The notes under the pieces were generated by a model. It worked only from the letters and a program-made list of their open reading frames with translations. It was not told the DNA's origin and did not search any database. A stretch of 32,000 nt of DNA from Candidatus Brocadia sp. (lineage in GTDB: Bacteria; Planctomycetota; Brocadiia; Brocadiales; Brocadiaceae), in the NCBI GenBank assembly GCA_021650915.1, contig CP091279.1, positions 3,840,001 through 3,872,000 on the forward strand, in the 5' to 3' direction. A program made the position numbers and the translations under genes. This document shows positions 1-32,000 of this stretch, in pieces. The stretch's first letter is position 1; every line of letters begins with the position of its first letter.

Positions 1-1
1 A

Positions 2-205
2 TCGATATTTTTACTGCCGCCTGATAAAAAAACCTTGAGCCAACGCCTGGTGCAAAGAAATACCAATAGAGAGCAGGATATGGAACTTCGCTTAAAAATT
101 GCTGATAAAGAATTGGAATATAAAGACCGGTACAATCATTGTGTCGTGAACGATGATTTAGCGGTAACGGCAACTACCATCCGCAAAATACTTAATCTGA
201 CGTGA
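2..205 (+). CDS. gmk: Guanylate kinase, C-terminal fragment (5' end lies outside the window)
   Basis: Frame 2 is open from the window edge to the TGA at 203-205. It translates to SIFLLPPDKKTLSQRLVQRNTNREQDMELRLKIADKELEYKDRYNHCVVNDDL..., which matches the conserved guanylate kinase C-terminus (I.PPS...L..RL..R.T......RL..A..E......D..VVNDDL). Confidence 0.75.
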   Translation, partial: SIFLLPPDKKTLSQRLVQRNTNREQDMELRLKIADKELEYKDRYNHCVVNDDLAVTATTIRKILNLT

Positions 206-759
206 TCATGTCCTACCACATTGTCCTGGGAGTTACGGGAAGCATTGCTGCATATAAGGCGGTTGAGCTTGTCTCATGTCTGACGAAACAGGGAAATGAT
301 GTTGTTGTGATCATGACGTCCGCAGCCCAGCGTTTTGTTCATCCGGTGACATTCCGCTCCATTTCTCATAATCGCGTCGTAACGGATCTTTTTATTGATA
401 ACGAGAATTACGACCCGAATCATGTGTCTCTGGCAGAACAAGCCGACTTGCTGGTAGTTGCGCCCGCTACCGCCAATTTTATCGGCAAGGTTGCATCGGG
501 TATCGCGGACGACGCCTTGACCTGCACCGTTATGGCGGCACGATCACCGGTTATCATTGCCCCGGCAATGAATGATAGTATGTATTTGAACCCCATTGTA
601 CAGGAGAATATAAAGAAGCTGACACGCCATGGGTACAGGATTATTGAGCCTGAGGAGGGCAGGTTGTGCACGGGGCGTGTGGGAAAAGGCAGATTGGCAG
701 CCGTTGAGAAGATTGTTGGAGTCATTGCAGAAGAGCTGAACAAGATGAGGAAGAGATGA
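202..759 (+). CDS. coaC: Phosphopantothenoylcysteine decarboxylase, stand-alone flavoprotein (CoaC domain only, no CoaB half)
   Basis: 185 aa. The N-terminus is IVLGVTGSIAAYKAVELVSCL, with ...VAPATANFIGKVASGIADDALT..PVIIAPAMN..M further in, typical of the Dfp/CoaC flavoprotein fold. A GTG at 202 overlaps the gmk stop; ATG at 208 is an alternative start. The stop overlaps the dut start (ATGA). Confidence 0.8.
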   Translation: MIMSYHIVLGVTGSIAAYKAVELVSCLTKQGNDVVVIMTSAAQRFVHPVTFRSISHNRVVTDLFIDNENYDPNHVSLAEQADLLVVAPATANFIGKVASGIADDALTCTVMAARSPVIIAPAMNDSMYLNPIVQENIKKLTRHGYRIIEPEEGRLCTGRVGKGRLAAVEKIVGVIAEELNKMRKR

Positions 760-1205
760 ATACGCTGAAAATAAAGGTGATGAGAAGGCAGGGCTGTGAG
801 GATTTGCCTTTGCCCCAATACATGAGCGAAGCGGCAAGCGGTATGGATTTATATGCGGCTGTGGATACGCCGGTTTTGATCGAACGCAATGAAATTAAGC
901 TGGTGCCTGCCGGTATCCACATCGAGGTGCCGCGGGGATATGAGGCTCAAGTGAGACCGAGAAGCGGCCTGGCGCTAAAACACGGGTTGACTCTCGTAAA
1001 CACTCCGGGCACCATTGACAGCGACTATCGCGGAGAAATCGGGATTATTCTCTGCAATCTCGGGAAAGAGAGGTTTACTGTTGAACGAGGGATGCGGATT
1101 GCGCAACTGGTGATCCAGCCGGTAACCCGGGCAGAATTAGTTGAGGTTGAACGTCTGGAAGAATCTCCGCGCGGGACCGGTGGTTTTGGCCACACGGGGC
1201 ATTAA
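756..1205 (+). CDS. dut: dUTP diphosphatase
   Basis: 149 aa with the hallmark dUTPase motifs SGMDLYA, RPRSGLALKHG, GTIDSDYRGEIGIIL, RIAQLV and a C-terminal RGTGGFGHTG. Confidence 0.95.
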   Translation: MNTLKIKVMRRQGCEDLPLPQYMSEAASGMDLYAAVDTPVLIERNEIKLVPAGIHIEVPRGYEAQVRPRSGLALKHGLTLVNTPGTIDSDYRGEIGIILCNLGKERFTVERGMRIAQLVIQPVTRAELVEVERLEESPRGTGGFGHTGH

Positions 1206-1245
1206 ATTGGAATTGAATCTTTTTCCCGCTTTCAGAAGGAATCAC

Positions 1246-3573
1246 ATGGGGAATAAACGTTTTTTACGGGGTATTACCGCGGTTATCCTTATAGCCTTCG
1301 CACTATTTTTCCTGTTCAGCTTCATCAGCTATTCCTCCAACGATCCGCCTTTTGCAGATTATCCGGTCAATAATCCAGTACATAATATCTGTGGGCCTGC
1401 AGGAGCTCAGGTTGCCGGATATGCCTTAGCCGGTATGGGGAGAACGTCTTATCTGATCGTTATCCTGCTCGGATGGCTGGGGTCACAATTTCTTTATAAA
1501 GAGTGGGTCGAATATTTGTGGGTAAGGGTGATCGGGGCGGTGCTCCTCTTGTTTTCCATAGCGTCTCTGTTAACCCTGGGGTGTTACTTGATAAAAAGGG
1601 ACTTTTTGTCTTTTAATTTTGGAGGGATTTTTGGGATTGTAATTGTCTCGAGGTTGTACGAGTATTTCAGTTTAACAGGCACCCTTATTGTTTTGGGATT
1701 AGGGCTGATTATTTCAGTTGTGCTCTTGCTCAATGCCACGCCCATTTCCCCCTTCATAAAAGAGTCAGGCAGGAAAACAAAAGAAGAAGAATTGTCTCCT
1801 GCGCGCGATTCTGAAGCACGAAATCTTGACCCGCTTCGTCGTCAGAAAGGTAAGGTCTCTGCTTGTGCAGGCATTTCGGCTAACGATACGCCGGAAAACG
1901 ATGCTGATGTTGCAGACACTGCCGTGGAAATAAAAACTGAACGGTACGAATTCAAAGACAGCCTTGCAAAAAAACAAAAAACGCATGATGATAAACCAGG
2001 TTTGAATGGAGAAGAGACAGCGACCGAGGAAGGGGAAGAAGATGCAGACAGGTATGATGCCTTATCTGTTGAAAAAAAGGAATCTTCTTATAAATTGCCC
2101 CCGCCGGAGCTTCTGGAGAAACCCGACGCCAGGGAACATGAGGATGACTGGGACCAGATTACGCAGCGTGCCCAGGTTCTAAAAAACGCCCTCGAACAGT
2201 TCAATATAAAATCCGAGGTCGTAGAGATAGAACGAGGCCCTGTCATTACTATGTATGAAGTGGAATTGGCGCCGGGGACAAAGGTTGGCAAGGTTGTGGG
2301 ACTTTCGGATGACCTGGCTATTGCCTTAAAGGCGCCCAGCGTAAGAGTGGTTGCGCCACTCATGGGGAAATCTTCCATAGGCATTGAGGTTCCCAATGTC
2401 CAGAGAAAGACGGTGATGTTGCGGGAATTGCTCGATGCTTCTGAAGACGTCCGGAAAAAGATGTCGATTCCTCTTTTGATTGGCAAGGACGTTGCCGGAA
2501 ATCCCGTTATATCAGATCTGGCGTCGATGCCTCATCTGCTGATTGCAGGGACAACGGGTTCCGGAAAATCGGTTTGTCTGAATTCAGTGATATTGAGCAT
2601 CCTCTTCATGCGTCATCCACAGCAGGTACAGCTTCTGCTGGTAGACCCGAAGATGGTTGAATTTTCATTATTTCGGGAAATTCCGCATTTAATCAGTCCC
2701 GTTGTGACGGATATGAAAAAGGCATCAGCCGTACTGGAATGGGCAGTGAATAAAATGGAGGAACGATATGCACTGCTTGCCAGCGTGGGGGTAAAGCACA
2801 TTAACGGCTACAACAGACTCGGCGTGTCAGAAATCAGGAAACGGTTAAATCCGGAAGGTGATGTTAACCTCGACGGGGTGCCGTTCTTTCTTCCCCATGT
2901 CGTTATTGTCGTGGATGAATTGGCTGATCTGATGATGGTGGCTTCCAAAGAGGTTGAGGCGTCGGTAATTCGCCTTTCACAAAAATCGCGCGCCGTGGGT
3001 ATCCACCTCATATTGGCAACACAACGACCTTCGGTCGATGTAATTACCGGGCTTATTAAATCAAATTTGCCTTCACGGATATCGTTTTATGTTGCCTCAA
3101 AGGTGGATTCGAGGACTATTCTTGATCAAAACGGGGCAGAAAAACTCCTGGGAAGCGGAGACATGCTGTTCCTGCCTCCCGGAACTTCAAAACTGGTGCG
3201 CGTCCAGGGGGCGTATGTAAGTGATGAAGAGGTAAAGAATGTCGTTGAATATCTCAGAAAATGCGCGTCACCGCAGTTTAGCCCGGAATTAAAATGCTGG
3301 AAAGGCGCGTCGGATAAAGATAACAGCGCCAGGGACGATCTGTATAACGAGGCGGTAAGAATTATCCTCGAATCGCAGAGAGGGTCGGTTTCACTCCTGC
3401 AGCGGCGGCTGGAGATTGGATACTCACGGGCTGCAAAACTCATTGACCTGATGGCAGAAGATGGGATTGTGGGGGAATATAAGGGAAGTCAGGCCAGAGA
3501 GGTATTTCTGACCTTGGAAGAATGGGATGCCCAGATGGCGCGCATGAATCAGGAAGAGATGGATAACGTGTGA
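1246..3573 (+). CDS. ftsK: DNA translocase FtsK
   Basis: Has an N-terminal polytopic membrane region, an acidic linker, and a motor domain with Walker A GTTGSGKS and VVIVVDELADLMM...LILATQRPSVDVITG. The C-terminal gamma winged-helix reads SVSLLQRRLEIGYSRAAKLIDLMEE. I chose the ATG at 1246, preceded by AGAAGGA, rather than the ORF-track start at 1141, which overlaps dut. Confidence 0.93.
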   Translation: MGNKRFLRGITAVILIAFALFFLFSFISYSSNDPPFADYPVNNPVHNICGPAGAQVAGYALAGMGRTSYLIVILLGWLGSQFLYKEWVEYLWVRVIGAVLLLFSIASLLTLGCYLIKRDFLSFNFGGIFGIVIVSRLYEYFSLTGTLIVLGLGLIISVVLLLNATPISPFIKESGRKTKEEELSPARDSEARNLDPLRRQKGKVSACAGISANDTPENDADVADTAVEIKTERYEFKDSLAKKQKTHDDKPGLNGEETATEEGEEDADRYDALSVEKKESSYKLPPPELLEKPDAREHEDDWDQITQRAQVLKNALEQFNIKSEVVEIERGPVITMYEVELAPGTKVGKVVGLSDDLAIALKAPSVRVVAPLMGKSSIGIEVPNVQRKTVMLRELLDASEDVRKKMSIPLLIGKDVAGNPVISDLASMPHLLIAGTTGSGKSVCLNSVILSILFMRHPQQVQLLLVDPKMVEFSLFREIPHLISPVVTDMKKASAVLEWAVNKMEERYALLASVGVKHINGYNRLGVSEIRKRLNPEGDVNLDGVPFFLPHVVIVVDELADLMMVASKEVEASVIRLSQKSRAVGIHLILATQRPSVDVITGLIKSNLPSRISFYVASKVDSRTILDQNGAEKLLGSGDMLFLPPGTSKLVRVQGAYVSDEEVKNVVEYLRKCASPQFSPELKCWKGASDKDNSARDDLYNEAVRIILESQRGSVSLLQRRLEIGYSRAAKLIDLMAEDGIVGEYKGSQAREVFLTLEEWDAQMARMNQEEMDNV

Positions 3574-3574
3574 T

Positions 3575-4894
3575 ATGAAGTCAAAAAAGGTTGCTTTAAT
3601 CAATTTGGGATGTCCCAAAAATCTTGTTGATGCAGAGGAGATTCTCGGCCGGGTGGCGGAGACCGGAAGCACGATTTGTCAGTATCCCGAGGATGCCGAG
3701 GTATTGATTATAAACACCTGCGGTTTTATTGACGATTCCAAGAAGGAATCGATAGATGCAATCTTCCGAATGGCAAAACTGAAAGAGGATGCCCGTTGTA
3801 AAAAACTCATTGTAACGGGCTGTCTTGCCCAGCGGTATCCAGATGAGCTGCAGAAGGAAATTCCTGAAATTGACCATGTGGTGGGATTAAAGGATTTTGA
3901 TACCCTGACCGGCTTGTCCGGCTCTGGCGATAAAAAGAAAAAGACAGCGGCGGCGCAGTGTAGTGACGATTGGCGCAACCGCATCCGCTTAACCCCGAAA
4001 CATTATGCCTATCTCAGGATTTCTGACGGGTGCGATAACCATTGTACCTATTGTGCCATCCCCGGTATACGCGGAAGGTTTCACAGCCGGTCGATAGAGA
4101 ATATCCTGGAAGAGGCGCGTCAGATGGCATGCGAAGGGGTAAAGGAAGTTAATGTTATCTCACAGGACACGACCTCATACGGCGTTGATTTATATGGCAA
4201 ACAGCAGTTGCATGTATTATTGGAGAAACTTTCCCGGGTAAAAGGTATTGAATGGATACGGATACTTTATACCCATCCGAGGCATTTTTATCCGGAGCTT
4301 ATTTCTGTTATTGGTCGGTCTGATACGATCTGCAAATATATCGATCTCCCTGTTCAGCATATCAACGACACGATTCTCAGGGAAATGGGACGGGGAGTGA
4401 CGCATGCACAAATCGAGCGGCTGATCGATGAACTCCGAAACCACATACCGAAACTCTTTTTAAGAACCTCCGTGATTGTGGGATTTCCCGGTGAAACCGG
4501 GGAGCATTTTGCCGAGCTTCTGGAATTTGTCAAACGCACTCAATTTGAGCGACTGGGGGTATTTCCGTATTCCAGAGAGGAAGGCACGCCGGCTGCGTCT
4601 TTGAAAAAACAGATAGCGAAAGAGATAAAGGATCAGCGGTTAAAGGAAATCATGCTCACACAACAAAAAATTATCTTGAAAAAGCACAAAGACCTGGTGA
4701 AAAGCACTATTGCCGTCATTGTTGATGAGCAAGGCAAGGCTGAGAAAACATGGCTGGGCAGAACTTACGGGGATGCACCTGATGTGGATAGCAAGGTCAT
4801 TATTCGGGAAAATCATTTGAAAATTGGTGACATTAAAAATATGATAATTACCGGCACTGCAGGATATGACCTGCTGGGAAAGACAGAAACCTGA
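3575..4894 (+). CDS. rimO: Ribosomal protein S12 methylthiotransferase RimO (radical SAM, TRAM domain)
   Basis: The N-terminal LGCPKNLVDAE...NTCGFI is the RimO-type UPF0004 domain. The radical SAM cluster is CDNHCTYCAIP. A C-terminal TRAM-like region is present. The start lies 2 nt after the ftsK stop. Confidence 0.9.
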   Translation: MKSKKVALINLGCPKNLVDAEEILGRVAETGSTICQYPEDAEVLIINTCGFIDDSKKESIDAIFRMAKLKEDARCKKLIVTGCLAQRYPDELQKEIPEIDHVVGLKDFDTLTGLSGSGDKKKKTAAAQCSDDWRNRIRLTPKHYAYLRISDGCDNHCTYCAIPGIRGRFHSRSIENILEEARQMACEGVKEVNVISQDTTSYGVDLYGKQQLHVLLEKLSRVKGIEWIRILYTHPRHFYPELISVIGRSDTICKYIDLPVQHINDTILREMGRGVTHAQIERLIDELRNHIPKLFLRTSVIVGFPGETGEHFAELLEFVKRTQFERLGVFPYSREEGTPAASLKKQIAKEIKDQRLKEIMLTQQKIILKKHKDLVKSTIAVIVDEQGKAEKTWLGRTYGDAPDVDSKVIIRENHLKIGDIKNMIITGTAGYDLLGKTET

Positions 4895-4929
4895 ATTGAC
4901 ATCAGGGAATTTTAAGCCTGCAGGGGCGA

Positions 4930-4957
4930 TTCATGAATTGCTCCTGCGAACAAGCCA
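4930..4957. repeat. 28-nt GC-rich palindromic element (GCAGGGGCGATTCATGAATTGCTCCTGC) downstream of rimO; possible terminator or REP-like element
   Basis: Its arms AGGGGCGATTCA / TGAATTGCTCCT are complementary apart from two positions that would be G-U pairs in a plus-strand RNA. It has the same length and the same arm ends (AGGGGCGA ... CCTGC) as the palindrome at 31811-31838. Confidence 0.5.
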
Positions 4958-4981
4958 GGACACAGAGTAAAAGAGGACTCC

Positions 4982-5557
4982 ATGGGATCGTTTGATTATT
5001 CAAAATACACGGCATTCAATCTTCCCAATCGTTTGACCCTACTGCGGCTCTTGCTGGCCATTGTGTTTTTCATGTTCCTGTCATACCGTTATTACAATGT
5101 TGCCCTTGGCGCATTTCTGCTTGCCTGGCTAACGGACTGGCTGGATGGATACTTAGCGCGCAAAAAGGGACTTTTGACTGATTTTGGCCGCATTGCAGAC
5201 CCCTTTGTCGATAAGATTATTGTCTGTGGTGGATTCATTCTGCTGATACAACATGCCCATGATATCATCCCCCCATGGATGGTTGTCGTGATTGTAGCGA
5301 GGGAATTTTTGGTTAACAGTCTCAGAAGTTACTCAGAATCAAGAGGGGTTGAATTTGGTGCAACGATATGGGGAAAGGCAAAGATGTTTGTCCAATCGTT
5401 CACTATTAGCTTCATCTTGCTCTTCTTCGCGCACCTCAAAGACCTAACCGTTATCAAACAGGGAATTGTTCTTATGCTGTGGCTTACCGTCGTTATTACG
5501 GTAGTTTCAGGAATTAAATATGTGGTAAAGGCTGGTCCCGCAATCTTGGCGAAGTAG
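4982..5557 (+). CDS. pgsA: CDP-diacylglycerol--glycerol-3-phosphate 3-phosphatidyltransferase (CDP-alcohol phosphatidyltransferase family)
   Basis: Carries the CDP-alcohol phosphatidyltransferase motif DWLDGYLARKKGLLTDFGRIADPFVDKI, an N-terminal NLPNRLTLLRL, and several TM helices. Confidence 0.85.
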   Translation: MGSFDYSKYTAFNLPNRLTLLRLLLAIVFFMFLSYRYYNVALGAFLLAWLTDWLDGYLARKKGLLTDFGRIADPFVDKIIVCGGFILLIQHAHDIIPPWMVVVIVAREFLVNSLRSYSESRGVEFGATIWGKAKMFVQSFTISFILLFFAHLKDLTVIKQGIVLMLWLTVVITVVSGIKYVVKAGPAILAK

Positions 5558-5936
5558 GAGATGGAGTTTCTTTGTTCTTTGGTAACCGTCATTTAGTATT
5601 GAGCGTGGTTATGCAGAATTTTCACGTTTTTAGGGTGACGTGGACAAATTTATTAGTAGCGTTGTCAGGGAATACTAATGAACGGGAAATGTCAGTTAAT
5701 AACTTTTTTCTTGGCAATGGATTTTTTGTGTTGTTACATTGCACGTCTACGGTAAATGCTTTTTGGCAAATTCTGAAAAACAAGAACGGACGACAATGGC
5801 AACCCCACAACCCCTGCGTTGGTGCCTCATGGAGCAAAAAGGATTTAAAAAACTTGCAATCTTCTTTGCTTGTGGTTCAATATCAAACCTAAATTGAGAA
5901 GATAAATTCCTGTCTTTTGGAGATCTGCAAAATATT

Positions 5937-6566
5937 ATGTCATTTCCTCATATCAGCGAAGACTTGAAGAGTGTGTCTGTGCGCATTGGTGGTATGTGCT
6001 TTACGGCAGAGGCGGTTTTAAGGCTTTGTATCGACGGTTTTATTGGTCATAAGGCAGAGCTGATTGGTGGCGCTCAGGAAAGGACGGTGTCTCTCAATGA
6101 AGAAGGGAATCAGTTGAGGAAGCTGCTCAGGGATAAAGCGACGGAGCGTACTGGTAATAAAGAACAGATTAAATATCTGTTAGCTACGTTAAGCAGTGTG
6201 AGGCTGGCGTTAAACGGATTGGATTCACTTTCGCGACATGTAAAATTCAAGATTGATGAGAAAATTATATTGAGCGACAAGGGCTTTGATGAGATTCGCT
6301 ATCTCTTTCATGCCTCACTCGATATCCTGAAAAGTGCGGGAGATACGATAGCAAACCGGAAGGAATCATTCATGAAATATGTCATGGATAAATGTGCAAA
6401 TCTTGAAATACTCGCAAGGCAGTACGCAGAGCGGCATGAGGAACGGCTGATTACAGGGATCTGCCTGCCGGATGCATCTCCGGTATACGTGTGCATTGTT
6501 GATAGTGTTTTGACTGTGGTGTGGCATATAAAAAATGCGGTAACGCGCCTCTTTGGGAAATGGTGA
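5937..6566 (+). CDS. Hypothetical helical protein (possibly PhoU/DUF47-like; weak)
   Basis: A 209-aa ORF with coding-like composition and no competing ORF. I recognised no diagnostic motif. Confidence 0.45.
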   Translation: MSFPHISEDLKSVSVRIGGMCFTAEAVLRLCIDGFIGHKAELIGGAQERTVSLNEEGNQLRKLLRDKATERTGNKEQIKYLLATLSSVRLALNGLDSLSRHVKFKIDEKIILSDKGFDEIRYLFHASLDILKSAGDTIANRKESFMKYVMDKCANLEILARQYAERHEERLITGICLPDASPVYVCIVDSVLTVVWHIKNAVTRLFGKW

Positions 6567-6712
6567 TAAAGAATGGCATTAACTCTGATAATGACGGCAT
6601 ACGGTAGTCAAGGAAAATGATGAGCAAGAAACCGGTATGCCTGCCGGAACTTCTTCAAAGACCTCATATGTCGTGATATGCGAGCGTATTTTCATTGTCA
6701 GACCGTTCTTGC

Positions 6713-7144
6713 TTAGTATTCCAGATTGTTTACCCAATCCGGACACCTCATCTCCTCAACGGCGTCGTAAGGCGGGGTGTAGGGCTTGATATCAAGAAGG
6801 GGAGTTCCGTCCAGCACATCCAGCCCTTTTACCGTAAGAATATTCCCCTTTCTTTCAAGCGCCTTAACGGTTGTCATGCCTATGGGATTTGGTCTCCAGG
6901 GACAGCGGCAGGCAAAGATGCCCACCTCCGGCACATCCTTTTTCCCCTGTGGTCTCATAGTAAGCCTAACTCTATCCACCTTGTCCAGCCAATAGAGGAT
7001 AATCAGGTGGGAATAGTCGTCGATCCCTCTCAAACCATCAGAATAATCAGCGTCAACGACTATTTTCGTAATCAAATCCTGCCATCCGCCAAACTTTGGC
7101 TGCTTTATGGGGCTTTTTATGTAACCGATAGGTTTTAATTGCAT
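6713..7144 (-). CDS. trmO: tRNA (N6-threonylcarbamoyladenosine(37)-N6)-methyltransferase TrmO / TsaA-YaeB family
   Basis: 143 aa with MQLKPIGYIKSP, ...SHLIILYWLD, RPNPIGMTTVKAL and LDVLDGTPLLDIKPY, which are characteristic of the TsaA/YaeB family. Confidence 0.85.
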   Translation of the reverse strand: MQLKPIGYIKSPIKQPKFGGWQDLITKIVVDADYSDGLRGIDDYSHLIILYWLDKVDRVRLTMRPQGKKDVPEVGIFACRCPWRPNPIGMTTVKALERKGNILTVKGLDVLDGTPLLDIKPYTPPYDAVEEMRCPDWVNNLEY

Positions 7145-7409
7145 ACGATTTCTTCGTGAAAAATATCTGTTGTAATCTTTAATTCCATTAAATGCATTTT
7201 ACAGGCTTTGTCGGGAGGAAGTCAATAATCACTAAAAATTCTGTTTCTTCCCCTCTCTTCGTGAAGGAAAAGGTTGGTAATTCTTCAGAGACTGATTATA
7301 ATAAATTTTTAAAGCATAACAGTTTGGCTCATTGAAAGATGTATCTGTGTATTGACTTTCCAGGAGCTAAATGAATCTAATTTTCCGAAGTTAAGAAGGA
7401 GTATATGCC

Positions 7410-9242
7410 ATGAGAACAAAGTCTCTCCGCAGAGGATTCTTTATTATAGTTTGTATCTTACTCTTAATTCCTCAAATTATCTTTGGAGAAACATCTCCTT
7501 TTAGCGTAAAGGTATCTCTTTTAAAGGATCATGTCCCTGCTGGTGATCTTATCCCTGTTACGGTAAGCCTCATGATTGCCCCCAACCATCGTGTTTATAA
7601 GGATCAAGTTAAGGTGGAGAGTGGAGATCCTTCCCGGTTTACCATTGTTTCTACAGAACTTCCTGCAGGAAAGATCAAGTATGATCAATTCCTGGAGAAA
7701 GAGGTGGAAAACTATGAAGGACAATTAGAGATAAAATCATTTGTTCAGATACCAAAGGACACGCCAACCGGACTTCAGGAGATAAAGCTTAAGGTACACT
7801 ATCAGGGGTGTTCGGATAAATTCTGCTTTCTCCCAAAGGTTGAGGAGTTTCTTATGTCTGTTCAGGTGGAGCCCGCCGGGTGGGGTATGCCGGTATCACA
7901 GACGGAAGTCAAACAACCGCAAGCGGCTTTAAAATCTGAGAAAAAGGCCGAGATAACGGGTCTTCAAAAGACCATTGAGAGCCGCGGTATCTTCATATCG
8001 CTTGCCCTTATCTTTTTGGCTGGTGTGGGTCTCAGTTTTACCCCCTGTGTGTATCCCATGATACCCATTACGGTGGCAGTAATCGGCGGTAAGGCTGCGG
8101 GAGAACAAGCCTCAGCCAGGAAACCCCTGTCGGCTTTTTTTCTTTCTCTAGTTTATGTCCTGGGTATCTCAATTGTCTATTCTGCCATGGGTGTAGCGGC
8201 GGCCTCTACTGGCGCATTGTTTGGTTCTGCCTTGCAGAGTCCGTGGGTTATCGGGTTTGTCGTGGTGGTTTTTGTCGGACTTGCTTTGAGTATGTTTGGG
8301 GTATATTATCTGCGGGTGCCATCTCTCATCTCAGACCGACTGGGAACAGAGACGGGAACGGGCTTTATTGGGGTCTTTGTTATGGGATTAATATCGGGAA
8401 TTGTGGCATCACCTTGTATTGGTCCTGCACTTGCCAGCTTGTTAGTCTATATTGCCAGCACAGGAAACAAATTCCTGGGGTTCTGGATGCTTTTTGTTTT
8501 TGCTTGGGGATTGGGCGTCCTGCTGATCGTGCTGGGAACATTCTCCGGAGTCATAAAGGCCCTCCCGAAATCAGGGGGCTGGATGGAGACGGTGGAGAGG
8601 ATCTTCGGGCTTCTTTTAATAGGAGTCGCCCTGTATTACTTGCGGTTCATTATTTCAGAGGGTGCCTTTATTATGAGTTTAGGGCTTTTTTTAATTGTGA
8701 CAGGGGTATTTTCGGGGGGTTTTGACCGACTGACCCATGAGAGCACTGTCTTTCAACGAGCCAAAAGGGCTTTTGGTCTCATAGTCTTTATCTTTGGTGT
8801 CTATTTTCTTGTGGGACATCTCATGATCAGGGGTTTTATTTTACCTCCCTTTTCGACTGCTACCCCTGGCCAATCTGTTGAGATGAGGGAGAAGATCGAT
8901 TGGGTGTATGATGAGGAAGAGGGGCTGAGGCAGGGCAGGGAGAAGGGTAAAATAGCAATTATTGATTTTTGGGCAGAGTGGTGTGCTGCGTGCAAGGAAT
9001 TTGATAAGTTTACCTATGCCGATCCTGAAATTATTAGGGAATTACGAAGGTTCGTAAATATCAAGATCAACAGCACCAAAAGTGACGATTCAAAGGTTAA
9101 GCAGCTTTGGGATAAGTATCATGTGGTTGGCTTGCCTACGATCGTGTTTGTTGGCAAAGACGGAACGGTGCTCACGGATAAAACGATTACGGGATTCATA
9201 AATGACAAGGAGTTTCTTGGTATTTTAAAAGGCTTAGAATGA
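7410..9242 (+). CDS. dsbD: Thiol:disulfide interchange protein DsbD (N-terminal periplasmic domain, CcdA-like membrane core, C-terminal thioredoxin)
   Basis: Has a signal peptide, then a central polytopic region with the paired Cys motifs FTPCVYPMIPI and ASPCIGPAL. The C-terminal thioredoxin fold carries FWAEWCAACKEF and VGLPTIVF. An AAGGAG RBS sits 8 nt upstream. Confidence 0.87.
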   Translation: MRTKSLRRGFFIIVCILLLIPQIIFGETSPFSVKVSLLKDHVPAGDLIPVTVSLMIAPNHRVYKDQVKVESGDPSRFTIVSTELPAGKIKYDQFLEKEVENYEGQLEIKSFVQIPKDTPTGLQEIKLKVHYQGCSDKFCFLPKVEEFLMSVQVEPAGWGMPVSQTEVKQPQAALKSEKKAEITGLQKTIESRGIFISLALIFLAGVGLSFTPCVYPMIPITVAVIGGKAAGEQASARKPLSAFFLSLVYVLGISIVYSAMGVAAASTGALFGSALQSPWVIGFVVVVFVGLALSMFGVYYLRVPSLISDRLGTETGTGFIGVFVMGLISGIVASPCIGPALASLLVYIASTGNKFLGFWMLFVFAWGLGVLLIVLGTFSGVIKALPKSGGWMETVERIFGLLLIGVALYYLRFIISEGAFIMSLGLFLIVTGVFSGGFDRLTHESTVFQRAKRAFGLIVFIFGVYFLVGHLMIRGFILPPFSTATPGQSVEMREKIDWVYDEEEGLRQGREKGKIAIIDFWAEWCAACKEFDKFTYADPEIIRELRRFVNIKINSTKSDDSKVKQLWDKYHVVGLPTIVFVGKDGTVLTDKTITGFINDKEFLGILKGLE

Positions 9243-9824
9243 TAATGAAATGATAGCGATACTGGAATCGGGTTTTTATTAAAAGATGGTTGACTTTATC
9301 CGAAAATAGCATAGCATCAGGCGAATGGTGAGGGTTATGCTAAAGCAATAACGAAAATCTTTCAGATGAATTTGAATAGTTTTTTATTTTTTGTTGGAAT
9401 AACGCTTGATTATTCACTGGTATCGTTATATGATGTTTCCGTTTTAAAATTTATGCAAAGGATTTTGGTAGTAACTCCGAAAAGAGTCCTTTCATACGTC
9501 AAAATCAAGAGGAAAATGGAATGTTGTTAGGAAAGCGTGAGTGAAAACGAAATATTTTCAAATCTTTTATGCACCAATCCTCTGTTTGTGCAAGTTTTTC
9601 GCAAAAGCCTCGTTTGTATTTACTTGTCAGTCGCATGTGTTAAAAAATAAACAATCAATAAACTCCTTGAAATTAAGGACGTAGGGTAAAGTTTGTAAAT
9701 CATTCAGGACAATTGGTACAATTGTTGTTATGGTCAAGGATAACCTATTTCAATGGCTTAATGTGTTGTTTCGTGCCTGCCGTTTACCGAGAGGTGTTTG
9801 AGAATATTTTCGTAAAATGCATTC

Positions 9825-10607
9825 ATGAGTTGTATATTTTTCCCATTTAAAATATTAGGAAGTTATACCCATCGGTTTATACGCGAATTAGGGAAGATGG
9901 GTTGTTTTATTGCCGCGGCCTTATTTTGGGTGGTGTTCCCGCCATACTTGTTCCAGCGGATTATTAAACAAATCAATTTTATTGGGGTAAAAACTACCCC
10001 TGTTATTGTGCTGACGGGTTCATTTACGGGAATGGTTCTGGCATTACAGACGTATTACGCCCTGGCCAAGTTTGGTGCTGAAGCAAGTTTAGGTCCTGTT
10101 GTCGCTTTGTCATTAATACGGGAGTTGGGGCCGGTTATTTCAGCTTTAATGGTTACGGGTTGTGCGGGTTCCGCGTTGACGGCAGAAATCGGTATTATGA
10201 GGATAACCGAGCAGATTGACGCTCTTGATGCCATGGCTTTAAACCCTTACAAGTATTTGATTGTTCCCAATGTGATAGGAGGAATCATATCGCTTCCTCT
10301 TCTCAATGCTATCTTTGTCGTCCTTGGTGTTTTTGGAGGATATGCGATAAGTGTGGGACTCATGGACTTGTCGAGCGGCACTTATTTCCAGGGCATCAGA
10401 GATTTCATAAAAACCCGGGATATTCTCGAGGGTTTATACAAATCCTTAAGCTTTGGTTTTTTAATCACCTGGATAAGCTGTTACAAAGGCTATTTTACGG
10501 GGTATGGGGCTGAAGGGGTGAGTAAGGCTACGATTCGATCCGTGGTGCTTTCATCGGTAATGATCCTGGTGTGGGATTACTTTATGACATCTATTATGAT
10601 AACGTAA
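9825..10607 (+). CDS. mlaE: Phospholipid ABC transporter permease MlaE
   Basis: 260 aa with the MlaE/Ttg2B pattern (GVKTTPVIVLTGSFTGMVLALQ..., LGPVISALMVTGCAGSALTAEIGIMRITEQIDALDAM). It is the first gene of an mla-like operon. Confidence 0.85.
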   Translation: MSCIFFPFKILGSYTHRFIRELGKMGCFIAAALFWVVFPPYLFQRIIKQINFIGVKTTPVIVLTGSFTGMVLALQTYYALAKFGAEASLGPVVALSLIRELGPVISALMVTGCAGSALTAEIGIMRITEQIDALDAMALNPYKYLIVPNVIGGIISLPLLNAIFVVLGVFGGYAISVGLMDLSSGTYFQGIRDFIKTRDILEGLYKSLSFGFLITWISCYKGYFTGYGAEGVSKATIRSVVLSSVMILVWDYFMTSIMIT

Positions 10608-10616
10608 TGATCAGAG

Positions 10617-11363
10617 ATGATTAAGGTTGTAGACTTATTCAAAAGTTTTAAAGGACAAGAAGTGCTTCGCGGTGTCAATCTGACAATCGAAGAAGGGTGC
10701 TCTATGGCCTTGATTGGAGGCAGCGGGCAGGGGAAGTCGATATTGTTAAAACATATCATTGGCCTCCTGAGACCTGACCATGGCAAGGTATTGATAGACA
10801 ACCAGGACATCGGCAAACTAAGGGGAAGGCCACTGAAGCGATTAAAGGAACGATTTGGCGTTGTTTTTCAGGGTGGCGCTCTTTTTGATTCACTTACCGT
10901 TTTTGATAACGTTGCCTTTCCGCTCAGGGAAAAAACCAGACTGAGCGAATCGGTAATCAGGGATAAAGTACGTCAGGAGTTGAAACGGGTAGGTCTCTCG
11001 GGTGCAGAAAAAAAATACCCTGCGGAAATAAGTGGCGGTATGAAAAAACGAGCAGCTCTTGCCCGTGGTCTCATTATGAATCCAGAGATTGTCTTTTTTG
11101 ATGAACCAACCACCGGACTTGACCCTCTGATAAGTAAAGCTATCCATAAATTGATCAGGGAATGCCAGAAGAGCCTCAATTTTACTGCCATTGTTGTAAC
11201 CCATGAGATCCCAGCTATTTTTTCTATTGTGGATTATATTGCTATGTTGTACAACGGAAAAATTGTTTTTACGGGAACTCCGGAAGAAATAAAAGCCTCC
11301 CCTGACCCTGTGGTTCATCAATTCATTCATGGAGAATTGGAAGGGCCTATTTCTATAAAATAA
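10617..11363 (+). CDS. mlaF: Phospholipid ABC transporter ATP-binding protein MlaF
   Basis: Walker A is GGSGQGKS, the signature is ISGGMKKRAALARGL, Walker B is IVFFDEPTTGLDP, and the H-loop is VVTHE. Confidence 0.9.
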   Translation: MIKVVDLFKSFKGQEVLRGVNLTIEEGCSMALIGGSGQGKSILLKHIIGLLRPDHGKVLIDNQDIGKLRGRPLKRLKERFGVVFQGGALFDSLTVFDNVAFPLREKTRLSESVIRDKVRQELKRVGLSGAEKKYPAEISGGMKKRAALARGLIMNPEIVFFDEPTTGLDPLISKAIHKLIRECQKSLNFTAIVVTHEIPAIFSIVDYIAMLYNGKIVFTGTPEEIKASPDPVVHQFIHGELEGPISIK

Positions 11364-11393
11364 CATGTTCCAATATTCGAAAAAGGTGATAAA

Positions 11394-11840
11394 ATGAAGA
11401 AATTTGATACGGAAATAGTCGTTGGTATCTTTGTTTTTATTGGGGTGCTTTGTCTGGTTTTTATTTCGGTAAAACTGGGGAAGATTAATCTGATAGGAGG
11501 ACATTATTATCCGGTAAAGGCCGTCTTTAGCACCATCAAGGGACTTAAAAAAAATACTGATGTAGAAATATCAGGGGTCTCCGTGGGTACCGTAGATGAT
11601 ATTAAACTCATTGATTACGAGGCTGTTGTTAGCCTGCGGATTCGGGATGATATAAAACTGCAGGACGACTCTATTGCCTCTATCCGTACCAAAGGGCTGC
11701 TGGGAGAAAAGTATGTAGAAATAACACCGGGTGGGTCGGACAGATTATTACAACCCGGAGATACCTTGCATGAAACGGAACCACCCATTGATTTGGAAAA
11801 ATTAATAGGAAATTTTGTCTTTGGGAAAGTAAAGGAATAA
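11394..11840 (+). CDS. mlaD: MCE-domain substrate-binding protein MlaD
   Basis: An N-terminal TM anchor is followed by a single MCE domain (VSGVSVGTVDDIKL...GLLGEKYVEITPG). It sits after mlaF. Confidence 0.8.
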   Translation: MKKFDTEIVVGIFVFIGVLCLVFISVKLGKINLIGGHYYPVKAVFSTIKGLKKNTDVEISGVSVGTVDDIKLIDYEAVVSLRIRDDIKLQDDSIASIRTKGLLGEKYVEITPGGSDRLLQPGDTLHETEPPIDLEKLIGNFVFGKVKE

Positions 11841-11844
11841 AGCA

Positions 11845-12462
11845 ATGAAATTGAGAAAAACAATATCTACAATATGTTATGGGGTAATGTTACTGATAAC
11901 CATGTCTCCGGTTGTGCGGGCTGCAGAAACTCCTGGAACGCTCGTCATGGAAACCATAGACAGAGGTTTGGTGGTTCTGAAAGATCCTTCCCTGAAGGGA
12001 AGGGAAAAGTCAGATGAACGCAGACAACGGTTGTGGAAAGAAATTTCTCCTATCTTTAATTTTGAAGAAATGTCCAAGCGTGCCCTTGGTCAACACTGGA
12101 AAAAACGTTCTCCTGAAGAGAAAAAAGAATTTGTGGAACTCTTTACGAACATTCTGAAAGATGCCTATATTGGAAAGACTGACACCTATTCCGGAGAAAA
12201 GATTGTTTTTGTAAAAGAAAAGCAAGACGAGAAGGACTATGCCAGCGTCCAGACCAAGATTATTACGAATACCGGGGCCGTTGTCTTAGTGGAATATCGT
12301 ATGCTCAGCAATGCGGGGAAGTGGAAGATCTATGACGTAATTATTGAAGGGGTAAGCCTGGTCAATAATTACCGCAGCCAGTTTAGCAATATCCTTATGA
12401 AATCACCCTATGAAGAACTTGTTCAAAAAATAAAAGGGAAAACTGGTAAAGAAAAAACCTAA
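11845..12462 (+). CDS. mlaC: Periplasmic phospholipid-binding protein MlaC (Ttg2D/toluene tolerance family)
   Basis: Has a signal peptide ending VVRAAE. Also has FNFEEMSKRALGQHWKKRSPEEKKEFVELFTNILKDAY and the C-terminal WKIYDVIIEGVSLVNNYRSQF, typical of MlaC. Confidence 0.78.
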   Translation: MKLRKTISTICYGVMLLITMSPVVRAAETPGTLVMETIDRGLVVLKDPSLKGREKSDERRQRLWKEISPIFNFEEMSKRALGQHWKKRSPEEKKEFVELFTNILKDAYIGKTDTYSGEKIVFVKEKQDEKDYASVQTKIITNTGAVVLVEYRMLSNAGKWKIYDVIIEGVSLVNNYRSQFSNILMKSPYEELVQKIKGKTGKEKT

Positions 12463-12516
12463 CAAAAGTTAAATTATCGTGATAAAGCTTATGGTTGTTC
12501 TGCAAGGGGTCAAATT

Positions 12517-13350
12517 ATGAGAAACGGTGTGACTGGGATGTTTTTTTTCGGTTTAACAGTACTTTTTTCCATGCATGCGCTACAGGCTGAAAGTGTACCG
12601 GTATCTGCTCCTGCAGAATCGTCTTATGGGGAGTTAAACGAAGACAATGCTTCCAATATGGATACCGGGAGTGGCGGTGCTGAAGGAGAATCAGATGAGG
12701 CAGGGCAAGCCGGAACGGAAGCAGAGATTCCTCTGGTAAAAGATACTTTTCAACCCTTTAACAGAGCCATGTTTGCCTTTAATGACAAGGCTTTTCACTA
12801 TTTCTTTAAACCAATATATACTGGCTATAATTCAATGATACCGGTTCAGGCACGGGTAAGCGTGAAAAATTTTTATACCAACATAAGGATGCCCATCCGT
12901 TTTTTCAATTGCCTCTTTCAGTCGAATTTTAAGGGTGCAGGCACTGAAATGTTGCGCTTTGTTGTCAACAGCACGGTTGGGGTGGCGGGGTTTCTTGATC
13001 CTGCCAAGTCAAAATTTCATTTGGAGAAACAGGAAAGAGACTTTGGTCAGACCCTCGGCAAATACAACATGCAATCTGGTACGTATTTCGTCTGGCCTTT
13101 TCTTGGCCCGTCAAACACGCGTGATACCATAGGGTTTGTGGGTGATACCGTATTAGATCCATTGACATGGGTTTCCTATTTCTTTCTCAAACCTATTGAG
13201 AGTATAGGAAATTATACCTATGAATCTGTCAACAAGCTCTCCGTCGATACGGGTGATACGTATGAGAGTGTAACAAAACCTGCTATTGACCCTTATATTG
13301 CACTCCAGGATGCTTATCTGCAAAATCGGGTGAAAAAGATAAAAGAATAA
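12517..13350 (+). CDS. mlaA: Outer-membrane lipoprotein MlaA/VacJ
   Basis: Carries the VacJ family core FNRAMFAFNDK...NFYTNIRMPIRFFNCLFQ...RFVVNSTVGVAGFLDPA...DFGQTLG...GTYFVWPFLGPSNTRD. An acidic, low-complexity N-terminal linker follows the signal sequence. Confidence 0.85.
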   Translation: MRNGVTGMFFFGLTVLFSMHALQAESVPVSAPAESSYGELNEDNASNMDTGSGGAEGESDEAGQAGTEAEIPLVKDTFQPFNRAMFAFNDKAFHYFFKPIYTGYNSMIPVQARVSVKNFYTNIRMPIRFFNCLFQSNFKGAGTEMLRFVVNSTVGVAGFLDPAKSKFHLEKQERDFGQTLGKYNMQSGTYFVWPFLGPSNTRDTIGFVGDTVLDPLTWVSYFFLKPIESIGNYTYESVNKLSVDTGDTYESVTKPAIDPYIALQDAYLQNRVKKIKE

Positions 13351-13431
13351 GCCATGCCTGGGATGAAGCGGTTGCGCATGCCTAAATTATCGTGCAATCA
13401 TTCAAAAACTTGTCTCTTCAGAGGAAGGAGA

Positions 13432-14082
13432 TCATACATGGGATGTCGGAGAATTATTGGTTTTGGTTTTTTTACCGATTTTATTTTCCGTGCCGTTGAA
13501 GAGCCTTCTAATGTTCGATTTATGGCGTAGAATAATCAATATCGAGATGAATAGAGAAAATATGGTCAAATAAAGCCCTTGTCCCAAAGGGTCCTTTCCA
13601 AGTACTAGCAAGCATATTGCCAATACCGGGGGGCTGAGGATAGAACCTAACGATATGTAACGAGTAGTAAAAACAACGCATAGCCAGACTGCGACAGAAA
13701 TTATGAGTGGTAGTGGCGCTAACCATAAAAATACCCCACAGCCTGTTGCAACCGCCTTTCCTCCCTTAAAATTGAGAAAAACCGGGAATGCGTGTCCACA
13801 AATCACACCAACACCGCACAATATCAACAAAAGAGGGTGTGCGTGGCCTGCAAGATAATGATCAAAGATGAACACCGGAAAGAAACCTTTCAGCATGTCT
13901 AAAATGAATACCAGGATGCCGTAAGGTTTCCCCATAACCCTGGCAACGTTTGTTGCCCCCGGATTACCGCTGCCAACCTGCCGGATATCGATACCCTTTG
14001 CCAGCTTAGCGATGAGAAAGCCGAAGGGGATGCTGCCAATGAAGTATGAAATAATGGGACCACAAATAGCTTCCATGAACAC
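13432..14082 (-). CDS. plsY: Glycerol-3-phosphate acyltransferase PlsY
   Basis: Has the PlsY motifs GSIPFGFLIAKL.GIDIRQVGSGNPGATNVARV.G and LDMLKG in a polytopic protein. The start is either the GTG at 14082 or the ATG at 14076. Confidence 0.9.
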   Translation of the reverse strand: MFMEAICGPIISYFIGSIPFGFLIAKLAKGIDIRQVGSGNPGATNVARVMGKPYGILVFILDMLKGFFPVFIFDHYLAGHAHPLLLILCGVGVICGHAFPVFLNFKGGKAVATGCGVFLWLAPLPLIISVAVWLCVVFTTRYISLGSILSPPVLAICLLVLGKDPLGQGLYLTIFSLFISILIILRHKSNIRRLFNGTENKIGKKTKTNNSPTSHV

Positions 14083-14104
14083 CGGAAAAATCCTTTCTTA
14101 ATTT

Positions 14105-15055
14105 TTATGAAAATATCTTAAAAAAACGCGGTATGCGCCACCAGAGTTTATGAATAGCATGCCGGGAGTGGCTCTGACGGAGGTACTTTTTCCAATCTTT
14201 ATCAAGTGCATTACCCCAGAGCAGGTATGATCTAAAAAACCGAATCTTGTCCGTCCGAGAAATGAAACCCATTTTTTGATGCAGAGACGTGTTTGTCCTG
14301 CCTGACAACCACCGGAGCTTTTCTACGGACCGGTCGAGACGCAGGAGATTTTTCATTCTCTTGTCGATATTGAGTTTTTCTGTAACCACGGATTTGTCCA
14401 GATCGATGATATACGCATGGAATTCTCCGGTGCTGTCGTGTTTTACGAGGATATTTTTCAGATGTAAATCCGCATGAAATATCCCTGCATCATGCATATT
14501 TCTCAAAAGTCCCGCAATCGCACGGATTACAGGCCTTTTAAATTTTTGTATGAACGTGCCAGAAGATTCTGTTATCAATTGGATAAGGTCTACCGCGTCA
14601 GGGATCTCCCTGGAGATAAAGTCTGCCGTATAGAATAGACCCCATAGTCTCCTCTTGATTACAGCAACTACTTCCGCCGACAGTACATCTTTTTGAAGGG
14701 CAATTTCATTGATCGCTACTTCGTTGACCGGTCTATTCTCGTTATAAAAGATGCCACCCAAAAGTTTGCCGAACAAGCCGCCATGCCGGTAGTTTCGGAT
14801 AATCAACCTTTCCCTGCTGTTTCCGGAGAGGGGAATGGTCCGATACGCACCTCTTCCATATTTTACGGTACCACTCGTTTTCCTTTTGTCTTCAAAGGTT
14901 TCCGGGTGAAAAACCATATTGAACAAAAGTTCCCGATATTGGTCTTTTACCAATAAAGTGGTATTGCCTTGTTTCAACAGGGAAAAAGCGGGTAACGTCA
15001 TTGATTTTGTTAGCATCAGCGTTATTGTTTCAGGGGAAGCGTGATTCGTCAGCAT
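14105..15055 (-). CDS. Lipopolysaccharide kinase (Kdo/WaaP family) protein
   Basis: Kinase core with YRHGGLFGKLLG, a catalytic-loop-like GIFHADLHLKNILV, and IIDLDKS (DFG-equivalent). It is divergent from a heptosyltransferase gene. Confidence 0.75.
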   Translation of the reverse strand: MLTNHASPETITLMLTKSMTLPAFSLLKQGNTTLLVKDQYRELLFNMVFHPETFEDKRKTSGTVKYGRGAYRTIPLSGNSRERLIIRNYRHGGLFGKLLGGIFYNENRPVNEVAINEIALQKDVLSAEVVAVIKRRLWGLFYTADFISREIPDAVDLIQLITESSGTFIQKFKRPVIRAIAGLLRNMHDAGIFHADLHLKNILVKHDSTGEFHAYIIDLDKSVVTEKLNIDKRMKNLLRLDRSVEKLRWLSGRTNTSLHQKMGFISRTDKIRFFRSYLLWGNALDKDWKKYLRQSHSRHAIHKLWWRIPRFFKIFS

Positions 15056-15167
15056 GCCGTCTTGAAAAAACTGCCTTGCGTACGATTATATATCAGCACG
15101 GAAATGAATACAAACGCAAATTGAATTCTTATTGAAAACCAGTTATGCAAAGCTTATAGTAATTCAA

Positions 15168-15313
15168 TTGTATAGGAATTTTCATTTTATTTAAGCGAGT
15201 TTTGGGGATGTAGTAGCGGTAGGGTGGATTAAGCGAGAGCGAATCCACCTTTCCTGGAAGTAGTATTGGTGGATTCGGCGTAAAAACCAACGCCTTAATC
15301 CACCCTACTCATA
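15168..15313. mobile_element. MITE-like structured repeat, copy 1 (146 bp), flanked by a perfect 10-bp direct duplication, AGTAATTCAA
   Basis: Near-identical to 19180-19312, differing by one 13-bp indel and a few substitutions. AGTAATTCAA occurs at 15158-15167 and again at 15314-15323. Inside, nested inverted repeats are present: GTAGGGTGGATTAAG (15219-15233) pairs with CTTAATCCACCCTAC (15294-15308), and CGAATCCACC pairs with GGTGGATTCG. Confidence 0.65.
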
Positions 15314-15356
15314 AGTAATTCAAGTATAAAAAAGAAAACCACGGTAGTTTCAAAAG

Positions 15357-16451
15357 ATGGAAAAACGATTCGATAATCTCAAGAATATTCTGATTGTACG
15401 GTTGGGAGCTATGGGTGACATTATTCATGTTATGCCGGCCGTAATAAACTTGAGGCGGACATTCCCTGATGCCTCCCTCGTGTGGCTTGTGGAAGACAAG
15501 GCGCAATGCCTGGTTGAAGCGCTTCCGGGGATTGACGAAGTCATTGTCTTTCCCAGAAAGAAATGGCAAACGGCCCTTCGGCATCCACGCAAATATTTTA
15601 CCGTAGCTGCTGAACTGCGTGCGTTCTTGCGGAAATTAAGGGAAAGGGAATATGATGTTGCCCTCGATTTCCATGGTAATTTTAGAAGCGGGTTATTGGC
15701 TTATTTGAGTAACGCAAAGACACGGGTTGGTTTTTCAAAAGGGTATTGTAAGGAAGCGAATTATATTTTTACGAATGTACGGATGAAACCGCACCAGAAG
15801 AAGATGCACAGAATCGAAAAATATTTCAGTCTTCTTCAGGGCATGGGTATCACGGTATACTACCAAAGGCCGGAATTTTCGATTTCAGATAACGACCGTC
15901 GTTCTGTCGATGATTTTATTTCCCGGCATCATCTTCAGGAAAAACCTGTTGCAATCCTTCATCCGGGAACCAGCATGTTTGGTAAATTCAAGCGCTGGCC
16001 GCCTGAAAACTACGCCATGCTTGCGGACAGATTAATAAAAGAAATGAACTACTCGGTTGTTTTTACCTGGAGTGAACCGGAATACAACCTGGTACAACAG
16101 ATACTTTCGTTGATGCAGTATCACGCCACGATTGCATGCAGGACTGCATCGGTAAAACAACTGATAGCCTTATTACAACGCGCGCATCTTTTTATTGGCG
16201 GGGATACAGGACCAACCCACCTTGCTTCGTGCATGGGAATTCCTACCATTGCAATCTTTGGACCTAAGGATCCTTCGCTTTATGCCCCTTACGATGACAA
16301 TGCCGTGGTGGTAAGAAAAGATATTCCCTGTAGCCCTTGTGAGAGACGGACCTGTGATCACGTTACCTGTGTCTCCTCTATTACCCCGGAAGATGTCTTT
16401 CGTGCTGTTCTTGAGTTGACTAAAGCACCTTTGCCCTTTGGTGTGCAATGA
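15357..16451 (+). CDS. Glycosyltransferase family 9 (LPS heptosyltransferase-like)
   Basis: N-terminal ILIVRLGAMGDIIHVMPAVINLRRTFPDASLVWLVE and C-terminal FIGGDTGPTHLASCMGIPTIAIFGP are typical of the GT9 RfaF/RfaC family. Confidence 0.85.
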   Translation: MEKRFDNLKNILIVRLGAMGDIIHVMPAVINLRRTFPDASLVWLVEDKAQCLVEALPGIDEVIVFPRKKWQTALRHPRKYFTVAAELRAFLRKLREREYDVALDFHGNFRSGLLAYLSNAKTRVGFSKGYCKEANYIFTNVRMKPHQKKMHRIEKYFSLLQGMGITVYYQRPEFSISDNDRRSVDDFISRHHLQEKPVAILHPGTSMFGKFKRWPPENYAMLADRLIKEMNYSVVFTWSEPEYNLVQQILSLMQYHATIACRTASVKQLIALLQRAHLFIGGDTGPTHLASCMGIPTIAIFGPKDPSLYAPYDDNAVVVRKDIPCSPCERRTCDHVTCVSSITPEDVFRAVLELTKAPLPFGVQ

Positions 16452-16544
16452 CCGGTATCTGATGTCATTCTGAAGACGAAAAGACGTGATACGGGAGAGG
16501 TAATACAAAACATGCATGGAATAAAGAACCGGAAGAAAAGAAGT

Positions 16545-16573
16545 TTGACTTTTTCTATATTGCTTGATAATAT
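16545..16573 (+). promoter_or_regulatory. Candidate sigma70-type promoter for the polyprenyl synthase gene (TTGACT-17 nt-TAATAT)
   Basis: TTGACT at 16545-16550 and TAATAT at 16568-16573, about 40 nt upstream of the ORF. This rests on a sequence match only. Confidence 0.25.
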
Positions 16574-16611
16574 AACTTTTCTTTACTAATCGCTAAAATT
16601 AAAAAAGGAGC

Positions 16612-17592
16612 TTGCCAATTGTGGAACCTGTGGGTATTTTCGATTCAATAAAAACCCTCATGGATGAGGTTGAAACACGATTCCATAAAGAATTGCAGCC
16701 GAGCAACAATTCTTTAGCCGATCTTATTATTCACATCAGCAAATATAAAGGAAAACGATTACGACCGGCCTTGGTGTTATTATCAGGGAAATGCGCAGGG
16801 AGTGTCGTGCCTCAGCATGTAGACATTGCCGTGGTCGTGGAAATGGTTCATACTGCAACACTGGTTCATGACGATATCATCGACGAGGCCGCAATGAGAA
16901 GGCACGTTGAAAGTATCAATTCAAAATGGGGGAGAGAAATATCCATCCTCTTTGGAGACTACCTGTTTTCCCGGGGATTTACGATCCTGTCTTCCCTTGA
17001 TTCTCAAATTGCAACCCTTCTGCTTTCTCAGACGGTGAACATTATGTCAGAGGGAGAACTCATCCAGCTGCAAAGGCGGTATGATATTGGATTGAGTGAA
17101 AATGACTATTTTGACATTATCGAACGAAAAACAGCCTCTTTATGCGCTGCCAGTTGCCGTTTGGGGGCTACGTTCGCCGGAGCCAATCGAAAAATTTCTG
17201 ATATGTTGTCCACGTACGGCTTAAAGATCGGTATGGCATTCCAGATTGTGGATGATTGCCTTGACGTGATGGGCACGGAAGAAGAAATTGGAAAGTCATT
17301 AAACACGGATATCCAGAAAGGCAAGCTCACCCTGCCGCTTATTCACCTGATGAACCAACTTCCCAAAAACAAACTTGAATCAGCCCGGGAACTGATATTT
17401 CAGCATGACGCAAGAGAAACGAAAAGCGCCATTATGGAACTGTTAACAGAGCATGATGCGGTGGAATATGCCTTTGCTACCGCAAAAAATATGGTGAAAC
17501 AGGCACAAGAGGAGATTGCCCCGCTGCCTGCCTCTCCCTACAAAACGACACTCATGGAACTGGCAGATTACATCGTAACGCGAAGGACTTAA
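16612..17592 (+). CDS. Long-chain polyprenyl diphosphate synthase (IspB-like, trans-IPPS)
   Basis: The first Asp-rich motif is LVHDDIIDEAAMRRH and the second is QIVDDCLD, with GK(L/S) after it. The start is uncertain: TTG at 16612 sits too close to GGAG, and GTG at 16621 has better spacing. Confidence 0.85.
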   Translation: MPIVEPVGIFDSIKTLMDEVETRFHKELQPSNNSLADLIIHISKYKGKRLRPALVLLSGKCAGSVVPQHVDIAVVVEMVHTATLVHDDIIDEAAMRRHVESINSKWGREISILFGDYLFSRGFTILSSLDSQIATLLLSQTVNIMSEGELIQLQRRYDIGLSENDYFDIIERKTASLCAASCRLGATFAGANRKISDMLSTYGLKIGMAFQIVDDCLDVMGTEEEIGKSLNTDIQKGKLTLPLIHLMNQLPKNKLESARELIFQHDARETKSAIMELLTEHDAVEYAFATAKNMVKQAQEEIAPLPASPYKTTLMELADYIVTRRT

Positions 17593-17610
17593 AAATCGGA
17601 GAATATATTT

Positions 17611-17820
17611 ATGATTAGCATGCCCGGTGGTTGGGAGTGGATCGTAATCGGTATTATTGTTTTTGTCGTATTTGGTAAGAGACTTCCAAATACCATGAAA
17701 ACGATAGGGAAAAGTTTTGCGAACTTCCGGCAGGGTTTTAAAGGTGTTGAGAAAGAGATAAAAGAGGTTAAAGAAATCAAGAACGATATCGATACCATTA
17801 CAAAACTAAAAATAAGCTAA
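17611..17820 (+). CDS. tatA: Sec-independent (Tat) translocase protein TatA/E
   Basis: 69 aa. A single TM helix (WEWIVIGIIVFVVFG) is followed by KRLP......GKSFANFRQGFKG, an amphipathic helix and a charged tail. ATG at 17620 is an alternative start. Confidence 0.8.
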   Translation: MISMPGGWEWIVIGIIVFVVFGKRLPNTMKTIGKSFANFRQGFKGVEKEIKEVKEIKNDIDTITKLKIS

Positions 17821-17830
17821 CGACCAGTTG

Positions 17831-18649
17831 CTACTTCTCGTTTTTCACATCCGCAAAATGAAATTTCATTCCATCCGCCGCGGCAATAATCTTTAATCCC
17901 ATCTCTTGTGATAGTCGTTCGGCAACGATACGGGGTTGCGCCTTGATCATCGTCATACCAAAATGATTTAATATCGTTACCTTCGGCTTCAGGGCATTGA
18001 CAATTTCTTTTACATCTGCAATGCTGAGATGATAAAGCCAACTCTTCATATCTTTATCCACGGTATAACGAACTACGTTGACAATTAAAATCTCACCCGT
18101 ATAATACTTCAATAATTCCGGAAAAAAGCGAGTGTCTACAATCAATGAAATGGTATAGTTCTGAGTAAAAAAATTTATACCGTAAGTCTCACTGGGATGT
18201 TGATGTCTCAGGGGTGTTTCGAAAGACACCGTATCAGAGAGCTTATATCTGCCGCCCTCTCTGATGATTTCTATCTGAAGGATATAACTTCTTACATATT
18301 GAAAAACAACAGGATCTTCTGTTAAGGCATCTTCAGGGGTATAAAGGGCGCCACGCTGCTTGAACCCGCCTTCGGTCATCGCTTCGATCATGACATTCAC
18401 ATCCGCGGCATGATCGAGGTGCCGGTGGGTAAGAATGATGGCATCCAATTTCATCGGGTCCATCTTCGGTCTGCTTGAAATGCACCTCACCAAACAGCCC
18501 GGTCCGGGATCGACCAATACGTTAAAACCCTGCAGGGAATACCACATGCCGCCTGATGCCCGCAATTGCTTGGATACGACAATCCTGGCGCCAGCCGTCC
18601 CAAGAAATTTCACAAAATCGGTTTCGGATGTATTTTCCATATTTAACAA
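17831..18649 (-). CDS. MBL-fold metallo-hydrolase
   Basis: Carries the HxHxDH motif (ILTHRHLDHAADV), with FLGTAGAR...LVDPGPG in the N-terminal part. Confidence 0.8.
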   Translation of the reverse strand: MLNMENTSETDFVKFLGTAGARIVVSKQLRASGGMWYSLQGFNVLVDPGPGCLVRCISSRPKMDPMKLDAIILTHRHLDHAADVNVMIEAMTEGGFKQRGALYTPEDALTEDPVVFQYVRSYILQIEIIREGGRYKLSDTVSFETPLRHQHPSETYGINFFTQNYTISLIVDTRFFPELLKYYTGEILIVNVVRYTVDKDMKSWLYHLSIADVKEIVNALKPKVTILNHFGMTMIKAQPRIVAERLSQEMGLKIIAAADGMKFHFADVKNEK

Positions 18650-18784
18650 TAATACTAAAAATTACGCTTGAAGTAGGAACGATGAATGATAGGAATCACG
18701 TCGTTACTGCTGATTAACGCAGTTAACATCCTTCTCGATAAAAGACAAGGGGATGACTCTCTTGGCTTCCTATCCTGTTCGGCA

Positions 18785-19706
18785 TCAGAAATCGAGCGAA
18801 CTTTTTACCTCTTTGACGGTCTGGCTTTTGATCGTATGGGTGTATATCATGGTAGTCCTTACATCGCTGTGTTCCAGCATCTCCTGGATAGTGCGGATGT
18901 CGTAGTTGGCCTGCAAGAGGTGGGTGGCGAAACTGTGGCATAAGGTATGGGAAGATACCCTCTTCTCCTCATAATTTCAGCCTTTCTCACCGCATTCTTA
19001 ATTGCCTGCTGTACATGGGTTTCATAAAGATGATATCACAGTAAAAGGCAGAGTCCGGCACCTGTCCTTCTTCCCCTTTCCTTCATGCACGGTCAACACA
19101 CCTGCATAGAAATTGAAATTGTGCACCCTGAGTTTCAGGCATTCTGACAAACGCAGACCGCAACCGTACAGTAGCTTGATTGTATAGGAATTTTCATTTT
19201 ATTTAAGCTGGTTTGCGGTAGGGTGGATTAAACGAGAGCGAATCCACCTTTCCAGGAAATAGTTGTGGTGGATTCGGCGTAAAAACCAACGCCTTAATCC
19301 ACCCTACTCATAACTTGACAATAAGGTTATACGGACTACTGAGATTTTTCAGGACAACATCAATTTGCGCAACAGGTATATGGCACCTTCTCTTCGCCCG
19401 AACATTGTCCCTCTGATCTCCGAAATCTCTCTTGATCGCATAACGATAAAAAAACAAGAGGGCATTAAACGCCTGATTTTGGGAAGACGCAGAGACATTC
19501 TCCCTGATTGCCAGGAATCGTAAAAACTCCTTCGCATCGGCTGAAGACAAATCCCCGGGAGGCTTGTTTTTCAAAAAAAGCTGGAACTTTCTGACCCATA
19601 ATGAATAGAACCTTAATGTTTTTGGCGAATAGTGTCTTGTCTTTATCTCGGCAAACAACTTAGTGTGAGCCTTTTTCCATTCAGCAATTGGGTCATGGGA
19701 TTTCAT
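18785..19706 (-). pseudogene. intI: Integron-integrase-like tyrosine recombinase, inactivated by MITE insertion, internal deletion and frameshift
   Basis: N-terminal fragment (19706 down to 19313): TRHYSPKTLRFYSLWVRKFQLFL...VSASSQNQAFNALLFFYRY...RAKRRCHIPV...YNLIVKL. The stop codon is supplied by the inserted element. Middle fragment (19179 down to about 19025): KLLYGCGLRLSECLKLRVHNFNFYAGVLTVHEGKGKKDRCRTLP. Then [21 protein letters not shown] follows in another frame, and [42 protein letters not shown]...* in a third frame, with the stop at 18785-18787. The roughly 70 aa normally found between KDR..LP and HH.Y, including the IntI-specific insertion, is missing. Confidence 0.8.
19180..19312. 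mobile_element. MITE-like structured repeat, copy 2 (133 bp), inserted inside the integrase gene
   Basis: Same ends as copy 1 (TTGTATAGGAATTTTCATTTTATTTAAGC ... CTTAATCCACCCTACTCATA). The flanks are TAGCTTGA (19172-19179) and TAACTTGA (19311-19318). Removing the element plus one flank copy restores an in-frame ...NLIVKLLYGCGLRLSE..., a conserved recombinase motif. Confidence 0.7.
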
Positions 19707-20068
19707 CTCTGATGCCGGATTTACCTTACGTGACGGTAACGCGTTGGGTTTTCCGTAGGGTTGATTATATTTATGACAGTAATCAAGATAGTATTGCAGT
19801 CATTTCTTATAATGATTATGGTATGAAACAGGAATCATCTTTTTTGTCAAAACCATCCTGTATTTTAACCACAATTCATTTGGGATATTGATCATTGAAT
19901 AAATATCCTCTTTTCTGTTTATCACACAAAAAGTGATGTTAGTCGGAAATAATATACGTATTTTTATATTTTTTGTCAATAATCTATTGTTTTATATTGA
20001 CTTTCAATTTTTGTTTTGATAAAAGACAGAAACTGTATAATAATTTGTCAGACATCAGGAGATATTGC

Positions 20069-20335
20069 ATGTCGTTTGCGTTTGTGTGTGCTGGATGGTT
20101 TGTAGGCTACTTTCTTCTGCGGTTTGGAATGGTTAGCAGGGGTAACATGTGCCAAGTTATCCAGTTTATTGGAGGCTTGCTTTGCACAGCAGTTTTGATT
20201 TCTTCGTTTTTCTTTGTGGGTTGGCTAAAAGCACTGCTGGGTTTGGCCGTTTTTTCGTTTGTCATTACTCCAATTGTTGAAATCATCATTGGCCGTATTG
20301 GAGCAGCAATTAATATCCCGTATCAAAAGGTCTAA
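20069..20335 (+). CDS. Small hydrophobic membrane protein (88 aa); first integron cassette ORF
   Basis: ATG at 20069 with an AGGAG RBS at 20057-20061. Three predicted hydrophobic helices. The TAA stop lies inside the attC R'' box GTCTAAC. I recognised no family. Confidence 0.5.
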   Translation: MSFAFVCAGWFVGYFLLRFGMVSRGNMCQVIQFIGGLLCTAVLISSFFFVGWLKALLGLAVFSFVITPIVEIIIGRIGAAINIPYQKV

Positions 20336-20394
20336 CAAATCGTTCAAGCGGACGCGGCACACGCCGCCGCGCCGCTTAACTCTAAAGGTTGTGC
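20330..20394 (+). other. attC recombination site 1 (65 bp)
   Basis: GTCTAAC-AAATC-GTT(C)AAGC-GG(A)CGCGGC-ACACGCC-GCCGCGCC-GCTTAAC-TCTAAAG-GTTGTGC. The R'' box fits RYYYAAC. L''/L' and the central stem pair, with two unpaired top-strand bases (C 20345, A 20352). The R' box begins with GTT. Confidence 0.72.
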
Positions 20395-20429
20395 GTCATG
20401 TAAGACATAAAGCAGGAGGTCTATTCAAG

Positions 20430-21302
20430 ATGAAGATTCTGGTAACGGGCAGCACCGGCACAGTTGGCTCTGAAGTGGTCAAGGAGCTTCATAAGCGCAA
20501 CGCTGCGGTTCGCGCTCTTGTCCACAGCGGGGGCAAGGGTGGCGACTTGCCGACGGATGTTGAAGTTGTCGTCGGCGACCTACTGGACCCGGTAGCGGTC
20601 CAAAAAGCGCTTGACGGTGTAGACAAACTTTACCTATTGAACGCTGTCGTTCCCGATGAGCTTACACAGGGACTCATAGCCTACGATCTAGCGAAGAGTC
20701 TCAAACTACAACAGGTCGTTTATCACTCGGTCTTCGAAGTAGACCGATTTAAGGACGTTCCACACTTTGCTTCTAAACTTGCTATCGAGAACGCACTAAA
20801 AGAGTTTGACGTTCCTTTTACCATTCTCCGCCCGAGCTACTTCTTCCAGAACGACAAGGCGTTAAAGGAGCCGCTGGTGGAGGCCGGCGTCTATCCGGTG
20901 CCCCTGGGAACGCGCGGCATTTCGGCGGTGGACGTGCGTGACATCGCGGAGGCCGCTGCCATTGCGCTAACGACCAATGGTCACCAGAGAAAAACATACA
21001 ATCTCGTCGGCCCGAAAGTCTTGAGCGGCCCGGACGCTGCTTCGATATGGAGCGGACTGCTTCACAGAGAGATTCGCTACGCAGGGGAAGCTCTCGACTC
21101 GTGGGAAGAGCAAATGCGGCATAGTGTCCCGCCGTGGATGGCTTTTGACTTGCGTATGATGTTCCAGGGGTATTTGGAGCGCGGCTTTGTTGCGGGCGAT
21201 GGAGATATCAAGGCATTAACGGAATTGTTGGGGCACCCACCTCGCAGTTACGAAGACTTCGCTCGGGAGACGGCGCTTGCTTGGCAGAACAAAGACGGCT
21301 GA
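20430..21302 (+). CDS. NmrA-family NAD(P)-binding protein (atypical SDR)
   Basis: MKILVTGSTGTVGSEVVKEL is a Rossmann motif, and the overall layout is NmrA-like. An AGGAGG RBS lies at 14-19 of 204xx. Visibly GC-richer than the surrounding sequence. The ORF-track start at 20259 reads through attC1 and I rejected it. Confidence 0.85.
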   Translation: MKILVTGSTGTVGSEVVKELHKRNAAVRALVHSGGKGGDLPTDVEVVVGDLLDPVAVQKALDGVDKLYLLNAVVPDELTQGLIAYDLAKSLKLQQVVYHSVFEVDRFKDVPHFASKLAIENALKEFDVPFTILRPSYFFQNDKALKEPLVEAGVYPVPLGTRGISAVDVRDIAEAAAIALTTNGHQRKTYNLVGPKVLSGPDAASIWSGLLHREIRYAGEALDSWEEQMRHSVPPWMAFDLRMMFQGYLERGFVAGDGDIKALTELLGHPPRSYEDFARETALAWQNKDG

Positions 21303-21334
21303 TCGGTATCCGATACGGTTTCAGCACTCATGCC

Positions 21335-21422
21335 GCCCAACAAGAGTGTGCAGCCGACCGCTTACAGCGTCCGCTCATCCGTCGCTTCCGCTTCCAGCGG
21401 CGGATGACACCAGCCGTTAGTT
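21335..21422 (+). other. attC recombination site 2 (88 bp, long branched type)
   Basis: GCCCAAC (RYYYAAC) is followed by AAGA, GTGT(G)CA and a long imperfect palindrome containing CATCCGTCGCT-tccgcttcc-AGCGGCGGATG. Then come TGACAC, CAGCC and GTTAGTT. It lies between the NmrA stop and the next ORF. Confidence 0.55.
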
Positions 21423-21454
21423 GCTAATATTGGCACATGAAAGATGGATAATTA

Positions 21455-21787
21455 ATGAAACTGCCTAATAATACCCTGATTGCGTATGAGAAACTGATAC
21501 AATATCTATTAGTTCCAAGAAAGCGAAACGATAAATCACAATGGTTAGCAAAGGCAGGCTACACTATCGAAAACTGGCTGTTATTGGAAAATGATTTACG
21601 CAACCAGATTTTATCACTCGATGTCGCGCTAATTGAAAATACCCAATATGGTCAAATGTATGAAATCAGAGGGAAATTAACCGGACCGAATGGAAAAAGT
21701 TTGAAAGTATGCACAATTTGGATGACTGAAAATGAAACAGGAGACACAAAGTTCATTACTATGTATCCAAACAAAGGGAGGATATAG
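21455..21787 (+). CDS. DUF6883-like protein (upstream partner of a two-gene TA-like pair)
   Basis: 110 aa. The pattern ...KL.QYLL.......KS.WLAKAGYT..NW..LE.DLR.Q......I....YGQMYEI.G.L.GPNGK...V.TIW......... matches what I recall of the DUF6883 family. It ends 2 nt before the next ORF. Confidence 0.65.
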   Translation: MKLPNNTLIAYEKLIQYLLVPRKRNDKSQWLAKAGYTIENWLLLENDLRNQILSLDVALIENTQYGQMYEIRGKLTGPNGKSLKVCTIWMTENETGDTKFITMYPNKGRI

Positions 21788-21789
21788 AA

Positions 21790-22041
21790 ATGGCATATAA
21801 ATTGTTTGAAGAAGTCGTTTTATTAAAAGATATTCCTGAAAAAAGATTAAAAAGAGGGGACGTTGCCACTATTGTTGAGCATCACCCTGTTTCTAAGGGT
21901 GAAGACGGATATTCATTAGAAGTATTTAATGCGCTTGGAGACACAATAGCAGTGATAATTGTACCTGAATCAGCAATTGAGCCTTTAACAGAAAATGAGA
22001 TTTTTAGTATTCGTTCGTTAACGGCAGGGGGAAAAGAGTAG
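21790..22041 (+). CDS. DUF4926-like protein (downstream partner of the pair)
   Basis: 83 aa. LFEEVVLLKDIPEKRLKRGDVATIVEHH....GYSLEVFNALGDTIAVIIVPESAIEPL is the SH3-like DUF4926 pattern. Confidence 0.65.
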   Translation: MAYKLFEEVVLLKDIPEKRLKRGDVATIVEHHPVSKGEDGYSLEVFNALGDTIAVIIVPESAIEPLTENEIFSIRSLTAGGKE

Positions 22042-22130
22042 AAGTAGCCGGGTACACCTCAGTTAAAAAAATGAACGAATTTTTCACCTGAATATCGTTG
22101 CAGCAAAATTAAGATTTAAGGAAAAAGAAA

Positions 22131-22190
22131 GCCTAATAATGCAATCCAGCGGACGGCAAAAAACGCCGCCGCTGATTTTTAGCGTTCGCG
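22131..22190 (+). other. attC recombination site 3 (60 bp)
   Basis: GCCTAAT-AATGC-AATC(C)AGC-GG(A)CGGC-AAAAAAC-GCCGCC-GCTGATT-TTTAGC-GTTCGCG. It has the same architecture and the same unpaired C and A as attC1. The R'' box has T in place of the final C. The next ORF starts 4 nt after it. Confidence 0.65.
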
Positions 22191-22193
22191 TGT

Positions 22194-22631
22194 ATGGAAC
22201 ACATTGAGTGGTGGCACATACTTGTCGTTGCAGCAATTGTCTGCCTCATCCTTGAAACGCTTTCGCACGGCTTGACCGGTTTCGCGTTTGCGATTGCGTT
22301 CGCGTCAGCGGCTGCCGCCGCATATTTCGGAGCACAAGCCAAAGGCCAATTGCTCGCTGCAATAATCAGTTTGGCGGTTTCCTTTTTTGGCCTTCGACCG
22401 TTGTTTCTGTGTCTCTTGATCAAGCAGACACCAGCAACCAGAACAAACCTGGAGGCGTTGATCGGACGACGAGCAAGAGTAATCGAAGCGATTGACACCG
22501 TCACAGGCGGCGGCAGGGTTCAGCTTGACGGCGATACTTGGAGAGCCTCATCGCTCCAAAAGCACGAAGTCGGAGATTGGGTCGTAATTACAGATTTAGA
22601 CGGTGTGACCGTCAACGTCAGAAAGGAATAA
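22194..22631 (+). CDS. NfeD-family membrane protein (short YbbJ/YuaF type)
   Basis: An N-terminal hydrophobic region is followed by a C-terminal OB-fold-like motif, GRRARVIEAID..TGGGRVQLDGDTWRASS...EVGDWVVITDLDGVTVNV. It lies directly upstream of an SPFH gene, the canonical pairing. Confidence 0.8.
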   Translation: MEHIEWWHILVVAAIVCLILETLSHGLTGFAFAIAFASAAAAAYFGAQAKGQLLAAIISLAVSFFGLRPLFLCLLIKQTPATRTNLEALIGRRARVIEAIDTVTGGGRVQLDGDTWRASSLQKHEVGDWVVITDLDGVTVNVRKE

Positions 22632-22637
22632 ACCACT

Positions 22638-23633
22638 ATGCCGCCTATCATCATCCTGAGTGCAGTCGTCTTATTGTTCATCATTTTCGTTGCCTTCGGC
22701 TTTCGCCTCATCAGCCAGTCGGAGACAATGGTTATAGAGCGTCTCGGACGCTACCACCGGACGCTGGATTCCGGCATCAATTTCATTTTCCCCATAACCG
22801 ACCGCACCAGGACCATTGAATGGAAGTACATCAAGGCAGATGTTGACGGAAAAACAATCGTGAGAAAGGGCACTATCAAACGCATCGATTTGCGAGAGAC
22901 CGTCTATGATTTTCCGAGGCAGACTGTCATCACGAAGGACAATGTCACTATCGAACTGAATGCGTTGCTTTATTTCCAGATTACCGACGCCAAACGGGCT
23001 GTTTACGAGATAAACAACTTGCCGGATGCGATTGAGAAGTTGACCCAGACGACTCTGCGAAACGTCATTGGAGAGCTTGAGCTTGACCAGACGCTTGCAT
23101 CGCGTGACACGATAAACACGAAACTTCGCGCGATTCTTGACGACGCCACCGGAAAGTGGGGCGTGAAGATCAACCGTGTCGAGTTGCAGGATATTGTCCC
23201 ACCCGATCAGATTCGCGACGCGATGGAGAAGCAGATGCGTGCCGAGCGAGACCGACGCGCCGCGATTCTTGAAGCCGAAGGTAAGAAGCAAGCCAGCATT
23301 CTACAAGCTGAGGGATTGCGGAACGCGGAAGTTGAAAAGGCACAGGGCGAGAAGCAGGCTGCCATTTTGATAGCTGACGGGCAGGCGGAAGCCAGAATCA
23401 GAACTGCCAAAGCAGAAGCGGAAGCAATTCGCCTCGTTACCGAATCGCTCGCACGCACCAAGACCGACCCCGCTCATTATCTGCTCGGCGTCAAATACGT
23501 TGAAACTCTGAGAGAGATGGTTTCAGGAAAGAACAACAAGGTTGTCTATCTGCCGTTCGAGGCCACGGCTCTCTTTGGCTCGCTCGGTGGCGTCAGAGAA
23601 CTTTTCCAGAAGACAGATGAAAAACGGGTCTAA
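22638..23633 (+). CDS. SPFH/band-7 (stomatin/QmcA-like) membrane protein
   Basis: An N-terminal TM anchor is followed by the SPFH core (VIERLGRYHRTL.SGINFIFP..D........DLRE...D.PRQ.VITKDNV.I..NALLYFQITD...AVYEI.N....IE.L.QTTLRNVIGELELDQTLASRD.IN). An Ala/Glu-rich coiled coil follows. The TAA stop lies inside GTCTAAC. Confidence 0.9.
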   Translation: MPPIIILSAVVLLFIIFVAFGFRLISQSETMVIERLGRYHRTLDSGINFIFPITDRTRTIEWKYIKADVDGKTIVRKGTIKRIDLRETVYDFPRQTVITKDNVTIELNALLYFQITDAKRAVYEINNLPDAIEKLTQTTLRNVIGELELDQTLASRDTINTKLRAILDDATGKWGVKINRVELQDIVPPDQIRDAMEKQMRAERDRRAAILEAEGKKQASILQAEGLRNAEVEKAQGEKQAAILIADGQAEARIRTAKAEAEAIRLVTESLARTKTDPAHYLLGVKYVETLREMVSGKNNKVVYLPFEATALFGSLGGVRELFQKTDEKRV

Positions 23634-23683
23634 CAATGCATTGCAGCGAACCTGACGGGAGGGTCGCTGTTGCAACGTTGCCT
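23628..23683 (+). other. attC recombination site 4 (56 bp, degenerate)
   Basis: GTCTAAC-AATGC-ATTGCAGC-GA(A)CC-TGACGGGAG-GGTCGCT(GTT)GCAA-C-GTTGCCT. Its left arm is near-identical to that of attC3 (TAAyAATGCAwTsCAGCG). The stem has an unpaired A on the left and a 3-nt bulge on the right arm. Confidence 0.5.
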
Positions 23684-23856
23684 CCCTGTGCTGGGGTTGC
23701 TGAGCTTGGGTCGTTGGGCGGCATGGTGGATATCAATGACCTCGCTCAGCGGATCTCATCTGTGTTAAATGACGCGGTGGTTTAGCGCCTATCGAAGCTT
23801 CTCCTTGACTGGACCAAGGACAGCAGGGTCGTTCTCTATACCTCGTTGCACTCGCC

Positions 23857-24028
23857 GTGGGCTTCACCATTGGCCGCTACCGTGCCTCCTCGTACCAGAA
23901 TCGTGGCGAGGCGCTGCTCTCCCGCGTTGTGCAGACGAACTTCGGTCCTCCTGACTATCACCTGATGAATCATGTCACCCTTCGGCTGAAGGATGGCACA
24001 ACCCAGGTTGATCACATTCTCGTCTCTA
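23857..24028 (+). pseudogene. NERD-domain-like protein, 5' part only; interrupted by IS630-family insertion
   Basis: The frame is open from 23809. It reads ...LYLVALAVGFTIGRY (a TM-like stretch), then NRGEALLSRVVQTNFGPPDYHLMNHVTLRLKDGTTQVDHILVS, which resembles the NERD N-terminal half (GE..v...L......y.v..dv.l.....tQIDHivvs). The reading frame runs into the IS at 24029, and no recognisable continuation follows the IS. The start codon is uncertain. Confidence 0.45.
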
Positions 24029-24045
24029 GTATTACAACAAATTAA

Positions 24046-24738
24046 TTACGAAACATAGTGCCTTGACAGCTTTTGATCAGCATCTTGCCGTGTAAACTTC
24101 CAATCTATTGTTGATTTGGCCTGATTGCGTCGGTCAGTCCACGCAGCGACTTCCGACCGAAGGGTTTGTTCGTTTGGTATTCGGCACCCAGTACACTGCC
24201 GATCCATGATGCCGATTTCAATTTCAGCCATATTAAGCCAACTGGCATGCTTGGGAGTATAATGAAATTCTACTCGTTCCAACATCTGGGTTGCTTCTTC
24301 AACACCCAATATTTCTTCAAAACTACTGCGAAAATGAGTATTAAGATTGTCCAACACCAGATGAATCTTGAGCGCCCTTACATAGACTTTTTTTACCAAA
24401 TGGCCGATGAACTGGACAAAATCTCTCTTGGTACGACGGGTTGTCACTTCAACCTGTCTACAACCACCCTTAGGTTCAACTGCCATGAAAATATTACGGG
24501 TGCCGGCACGTTTATACTCGCAGTCCTCTTTGACAGGATTGCCCGGACTGGCAGGAATTGGAAGGCGCGGTTGTTCCAAAAGCTGCTTACTCTTCTCGTC
24601 TACGCAAATCACTGGCTCGTCCTCACAATAAGACCTCGTGTAGAGTTCCAGCAAATCATACATCCTTTGGCGGTATTCCTCAGTCAATTTACCAATACAC
24701 CACATCAATTTCCGCCACGGCTTACAGTCGTTTTTTTT
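24046..24738 (-). CDS. IS630 transposase, DDE catalytic part (orfB), reached by a -1 frameshift on the A8 run
   Basis: The -1 frame across the A8 run (T8 on the plus strand, 24731-24738) reads KKNDCKPWRKLMWCI, a conserved IS630 junction motif. Downstream candidate acidic triad residues lie in VICVDEKS, HLVLDNLNTH and SWLNMAEIEI. Confidence 0.8.
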   Translation of the reverse strand, partial: KKNDCKPWRKLMWCIGKLTEEYRQRMYDLLELYTRSYCEDEPVICVDEKSKQLLEQPRLPIPASPGNPVKEDCEYKRAGTRNIFMAVEPKGGCRQVEVTTRRTKRDFVQFIGHLVKKVYVRALKIHLVLDNLNTHFRSSFEEILGVEEATQMLERVEFHYTPKHASWLNMAEIEIGIMDRQCTGCRIPNEQTLRSEVAAWTDRRNQAKSTIDWKFTRQDADQKLSRHYVS

Positions 24739-25148
24739 AGAAAGAGACGGATACTTTCACGACTAATCTTTCTAAGTTTTAGCTGTTGCCTTATTGCTTC
24801 AGTCAACAAGGCGATTGTCCAGCGCCTGGCACCCTTCGGTGGTGCACTACATGCCAAAGCTACGACTTCGGCTTGTTGGTTGGTTCCGTATTTTACCGGC
24901 TGACCGGGTCTGACAACATCGTGAAGTGCATAATCCAAGCCCTTCTCAAGATATGCAGAGCGTGTCCGCCAAATGGCAGTGCGGCCAACACCCAGAACAG
25001 ACAGAATATGTTTTTCAGGCACATTTTGGTCTAAAGCCGATAATATATGCGCACGATTGACTTCTCTTGTCATGTGCTGCCCCTTGGAGCGAAATGACTT
25101 CAAGGTTGCTCGTTCTTCCTCGGTAAGTTGAATTTTTGCTTGTCTCAT
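24705..25148 (-). CDS. IS630 transposase, N-terminal HTH part (orfA)
   Basis: MRQAKIQLTEEERATLKSF...GVGRTAIWRTRSAYLEKGL...RWTIALLTEAI. This is a helix-turn-helix / winged-helix region typical of IS630/Tc1 transposases. An upstream ATG at 25160 is an alternative start. Confidence 0.8.
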   Translation of the reverse strand: MRQAKIQLTEEERATLKSFRSKGQHMTREVNRAHILSALDQNVPEKHILSVLGVGRTAIWRTRSAYLEKGLDYALHDVVRPGQPVKYGTNQQAEVVALACSAPPKGARRWTIALLTEAIRQQLKLRKISRESIRLFLKKTTVSRGGN

Positions 25149-25411
25149 GAAGCACAGCATAATGTATTGTAATTAATTTGTCAACACACTAGGTATTTTA
25201 ATTTACGTGGGACAATTCGTGTGGATGTGGAAGGGATGAAAAAGGGGTCAGGGTGTAGTTATTATGGTACTGGGGTGGCAGAGTGAGAGCTGATACCTGA
25301 AAACTGAAGTCAGAATTCGAGCCTTTTGTGGGCTGGACTTGGATAGAGAATATGCAAGCAAGACTTGAGATGGTTGCAAGGATATATAAAATTCAGAAAC
25401 AGATTTTTCGC

Positions 25412-25816
25412 TCAAATCCTGAGCCGGGATATCACCGGGGCATGCTGGAAAAAATAGAGATGTGAATAACAGGAGCAATCCGATGAACCAAAGCCTTTCA
25501 CCGGCGCCGAAGCATCTTTCATCTTTCCGATTTTACGACTCAGAACGCACTCCTTCTTTTTTTCGCCGGCATAGGTATGGACAGAGACGACTCGTCCATA
25601 TGGCAGGAGATAGTCGATGTGCCAGCGAACTTTCTTTTCCCGCTGTAAATGCCTTTTTATCCGGTGCTCCAGGTTGTTTTGTGCACTTCCGACATAGACA
25701 TAAAAACCCGCCGGAAAATCGAAGGTGCCCAGGCGTCCGATCTCCAGAGAAGACCTTTGCAGGACTCGAACAACAAGGCCATATATTCCTTTCTTTAAAA
25801 CGAGAGTTTCTGACAT
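25412..25816 (-). CDS. GIY-YIG superfamily protein, DUF123/Uri-like
   Basis: FYVYVGSAQNNLEHRIKRHLQREKKVRWHIDYLL...ECVLSRKI......VKGFGSSDCSCYSHLYFF matches the DUF123 pattern (YvGSA...l..Ri.RH.....k.WHIDYL...EC......gFGsSDC.C.sHL). I chose the start at MSETLVL (25816); the longer ORF-track N-terminus looks non-coding. Confidence 0.7.
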   Translation of the reverse strand: MSETLVLKKGIYGLVVRVLQRSSLEIGRLGTFDFPAGFYVYVGSAQNNLEHRIKRHLQREKKVRWHIDYLLPYGRVVSVHTYAGEKKKECVLSRKIGKMKDASAPVKGFGSSDCSCYSHLYFFQHAPVISRLRI

Positions 25817-26003
25817 GGAACGTGCCCGGCGTGTAATATTTCGATATTTCCCAACTCGTGCGGGAGATGAGGAATTTGAATCCATGATCAGCACCTGACG
25901 GATGCTGAGTGCATCACATGCTTCGATCTTCCTATAAACTTCAGAGAGACAGTATAAAAAGTTTTCCTCCAAATGAAAAGCAGATATTTTTATGCCCGTT
26001 TTT

Positions 26004-26195
26004 TCAGGTTGTCTTTCGCAGATTCTCGTGCTTCTTTCGCACCTTCTCCTGAAGCACATTCCCCGGCTTGTATAAATTTGCTGCTACTATTCCCAGTGCA
26101 CAATACCTTTTAAATGTATGCAACCCTTTGTTCAGACACCTTCCAAACCGTGATGTTTTAAGCGATTGATGTCCAATTCCACTGCGGAGTGCCAA
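26004..26195 (-). pseudogene. C-terminal remnant of a DDE transposase (IS5/IS1182-like)
   Basis: LRSGIGHQSLKTSRFGRCLNKGLHTFKRYCALGIVAANLYK resembles the conserved C-terminal tail of IS5-group transposases (..IGH.K.....R...KG..........a.NL.k). Nothing upstream of it is recognisable as a transposase. Confidence 0.4.
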
Positions 26196-26220
26196 GTCAC
26201 GTTAAATCCCTAAATATTGT

Positions 26221-26249
26221 TTGACTTATCCATTGTTTTTGATTACATT
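26221..26249 (+). promoter_or_regulatory. Candidate sigma70-type promoter for the ABC operon (TTGACT-17 nt-TACATT)
   Basis: TTGACT at 26221-26226 and TACATT at 26244-26249, about 45 nt upstream of the ABC ATPase ORF. This rests on a sequence match only. Confidence 0.3.
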
Positions 26250-26292
26250 GTTTGAGCATTTATTTCCTACTGGATAAATACCCGCTATTTTA

Positions 26293-27162
26293 TTGAGGTG
26301 GAAGAGTAAGGATTATTTGGATAGTTACGCAATTAGGACAGAAGGACTTACGAAGGTTTATAAGGATTTCTGGCGGCGCAAAAATACCTCTGCCTTAACA
26401 AATCTGAATTTGACGGTCGAAAGGGGAGAAGTATTTGGACTGCTTGGCCCTAATGGATCGGGTAAAACAACCACCGTAAAATTATTACTCGGTCTTCTGT
26501 TTCCCACCAGGGGTAAATCGTGGGTATTGGGCTCTCCTTCAGGGGATTTAGCGGTAAAGAGAAAAATCGGTTTTTTACCTGAGGAATCGTATTTATACAA
26601 ATTTCTTACGGCAGAAGAAATTCTGGATTTTTACGCAAAGCTCTTTGATATCGAAAAAAATGAAAGAAAACGGCGGATTGATGCACTTATCCGGGAGGTA
26701 CGGTTGGACCATGTCCGTAAACGGCCGTTACGTCAATATTCAAAGGGAATGTTGCGGAGGATAGGACTTGCGCAGGCCCTGATTAACGATCCTGAGTTGG
26801 TGATCCTGGATGAGCCGACGAGTGGTTTGGACCCCATTGGCAGTCGTGAGATGAAGGACATGATTCTGGGATTTAAACGGCAGGGTAAGACGGTTGTCCT
26901 GTGCTCACACTTGCTGGCTGATGTACAAGACGTTTGTGACCGGATTGCCATCTTCAACAAAGGTGTGTTGCAGGTGACGGGAACGGTAAAAGAGTTGTTA
27001 TCTCAAAACGATGCCATTGAATTCGTCGTAAGAAATCTTTCCCGCGAGGACATTCAGGCGGTGAAGGCCTTTGTTGAGAGCAGAAAGGGGAGCGTGGTAT
27101 CCATTGATCATCCGTCATCTACCCTGGAAGATTTATTTATAAGCATTATTCAACATCGCTAA
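26293..27162 (+). CDS. ABC transporter ATP-binding protein (ABC-2 / exporter-type)
   Basis: Walker A is GPNGSGKTT, the signature-like segment is YSKGMLRRIGLAQAL, Walker B is LVILDEPTSGLDP, and the H-loop is CSHLL. The start is uncertain: TTG at 26293 or TTG at 26317. Confidence 0.9.
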   Translation: MRWKSKDYLDSYAIRTEGLTKVYKDFWRRKNTSALTNLNLTVERGEVFGLLGPNGSGKTTTVKLLLGLLFPTRGKSWVLGSPSGDLAVKRKIGFLPEESYLYKFLTAEEILDFYAKLFDIEKNERKRRIDALIREVRLDHVRKRPLRQYSKGMLRRIGLAQALINDPELVILDEPTSGLDPIGSREMKDMILGFKRQGKTVVLCSHLLADVQDVCDRIAIFNKGVLQVTGTVKELLSQNDAIEFVVRNLSREDIQAVKAFVESRKGSVVSIDHPSSTLEDLFISIIQHR

Positions 27163-27188
27163 CCGGCAGTTCTTTTCTGTACGCGCTG

Positions 27189-28469
27189 ATGATACGAACC
27201 CTTGCTATCCATACCCTTCGAGAGTCACTTCGAAAGAAAACACTCCATGTCCTCATCGGGCTTAGTATCTTCATCATGCTTGTTTTACCAGCGATTCCAA
27301 CGACTGATGAACCAGATGCCAGGGTCAAGATGACCCTGGTTGTATTCTTTCAGGTGGTCGTGCTCTTATGCATCAGCGGGGTAATTCTTCTCTCTGCCAC
27401 ATCTTTACCGTATGAAATAGAAGACAAGACGATTTACGGTATTTTATCAAAACCTGTATCACGGCTAAAAATTATTGTGGGTAAGATCACAGGCTTTGCC
27501 CTGTTATCCGCCCTCCTTTTGATAATTTTGGGGCTGTTCAATCTCGTTTTTGTTCAATACCGTGCATCACGTTTGCCGGAAGAGTATCGTGGTATTGTAA
27601 AGGCAAGGCGGGAGTTTGCCGCCTCGCACTTTTCTATTCAAGGTGCCTTACATCACGCACGCCAGGGAATTGTATGGATTAAGGGGGGAAGAACAGGGGT
27701 TGCGCAATGGAGGTTTTCCGATATGAAGAAAATCCCTGAGAATGCTTCTGACTTCGAAGTTGAAGGTAATCTGAAGCTTGAAAGTAGCCGGGGGTTTATT
27801 GAAACGATCCCGTTGGTGGTAAGAGTAGAGGACGAAATTTCCGGTCGCGGGAAAACGGACGTCCTGTTAGCAACGATCGATAAACCATTTGTGTTAAAGA
27901 TAGCGCCTGAAATTATTCAGAAAAATAGCGTCCTGAATATTACCGTTTTTCCCGTCCTTACAACGGACTATCTTGGTGTTACGCAAATGGATGTAAAGGT
28001 ATTTTCGATACAACAAGGGTTTGTGTCGAATTATGGAAAGGCCGTTCTTCTTACCTTTTTGAAATTTTTGCTGATCGTAATTATTGCGGTCATGGGATCA
28101 ACCTATCTTTCGGCTCCGGTGAGCATCGTAGCGGCGTTTGTGGTGTTCTTCTGTGGGCACGTATTAGCATTTATCAAAGATTTTTCCTTACTCATTCAAG
28201 ACCATCATGCGCATGAACATGCCGTGCCGGGTGCGCTCAAAGCCCCCAATGTCCTTCTGGTGTATATGGACTATCTCATCAAAAAGCCGTTGGAATGGAT
28301 CTGCTTTATTTTGCCTGATTTTACAAGGTTTGACAGCTTGAAATTTCTTTTGCAAGGCATAAACATCCCTGGTGAAAGCGTGGGGATTTCTTTTGGATAT
28401 ACTGCCGTATATGCCGGCGTGTGCCTTTTTCTATCCGCTGTTATCCTAAAAAAAAGAGAGTTTTTCTAA
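27189..28469 (+). CDS. ABC-2-like membrane permease with a large extracytoplasmic insertion
   Basis: The N-terminus MIRTLAIHTLRESLRKKTLHVLIGL is typical of ABC-2/NosY-type permeases. TM helices lie at both ends, around a soluble segment of about 150 aa (residues about 125-280). It sits directly after the ATPase. Confidence 0.65.
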   Translation: MIRTLAIHTLRESLRKKTLHVLIGLSIFIMLVLPAIPTTDEPDARVKMTLVVFFQVVVLLCISGVILLSATSLPYEIEDKTIYGILSKPVSRLKIIVGKITGFALLSALLLIILGLFNLVFVQYRASRLPEEYRGIVKARREFAASHFSIQGALHHARQGIVWIKGGRTGVAQWRFSDMKKIPENASDFEVEGNLKLESSRGFIETIPLVVRVEDEISGRGKTDVLLATIDKPFVLKIAPEIIQKNSVLNITVFPVLTTDYLGVTQMDVKVFSIQQGFVSNYGKAVLLTFLKFLLIVIIAVMGSTYLSAPVSIVAAFVVFFCGHVLAFIKDFSLLIQDHHAHEHAVPGALKAPNVLLVYMDYLIKKPLEWICFILPDFTRFDSLKFLLQGINIPGESVGISFGYTAVYAGVCLFLSAVILKKREFF

Positions 28470-28472
28470 ACC

Positions 28473-29288
28473 TTGGGACGCCGAAAGAGGAACGTTTTTT
28501 TACTGGTGTTGTTGTGCGGTATTTTTTTCGTTAATGTATGGATTGCTTCTTTCCGTAACACATCGGAAACTGATGTCGTTCGCTATGACCCAACGGAAAG
28601 CATTCCCTTGCTTCTCATGGGAGGATTCAGGGGGATTGCGGTAGATTTTCTGTGGGCAAGGGCTATTGCCCGGCACGAAGAAAAAAAATACTATGAACTC
28701 CTGGCGGTAAACAATCTTATTGCCAAATTGCAACCAAATTTTCCTGCAGTGTGGATTTTTCAGGCATGGAATATGGCATATAACATCGTCAGTGAGTGGG
28801 ATGCGCCGCAGAACAAGTGGAAATGGATATCTACGGGGCTAAACTTCGCAAAGAAAGGGGCGGTAAAAAATCCCGATAGTGGCGACCTCTTCTTTGAACT
28901 GGGGTATATGTATTTTCATTTATTCGATCAGCGGTTTTTTCCCTATGCATCGTATTACCGGGAACAATTAAAGACGGAATTGGGCGAAGATAATTACGAG
29001 GAGTCTCTTTATTGGTTACGGCAGTCTCTTGTGCATAAGCAGAAATTACGGAATACGTTAGCCGTGGAAAGAACCATTGGCCATGTCTTGTGGCGTGCGG
29101 CATTATGTTTTGAAACGGAAGGCGACATTGACAAGGCGCTCCACTATGCTGAATCAGCCGTGGAAGAATGGAATGGGTATCAAATGAATCATCCGGAAGA
29201 TGTTTCGATCAACGTAGAAGAATTGATTCGCATAATGAAGGAGAAAAAGGCCTTTCTCCAGGGGATATCAAAAAAAAATACGTGGTAG
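28473..29288 (+). CDS. Membrane-anchored helical protein of unknown function
   Basis: 271 aa. The TTG start lies 4 nt after the permease stop. An N-terminal TM anchor is followed by LLMGGFRGIAVDFLWARA...LQPNFPAVWIFQAWNMAYNI, an aromatic-rich helical-repeat-like region. I cannot name a family. Confidence 0.55.
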   Translation: MGRRKRNVFLLVLLCGIFFVNVWIASFRNTSETDVVRYDPTESIPLLLMGGFRGIAVDFLWARAIARHEEKKYYELLAVNNLIAKLQPNFPAVWIFQAWNMAYNIVSEWDAPQNKWKWISTGLNFAKKGAVKNPDSGDLFFELGYMYFHLFDQRFFPYASYYREQLKTELGEDNYEESLYWLRQSLVHKQKLRNTLAVERTIGHVLWRAALCFETEGDIDKALHYAESAVEEWNGYQMNHPEDVSINVEELIRIMKEKKAFLQGISKKNTW

Positions 29289-29342
29289 GAAAGTTATGGG
29301 GAATCGTATAACTTAACAATTAGAAAACAGAAAGGAGAATGA

Positions 29343-31778
29343 TTGAACTTGATGAAAAGTTTTTTACGTAAACCGATTTTTAAAAATAACCAGGTTAGCA
29401 TTGTCATGATACTTTTAATGCTAACAATCCTGATTCTTGGGGTATCAAAGTCAGGATTATTGTCTCCCAGCGCACATGCGCAGGGGGCAGGGAAGAGCGG
29501 TGAAGAGAGACCGCAGTTTGAACTCGGGGAATCCGCTCAAAAAGAAAGACCTCTGTTTGCACTGGACGGAGCGGTCCATAAGGAAATGGCGGACACATCG
29601 GATACTATACCCAAATTGTGGTGGATTGCGCCGGTCGGAGCCCTGTTCGCCCTTTTTTATGCACGGAAATTTTACCGGGAAGTCATGAAATCGCCTGATG
29701 GCAACGATACCATGAAATTGATCGCCGGGCATGTCAGAGAAGGCGCCTATGCCTATCTGAAACAACAATACAAGGTTGTCGGCATCTTCTTTGTTGGCGC
29801 ATTCCTTGTGCTTCTTTTCATCTCCTTTGGATTGCATGCCCAATCAAAGGTAGTTCCTTTTGCATTTCTCTCCAGCGGCTTTTTGTCTGGCCTTGCCGGT
29901 TTCCTCGGGATGAAGACCGCCACCAGCGCAAGCTCCAGGACTGCAGAGGGTGCGCGGAAATCGCTGAACCAGGGACTCCAGGTTGCATTCAGAAGCGGCG
30001 CCGTCATGGGGCTTATTGTGGTAGGTATGGGGCTCCTTGATATTTCTCTCTGGTTCTTTGTGTTCCGCAAATTTACCAGCATTTCGCTGCTTGATATGGC
30101 TATGATGCTGCCGTGTTTTGGCATCGGCGCAAGCTCTCAGGCCTTGTTTGCCAGGGTAGGTGGTGGGATATTCACCAAGGCTGCCGATGTAGGAGCTGAT
30201 CTGGTGGGTAAAGTGGAGGCAGGCATTCCCGAAGACGATCCAAGAAATCCCGCCACGATTGCCGACAACGTCGGTGACAACGTTGGCGACGTAGCAGGGA
30301 TGGGCGCTGACTTGTATGAATCGTACTATAATTCCATGCTGGCCTGCGCGGCGCTGGGGGTAACTGCCGGTCTTGGCATCGCCGGTATGGTGGTGCCGAT
30401 GATTCTGGCGGGGCTTGGCATATTCCTCTCCATTATCGGAATTTATGCGGTTAAAACAAAGGAAGAGGCATCCCAAAAAGAACTCCTGAAGGCGCTGGGA
30501 AAAGGCATCAACCTCAGCTCTGTCCTGATCTTGATTTCCTCAGCTGTGGTGATCAAGTATATGCTGCCCCAGAATTTTGGCATCTGGGGTTCGATTGTGA
30601 CCGGATTGATAGCGGGCGTTATAGTCGGTAAGGGTACCGAATACTATACCTCTTCCAATTATTCGCCGACCAAGGGCATTGCCGGAAATGCAAAGACAGG
30701 CCCGGCAACGGTCATTATCGACGGTATTGCCACGGGCATGATGTCTACCATTATCCCCGTTATTACCATTTCTGCGGCGATTTTATTAAGTTATGCCTTT
30801 GCAGGCGGTTTTTCAAATATTTCACTTGGTCTTTACGGGATTGCCATTGCAGCAGTGGGTATGCTTTCCACTCTGGGATTAACCTTGGCAACGGATGCTT
30901 ACGGGCCTATTGCCGATAATGCCGGTGGTAATGCAGAAATGAGCGGTCTTGAACCCTATGTCAGGGAAAGGACGGATGCACTCGATGCATTAGGAAATAC
31001 CACGGCAGCAACCGGAAAAGGTTTTGCCATCGGTTCTGCTGCGCTCACGGCCATGGCCCTGATCGCCTCCTTTGTTGAACAAATAAAAGTGGGATTGGAA
31101 CGATCGGGGACGACGGTTATTCAGGTTGCCGGAACATCGATTAATTTGGCCAGTGCAAAATTATCTGATCTGATGGGTTACCTGGATGTTACCTTGATTA
31201 ACCCCAAGGTGCTCATCGGTTTATTTATTGGCGGTATGGCGTCGTTTGTATTCAGCGCTATGACGATGAAGGCGGTGGGGCGTGCCGCAGGAAGTATGGT
31301 GGAAGAGGTGCGAAGGCAATTTAGAGAAATCGCGGGGATCATGGAAGGAACCGGCAAACCAGACTATGCAGCCTGTGTGGCGATCAGCACCAAAGGAGCG
31401 CAGCGTGAGATGTTTGTGCCTGCCCTTCTCGCCTTACTGGTACCAATTGTTACCGGCTTGATTTTAGGTGTCCCCGGAGTTGTAGGCCTTTTAGCGGGAA
31501 GCTTAACGGTAGGGTTCCTGCTGGCAGTCTTTATGGCCAATGCAGGCGGCGCCTGGGATAACGCGAAAAAGTATATTGAAAGCGGCATCCTGGGCGGAAA
31601 GGGTTCGCCGGCGCATAAGGCTGCAGTCGTTGGCGATACGGTGGGAGACCCCTTCAAAGACACATCAGGTCCGTCTTTGAATATCCTGCTGAAACTCATG
31701 TCAATTGTGTCGGTTGTCTTTGCGGGCATTATCATCAAATTTTCACCCAAAATAGGCGCCCTTTTGCACCTTCACTAG
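29343..31778 (+). CDS. hppA: Membrane-bound proton/sodium-translocating pyrophosphatase
   Basis: Carries the M-PPase motifs GGGIFTKAADVGADLVGKVE, DNVGDNVGD, DAYGPIADNAGG, GNTTAATGKGFAIGSA, GGAWDNAKKYIE and VGDTVGDPFKDTSGPS. The start is either TTG at 29343 or ATG at 29352. Confidence 0.93.
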   Translation: MNLMKSFLRKPIFKNNQVSIVMILLMLTILILGVSKSGLLSPSAHAQGAGKSGEERPQFELGESAQKERPLFALDGAVHKEMADTSDTIPKLWWIAPVGALFALFYARKFYREVMKSPDGNDTMKLIAGHVREGAYAYLKQQYKVVGIFFVGAFLVLLFISFGLHAQSKVVPFAFLSSGFLSGLAGFLGMKTATSASSRTAEGARKSLNQGLQVAFRSGAVMGLIVVGMGLLDISLWFFVFRKFTSISLLDMAMMLPCFGIGASSQALFARVGGGIFTKAADVGADLVGKVEAGIPEDDPRNPATIADNVGDNVGDVAGMGADLYESYYNSMLACAALGVTAGLGIAGMVVPMILAGLGIFLSIIGIYAVKTKEEASQKELLKALGKGINLSSVLILISSAVVIKYMLPQNFGIWGSIVTGLIAGVIVGKGTEYYTSSNYSPTKGIAGNAKTGPATVIIDGIATGMMSTIIPVITISAAILLSYAFAGGFSNISLGLYGIAIAAVGMLSTLGLTLATDAYGPIADNAGGNAEMSGLEPYVRERTDALDALGNTTAATGKGFAIGSAALTAMALIASFVEQIKVGLERSGTTVIQVAGTSINLASAKLSDLMGYLDVTLINPKVLIGLFIGGMASFVFSAMTMKAVGRAAGSMVEEVRRQFREIAGIMEGTGKPDYAACVAISTKGAQREMFVPALLALLVPIVTGLILGVPGVVGLLAGSLTVGFLLAVFMANAGGAWDNAKKYIESGILGGKGSPAHKAAVVGDTVGDPFKDTSGPSLNILLKLMSIVSVVFAGIIIKFSPKIGALLHLH

Positions 31779-31810
31779 AAAGGCTAACCATCGGAAATAC
31801 TGTGAAATGG

Positions 31811-31838
31811 GTAGGGGCGAACATCTGTTCGCCCCTGC
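31811..31838. repeat. 28-nt GC-rich palindromic element (GTAGGGGCGAACATCTGTTCGCCCCTGC) downstream of hppA; possible terminator or REP-like element
   Basis: The arms are perfectly complementary and 11 nt long: AGGGGCGAACA / TGTTCGCCCCT. It lies 33 nt after the hppA stop and has no following T-tract. It shares its length and arm ends with 4930-4957. Confidence 0.5.
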
Positions 31839-31888
31839 CGGATGCTGTGGTCAATGTCTGAAAATACCCTTATCAATGGGAGGTAGTT

Positions 31889-32000
31889 ATGTCCGATCAG
31901 ATTCTTACAGAAAGGGATGACAGGGTATGCCCAAATACGAATTGTCAATATGACAATCATGTAAAAGGCGCAAATTTCTGCATCCTGTGCGGCACGCTTT
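31889..32000 (+). CDS. Zinc-ribbon-containing protein, N-terminal fragment (continues beyond the window)
   Basis: The ATG is preceded by GGGAGG. It translates to MSDQILTERDDRVCPNTNCQYDNHVKGANFCILCGTL, with CPxxxC ... CxxCG spacing typical of a zinc ribbon. Confidence 0.45.
   Translation, partial: MSDQILTERDDRVCPNTNCQYDNHVKGANFCILCGTL

Follow-up and report, generated by a model that had tools for sequence, protein, structure and literature searches.

Does a run of short, tightly packed plus-strand ORFs next to a recombinase-like gene in an anammox planctomycete represent an integron, and if so, is that integron still at work? Inspection of the letters alone had suggested a decayed sedentary chromosomal integron with a dead integrase gene (intI), at least five cassettes and four attC-like sites, in what might be an anammox host. 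The guess as to the host was correct, since the window (the whole 32-kb stretch of DNA analyzed) matches Candidatus Brocadia (GCA_000987375.1). The reading as an integron array was also supported, with minor corrections concerning the end of the fourth attC site, the extent of intI, the attI position, the GC content of cassette 1 and the NERD and toxin-antitoxin labels of the cargo. The locus is very probably a fossil chromosomal integron of Candidatus Brocadia, composed of an inactivated intI and a cassette array.

Identification of the integrase pseudogene

The intI pseudogene is located at 18788..19895 on the minus strand, as delimited by tblastn with IntI1, P0002 and the IntI proteins of Brocadia sp. 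WS118 and B. sapporoensis, with TIGR02249 as best match. A minus-strand intI-like gene had been seen in this place, but its proposed end at 19706 was wrong, as the tblastn homology extends to 19895. This homology is distributed over segments in differing reading frames, namely, 19895 to 19302, 19180 to 19025, 19023 to 18964, and 18964 to 18788. The gene had rightly been called dead, and the damage is wider than was first noticed. It comprises frameshifts and stop codons, a 130-nt MITE-like insertion, a deletion of about 65 codons between patch III and box II that takes out the IntI-specific domain (residues 318-382 of the WS118 protein are absent), and the replacement of the catalytic Arg by Cys, by which the motif HTFRHS has become HTLCHS. 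The MITE-like repeat, of approximately 130 nt, is found at 19181..19307 and contains a perfect 14-nt inverted repeat (GTAGGGTGGATTAA / TTAATCCACCCTAC); the intI frame resumes on its far side, and a second copy is present at 15175-15312.

NCBIfam TIGR02249 was the top profile for all three intI fragments (81.2, 29.7 and 45.7 bits; E = 8e-23, 4e-7 and 5e-12), its cut-off of 265 bits being defined for the whole protein and out of reach for truncated fragments. The N-terminal fragment scored 22.9 bits with XerC and 19.7 bits with XerD versus 81.2 bits with TIGR02249, and the C-terminal fragment 31.6 and 30.6 bits, respectively, versus 45.7 bits, so that for the first and third fragments TIGR02249 was superior by several orders of magnitude. 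Given that the IntI-specific domain has been deleted, the gene is a pseudogene and not a functional IntI, and its assignment to IntI is based on what is left of the gene and on its intact relatives. A homologue search with the N-terminal fragment returned only short or truncated proteins, and the intact relatives were recovered by scanning genome contigs. B. sapporoensis was found to possess an intact IntI gene at the same locus (TIGR02249 345.8 bits), and another is encoded by Brocadia sp. WS118 (364 bits), both above the cut-off of 265 bits. The IntI-specific domain is present in both (LEKKYKNIGKDLIWQWFFP...RRYHLHE), and the intact sister-species IntI carries an extra, weakly SAM-like N-terminal domain. 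A closer relationship of the recombinase to XerC/D, which would have spoken against an integron, is thus contradicted by the better fit of the fragments to TIGR02249 and by the intact relatives that pass its cut-off. The integrase is not of class 1, as scores with the class 1 equivalog NF011946 were well below its cut-off of 435 bits, the intact relatives reaching 245.7-256.9 bits.

The attC sites

Two covariance models built from sequences outside the window were used for the attC sites. Model R1 was derived from six class 1 plasmid attC sites only; a ten-sequence alignment with long sites misplaced the 3' stem arms, and the six short sites were kept. Model R2 was derived from 22 chromosomal attC sites that adjoin related intI genes in other genomes. 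The four palindromes noted from the sequence were found by these models where they had been placed, all on the plus strand, and they were the only strong matches in the window; a failure of all four to score, named beforehand as a refutation, was therefore not observed. S1 (20330..20394) obtained 53.7 bits with R1 (E = 2e-14) and 52.7 bits with R2 (E = 1e-10), and S3 (22131..22190, or 22189) 28.5 bits (E = 2e-6) and 48.3 bits (E = 1e-9). S2 (21335..21422), which is long and partly decayed, scored 25.7 bits with R2 (E = 4.5e-4) and only 9.9 bits with R1, and S4 (23628..23719) 27.6 bits with R2 (E = 1.5e-4) and 14.8 bits with R1. For S4, the site itself was confirmed but the short end at 23683 was not: the alternative ending at 23682/3 reached 18.1 bits with R2 versus 27.6 bits for the long form, so that 23719 is the more likely end. 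When R2 was run over both strands of the 32 kb, S1, S3, S4 and S2 were the top four matches, the next best scored 13.5 bits, and no other had an E value below 0.4. All 22 matches of R1 over 973 kb of related-IntI loci were on the strand opposite to intI, and 69 of the 70 matches of R2 over 81 loci were on the expected strand. No Rfam family was matched at gathering thresholds anywhere in the window.

The best plasmid blastn matches of S1 were the attC sites of the aadA1 and blaOXA-198 cassettes. S1 shares with the aadA1 attC (59-base element) the R'' box GTCTAAC, the L'' box GTTCAAGC, the L' box GCTTAAC, the spacing and both extrahelical bases, whereas its R' box GTTGTGC is hybrid. Folding of the bottom strands, as proposed in the sequence-only reading, gave canonical structures for S1, with both single-base bulges of the aadA1 attC, and for S3, the stem of which contains a bulged T in the one-bulge pattern of that site, but the folds predicted for S2 and S4 did not surpass those of shuffled sequence (z = -1.0 and z = -0.6 to -1.4, respectively). 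The minimum-energy fold of S2 differs from the canonical hairpin, and its R2 alignment shows an A bulge on the top strand; S4 is without the canonical bulges and has an ambiguous 3' boundary. As folding offers no distinction between shuffled sequence and S2 or S4, the status of these two as attC sites rests on the covariance models. The four sites lie within 3.4 kb, measure 60-92 nt and show limited mutual similarity.

The attI region and candidate promoters

All ORFs of the array and all four attC sites are on the plus strand and intI is on the minus strand, and the array, in a canonically divergent arrangement, begins at a distance of about 150 nt from the start codon of intI. A candidate intI promoter, TTGACA-17-TATATT (19951..19979, minus strand), agrees with the consensus at 11 of 12 positions and is conserved in Brocadia WS118, where it precedes the intact intI at an equivalent position. 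We know of no attI model for this integrase clade. Alignment with WS118 points to a candidate attI region at 19980..20053 (plus strand) that would end in the R'-like box GTCAGAC (20047-20053). This box aligns with GTTAGGC (cassette strand) in WS118 and matches the reverse complement of the S1 R'' box (GTTAGAC) at six of seven positions; it has GTC instead of GTT. A second candidate crossover, GTTAGTC at 19937-19943, falls in the interval that separates the start codon of intI from its conserved candidate promoter and was rejected, the WS118 alignment making 20047-20053 the more likely point. A promoter scan suggested a putative cassette promoter (Pc), TTGATA-17-AATAAT, at 20016-20044 on the plus strand. 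Promoter-like sites in the region numbered 6 as compared to 5.2 in shuffled sequence, which is not above chance.

The cassettes, their cargo and the distal end

Four complete cassettes and one fragment follow on the plus strand, so that four of the at least five cassettes proposed earlier are complete, but the fifth is a fragment only. Cassette 1 (20048..20388) encodes a small hydrophobic protein of 88 amino acids (20069-20335) with no family match in Pfam/NCBIfam scans. Cassette 2 (20389..21416) encodes an NmrA-family NAD(P)-binding protein (20430-21302; Pfam NmrA E = 5e-24). Cassette 3 (21417..22184) contains two adjacent small ORFs, assigned by Pfam to DUF6883 (21455-21787) and DUF4926 (21790-22041), and cassette 4 (22185..23713) those for NfeD (22194-22631) and an SPFH/Band-7 protein (22638-23633), likewise by Pfam. 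The fragment of cassette 5 (23714..24028) retains a truncated, weakly NERD-like ORF from 23857. As first pointed out from the sequence, two stop codons fall inside an R'' box GTCTAAC (TAA at 20333-20335 and at 23631-23633), the former being that of the cassette 1 ORF in the S1 R'' box. The starting hexamers of cassettes 1 and 2 match the R'' box of their own attC at five of six positions, and are closer to it than R' is to R'' within one site; no such match is seen between the start of cassette 4 (TTCGCG) and the S4 R'' box (reverse complement TTAGAC).

Further array signatures were borne out, with corrections. The distance from an R' box to the next ORF, put at 4-40 nt from the sequence alone, was measured from the attC end to the next start codon as 35, 32 and 3 nt, and as 137-173 nt after S4. 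Jumps in GC content between units are real, with values of 0.454, 0.554, 0.365 and 0.525 for cassettes 1 to 4, 0.557 for the fragment of cassette 5 and 0.44-0.46 for the flanks, but cassette 1, described as AT-rich, is host-like when the better attI candidate is taken as its boundary (0.454). Several cargo labels were not confirmed. The "TA-like pair" consists of DUF6883 and DUF4926, and no toxin-antitoxin family was matched. The NERD assignment of cassette 5 remained below threshold (17.6-20.5 bits versus a Pfam cut-off of 22.1), the match spanning only positions 3-50 of the 111 of the profile. The idea of a phage-defence cargo found no support, as PADLOC detected nothing for any cassette protein.

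The array is truncated at its distal end by an IS630-family insertion sequence (24029..25189, minus strand) that was recognized by its DDE_3 and HTH_32/HTH_23 domains, its terminal inverted repeats and its junctions, and that has TA on both flanks. A continuation of the NERD ORF past this element was considered and rejected, since, whichever way the two flanks are joined, the Pfam match stays below cut-off and does not reach beyond position 50 of 111.

Related integrons and exchange of cassettes

The intI gene of B. sapporoensis adjoins the same MBL-fold, polyprenyl-synthetase and glycosyltransferase genes as that of the window (78-93% protein identity), and this synteny backs the term "sedentary" given to the locus at first sight. 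The flanking genes of the WS118 intI differ; the stretch between intI and the array, in which the candidate promoter and the R'-like box lie, is conserved in this intact integron. Related integrases with attC arrays are also present in Scalindua genomes.

Cassette 2 shares 81-84% nucleotide identity with loci in Nitrospira and in another Brocadia. This homology begins at most 4 nt from the GTT of the S1 R' box and stops directly before the S2 R'' box. The sequence-only reading would have been undermined by the same genes in non-cassette contexts; what was found is a homology whose break points coincide with the attC boundaries to within a few bases. Directly after the Nitrospira copies of cassette 2 no attC was detectable, and none was detected directly upstream of the Nitrospira NmrA homologue. 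The short contigs of this species, which all have the identical order, gave no sign of presence/absence polymorphism of cassettes, for which a comparison had been proposed; these contigs end at either the MITE-like repeat or the IS.

Comparison with known integron types

Clusters of attC sites lacking an integron integrase have been termed CALIN (IntegronFinder; Cury et al. 2016, PMC4889954), the criterion being at least two attC sites within 4 kb and no functional intI nearby. The locus is a CALIN by this definition, with an adjacent intI pseudogene. It resembles the reported elements (PMC4889954) in having at least two same-strand attC sites within 4 kb and fewer than six in total, a recognizable intI pseudogene within 10 kb in place of a functional gene, an IS at the edge of the array, and a cargo other than antibiotic resistance; it differs from those of that report in that its host is an anammox planctomycete. 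In the same study, intI pseudogenes were detected via the IntI_Cterm-specific region (PMC4889954), and since the pseudogene described here has lost this region, such a screen might miss it.

There are also similarities with the sedentary chromosomal integrons of Vibrio and Xanthomonas, namely, a chromosomal position that is syntenic in a sister species, an intI divergent from the cassettes, and an uncharacterized cargo that includes a small two-gene module. The decay of intI is reminiscent of the Xanthomonas type (Nemergut et al. 2008, PMC2426708), and pseudogenization is common, affecting about one-third of the intI genes surveyed in that study. Unlike the long homogeneous arrays of Vibrio, the locus is very short (four attC sites), and its attC sites are heterogeneous (60-92 nt). 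It is also unlike class 1 integrons, given its different integrase, its chromosomal flanks and the absence of a Tn402 or 3'-conserved-segment context.

Functional state and history of the locus

To go by how integrons are known to work, promoterless circular cassettes would formerly have been inserted into attI by an IntI tyrosine recombinase, each capture being a recombination of attI with the folded bottom strand of the attC of the cassette. The outcome would have been a co-oriented plus-strand array read from a promoter proximal to attI. The later damage is recorded in the sequence, in that intI has been destroyed by several lesions and the distal array end has been cut by the IS630-family element. 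On this reading, the present array of four complete cassettes and one fragment is frozen in cis, with expression possible only from the proximal promoter or from promoters within cassettes, and rearrangement possible only with another IntI in trans.

Such an IntI, encoded elsewhere in this genome or brought in by an incoming element, might still excise and reshuffle the cassettes, in which case the array would be a working reservoir and not a fossil. The high-scoring, structurally canonical S1 and S3, the intact IntI genes of the same clade in sister Brocadia genomes, and the observation that half of the CALIN elements occur in IntI-encoding genomes (Cury et al. 2016, PMC4889954) are compatible with this scenario. 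It appears unlikely, given the same cassette order in every contig recovered for this species, the degraded state of S2 and S4, and the GTC in place of GTT in the R'-like box of attI.

Very little speaks for the view that an XerC/D-like or phage-type integrase pseudogene lies by chance beside an island with palindromic terminators or REP-like repeats. The poor folding of S2 and S4, the lack of an Rfam match and the other mobile DNA in the region (the MITE-like repeat and the IS630 element) would fit this view, but it is already contradicted by independent attC models that select exactly these four sites, each intergenic as expected and on the correct strand, and that match the expected strand beside intI in 80 other genomes (69 of 70 matches for R2 over 81 loci), as well as by the base-for-base resemblance of S1 to the aadA1 attC, both bulges included, and by the best match of the integrase segments to TIGR02249, the cut-off of which is passed by related intact genes. 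Least probable of all is an independent CALIN that arose by secondary-site insertion beside an unrelated intI pseudogene, an origin that is possible for CALIN elements (PMC4889954) but at odds with a spacing of about 150 nt between array and intI start, with the canonical divergent layout of the two, and with an intervening region, including promoter and R'-like box, that is conserved with the intact WS118 integron. The fossil integron, with intI and cassettes as parts of one element, is therefore the reading we retain.

Biological significance

Integrons are usually discussed in the context of antibiotic resistance in Proteobacteria. The locus is evidence of a chromosomal integron platform in anammox Planctomycetota, at syntenic positions in two Brocadia species. 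It is an ordinary kind of element in a host in which an integron had not been described: the literature searched contained no article describing an integron in Brocadia. For Planctomycetes, intI genes have been on record since 2007-2008 (PMC2426708). It also illustrates routes by which integrons decay, namely, insertion of a MITE-like repeat, an IS element and loss of the diagnostic IntI domain, and annotation pipelines that seek intI pseudogenes by the IntI-specific C-terminal profile could call it a bare CALIN.

The NmrA-family cassette, which has a nucleotide identity of about 84% to its Nitrospira counterpart, is a concrete example of gene flow across phyla. A tentative extension is that the Brocadia platform is a sedentary integron at the genus level, active in sister species and swapping cassettes across phylum borders, with Nitrospira as well as with further members of nitrogen-removal communities, the copy in the window being a decayed endpoint. 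If this were the case, the live system would feed accessory genes to slow-growing bacteria that are hard to culture.

attC Sites

The search of the window with Rfam returned no match, and we therefore built our own covariance models. When plasmids were searched by blastn with site S1, the best matches fell on the attC sites of two class 1 integron cassettes, aadA1 and blaOXA-198. From the two plasmids concerned, we took six short attC sites of class 1 integrons as the basis of the first model, R1, whose structure follows the textbook order R''/L''/L'/R' and includes two bulges. With filters off and both strands of the whole window searched, R1 gave hits to S1 (20330-20394; 53.7 bits, E = 2e-14), S3 (22131-22189; 28.5 bits, E = 2e-6), and S4 (23628-23719; 14.8 bits, E = 0.05), whereas the score of S2 (21335-21422; 9.9 bits) was not significant. 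Relatives had been sought with an alignment of the N-terminal integrase domain, and the scan, which covered species-representative genomes, yielded 80 IntI-related loci. The 973 kb of these loci contain 22 R1 hits with E <= 0.05, and every one is on the strand opposite intI; this is the expected integron arrangement and an internal check on specificity.

These 22 chromosomal sites, none of which comes from the window, formed the training set of the second model, R2. Its four best matches in the window were S1 (52.7 bits), S3 (48.3 bits), S4 (27.6 bits), and S2 (25.7 bits), all on the plus strand, and the next-best matches reached only 13.5 and 11.7 bits (E > 0.4). Across 81 loci, 69 of the 70 R2 hits were on the expected strand, and the positive loci include Brocadia sp. 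WS118, another anammox-like MAG, and three Scalindua-type genomes. All four attC-like sites named in a sequence-only reading of this region were thus matched by the model; what changes is the end of S4, which that reading had placed at 23683 (18.1 bits with R2, compared to 27.6 bits for an end at 23719, with the R' box GTTGGGC). The longer version of S4 appears to be the more likely one. In single-stranded DNA folding, the bottom strands of both S1 and S3 formed the central stem, and their single-base bulges were those of the aadA1 attC control. For S2 and S4, the predicted fold was not significantly better than that of shuffled sequence.

Integrase Pseudogene

The integron integrase profile TIGR02249 of NCBIfam was the top profile for all three minus-strand ORF fragments that had been ascribed to an integrase, and these fragments cover positions 6-124, 132-172, and 274-313 of its 315 positions. 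XerC and XerD scored far below TIGR02249 in the profile search. The tblastn queries used to map the gene were the plasmid IntI1, P0002 (a relative with 72% identity), and two intact integrases, from Brocadia sp. WS118 and from B. sapporoensis. The pseudogene extends from 18788 to 19895 on the minus strand; its proposed location (18785-19706) was correct, but the gene runs about 190 nt further.

The designation of this intI as dead is borne out by numerous lesions: in-frame stop codons and deletions in the N-terminal extension (19895-19707), a deletion of four codons, an insertion of about 130 nt (19181-19307), at least two frameshifts, the absence of WS118 residues 318-382, which correspond exactly to the IntI-specific additional domain, and the loss of the catalytic arginine from the HxxR motif, where HTFRHS has become HTLCHS. 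The insertion is a copy of a MITE-like repeat, about 130 nt long, that contains a perfect inverted repeat of 14 nt (GTAGGGTGGATTAA ... TTAATCCACCCTAC) and has no match in Rfam. The window contains two copies, an intergenic one at 15175-15312 and that at 19181-19307 disrupting intI. Short-read contigs of the same Brocadia species break at this repeat. The C-terminal remnant of the integrase (18788-18964) shares 93% protein identity with WS118 IntI, whereas the N-terminal domain (19302-19682) shares only about 60%, which suggests a mosaic or recombinant history of the gene.

The integrase of B. sapporoensis has the neighbours found in the window, namely the MBL-fold, polyprenyl-synthetase, and glycosyltransferase genes (78-93% protein identity), and is intact, scoring 345.8 bits with TIGR02249 (cut-off of 265 bits). 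The WS118 integrase, whose flanking genes differ from those of the window, is also intact (364 bits). Taken together, these comparisons support the view that the integron is sedentary and indicate that a true IntI was the ancestor of the remnant in the window. The B. sapporoensis contig stops just upstream of the integrase and does not cover the array. The SPFH protein of the window and the integrase fragment, with the same neighbours, also occur on LAQJ01000042.1 of GCA_000987375.1 as well as on numerous short contigs from metagenomes, and their database clusters bear the name "Candidatus Brocadia sp." The host is therefore an anammox planctomycete, as had been supposed in the sequence-only reading.

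An N-terminal extension of some 100-140 amino acids (MxNIPxxL..KKWLRYYLDFCH) is shared by the integron integrases of this clade, as seen in the window (19707-19895, minus strand), at locus L016 (9581-10030), and in the proteins P0004 and P0093. The extension has a weak second match to the SAM-like domain (E = 3.7e-4), and its possible counterpart is the longer IntI clade ("clade 15," with about 120 additional amino acids) described by Nemergut et al. 2008 (PMC2426708).

Cassettes and Their Cargo

Several signatures of cassette organisation that had been read from the sequence were confirmed. Two stop codons are located within GTCTAAC R'' boxes, the next ORFs start only 35, 32, and 3 nt past S1, S2, and S3, respectively, and the GC content jumps between cassettes 2 to 5 (0.554, 0.365, 0.525, and 0.557), compared to 0.44-0.46 in the flanking chromosome. 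Because recombination cuts between the G and TT of R', a cassette is expected to open with six bases complementary to the R'' box of its own attC site, not to that of the preceding one. Five of six bases agree with this in cassettes 1 and 2 and four of six in cassette 3, but the rule fails for cassette 4.

The cargo consists of an 88-amino-acid hydrophobic protein without family (cassette 1), an NmrA-family NAD(P)-binding protein (cassette 2), a DUF6883/DUF4926 pair (cassette 3), an NfeD/SPFH pair (cassette 4), and a NERD-like fragment (cassette 5). None of the cassette proteins matched a PADLOC defence model, and the suggestion of phage-defence type cargo was not upheld; this label, like that of toxin-antitoxin, is speculative.

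Proteins 83-86% identical to that of cassette 2 are encoded in Nitrospira MAGs, which belong to another phylum and inhabit the same kind of reactors, and, similarly close, in another Brocadia genome. At the DNA level, the cassette (20389-21334) is 81-84% identical to these loci (L104, 7972-8905; L109, 7954-8873; L106, 100-1044). Homology to one Nitrospira locus starts no more than 4 nt from the GTT of the S1 R' box, homology to a second stops directly before the S2 R'' box, and the other Brocadia copy is followed by an attC-like half-site. In the Nitrospira loci no attC was found directly adjacent to the NmrA gene; attC matches lie 0.5-2.4 kb downstream on the same strand. The case that the NmrA unit moved between phyla as a cassette is good, though not decisive, and an identity of 81-84% across phyla points to a horizontal and fairly recent transfer.

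Candidate attI Region and Distal End of the Array

The stretch from the intI start codon to the first cassette, which includes the proposed attI region (19980-20053), is conserved with that of the WS118 integron. It contains a candidate intI promoter, the minus-strand TTGACA-17-TATATT (19979-19951), that is kept in WS118. An R'-like box lies on the cassette strand; it reads GTTAGGC in WS118 and GTCAGAC (20047-20053) in the window, and the latter agrees in 6 of 7 positions with the reverse complement of the S1 R'' box. On the plus strand, TTGATA-17-AATAAT (20016-20044) would be well placed for a candidate cassette promoter. The attI and promoter assignments are putative, and the number of promoter-like sites in this stretch is not above that expected from shuffled sequence.

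A short ORF at the distal end is split by an IS630-family element (24029-25189), which has DDE_3 and HTH domains, terminal inverted repeats, and TA at both flanks. The NERD cargo proposed for this ORF stands as a weak likeness only; whichever way the flanks are joined, the Pfam match stays under the cut-off and spans under half the domain. R2 found no attC beyond the element within the window, where a minus-strand DUF123 gene and then an ABC transporter follow, and the array is therefore truncated at the IS630 element. The DUF123/GIY-YIG-like gene is located at 25412-26059 (minus strand), immediately after this element.

Relation to Known Integrons

Overall, the observation is confirmed, and the reading as a decayed chromosomal integron is supported apart from small corrections. 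The mechanism is that of standard integrons, no longer active in cis. In IntegronFinder terms, the locus fits a CALIN that has an intI pseudogene beside it. In the survey of Cury et al., 15 of 279 CALIN elements had such a pseudogene nearby, and an IS was present inside or beside many arrays (PMC4889954); Nemergut et al. detected intI in Planctomycetes and found about one third of intI genes to be pseudogenes (PMC2426708). A full-text literature search revealed no published integron in Brocadia or anammox genomes. Brocadia, Scalindua, and Anammoxibacter are the anammox genomes among the 80 IntI-related loci. An IntI gene with attC hits on the divergent strand is present at five loci (L012, L016, L023, L029, and L043), from Brocadia sp. 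WS118, Scalindua rubra, Scalindua sp., a Scalinduaceae MAG, and the MAG encoding P0002, itself a truncated IntI. Integrons thus appear to be common among anammox-type genomes.
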